Shown: positions 1-11,803, counted from the stretch's first letter. The stretch is DNA of 11,803 nt from Alphaproteobacteria bacterium (GCA_963667785.2 CAXXMU010000011.1:1-11803); one strand, 5' to 3'. A program made the numbers and translations. The notes: generated by a model from the letters alone, not told the origin.

Positions 1-455
1 AAACCAACACCAACGCGCTGAAGATTCTCGGCGAGGACCGCGTCGACATGATGCTGTGGGACGCGGGTATCCAGCTCTACGCCAACGTCTACTACGCCAC
101 CGACGAGATGCTGGCTGAGCATTCGGATGTGCTGACCCGCTTCCTCACCGGCTCTGCGCGCGGCTGGGGAGAGGCGCGCAAGAACCCGGAGGCGGGCGTC
201 GACCACCTCGTCGCCGAGTACCAGAACCTGGACCGCGCGAGCGAAATGGAAGCCGTGGGGCCGGTGCTCGGATTCTCGTTCAACGACGTGACGGCAGCGG
301 AGGGCTGGGCGGCCATGAACCCCGCCAACTGGCAGGCGCAGATCGACACTTACGCCGAGCTGGAGCAGTTCCAGGGCTCCACGCCCACGCTGGACGACGT
401 GATGACCTTGGATATCCTTGCTGCCACGGAGGCCGTGAGGAGAGAGGTTGGATGA
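1..455 (+). CDS. ABC transporter substrate-binding protein, NMT1/THI5-like (TauA/SsuA clan); 5'-truncated at the window edge
   Basis: The frame is open from nt 3 (TNTNALKILGEDRVD-MMLWDAGIQLYANVYYAT...), so ATG48 is internal. The C-terminal pattern (Y-x-N...FL...RGW..A.KNPE, GWAAM...WQ, DDVMT) is typical of NMT1/THI5-like binding proteins. The stop overlaps the ATPase start (ATGA 452-455). Confidence 0.8.
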   Translation, partial: TNTNALKILGEDRVDMMLWDAGIQLYANVYYATDEMLAEHSDVLTRFLTGSARGWGEARKNPEAGVDHLVAEYQNLDRASEMEAVGPVLGFSFNDVTAAEGWAAMNPANWQAQIDTYAELEQFQGSTPTLDDVMTLDILAATEAVRREVG

Positions 456-1267
456 CGCAAGCCGCCGCCGTGGCGTCGGGCGGCACTGAAGCCTCCCCCG
501 CCACGGCGATCTCGGTGAACGACCTGGTCGTCCGTTTCGAGACGGAGACCGGCAGCGTCACCGCCCTGGAGAGGGTGAGCTTCGGCGTGCCCGAGGGCGG
601 CTTCGTCACCATGCTGGGCCCGTCCGGCTGCGGCAAGTCCACGCTGCTGCGCGCCATCGCCGATCTGGTGCCGCTCTCAAGCGGCGACATCCGTGTCTTC
701 GGCCGCACGCCGGAGGAGGCGCGCCGCGCGCGCGACTTCGCCTTCGTCTTTCAGGATGCGACGCTGCTGCCCTGGCGAAGCGCGATCGACAACGTGCGCC
801 TGCCGCTTGAGGTGGGCCGGCGAGGCGGCGCCGTCGAGCAGCATGCGGAGCCGGAGGAGCTGCTGGCGCTGGTGGGCCTCGAAGGGCGCGAGGATGCGCT
901 CCCCCACGAGCTTTCCGGCGGGATGCGCCAGCGCGTCTCCATCGCCCGGGCGCTCGTCTGCCGCCCCCGCGTGCTGCTGATGGACGAGCCCTTCGGCGCG
1001 CTCGACGAGATCAAGCGCGACAGCCTCAACGAGGAGCTGCTGCGTATCTGGAAGAAGACCGGCACCACGATCATGTTCGTCACGCATTCCGTGCCGGAAG
1101 CCGCGTTCCTCGGCCAGAAATGCCTGGTGCTCTCGGCCCAGCCGGGGCGCGTCCGCGAATACCTGGACATCTCGTTCGATTCGCCCCGCGTCCTCGGCAT
1201 GCGCGACACGCTCGGGTTCGTGCAGGTCACGGCGCACCTGCGCGGCCTCCTGGATGTGCCGCGATGA
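452..1267 (+). CDS. ABC transporter ATP-binding protein, TauB/SsuB/NrtD family
   Basis: Walker A GPSGCGKST, Q-loop VFQ, LLPWRSA, signature LSGGMRQR, Walker B/D-loop LLMDEPFGALD, H-loop VTH. GAGG at 444-447 precedes the ATG. Confidence 0.95.
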   Translation: MTQAAAVASGGTEASPATAISVNDLVVRFETETGSVTALERVSFGVPEGGFVTMLGPSGCGKSTLLRAIADLVPLSSGDIRVFGRTPEEARRARDFAFVFQDATLLPWRSAIDNVRLPLEVGRRGGAVEQHAEPEELLALVGLEGREDALPHELSGGMRQRVSIARALVCRPRVLLMDEPFGALDEIKRDSLNEELLRIWKKTGTTIMFVTHSVPEAAFLGQKCLVLSAQPGRVREYLDISFDSPRVLGMRDTLGFVQVTAHLRGLLDVPR

Positions 1268-2103
1268 CGTCCACGGAGGTCGGTGCCAAGGCCGCCGAGC
1301 CGCAGGCCGCTGCGGCCGTGCGCGAGCGGTCCGGGCCAAGCAGGATGCGGCGGCGCTTCCGCCGCGCACCCGCCGTCATCGCCGCCGTCGGCATGGTGGT
1401 CGTCTGGCACCTCATCGTCACCGGGTTCGAGATCCCGACCTACATCGCGCCGAGCCCGTGGCAGGTCCTGCAGGTGTTTGCGGACCAGGGCCACATCCTC
1501 TGGGTCAATTTCCTGCCGACTTTGCTGGAGGCGGTATGCGGCTTCGTGCTGGGCAACACCATCGCGGTGCTTCTCGCGGTCTGGTTCGTGCACAGCGGGC
1601 TGGCGGAGCGCGCGTTCTACCCCATCGCGGTGTTCATCAACACGATCCCGATCATCGCCATCGCCCCCATCCTGGTGCTGATGCTGGGCAACGGCTACGA
1701 GCCCAAGATCGTCATCGCGGCTCTGATCTGCTTCTTCCCGACCCTCGTCAACATGGTGCGGGGGCTGAAGGCGGTGAGCCCGCAGATGCTGGAGCTGATG
1801 CGCGTGCTGTCGGCCAACGACCGCGAGGTCCTGTTCAAGATCAGGCTGCAGAGCTCGCTGCCCTTTCTCTTCGCGGCATTGAAGATCGCGTCGACCACCT
1901 GCGTCATCGGCGCCATCGTGGGCGAGTGGATCGGCTCCAACTACGGTCTCGGCTCCCTCATCATCGAGGCCACCTACAACTTCCGCGCCCCGCTGCTCTA
2001 CGCCACGGTCATCCTGGGCGCCGGCCTAGCGGTCGCGTTCTTCGTGACCACGTCCCTCGTCGAACGCCAGGTCCTGAAGTGGAAGCCGGGCGCGGTCTAC
2101 TGA
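1264..2103 (+). CDS. ABC transporter permease, TauC/SsuC family (279 aa)
   Basis: Start reassigned to ATG1264, which overlaps the ATPase stop (ATGA). Several hydrophobic segments plus family motifs (PSPWQV, PIIAIAP, FFP, EAA-like LMRVLSANDREVLFKIRL...LP, GAIVGEW...GLG). Confidence 0.92.
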   Translation: MTSTEVGAKAAEPQAAAAVRERSGPSRMRRRFRRAPAVIAAVGMVVVWHLIVTGFEIPTYIAPSPWQVLQVFADQGHILWVNFLPTLLEAVCGFVLGNTIAVLLAVWFVHSGLAERAFYPIAVFINTIPIIAIAPILVLMLGNGYEPKIVIAALICFFPTLVNMVRGLKAVSPQMLELMRVLSANDREVLFKIRLQSSLPFLFAALKIASTTCVIGAIVGEWIGSNYGLGSLIIEATYNFRAPLLYATVILGAGLAVAFFVTTSLVERQVLKWKPGAVY

Positions 2104-2134
2104 TCCCGCCGCGCCCTCACCCGGAGGCAATCGC

Positions 2135-3496
2135 ATGTCATCGCCCGAAATCCTGATCCGCCCCCAAGCCGATGTGCCGGTGGTCGCCGAGGCCGACGTG
2201 GCGGTCGTGGGTGGCGGCCCCGCCGGCATCGCCGCGGCGGTCTCCGCCGCGCGCAACGGCGCGGACGCGCTGCTGGTGGAGCGCTATCCCTACCTCGGCG
2301 GGCTCGCGTCCGGCGGCATGGTGCTGGTGCTCGACGACATGCACAACGACACCGAGATCTCCGTGCGCGGGCTTGCGATGGAGATCATCGAGCGCATGCA
2401 CGCCAAGAGGCTCTGCGTATACCCGCCCGAGGCCGATCGCGACCCTGCCGTCCGGGCGACCCAGGAGATGTGGCGCAAGTGGCGCCGCTGGGGCCTCTTC
2501 GACTTCCACACCCAGTCGAAACCGCATCCCATCATCTTTGCCGCCGCCTTCGATCCGGACGGCTTCAAGCAGGCCTCGCTCGACATGGTGCGCGAGGCCG
2601 GCGTCCGCCTGCGCCTGCACAGCTGGTTCCAGTCCGCCATCGTCGACGACGGCTGCGCCGCCGGCGTCATCGTCGAGACCAAGGAGGGCACGCAGGCCAT
2701 CCGGGCGCGCGCCGTCATCGATGCCACGGGCGATCTCGATGTGGCGGCCAGCGCCGGCGCGGCTTACGAGGACGGCGCCTACATCGTCACCACGGTCTCG
2801 CGCATCGGCGGCGTGGATACCGAGGCGGCGGAGCGCTTCGAGAACGAGGAGCCCGAGCGCTTCGCGGCGCTCGACCGCCAGGCCAAGCGCCTGATCGGCG
2901 GCAGCTGGCAGCACTGGTGGCTCAAGACGCCGCTGCCCGGCATCGTCTGGTGCAACTGCCCGCACATGACCGGGTTCGACGGCATGAAGGTCGCCGATCT
3001 GACGGCGGCCGAGTTCGAGGGCCGCCGGCGCATGCAGGGGCTGCTCGAGTTCGCCCGCGAGAACCTACCCGGCTTCGAGCAGGCGTACTTCGTCGACTTC
3101 GCGCCGCAGACCGGCGTACGCCAGACCCGGCTGCTAAAGGGCGAATACGTGGTCACCAAGCGGGACGTGAGGGACCGCGTGCACTTCCACGACAGCGTCT
3201 GCCGCGGCCGCGACTACTACACCCCCTACCGCGCGCTGCTGCCTGTGGGCGTCGACCAGCTGCTGGTCGCGGGCCGGCACTACTCGGCGACTCCGCAGGC
3301 CCAGAAGATCAGCCGCGAGATCCCGCCCTGCATGGCCATGGGCGAGGCCGCCGGCATCGCCGCGGCCCATGCGCTCGACGGCGGCATCCTTGTGCGCGAC
3401 GTGGACGTGCGCGGCATCCAGAGGCAGATGCGCGCGCAAGGGGCCGATCCCGGTGACAGGCCGGCCGGCAACGCGCACGTGACGGAGGCCGCCTGA
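2135..3496 (+). CDS. FAD-dependent oxidoreductase (FAD_oxidored / PF12831-type)
   Basis: Rossmann motif VVGGGPAG, then ERYPYLGGLASGG, IDATGDLD, RQTRLLKGEY, TPYRALLP, LLVAGR and CMAMGEAAG. SD GGAGG at 2123-2127. Confidence 0.88.
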   Translation: MSSPEILIRPQADVPVVAEADVAVVGGGPAGIAAAVSAARNGADALLVERYPYLGGLASGGMVLVLDDMHNDTEISVRGLAMEIIERMHAKRLCVYPPEADRDPAVRATQEMWRKWRRWGLFDFHTQSKPHPIIFAAAFDPDGFKQASLDMVREAGVRLRLHSWFQSAIVDDGCAAGVIVETKEGTQAIRARAVIDATGDLDVAASAGAAYEDGAYIVTTVSRIGGVDTEAAERFENEEPERFAALDRQAKRLIGGSWQHWWLKTPLPGIVWCNCPHMTGFDGMKVADLTAAEFEGRRRMQGLLEFARENLPGFEQAYFVDFAPQTGVRQTRLLKGEYVVTKRDVRDRVHFHDSVCRGRDYYTPYRALLPVGVDQLLVAGRHYSATPQAQKISREIPPCMAMGEAAGIAAAHALDGGILVRDVDVRGIQRQMRAQGADPGDRPAGNAHVTEAA

Positions 3497-4680
3497 TGGC
3501 AGCGAATGCAGGTGCAGCCGGCGACGGCCCGCTGCCGCTGGATGGCGTGCGCGTCCTCGACTTCACGCAGGTGATGATGGGCCCGTGCTGTACCCAGATG
3601 CTGGGCGACTACGGCGCCGACGTGATCAAGATCGAGCGCGCCGGGCAGGGCGACATCTCGCGCTGGAGCGTCGGCGAAGACCCGGACGGCGGCAACAACC
3701 CGGTGTTCGCGAGCCTCAACCGCAACAAGCGCAGCATGACCCTCGACCTCAAGTCCGACGCCGACAAGGCGGCCGTGCTGCGGCTGGTGGAGACGGCAGA
3801 CGTGGTCGTGAACAACTTCCGCCCCGGCGTCATGGAGCGCATGGGCCTCGGCTACGACGGCCTGCGCCGCATCAACCGGCGCATCATCTACGCCGTCGGC
3901 ACCGGCTTCGGCCTCGACGGCCCCTACGTCCACAAGGGCGGCCAGGACGTGCTGGCCCAGGCCATGAGCGGCGCCATGCACCGCCGCGCGGACCCGGCGC
4001 TGCCGCTCTCCGTCTATCCCACCGCGCTCGCCGATTACGCCGCAGGCATGCACCTGGTGCAGGGGATCCTGCTCGCGCTGCTCCAGCGCGAGCGGACCGG
4101 CGAGGGGCAGCATGTGGCGGTCTCGCTCTACAGCTCCATGCTGGCGATGCAGATGCAGGAAGCGGCCATGTGGATGATGCGGGGCCGCGAGCTCAACTGG
4201 GCCGCCATGCCGCTCTCCGGCGTCTTCGAGACCACCGACGGCGCCATCGTCATGGTCGGCGCCTTCAAGGAGAACCCCTTGCGCGACATCTGCCGGGCGC
4301 TCGGCATCGACGACCTCTCCGCCGATGCCAGGTACGCCACCCTTGAGCAGCAGCAGGCCCACCGGCCCGTGCTTCAGGTGATCTTCCGCGAGAGCTTCGC
4401 CCGCAACACGACCGATCACTGGCTCGAGCGCCTCGGCGCGGTCGACATCCTGTGCGCGCCCGTGAAGTCGCTCCAGGCCGCCCTTGAGGATCCGCAGACT
4501 GCCTGCAACCGCCTGATCGTCGAGCTGGCGCCGACCGCCGGCGGGCCGGTGCGTCTCGTGGCCTCGCCCATCGACATGTCGGCTGCGCCCTTCGCGGTGC
4601 GCCGTGCGCCGCCCACCCTCGGCGAGCATACCGAAGAGGTGCTGGCAGAGGTGGCAGCCGAAGACGGGTGCGCAGCGTGA
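3496..4680 (+). CDS. Family III CoA-transferase (CaiB/BaiF/Frc)
   Basis: PLDGVRVLDF, GP...LGDYGADVIKIE, NRNKRS, NFRPG, AQAMSG, the candidate catalytic Asp in ALADYAAG (codon 4033-4035), and C-terminal PPTLGEHT. TGATG overlap with the upstream gene and SD GGAGG at 3484-3488. Confidence 0.95.
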   Translation: MAANAGAAGDGPLPLDGVRVLDFTQVMMGPCCTQMLGDYGADVIKIERAGQGDISRWSVGEDPDGGNNPVFASLNRNKRSMTLDLKSDADKAAVLRLVETADVVVNNFRPGVMERMGLGYDGLRRINRRIIYAVGTGFGLDGPYVHKGGQDVLAQAMSGAMHRRADPALPLSVYPTALADYAAGMHLVQGILLALLQRERTGEGQHVAVSLYSSMLAMQMQEAAMWMMRGRELNWAAMPLSGVFETTDGAIVMVGAFKENPLRDICRALGIDDLSADARYATLEQQQAHRPVLQVIFRESFARNTTDHWLERLGAVDILCAPVKSLQAALEDPQTACNRLIVELAPTAGGPVRLVASPIDMSAAPFAVRRAPPTLGEHTEEVLAEVAAEDGCAA

Positions 4681-5444
4681 GCGTGGACTTCAGCGTCACG
4701 GACGGCATCGCCCGGGTCACGCTGAACCGGCCGGAGCGGCTGAACGCCGTCGATTCCGCGACCGACGTGGCGCTCGGAAAGATCTGGGGGGAGATCGACC
4801 GGGATCAGAGCGTGCGCTGCGTCGTGCTCACCGGCGCGGGCCGCGCGTTCTGCGCGGGCGCGGACATGAAGGAGGAAGGCCCCGGCGGTCTCGCTTACTG
4901 GGCCGGCACCGGCGACAACGGCTTCGGCGGCATCGCGCTCGGCGGCCGTCTCTCCGTGCCCGTGGTCGCCAGAGTGAACGGGCTCGCGCTCGGCGGCGGC
5001 TTCGAGATGGTGCTGGGCTGCGATCTCGCGATCGCTGCCGAGGGCGCATCGTTCGGCCTGCCCGAGCCCCGCGTCGGCCGCCTGCCGCTCGACGGCATGG
5101 TGACCCTACCCCGCCGGATTCCGCGCGCGCTCGCCATGGGCATGCTGCTCACCGGCCGGCGCATCGGTGCGGTGGAGGCCCTGGGCCTCGGCCTCGTCAA
5201 CGAGATCGCGCCCGAGGGGGCTTTGGACGACGCGGTCGATGCCTGGGTCCGGGATATCGTCGCCTGCGCCCCGCTCAGCCTCAAGGCGATCAAGCGCTCC
5301 GTCCACGACACCGCGCACCTCACGGTCGCGGAGGCCCGCAACGCCCGCCTGCCGAGCCTCGTGGACGCGTTGCAGAGCCGGGATGCGGAGGAAGGCGTCG
5401 CGGCGTTCCGGGAGAAGCGCGCGCCGGCATGGTCGGGGCGGTGA
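4677..5444 (+). CDS. Enoyl-CoA hydratase / crotonase superfamily protein
   Basis: LNRPERLNA, oxyanion-hole motifs AFCAGAD and GGGFE, second glutamate in LPEPRVG, C-terminal EGVAAFREKRAP. Start GTG4677 chosen for its GTGA overlap with the CoA-transferase stop (the ORF track uses 4668). Confidence 0.93.
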   Translation: MSVDFSVTDGIARVTLNRPERLNAVDSATDVALGKIWGEIDRDQSVRCVVLTGAGRAFCAGADMKEEGPGGLAYWAGTGDNGFGGIALGGRLSVPVVARVNGLALGGGFEMVLGCDLAIAAEGASFGLPEPRVGRLPLDGMVTLPRRIPRALAMGMLLTGRRIGAVEALGLGLVNEIAPEGALDDAVDAWVRDIVACAPLSLKAIKRSVHDTAHLTVAEARNARLPSLVDALQSRDAEEGVAAFREKRAPAWSGR

Positions 5445-5773
5445 CCTACGTCATCGCCGAGACCTGCATCGACGTGAAGGACGGCGTCTGCACCGACGTC
5501 TGCCCCGTCGACTGCATCTACGAGGGCGGGCGGATGTATTACATCCAGCCCGACGAGTGCGTGAACTGCGCGCTCTGCGTCTCGGTTTGCCCGGTCGAGG
5601 CCATCTGGTACGAGGACGACCTGCCCGGGAAGTCCGCAGGCTTCGTTGCCATCAACGCCGAGTTCTTCGGCGCATCGGTCACCGGCTGGGGTCAGCCCGG
5701 CGGCCTGAGCCCGGAGTTCCGCACCGAGCGGGATCACCCCGCCGTCGCGGCGTGGAGGGCGGACGGAGGCTGA
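5441..5773 (+). CDS. 7Fe-type ([3Fe-4S]+[4Fe-4S]) ferredoxin, FdxA-like (110 aa)
   Basis: GTG5441 overlaps the hydratase stop (GTGA). The sequence MTYVIAETCIDVKDGVCTDVCPVDCIYEG...ECVNCALCVSVCPVEAI has C9-x7-C17-x3-C21-P, C25 and C40-x2-C43-x2-C46-x3-C50-P. It is hidden at the end of ORF 4604..5773 in the track. Confidence 0.93.
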   Translation: MTYVIAETCIDVKDGVCTDVCPVDCIYEGGRMYYIQPDECVNCALCVSVCPVEAIWYEDDLPGKSAGFVAINAEFFGASVTGWGQPGGLSPEFRTERDHPAVAAWRADGG

Positions 5774-5779
5774 GAGCGG

Positions 5780-6679
5780 ATGCATGCGGCGGTGCTGCGC
5801 TACTTCGAGGCGGTGGCGGAGGACGGATCGATCCGCCGCGCGTCGGAGCGTCTCCACATCTCGCCCTCCGCCGTCAACCGGCAGATCCTGAAGATCGAGG
5901 ACTACTTCGGCACGCCGTTGTTCGAACGGCGGCCCGATGGCATGCGGCTCACCGATGCCGGGCGGCTCGTGCTGCGCCACGCGCAGGCGACGCTGCACGA
6001 CTTCACCCGGCTTCGGGGCGAGATCGACCAGCTGCGCGGCGTGCTCAGCGGCGTCGTGACCATCGCCACCCTGGACAGCCTGACCGTTCACTTTCTGCCG
6101 GATGCGGCCGGGCGCTTCATCGCCGACCATCCGGCGGTGCAGATCCGGGTCGTGGCCTGCGATCCCATGGAGATCGTGCACTCCATCGGCCAGGGAAACG
6201 CCGATCTCGGGCTGACCTTCTCGCCGACACGGCAGCGCGGCATCACGGTTGTGCAGGACATTCCCTGCCCGATGCACGCCATCATGCGCCCGGACCACGC
6301 GCTGGCGACGCGCTCCGCGCTCACGCTGGAGGACTGCGGCACCAGCCGGCTCCTCTATCAGGACAGCTCGAGCTCGATGCAGGCCTTCTTCGGCCCCGAG
6401 ATGGACGCGTTCAAGCGCGCGCACAAGCCGGCCGTGATCTCCAACACGCTGGCTGCGCTGAAGCACCTCCTGCTGCAGGGCGCGGGCGTCGCGTTCTACA
6501 CGCGCATGGGGTTCACGGAAGAGCTGGCCAGCGGGCGGCTGGTCGCGGTGCCGCTCGCGGACGAGCGGCTGTCCTGCCTGCGGCTGAGCCTGATCGCGCC
6601 GTCGGACCGCCTGCCGACGCTGGCCGCGCAGGCCATGGCGGAGCATCTGCAGGAAGCGCTGGTCCGCTTCGCCGCCTGA
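5780..6679 (+). CDS. LysR-family transcriptional regulator
   Basis: N-terminal HTH LRYFEAVAEDGSIRRASERLHISPSAVNRQILKIEDYFGTPLFER...LTDAG, 299 aa, with a C-terminal effector domain (ADLGL, HALA, GAGVA). GGAGG at 5765-5769. Confidence 0.95.
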   Translation: MHAAVLRYFEAVAEDGSIRRASERLHISPSAVNRQILKIEDYFGTPLFERRPDGMRLTDAGRLVLRHAQATLHDFTRLRGEIDQLRGVLSGVVTIATLDSLTVHFLPDAAGRFIADHPAVQIRVVACDPMEIVHSIGQGNADLGLTFSPTRQRGITVVQDIPCPMHAIMRPDHALATRSALTLEDCGTSRLLYQDSSSSMQAFFGPEMDAFKRAHKPAVISNTLAALKHLLLQGAGVAFYTRMGFTEELASGRLVAVPLADERLSCLRLSLIAPSDRLPTLAAQAMAEHLQEALVRFAA

Positions 6680-6787
6680 CCCTTCCCTTGCCGGATCGGT
6701 CCACATTTGGTTCTGGGACCTATAGGCTTTCAAGAAACGTGACGCGCACGTCTGGTTTTCTCGTGAGGCGAGGGGCAAGCTGGCGCC
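6680..6787 (+). promoter_or_regulatory. Probable promoter region of the ung-like operon: candidate -10 TATAGG (6721-6726), candidate LexA box GTCC-N7-GTTC (6699-6713), purine-rich SD-like GAGG/GAGGGG (6765-6775)
   Basis: This is the longest intergenic gap in the window (108 bp) and is visibly AT-richer than the coding sequence. Motifs were read directly. No consensus -35 at 17-bp spacing. Confidence 0.45.
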
Positions 6788-7642
6788 ATGGCGATGCGAC
6801 TGGAAGCAGCATTGCGCGACACGCTGCGAGGCTGGCATGAGGATGTCGAGCCAGCCTGGGGCGACGTCGTCCGAAGCGTCGCGTTGGCCTACGGGGACGT
6901 GGATTCAACACTCGAGATCGAGCCCTGGGAGCCGATCTTCCCGGCCCGGCGCGGCGCCGTCTTCCCCGGCGCGCCGGCGGGCGCGCACATGCTTCGCGCG
7001 TTCGACGGGATCGCGCCGGCGGACGTGCGCTGCGTGATCCTGGGCCAGGACCCCTATCCCTGCCCGGCCTTCGCCACCGGCCGGGCCTTCGAGGCCGGCA
7101 ACGTCGCGCACTGGCGGGAGCTCGACAAGATGTTCTCGCCCAGCGTCCGCGCCTTCATCCAGGCGATCGTCGCCGCGCGCACCGGTGAAGCCCGCCATGC
7201 CCGGCGCTTCGCCGACTGGCCGGCGACGCTCTCCGCCATCGAGTCCGGCGCGATCGATCTGGAGGCGCCCGAAGCACTGGTTGACCGCTGGGTCGGGTCC
7301 GGCGTGCTGCTGCTCAACACTTCGCTCACGCTCTCGCGCTTCCAACGCGACGTCGATCCCCACCAGCGGCGGGGGCACCTGCCTCTGTGGCGTCCCCTGA
7401 TGGTCCGGGTGATCGAGCATCTGGCCGGGGCGGGAACGCCCGTGGTCTTTGTCGGTTTCGGCGATGCGGCGGCGGAGACCCTGGCTGCGGCGAGACTGGG
7501 CGGATCGGGTGCGGCCACCGCAGCGCGCGTCATCCTGCGGCCGCACCCGGCCGAGGCCGACGCGTTCCTCGCAATGGAGAATCCGTTCACGCTCTGCAAC
7601 CGGCGCCTGCAGGCGATAGGCGCCGCAGCGGTGGACTGGTAG
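6788..7642 (+). CDS. Divergent family-1 uracil-DNA glycosylase (UNG)-like protein
   Basis: Collinear with E. coli Ung motifs: VILGQDPY (GQDPYP at 7043-7060), A-x-G-x-AF, SPS (Ung PPS), W...GVLLLNT-x-LT, H...W, VVF-x-x-FG, PHP, and N-x-F...N..L...G...VDW at the C-terminus. The start could be 6788 or 6794. No gene symbol given because key DNA-binding residues differ. Confidence 0.85.
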   Translation: MAMRLEAALRDTLRGWHEDVEPAWGDVVRSVALAYGDVDSTLEIEPWEPIFPARRGAVFPGAPAGAHMLRAFDGIAPADVRCVILGQDPYPCPAFATGRAFEAGNVAHWRELDKMFSPSVRAFIQAIVAARTGEARHARRFADWPATLSAIESGAIDLEAPEALVDRWVGSGVLLLNTSLTLSRFQRDVDPHQRRGHLPLWRPLMVRVIEHLAGAGTPVVFVGFGDAAAETLAAARLGGSGAATAARVILRPHPAEADAFLAMENPFTLCNRRLQAIGAAAVDW

Positions 7643-7645
7643 GCG

Positions 7646-9304
7646 ATGGCCCGCGCGCGCTCCTTCGACTACGTCATCGTCGGCGCGGGCTCGGCGGGAT
7701 GCGTGCTCGCCAACAGGCTGTCCGCCGATCCCGATCGCTCGGTGCTGCTGATCGAGGCCGGCGGGAAGGACCGCAACCCCCTGCTTCGACTGCCCATGCT
7801 GATGGGCAGGCTCTTCCACTCCGGCATCTACAACTGGCGCTACCACACCGAGCCGGTGCCGGGCCTGGGCGGCCGCTCGCTCTACTGGCCGCGCGGCAAG
7901 GTGCTCGGCGGCTCGTCCACCATCAACGGCATGGTCTACGTGCGCGGCAACCGCCACGACTACGACCGCTGGGCGCAGATGGGCCTGGCCGGCTGGTCCT
8001 ACGACGAGGTGCTGCCGGCCTTCCACCGCTCGGAAGGGCATATCGAGCGGGACGATGCCTATCACGGGACCGGTGGCGCGCTCACGGTTTGCCGCGCGCG
8101 CGGGACAAGTCCGCTGTTCGACGCTTTCCTCGAGGCGGGCGCCGAGGCCGGCTGGCCAGTCAACGACGACTTCAACGGGGCGGAGCAGGAGGGCTTCGGG
8201 CGTTACGACTTCACCATCAGGCGGGGCAGACGCTGCTCCACGTCCGTCGCCTTCCTGCGCCCGGTCCGGCGCCGGCGGAACCTGACGGTCCTCACCGACT
8301 GCCTCGTGCGCCGTGTCGTGGTCGAGGGCGGCCGCGCGACCGGCGTCGAGGTGGCGGAGGGAGCCGGCGCGCGCACCATCCATGCGGAGCGCGAGGTCAT
8401 CCTCTGCGGCGGCACGGTCAACACGCCGCAGCTTCTCATGCTCTCGGGCATCGGTCCGGGCGACGCGCTGAAGCGACACGGCATCGCCGTGGTCCACGAG
8501 CTCCCCGGTGTCGGCCGCAACCTCCAGGACCACGTCGACTGCGTCATCGCCTACGCCTGCACCGAGCCGATCACCCTCTACCGCGAGCTTCGGGCCGACC
8601 GCATGGTCCGCGCCGTGGCGGCGGGGTTGCTGTTCGGTCGCGGCATCGCCACCACCTTCCCTTACGAGGCCGGGGCCTTCCTCAAGACCCGGCCGGACCT
8701 GCTGGCGCCGGACATCCAGGTGCACTTCATGCCGGCGCTGGAGAGCACGGCGAACCTCCACATCCCCAATCCGCTCAGGAAGACCCCGCTGGAGGAGGCC
8801 CACGGCTTCACTCTGCGTGTCGGCCCCATCGTGCCCGAGAGCCGGGGGTGGATCGGGCTCCGCTCCGCCGACCCCGCAGCGCCGGCGCTGATCCAGCCCA
8901 ACTACCTGGAGGACGAGGCCGACTGCCGCACAACCGTCGCCGGCATCCGCATGGTGCGCGACGTGATCGCGCAGCCCGCCTTCGCCGCCTATCGCGGTGC
9001 TGAGCTTGCGCCGGGCGATGCGCTGCAGAGCGACGCCGAGCTCACGGCCTGGCTCCGCGCCAACGCGATGACGACCTTCCACCCCGTCGGCACCTGCCGC
9101 ATGGGCACCGACCCGATGGCGGTGGTGGACGCGCGGCTCGCGGTCCACGGCATTGACGGGCTCAGGGTCGCCGATGCCTCCGTCATGCCCGTCATCACGA
9201 GCGGCAACACCAACGCGCCGGCCATCATGATCGGCGAGAAGGCCGCCCAGTTCGTCGCCGGCAGCGACGAAGCGCACGTATCATCGGAAGGAGTCCAGCA
9301 ATGA
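7646..9304 (+). CDS. GMC-family flavin oxidoreductase (choline dehydrogenase-like, substrate unknown)
   Basis: DYVIVGAGSAG, RGKVLGGSSTINGMVYVRG, PQLLMLSGIG, GVGRNLQDH, catalytic His in TTFHPVGTCRMG (codon 9080-9082), LRVADASVMP and GNTNAP (His/Asn pair). Confidence 0.93.
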   Translation: MARARSFDYVIVGAGSAGCVLANRLSADPDRSVLLIEAGGKDRNPLLRLPMLMGRLFHSGIYNWRYHTEPVPGLGGRSLYWPRGKVLGGSSTINGMVYVRGNRHDYDRWAQMGLAGWSYDEVLPAFHRSEGHIERDDAYHGTGGALTVCRARGTSPLFDAFLEAGAEAGWPVNDDFNGAEQEGFGRYDFTIRRGRRCSTSVAFLRPVRRRRNLTVLTDCLVRRVVVEGGRATGVEVAEGAGARTIHAEREVILCGGTVNTPQLLMLSGIGPGDALKRHGIAVVHELPGVGRNLQDHVDCVIAYACTEPITLYRELRADRMVRAVAAGLLFGRGIATTFPYEAGAFLKTRPDLLAPDIQVHFMPALESTANLHIPNPLRKTPLEEAHGFTLRVGPIVPESRGWIGLRSADPAAPALIQPNYLEDEADCRTTVAGIRMVRDVIAQPAFAAYRGAELAPGDALQSDAELTAWLRANAMTTFHPVGTCRMGTDPMAVVDARLAVHGIDGLRVADASVMPVITSGNTNAPAIMIGEKAAQFVAGSDEAHVSSEGVQQ

Positions 9305-9627
9305 TCGTCGAGCACCGGACCTACACGTTCCGCCCCGGCACGGTGGACGGCTGGCTGAAGACGTACCAGACGGAAGGCCTCCCCATCCAGAAGCGCCATC
9401 TCGGCCGCTTCGTCGGCCTCTATGTCTCCGAGATCGGTCGGCTGAACCGGATCGTCCTGATCTGGGCCTACCAGAGCCTGGCGGATCGCGAGACGCGCCG
9501 GGCCGCGATGACGGCGGACCCCGACTGGCAGGCCTTCATCCAGTCGGTCTGGGCCCTCGATGCCATCCAGGAGCAGGACGTGATGGTGATGAACCCCGCG
9601 CCCTGCTCGCCACCCATCGGCGATTGA
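9301..9627 (+). CDS. NIPSNAP family protein
   Basis: MIVEHRTYTFRPG...G-x-Y-x-SEIG-x-LN....WAY-x-SL-x-DR...R......DPDW, single domain of 108 aa. ATGA overlap with the GMC stop and SD AAGGAG at 9288-9293. Confidence 0.9.
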   Translation: MIVEHRTYTFRPGTVDGWLKTYQTEGLPIQKRHLGRFVGLYVSEIGRLNRIVLIWAYQSLADRETRRAAMTADPDWQAFIQSVWALDAIQEQDVMVMNPAPCSPPIGD

Positions 9628-9655
9628 CCGGCCCGCTGGCGGGGTGGAGGTCGTG

Positions 9656-10294
9656 GTGAGCGCCGATCGTGCCGCGCTGCTGGCGCTCCGCGCGGGCCCC
9701 GACGCGATGGCTACGGCCCTCGATTGCGTGGCGCGGGAGGACGCCGCGGTCCTGCCGCTGCTGGCACCCGCCGACTGCCGGCCCTTCATCGAGGCGGGCT
9801 CGGATCTCTCCTTCCGCAGCGCGAGGCCCGTCATCGGCGAGGGAGAGCGCGCCGTCTACCAGGATTTCGACATCTGCCTCTCGATCCCGGAGCTGCACCC
9901 GCTCTGGCGGCTCACGCAAGCCGTCGAACGGCTGGTCGCGGACGCGCTCGCCGCGATGGACGCGCCGCCGCTGGAGGCGCTGCCCCTCAACGACCTCGTG
10001 CTGCAGCGCTACCCGCCCGGTGCGCGCGGCATAACGCCGCACCGCGACCATGTGCGTTACGTCGGCCTGGTGGCGATCGTCCAGCTCAGCGGCGACGGGC
10101 ACTTCGGTCTCTGCACCGATCGCGGCGGCGCGGATTCCCGCGTACTCGAAGCCGGACCCGGCGACGGCATCCTGATGCGGGCACCCGGCTTTGGCGGGGC
10201 CCGGCACCGGCCGTTCCACTTCCTCGACGGCATCACGGTGGAGCGCTACAGCCTCGGCATGCGCTGCGACCGCACGAAAGACGCCGACACCTGA
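9656..10294 (+). CDS. AlkB-like 2-oxoglutarate/Fe(II) dioxygenase
   Basis: LQRYPPG (AlkB INRYAPG), HRD at 10040-10048, GD-x-x-x-M, distal His at 10217-10219, and RYSLGMR at 10244-10264 (AlkB RYNLTFR, R-x5-R). Start is uncertain: GTG9656 follows GGAGG 9646-9650; GTG9644 and ATG9707 are alternatives. Confidence 0.8.
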   Translation: MSADRAALLALRAGPDAMATALDCVAREDAAVLPLLAPADCRPFIEAGSDLSFRSARPVIGEGERAVYQDFDICLSIPELHPLWRLTQAVERLVADALAAMDAPPLEALPLNDLVLQRYPPGARGITPHRDHVRYVGLVAIVQLSGDGHFGLCTDRGGADSRVLEAGPGDGILMRAPGFGGARHRPFHFLDGITVERYSLGMRCDRTKDADT

Positions 10295-10326
10295 GGCTCC
10301 CGGCCGGGCAAGGCGGATCGCGCCCG

Positions 10327-10335
10327 TGCTATAGT
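10327..10335 (+). promoter_or_regulatory. Putative sigma70 extended -10 element (TG-C-TATAGT) of uvrD
   Basis: TGCTATAGT lies in the 67-bp gap, 26 nt upstream of ATG10362, and is an AT-rich island in very GC-rich DNA. No clear -35 or SD. Confidence 0.55.
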
Positions 10336-10361
10336 GGGCGAATCCTCCCGCACCGTGGCCC

Positions 10362-11803
10362 ATGAACGAGCTTTTCGATTCCGCGCCCGGCCTGTCCGCC
10401 GGTCCCGATGCCCGCCCGCCGGCGCCGATGCCCCCGTCGGCCTATCTCGACGGCCTGAATCCGGAGCAGCGCCAGGCGGCGGAAGCGCTCGACGGCCCGC
10501 TGCTCGTGCTGGCGGGCGCCGGCACCGGCAAGACCCGCGTGCTCACCACGCGGCTTGCCCACATTCTCGCCACCGGCCGCGCCCGGCCCGGTCAGGTGCT
10601 CGCTGTCACCTTCACCAACAAGGCGGCGCGCGAGATGATCGGACGCGTGGAGCGCCTGATCGGCCGCTCCGCCGCCGGCCTCTGGCTCGGCACCTTCCAC
10701 GCCATCGCGGCCCGCATCCTGCGCCGCCACGCCGAGCTCGCCGGGCTGAAGCCGGACTTCACCATTCTTGACACCGACGATCAGGTCCGCCTGCTGAAGC
10801 AGATCATCCAGGCGGCCGACATCGACGAGAAGCGCTGGCCGGCGCGGACCCTCTCCGTCATCATCCAGCGTTGGAAGGACCGGGGACTCACAGTCGACAG
10901 GGTGGCGGGCGCGGACGGCGCCGACTACGCCAACGGGCGCGCACCCGCCCTCTACGCGGCCTATCAGGAGCGGCTGCGCACCGTGAACGCCGCCGATTTC
11001 GGCGACCTGCTGCTGCACAACCTGACCCTCTTCACCAGGCATGGCGACGTGCTCGCCGACTACCAGCAGCGCTTCCGCTACCTGCTGGTGGACGAGTACC
11101 AGGACACCAACGTCGCCCAGTACCTCTGGCTCAGGCTGCTGGCGCAGACCCATCACAGCATCTGCTGCGTCGGCGACGACGACCAGTCCATCTACGGCTG
11201 GCGCGGCGCCGAGGTCGGCAACATCCTCCGCTTCGAGCAGGATTTTCCCGGCGCCCAGGTGGTCAGGCTGGAGCGCAACTACCGCTCCACCGGGCACATC
11301 CTCGCCGCCGCCTCGGGCCTGATCGCCCACAATGCCGGCCGCCTCGGCAAGACGCTCTGGACCGAGGGCGATGATGGCGAGAAGGTCCGCATCGGCGAGA
11401 GCTGGGACGGCGACGAGGAAGCCCGCGCCGTGGGCGACGCCATCGAGGCGCTGCAGCAGGGCGGCGAGAGCCTCGACAGCATCGCCATCCTCGTCCGCGC
11501 CGGCTTCCAGACCCGCGCGTTCGAAGAATGCTTCCTCACCATCGGCCTGCCCTACCGCGTGATCGGCGGCTTGCGCTTCTACGAGCGCCAGGAGGTCCGG
11601 GACGCCGTGGCCTACATCCGCGTGATGGTGCGCCCGGACGACGATCTCGCCTTCGAGCGCATCGTGAACCTGCCGAAGCGCAGCCTGGGAGAGGCTTCGC
11701 TGCGCCCCGTGCACCAGCTTGCGCGCGCAGACGGTATCTCCCTCTACCGCGCGGCGGAGCGGCTGATCGAGACCGACGAGCTCAAGCCCCGCGCCCGCAC
11801 CGC
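10362..11803 (+). CDS. uvrD: UvrD/PcrA SF1A DNA helicase (DNA helicase II); 3'-truncated at the window edge
   Basis: Translated by hand because the ORF has no stop in the window: MNELFDSAPG...YLDGLNPEQRQA, Walker A AGAGTGKT (10512-10535), TFTNKAAREM, GTFH, DFGDLL, LVDEYQDTN, VGDDDQSIYGWRGA, LERNYRS, RFYERQEVRD. Confidence 0.95.
   Translation, partial: MNELFDSAPGLSAGPDARPPAPMPPSAYLDGLNPEQRQAAEALDGPLLVLAGAGTGKTRVLTTRLAHILATGRARPGQVLAVTFTNKAAREMIGRVERLIGRSAAGLWLGTFHAIAARILRRHAELAGLKPDFTILDTDDQVRLLKQIIQAADIDEKRWPARTLSVIIQRWKDRGLTVDRVAGADGADYANGRAPALYAAYQERLRTVNAADFGDLLLHNLTLFTRHGDVLADYQQRFRYLLVDEYQDTNVAQYLWLRLLAQTHHSICCVGDDDQSIYGWRGAEVGNILRFEQDFPGAQVVRLERNYRSTGHILAAASGLIAHNAGRLGKTLWTEGDDGEKVRIGESWDGDEEARAVGDAIEALQQGGESLDSIAILVRAGFQTRAFEECFLTIGLPYRVIGGLRFYERQEVRDAVAYIRVMVRPDDDLAFERIVNLPKRSLGEASLRPVHQLARADGISLYRAAERLIETDELKPRART

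Follow-up and report, generated by a model that had tools for sequence, protein, structure and literature searches.

A Uracil-DNA Glycosylase-Like Protein in a Conserved Gene Module with a Proposed Role in Pyrimidine Utilization

Within a gene module that is widely conserved, a relative of a DNA-repair enzyme appears to have been co-opted for degrading pyrimidine compounds that the cell imports. The window, the whole stretch of 11,803 nucleotides of alphaproteobacterial DNA that was analyzed, contains one copy of this module. The interval 6788-10294 joins two unrelated units: a module of UDG-like, GMC and NIPSNAP genes (the trio), and ORF4 together with uvrD. The module probably serves the uptake and utilization of pyrimidines or nucleosides under RutR-type control, with ORF4-uvrD as a separate unit. 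The pyrimidine or nucleoside reading is favored because of the synteny of the locus, its RutR-type repressor and operator, its Bmp-type importer and its pyrimidine-catabolic neighbors.

Gene Organization of the Interval

The features in and around the interval are as follows:

5780..6679, + strand: LysR-family regulator (Pfam HTH_1 and LysR_substrate)
6740..6753, + strand: single degenerate RutR-type box, TGAC-N6-GTCt, with one mismatch to the TGAC-N6-GTCA core
6788..7642, + strand: UDG-like protein of 284 amino acids, predicted derivative of family-1 Ung; uracil pocket intact, DNA-binding loops apparently lost
7646..9304, + strand: GMC-family FAD oxidoreductase of 552 amino acids, "choline dehydrogenase" subfamily (Pfam GMC_oxred_N and GMC_oxred_C)
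9301..9627, + strand: NIPSNAP-domain protein of 108 amino acids (Pfam NIPSNAP)
9656..10294 (longest ORF from 9644), + strand: ORF4, predicted 2OG/Fe(II) oxygenase-fold protein (fold model, invariant HxD...H)
10362..11801, + strand: N-terminal 480 amino acids of a UvrD/PcrA-type helicase (Pfam UvrD-helicase and UvrD_C; NCBIfam pcrA and uvrD models)

An earlier, sequence-only reading had described four co-oriented genes with gaps of 3 nt, -4 nt and about 28 nt, and this layout is confirmed (ORFs 6788-7642, 7646-9304, 9301-9627 and 9644/9656-10294, all on the + strand). The UDG-like and GMC genes are separated by 3 nt and the GMC and NIPSNAP genes overlap by 4 nt, while the third gap measures 28 nt if ORF4 starts with the GTG codon at 9656 and 16 nt if the longest ORF is taken. 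This GTG is preceded by GGAGG and gives the 212-amino acid database protein P0124. The two promoter-like regions said to flank the genes were not recovered, as a sigma-70 scan of 6500-10500 gave no sites. A terminator-like hairpin at 6737-6751 overlaps the degenerate box. At the other end, the uvrD reading frame runs off the contig.

The LysR gene is the last of an upstream block and lies outside the trio module. Together with that block (transporter, FAD oxidoreductase, CoA-transferase and ferredoxin) it is syntenic with C2:614221-615117 of the host genome, G000, and this regulator was found at none of the 36 genome loci of the trio.

Conservation of the Trio and Separation of ORF4

Across the Alphaproteobacteria, and in some Gammaproteobacteria, the same three genes (UDG-like, GMC and NIPSNAP) are repeatedly found as neighbors. 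The comparison covers 81 loci, which are kin and not independent samples: 36 from genomes and 45 from metagenomes, the latter being those of 52 with a near-full UDG-like gene. Of the 69 loci that can be assessed for it, 63 have the GMC gene directly behind the UDG-like gene, with gaps of 3-10 nt across orders; NIPSNAP is missing from 7 of the 58 that can be assessed. In the genome set, GMC adjoins the UDG-like gene in 30/34, and the locus has NIPSNAP in 28/32, a divergent TetR gene in 28/35 and Bmp in 25/30; the corresponding metagenome counts are 33/35, 23/26, 29/32 and 21/23.

In most carriers, the trio forms the enzymatic center of a larger locus with eight genes. The canonical order starts with a divergent RutR-type TetR gene and paired RutR-type operators, continues with the UDG-like, GMC and NIPSNAP genes and a Bmp/PnrA-type binding protein, and ends with a double ABC ATPase and two permeases. 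Neither an oxygenase nor sugar-acid genes, including lactonase, are conserved in the trio locus. The literature searched yielded no description of a UDG-like/GMC/NIPSNAP module.

Genes for a pyrimidine nucleoside phosphorylase or for reductive pyrimidine catabolism accompany the trio in several variant loci. A pyrimidine nucleoside phosphorylase sits between GMC and Bmp in L097 and L103. Another lies upstream in L114 with a TonB receptor, and a luciferase-like monooxygenase and a methylmalonate-semialdehyde dehydrogenase (MMSDH) lie downstream. Directly upstream of the trio in L033 are a dihydropyrimidinase, an AptA aminotransferase and MMSDH, all above the NCBIfam cut-offs.

The four genes had been proposed to form one unit, which does not hold: the trio recurs without ORF4, and ORF4 pairs with uvrD. 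Elsewhere, ORF4 is unlinked from the other three, an outcome that the earlier reading had itself named as refuting its model, being present at 0/36 genome and 1/45 metagenome UDG-like loci and so missing from 80 of the 81. It is single-copy in 20 of 20 same-genus genomes and is adjoined by uvrD in 15 of 19 other same-genus loci (16 of 20 counting the window). As ORF4 is absent from nearly all trio loci, single-copy in the genus and uvrD-adjacent, it is the partner of the downstream uvrD and not of the trio.

Regulator, Operator and Importer

The TetR repressor of the locus carries Pfam TetR_C_3 and matches E. coli RutR structures over its full length (E = 4e-39); the NCBIfam RutR model gives 169 bits, below its cut-off of 368. 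All 10 aligned intergenic regions contain two TTGAC-N6-GTCAA boxes, and a paired operator precedes the UDG-like gene in 60 of 81 loci versus 7 of 1495 background windows. On contig C1 of the host genome, box pairs precede both the UDG-like gene and Bmp. The canonical loci thereby appear to fit a RutR-type regulon, in which a RutR-like repressor is predicted to bind the palindromic operator. The outer half-sites, TTGAC...GTCAA, resemble the E. coli RutR box. As in the E. coli rut regulon, the repressor is of the YcdC/RutR type, and the trio locus is linked to pyrimidine catabolic genes. The trio locus differs in that its repressor scores below the RutR equivalog cut-offs, its core is without rutA-G, its enzymes belong to the UDG-like, GMC and NIPSNAP families, and a Bmp-type ABC importer takes the place of RutG.

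The importer genes encode a Pfam Bmp binding protein and, after it, a double ABC ATPase with two BPD_transp_2 permeases. This is the gene order of Bmp/PnrA nucleoside ABC importers, and the relatives in the PDB belong to the basic membrane proteins and the TmpC/PnrA-like lipoproteins, although the best of them reaches only E = 1e-20 with the locus Bmp. One relative, 6pi5, is an atrazine-binding protein that binds a triazine; by analogy, the ligand of the locus Bmp could be a free base.

The trio in the window is a second copy without repressor or importer, flanked by the LysR block on one side and ORF4-uvrD on the other. The same gene order occurs in the genome G320 (92-96% nucleotide identity) and in contig L074, and in all three ORF4 adjoins the trio. 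Pfam finds no TetR repressor within the window. There is no paired operator upstream of its UDG-like gene, with no second box at 30-38 nt from 6740-6753; the degenerate box is also present in L074, whereas canonical loci carry two boxes. With one single-mismatch box and no nearby repressor, the window trio does not show the pattern of a RutR-type regulon.

The UDG-Like Protein

The description of the first gene as ung-like is well founded. The protein scores 19.9 bits with Pfam UDG (cut-off 24.3) and 55-71 bits with NCBIfam ung models (cut-offs 143-237; NF003592 gives 70.6 against 162 and TIGR00628 66.8 against 185.75). In the PDB, phmmer matches only family-1 UNGs (best E = 7e-13), and these are also the top Foldseek matches of the structural model (E = 7e-8 to 1e-4). 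In E. coli Ung numbering, Q63, D64, Y66, F77, N123 and H187 are identical in 12 of 12 UDG-like proteins, as is the GQDPY loop with the catalytic Asp. Across 22 of 22 sequences, N123 (LLLN), the stacking F77 and the catalytic H187 are invariant. The fold, GQDPY loop, stacking Phe, LLLN Asn and HP His are shared with family-1 UNGs, including that of Nitratifractor salsuginis (PDB 5x3g), and the C-terminal PF..N..L..G..P(I/V)DW end is kept. The UDG-like protein retains the complete catalytic machinery of a DNA glycosylase, a counterpoint to the function proposed below.

The differences from family-1 UNGs lie elsewhere. All 12 proteins have W for P86, E for S88 and A for S189, lack P190-L191 and carry a residue other than Ser at position 192, while S166 is kept in 1/12. 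The Pro-rich loop reads W-R-E, Asp or Glu mostly stands in place of the Ser of Gly-Ser, and HPSPLS is cut to HPA without Pro-Leu. The DNA roles of the Ung pinching and intercalation loops are taken as set out in part of PMC3711442. The residue after the GQDPY Tyr is changed in 12/12 (H67 to P), and Pro is also found there in the M. tuberculosis Ung alignment. The UDG-like proteins also have an N-terminal extension of approximately 25 residues and two insertions, of 32 and 7 residues, and the net charge is negative in 11 of 12 proteins. In the model, the active-site loops 89-105 and 180-189 have a pLDDT below 50. The gene context is a catabolic operon, in contrast to the repair context of Ung. 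On this alignment evidence, the UDG-like protein is judged to descend from family-1 Ung with loss of the Ser/Pro DNA-pinching residues and the intercalating Leu, a loss that is read at approximately 30% identity and is not proof of lost DNA binding.

The GMC and NIPSNAP Proteins

Pfam bears out the assignment of the second and third genes. The GMC protein scores 204.7 bits with GMC_oxred_N (PF00732) and 132.4 bits with GMC_oxred_C (PF05199), and its consensus holds GxGxxG with H479 and N521 invariant. The NF002550 model (PRK02106 subfamily) gives 676.7, above the cut-off of 605. Its best PDB match is 9lq0, an oxygen-dependent choline dehydrogenase (E = 3.5e-137), and pyridoxine 4-oxidase and HMF oxidase are also among its relatives (E = 1e-68 to 1e-85). 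Both GMC domains and PRK02106 membership are shared with BetA and the 3-hydroxypropionate dehydrogenases HpdH, DddA and Gmor; the trio protein differs in its fixed position beside a UDG-like gene and its translational coupling to NIPSNAP. The genome has about 10 GMC paralogs, this protein among them. Its identification as a BetA equivalog was rejected (TIGR01810 betA, 581 against 732.1). The NIPSNAP protein scores 105 bits with PF07978 (cut-off 22.3) over 101 of 102 profile positions, and 28 columns are invariant across 17 sequences. Its PDB relatives are all uncharacterized.

Proposed Function and Alternatives

Base or nucleoside processing had been suggested for the four genes. The part that places a UNG-like fold outside DNA, alongside GMC and NIPSNAP, is supported by synteny, regulator and operator, importer and neighbors; the AlkB-type methyl-hydroxylation step is not, as ORF4 is absent from trio loci and adjacent to uvrD. 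It is quite possible, though tentative, that the UDG-like enzyme turns over an imported, soluble N1-substituted uracil compound, with the GMC protein oxidizing the alcohol part and NIPSNAP helping. The Bmp-type importer would bring in this compound, most simply a (deoxy)uridine-type nucleoside, which the UDG-like protein would cleave or otherwise turn over. The GMC flavoenzyme might next oxidize an alcohol group in the sugar or side chain, assisted by NIPSNAP, e.g., in the manner of a mutarotase or an isomerase-like alpha+beta barrel. Once freed, uracil would lift the repression exerted by the RutR-type protein and feed into the host's own base-catabolic route. A plain uridine hydrolase would be partly redundant, because the L097 and L103 operons hold a pyrimidine nucleoside phosphorylase, and the role in sugar oxidation is weakened because no lactonase or sugar-acid gene is conserved in the locus.

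In an unlikely alternative, the UDG-like protein has remained a DNA uracil glycosylase, and its co-regulation with pyrimidine catabolism serves to guard DNA against rising pools of uracil and dUTP. The GMC and NIPSNAP proteins would then perform an unrelated catabolic step, such as oxidizing 3-hydroxypropionate or 3-hydroxyisobutyrate to its semialdehyde, a reaction carried out by HpdH, DddA and Gmor. The invariance of all catalytic and uracil-pocket residues and the proximity in fold and sequence to family-1 UNGs agree with this, and GMC-type 3-hydroxypropionate dehydrogenases are described in parts of PMC6572756 and PMC12632250. MMSDH also adjoins the trio in L033 and L114. However, the reductive and Rut routes need no 3-hydroxy-acid dehydrogenase when MMSDH is present. 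The replaced pinch residues (Ser88 to Glu in 12/12) and the deleted wedge-loop Pro-Leu (12/12) also argue against retained repair, as do the acidity of the UDG-like proteins and three other UDG-superfamily genes in the genome, each above the Pfam cut-off. Gaps of only 3-10 nt between the UDG-like and GMC genes across orders suggest one operon with one task.

Also improbable is a molybdenum-free oxidative uracil route. The UDG-like protein would bind free uracil and act as a uracil hydratase, adding its activated water at C6, GMC would dehydrogenate 6-hydroxy-5,6-dihydrouracil to barbiturate, and barbiturase would open the ring, with NIPSNAP as a tautomerase or ring-handling helper. GMC enzymes oxidize CH-OH groups, a RutR-type repressor fits a free-base substrate, and some Bmp relatives, such as 6pi5, bind bases or base-like rings. 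The classical uracil dehydrogenase is a molybdo-flavoprotein. As in the oxidative pyrimidine pathway (uracil dehydrogenase, barbiturase and ureidomalonase), the host has a barbiturase ortholog (PF09663, 458 bits; PDB barbiturase 5hwe at E = 4e-147 versus cyanuric acid hydrolases at 1.8e-84 at best). Its gene adjoins a cytosine deaminase, with no uracil-oxidizing enzyme beside it. PF09663 is present in 13 of 35 genomes carrying the UDG-like gene versus 9 of 300 class-sample genomes, but this enrichment tracks phylogeny. The family is missing from the other 22 of 35, including all those labeled Paracoccaceae or Rhodobacteraceae, and in the class sample 1 of 2 carriers has it. Barbiturase lies outside the trio locus in all loci examined, and the route would differ from the known pathway in having a UDG and GMC pair in place of uracil dehydrogenase. 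To our knowledge, a hydratase within the UDG fold has no precedent.

The ORF4 Oxygenase

The original proposal, or a variant of it, in which an oxygenase hydroxylates a modified pyrimidine (e.g., thymine or 5-hydroxymethyluracil) or its nucleoside, GMC oxidizes the hydroxymethyl group towards uracil and the UDG-like protein releases or binds the base, is very improbable: ORF4 is a neighbor of the trio in three cases (window, G320 and L074), oxygenases lie beside some trios and pyridoxine 4-oxidase and HMF oxidase are GMC relatives, but no oxygenase is conserved, ORF4 occurs in 1/81 other loci and pairs with uvrD, and the GMC protein is nearest to choline dehydrogenase types (E = 3.5e-137 versus 1e-68 to 1e-85). 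In Ung, the Tyr of the uracil pocket excludes 5-substituted uracils, and its invariance in the UDG-like proteins also counts against such substrates. The oxygenases in question are a P450 beside the trio in L019, L020 and L116 and near it in L011, and, in L005, which lacks GMC, a 2OG-FeII_Oxy/DIOX_N gene oriented divergently to the UDG-like gene.

The label "alkB-like" given to ORF4 is upheld in part. Neither Pfam nor NCBIfam gives a match for the window protein (0 Pfam matches at E up to 10), and 7 of 26 family members match PF13532 (best E = 5e-7). The model (pLDDT 90.5) has a double-stranded beta-helix (jelly-roll) fold, and H133, D135, H192, R201 and R207, the HxD...H triad and two Arg, are invariant in 26 sequences. 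By its modeled fold, ORF4 is placed in the 2OG/Fe(II) oxygenase superfamily, as a candidate member of the AlkB or prolyl hydroxylase group. Prolyl hydroxylases outscore AlkB homologs in both structure searches: Foldseek returns more than 500 matches at E up to 0.001, of which those listed are without exception 2OG/Fe(II) prolyl hydroxylases, and structure comparison gives Z = 16.8 for prolyl hydroxylases, 15.6 for ALKBH6 and 13.5 for E. coli AlkB. The hhalign probability against E. coli AlkB is 0.2%. The beta-helix fold, HxD...H and two Arg are common to the AlkB and prolyl-4-hydroxylase groups, and the C-terminal R-Y-x-L-x-x-R of ORF4 aligns with R204-R210 of E. coli AlkB.

Gene content of the window

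The G+C content of the window is approximately 70%. All of its genes lie on the + strand, in the following order:

3-5773, + strand: block encoding an NMT1-type binding protein, ABC ATPase, permease, FAD oxidoreductase (FAD_oxidored protein), family III CoA-transferase and ferredoxin
After the block, + strand: LysR regulator
6788-7642, + strand: uracil-DNA glycosylase-like (UDG-like) protein
7646-9304, + strand: GMC oxidoreductase
9301-9627, + strand: NIPSNAP protein
9644 or 9656-10294, + strand: fourth gene (ORF4), 2OG/Fe(II) oxygenase
10362-11801, + strand: UvrD-type helicase

A sequence-only reading had proposed that the four genes from the UDG-like gene to ORF4 act as one unit in the processing of damaged or modified bases. 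Their shared orientation and close spacing are borne out, with gaps of 3 nt, -4 nt (the NIPSNAP start overlaps the GMC stop) and then 16 or 28 nt. The longer third gap corresponds to a GTG start at 9656, which is preceded by GGAGG and agrees with a 212-aa database protein (P0124). The GMC and NIPSNAP identities are clear from Pfam matches. The promoter-like regions described on either side of the four genes were not recovered, as a sigma-70 scan of 6500-10500 returned no sites. The upstream block (3-5773) is also conserved elsewhere in the same assembly (G000), at C2:608665-614091, with 86% nucleotide identity between the copies.

The fourth gene

The product of ORF4 is a 2OG/Fe(II) oxygenase. 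It has no Pfam or NCBIfam match, and PF13532 is matched by seven of its 26 relatives, in all of which an HxD...H triad and two Arg residues are invariant. In searches with its structure model (pLDDT 90.5), prolyl hydroxylases rank first by both methods (Foldseek E 2e-9; VIA Z 16.8), with VIA scores of Z 15.6 for ALKBH6 and Z 13.5 for E. coli AlkB. Comparison of the ORF4 family with E. coli AlkB by hhalign gave no significant match. The name “AlkB-like” is thus right to the level of the superfamily and only provisional at family level.

The proposal that the four genes form one unit does not survive comparison with other genomes. No relative of ORF4, LysR or UvrD was found at the 36 genome loci encoding the UDG-like protein, and an ORF4 relative occurs at only one of the 45 metagenome loci in which the UDG-like gene is near-full (L074, a close relative of the window). 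Among 19 ORF4 loci besides the window, uvrD lies directly downstream in 15, sdhC is adjacent in two and neither is present in two; GMC and NIPSNAP genes lie upstream of ORF4 only in G320, the other genome with the window's gene order. As uvrD is the neighbor in 15 of these 19 loci and ORF4 is absent from nearly all loci of the other three genes, its stable partner is uvrD. The other ORF4 copy of the assembly (C5:136000-146000, L037) is not beside uvrD and resides between a divergent xanthine/uracil permease and PfkB kinase pair and sdhCDA. The sdhC neighborhood recurs in genomes G302 and G318.

Conservation of the trio

The remaining three genes are found together in many lineages. The GMC gene lies within 250 nt after the UDG-like gene in 30/34 assessable genome loci and 33/35 metagenome loci (exceptions: L005, L013, L015, L029, L080 and L085), and NIPSNAP is present downstream in 28/32 and 23/26, respectively (exceptions: L011, L013, L015, L029, L077, L097 and L103); these loci represent related lineages and are not independent trials. 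Seven of 52 metagenome loci, in which the UDG-like gene is only fragmentary, were left out of the counts and 45 were kept. Upstream, 28/35 genome and 29/32 metagenome loci have a divergent TetR gene. Downstream, 25/30 and 21/23 encode a Bmp-family binding protein together with a double ABC ATPase and two permeases.

Carriers are labeled as Rhodospirillales, Hyphomicrobiales, Paracoccaceae/Rhodobacteraceae, Dongiaceae and Gammaproteobacteria, and their habitats include those of marine, sponge-associated and soil Alphaproteobacteria. Among genomes sampled evenly across the class, the UDG-like gene is rare (2/300). When 1.84 billion representatives were searched by profile, 125 clusters reached E <=1e-30. 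Among the sequencing runs listed for matching sequence, at least 21 are of DNA or of unknown kind, sponge metagenomes included, and none is of RNA. Literature searches, with most subscription journals outside their coverage, found no paper on the combination of UDG-like, GMC and NIPSNAP genes, and, for nucleoside oxidase together with GMC, only a reference-list mention.

Variant loci carry accessory genes that link the trio to pyrimidine nucleosides and to several base-degrading routes. In L097 and L103, the gene between GMC and Bmp is one for a pyrimidine nucleoside phosphorylase instead of NIPSNAP. In L114, a pyrimidine nucleoside phosphorylase and a TonB-dependent receptor precede the trio, and a luciferase-like monooxygenase and a methylmalonate-semialdehyde dehydrogenase (MMSDH) follow it. 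Directly upstream of the trio in L033 are genes for a C-N hydrolase, a dihydropyrimidinase, the aminotransferase AptA and MMSDH, the last three scoring above NCBIfam cut-offs. Some Hyphomicrobiales-type loci have P450 genes (L019, L020, L116 and near L011) or Glyoxalase_8 genes (L016, L020, L022). Beyond these accessory genes the flanks are variable. The linkage is consistent with a step either before or at the level of free uracil. In L005:2244-4648, NIPSNAP directly follows the UDG-like gene without a GMC gene, and a divergent DIOX_N/2OG-FeII_Oxy oxygenase gene and a fatty-acid-hydroxylase-family gene are found upstream.

Putative regulation by a RutR-type repressor

The TetR protein of the locus has a YcdC-like C-terminal domain and matches E. 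coli RutR structures over its whole length (E 4e-39). On the NCBIfam RutR model it scores 169 bits, short of the equivalog cut-off of 368. Two palindromes of the form TTGAC-N6-GTCAA, approximately 34 nt apart, are located in the TetR/UDG-like intergenic regions of all ten aligned loci, and their outer half-sites are, we presume, those of the E. coli RutR box. When the 250 nt upstream of the UDG-like gene were scanned for the core, allowing up to one mismatch, the pair was found in 60/81 loci vs. 7/1495 random 250-nt windows of the same loci, and at least one box in 74/81 vs. 149/1495. The canonical copy in G000 has one pair before the UDG-like gene and another before the Bmp gene, and the copy in the window has a single degenerate box upstream (6740-6753).

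The UDG-like protein

The first gene encodes a distant relative of Ung. Its product scores 19.9 bits against Pfam UDG (cut-off 24.3) and 55-71 bits against the NCBIfam ung models (cut-offs 143-237). All 42 of its PDB sequence matches are UDGs (best E 7e-13), and family-1 UNGs come first in a structural search with its AlphaFold model (pLDDT 82.9), in agreement with the original ung-like call. Three further genes of the genome score above the Pfam cut-off as UDG-superfamily members.

Twelve family members were aligned to E. coli Ung (from NC_000913), the numbering of which is used here. Q63, D64, Y66, F77, N123 and H187 are identical in all twelve. In the same twelve, H67 is replaced by Pro, P86 by Trp, S88 by Glu and S189 by Ala, P190-L191 is deleted, and the S192 position is never Ser. 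At the S166 position, eight have Asp or Glu and one has Ser. Relative to E. coli Ung, the family also has an extended N terminus and two insertions, of 32 and 7 residues, and net charge is negative in 11/12. As described in the excerpted text of PMC3711442, the Ser-Pro loops of Ung compress the DNA backbone, residues corresponding to H67/68, P86/87 and S189 hold the phosphates of the DNA, and Leu191 occupies the gap left by the flipped uracil. This pattern of residues suggests that the family has kept the parts that bind and cleave at uracil and has lost those that hold DNA, with loops 89-105 and 180-189 of the model being of low confidence.

Several unusual forms were seen in the databases. 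P0244, in which the N-terminal part of a UDG-like protein (148 residues) is joined to a MoCoBD_2 fragment, is read as a truncation or assembly chimera; P0248 and P0269, which combine pieces of UDG-like and GMC proteins, are likewise read as such rather than as functional fusions. The N-terminal extensions of P0287 and P0315 contain no Pfam domain. In G000, an open frame of at least 627 aa with a partial UDG domain (37.8 bits) is located at C5:386017-387897 (L043:1432-3312). It adjoins an M20 peptidase, with two C-N hydrolase genes and an MMSDH gene approximately 3 kb away. On a short metagenome contig (L120:1363-4988), two divergent copies of the UDG-like gene (30-51% identity) flank TetR fragments, and a distant GMC (42% identity) is also present.

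GMC oxidoreductase and NIPSNAP

The GMC protein scores above the cut-off of the broad “choline dehydrogenase” subfamily model and below that of the BetA equivalog, and about ten GMC paralogs, itself included, are encoded in the genome. The current annotations, “uracil-DNA glycosylase” and “choline dehydrogenase”, are probably misleading for these genes. The short NIPSNAP protein shows strong conservation, 28 alignment columns being invariant among 17 sequences, and its solved relatives are all annotated as uncharacterized. A complex prediction for GMC and NIPSNAP, with a score of 0.00, speaks neither for nor against a complex. A second NIPSNAP gene (32% identity) and another GMC oxidoreductase gene (41% identity) are 1.5 kb apart at C2:22000-38000 of G000 (L065), with an opposite-strand ion-channel gene between them and phenol-hydroxylase-like and beta-oxidation genes downstream. 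In-frame stops interrupt the GMC frames of L026:2950-4581 and L024:8840-10465 (tblastn coordinates); the frames may be pseudogenes, or the stops may stem from a coordinate artefact or an error in sequencing.

Proposed function and alternatives

From sequence, fold and context, on which all functional statements about the trio are based, we consider it rather likely that the three genes form a RutR-controlled module for pyrimidine or nucleoside utilization, with uracil as the putative inducer. The UDG-fold enzyme could plausibly act on a soluble uracil N-glycoside, although we hold this substrate only tentatively. The GMC protein would then oxidize the sugar or side chain of the uracil compound, with NIPSNAP as a candidate helper to this step; alpha+beta-barrel mutarotases such as RhaM are a precedent for a helper of this type. 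Stated more broadly, and again tentatively, a branch of the family-1 UDGs may have left DNA repair to become a small-molecule enzyme. Together with GMC and NIPSNAP it would provide an undescribed RutR-controlled entry into pyrimidine catabolism, either hydrolyzing an imported uracil N-glycoside or hydrating free uracil for oxidation to barbiturate. To our knowledge, all known members of the uracil-DNA glycosylase superfamily act on nucleic acids. If the proposal is true, this enzyme would be the first of them to act on a substrate other than a nucleic acid, and the trio would give bacterial NIPSNAP proteins their first biochemical context and a testable role. A UDG branch conserved within a catabolic operon that senses uracil would extend the range of reactions known for the fold and would supply bacterial pyrimidine and nucleoside utilization with an enzyme set that has been missing.

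The kinship with Ung would also suit a true DNA glycosylase that is co-regulated with catabolism, the GMC protein being a 3-hydroxy-acid dehydrogenase; for a family with the residue pattern described here, this is unlikely. The specific route in which a uracil hydratase and a dehydrogenase lead to barbiturate is more doubtful still. The host has a barbiturase ortholog beside a cytosine deaminase, and barbiturase occurs in 13/35 carriers vs. 9/300 genomes of the class sample; however, 22/35 carriers are without it, and its co-occurrence with the trio is partial and follows phylogeny. The chain of hydroxylation and oxidation originally envisaged for the four genes is very improbable, its hydroxylation step falling to the oxygenase that nearly all trio loci lack. 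The utilization module remains the preferred reading. The barbiturase ortholog itself (PDB 5hwe, E 4e-147) lies at C6:886535-890605 of G000 (L126), with the cytosine deaminase adjoining on the same strand and a pentapeptide-repeat protein on the other side. This arrangement suggests an oxidative pyrimidine route in which the uracil-oxidizing enzyme is not adjacent.

Origin of the contig

The window corresponds to the whole of contig C11 (11.8 kb), from an assembly of 14 contigs whose contamination is estimated at 6.6%. All of its genes are present a second time in the assembly, as copies of 74-92% identity spread over four separate places (C2, C1, C5 and C6); the trio copy on C1 is in the canonical context of TetR and Bmp genes. 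Since all of its genes have second copies, and same-genus genomes hold one ORF4 copy each (20/20), the probable source of C11 is a close relative that was co-binned. The window's gene order is real. Chimeric assembly was rejected because the same order is found on a G320 contig of at least 593 kb and on the 56.9-kb contig of L074, which repeats that of the window. G320 carries the ferredoxin, LysR, trio, ORF4 and uvrD genes at 92-96% nucleotide identity, plus a canonical second copy of the trio. The window-type UDG-like protein is 88% identical to the canonical copy of another species (L001/G318), vs. 74% to the canonical copy of its own assembly.
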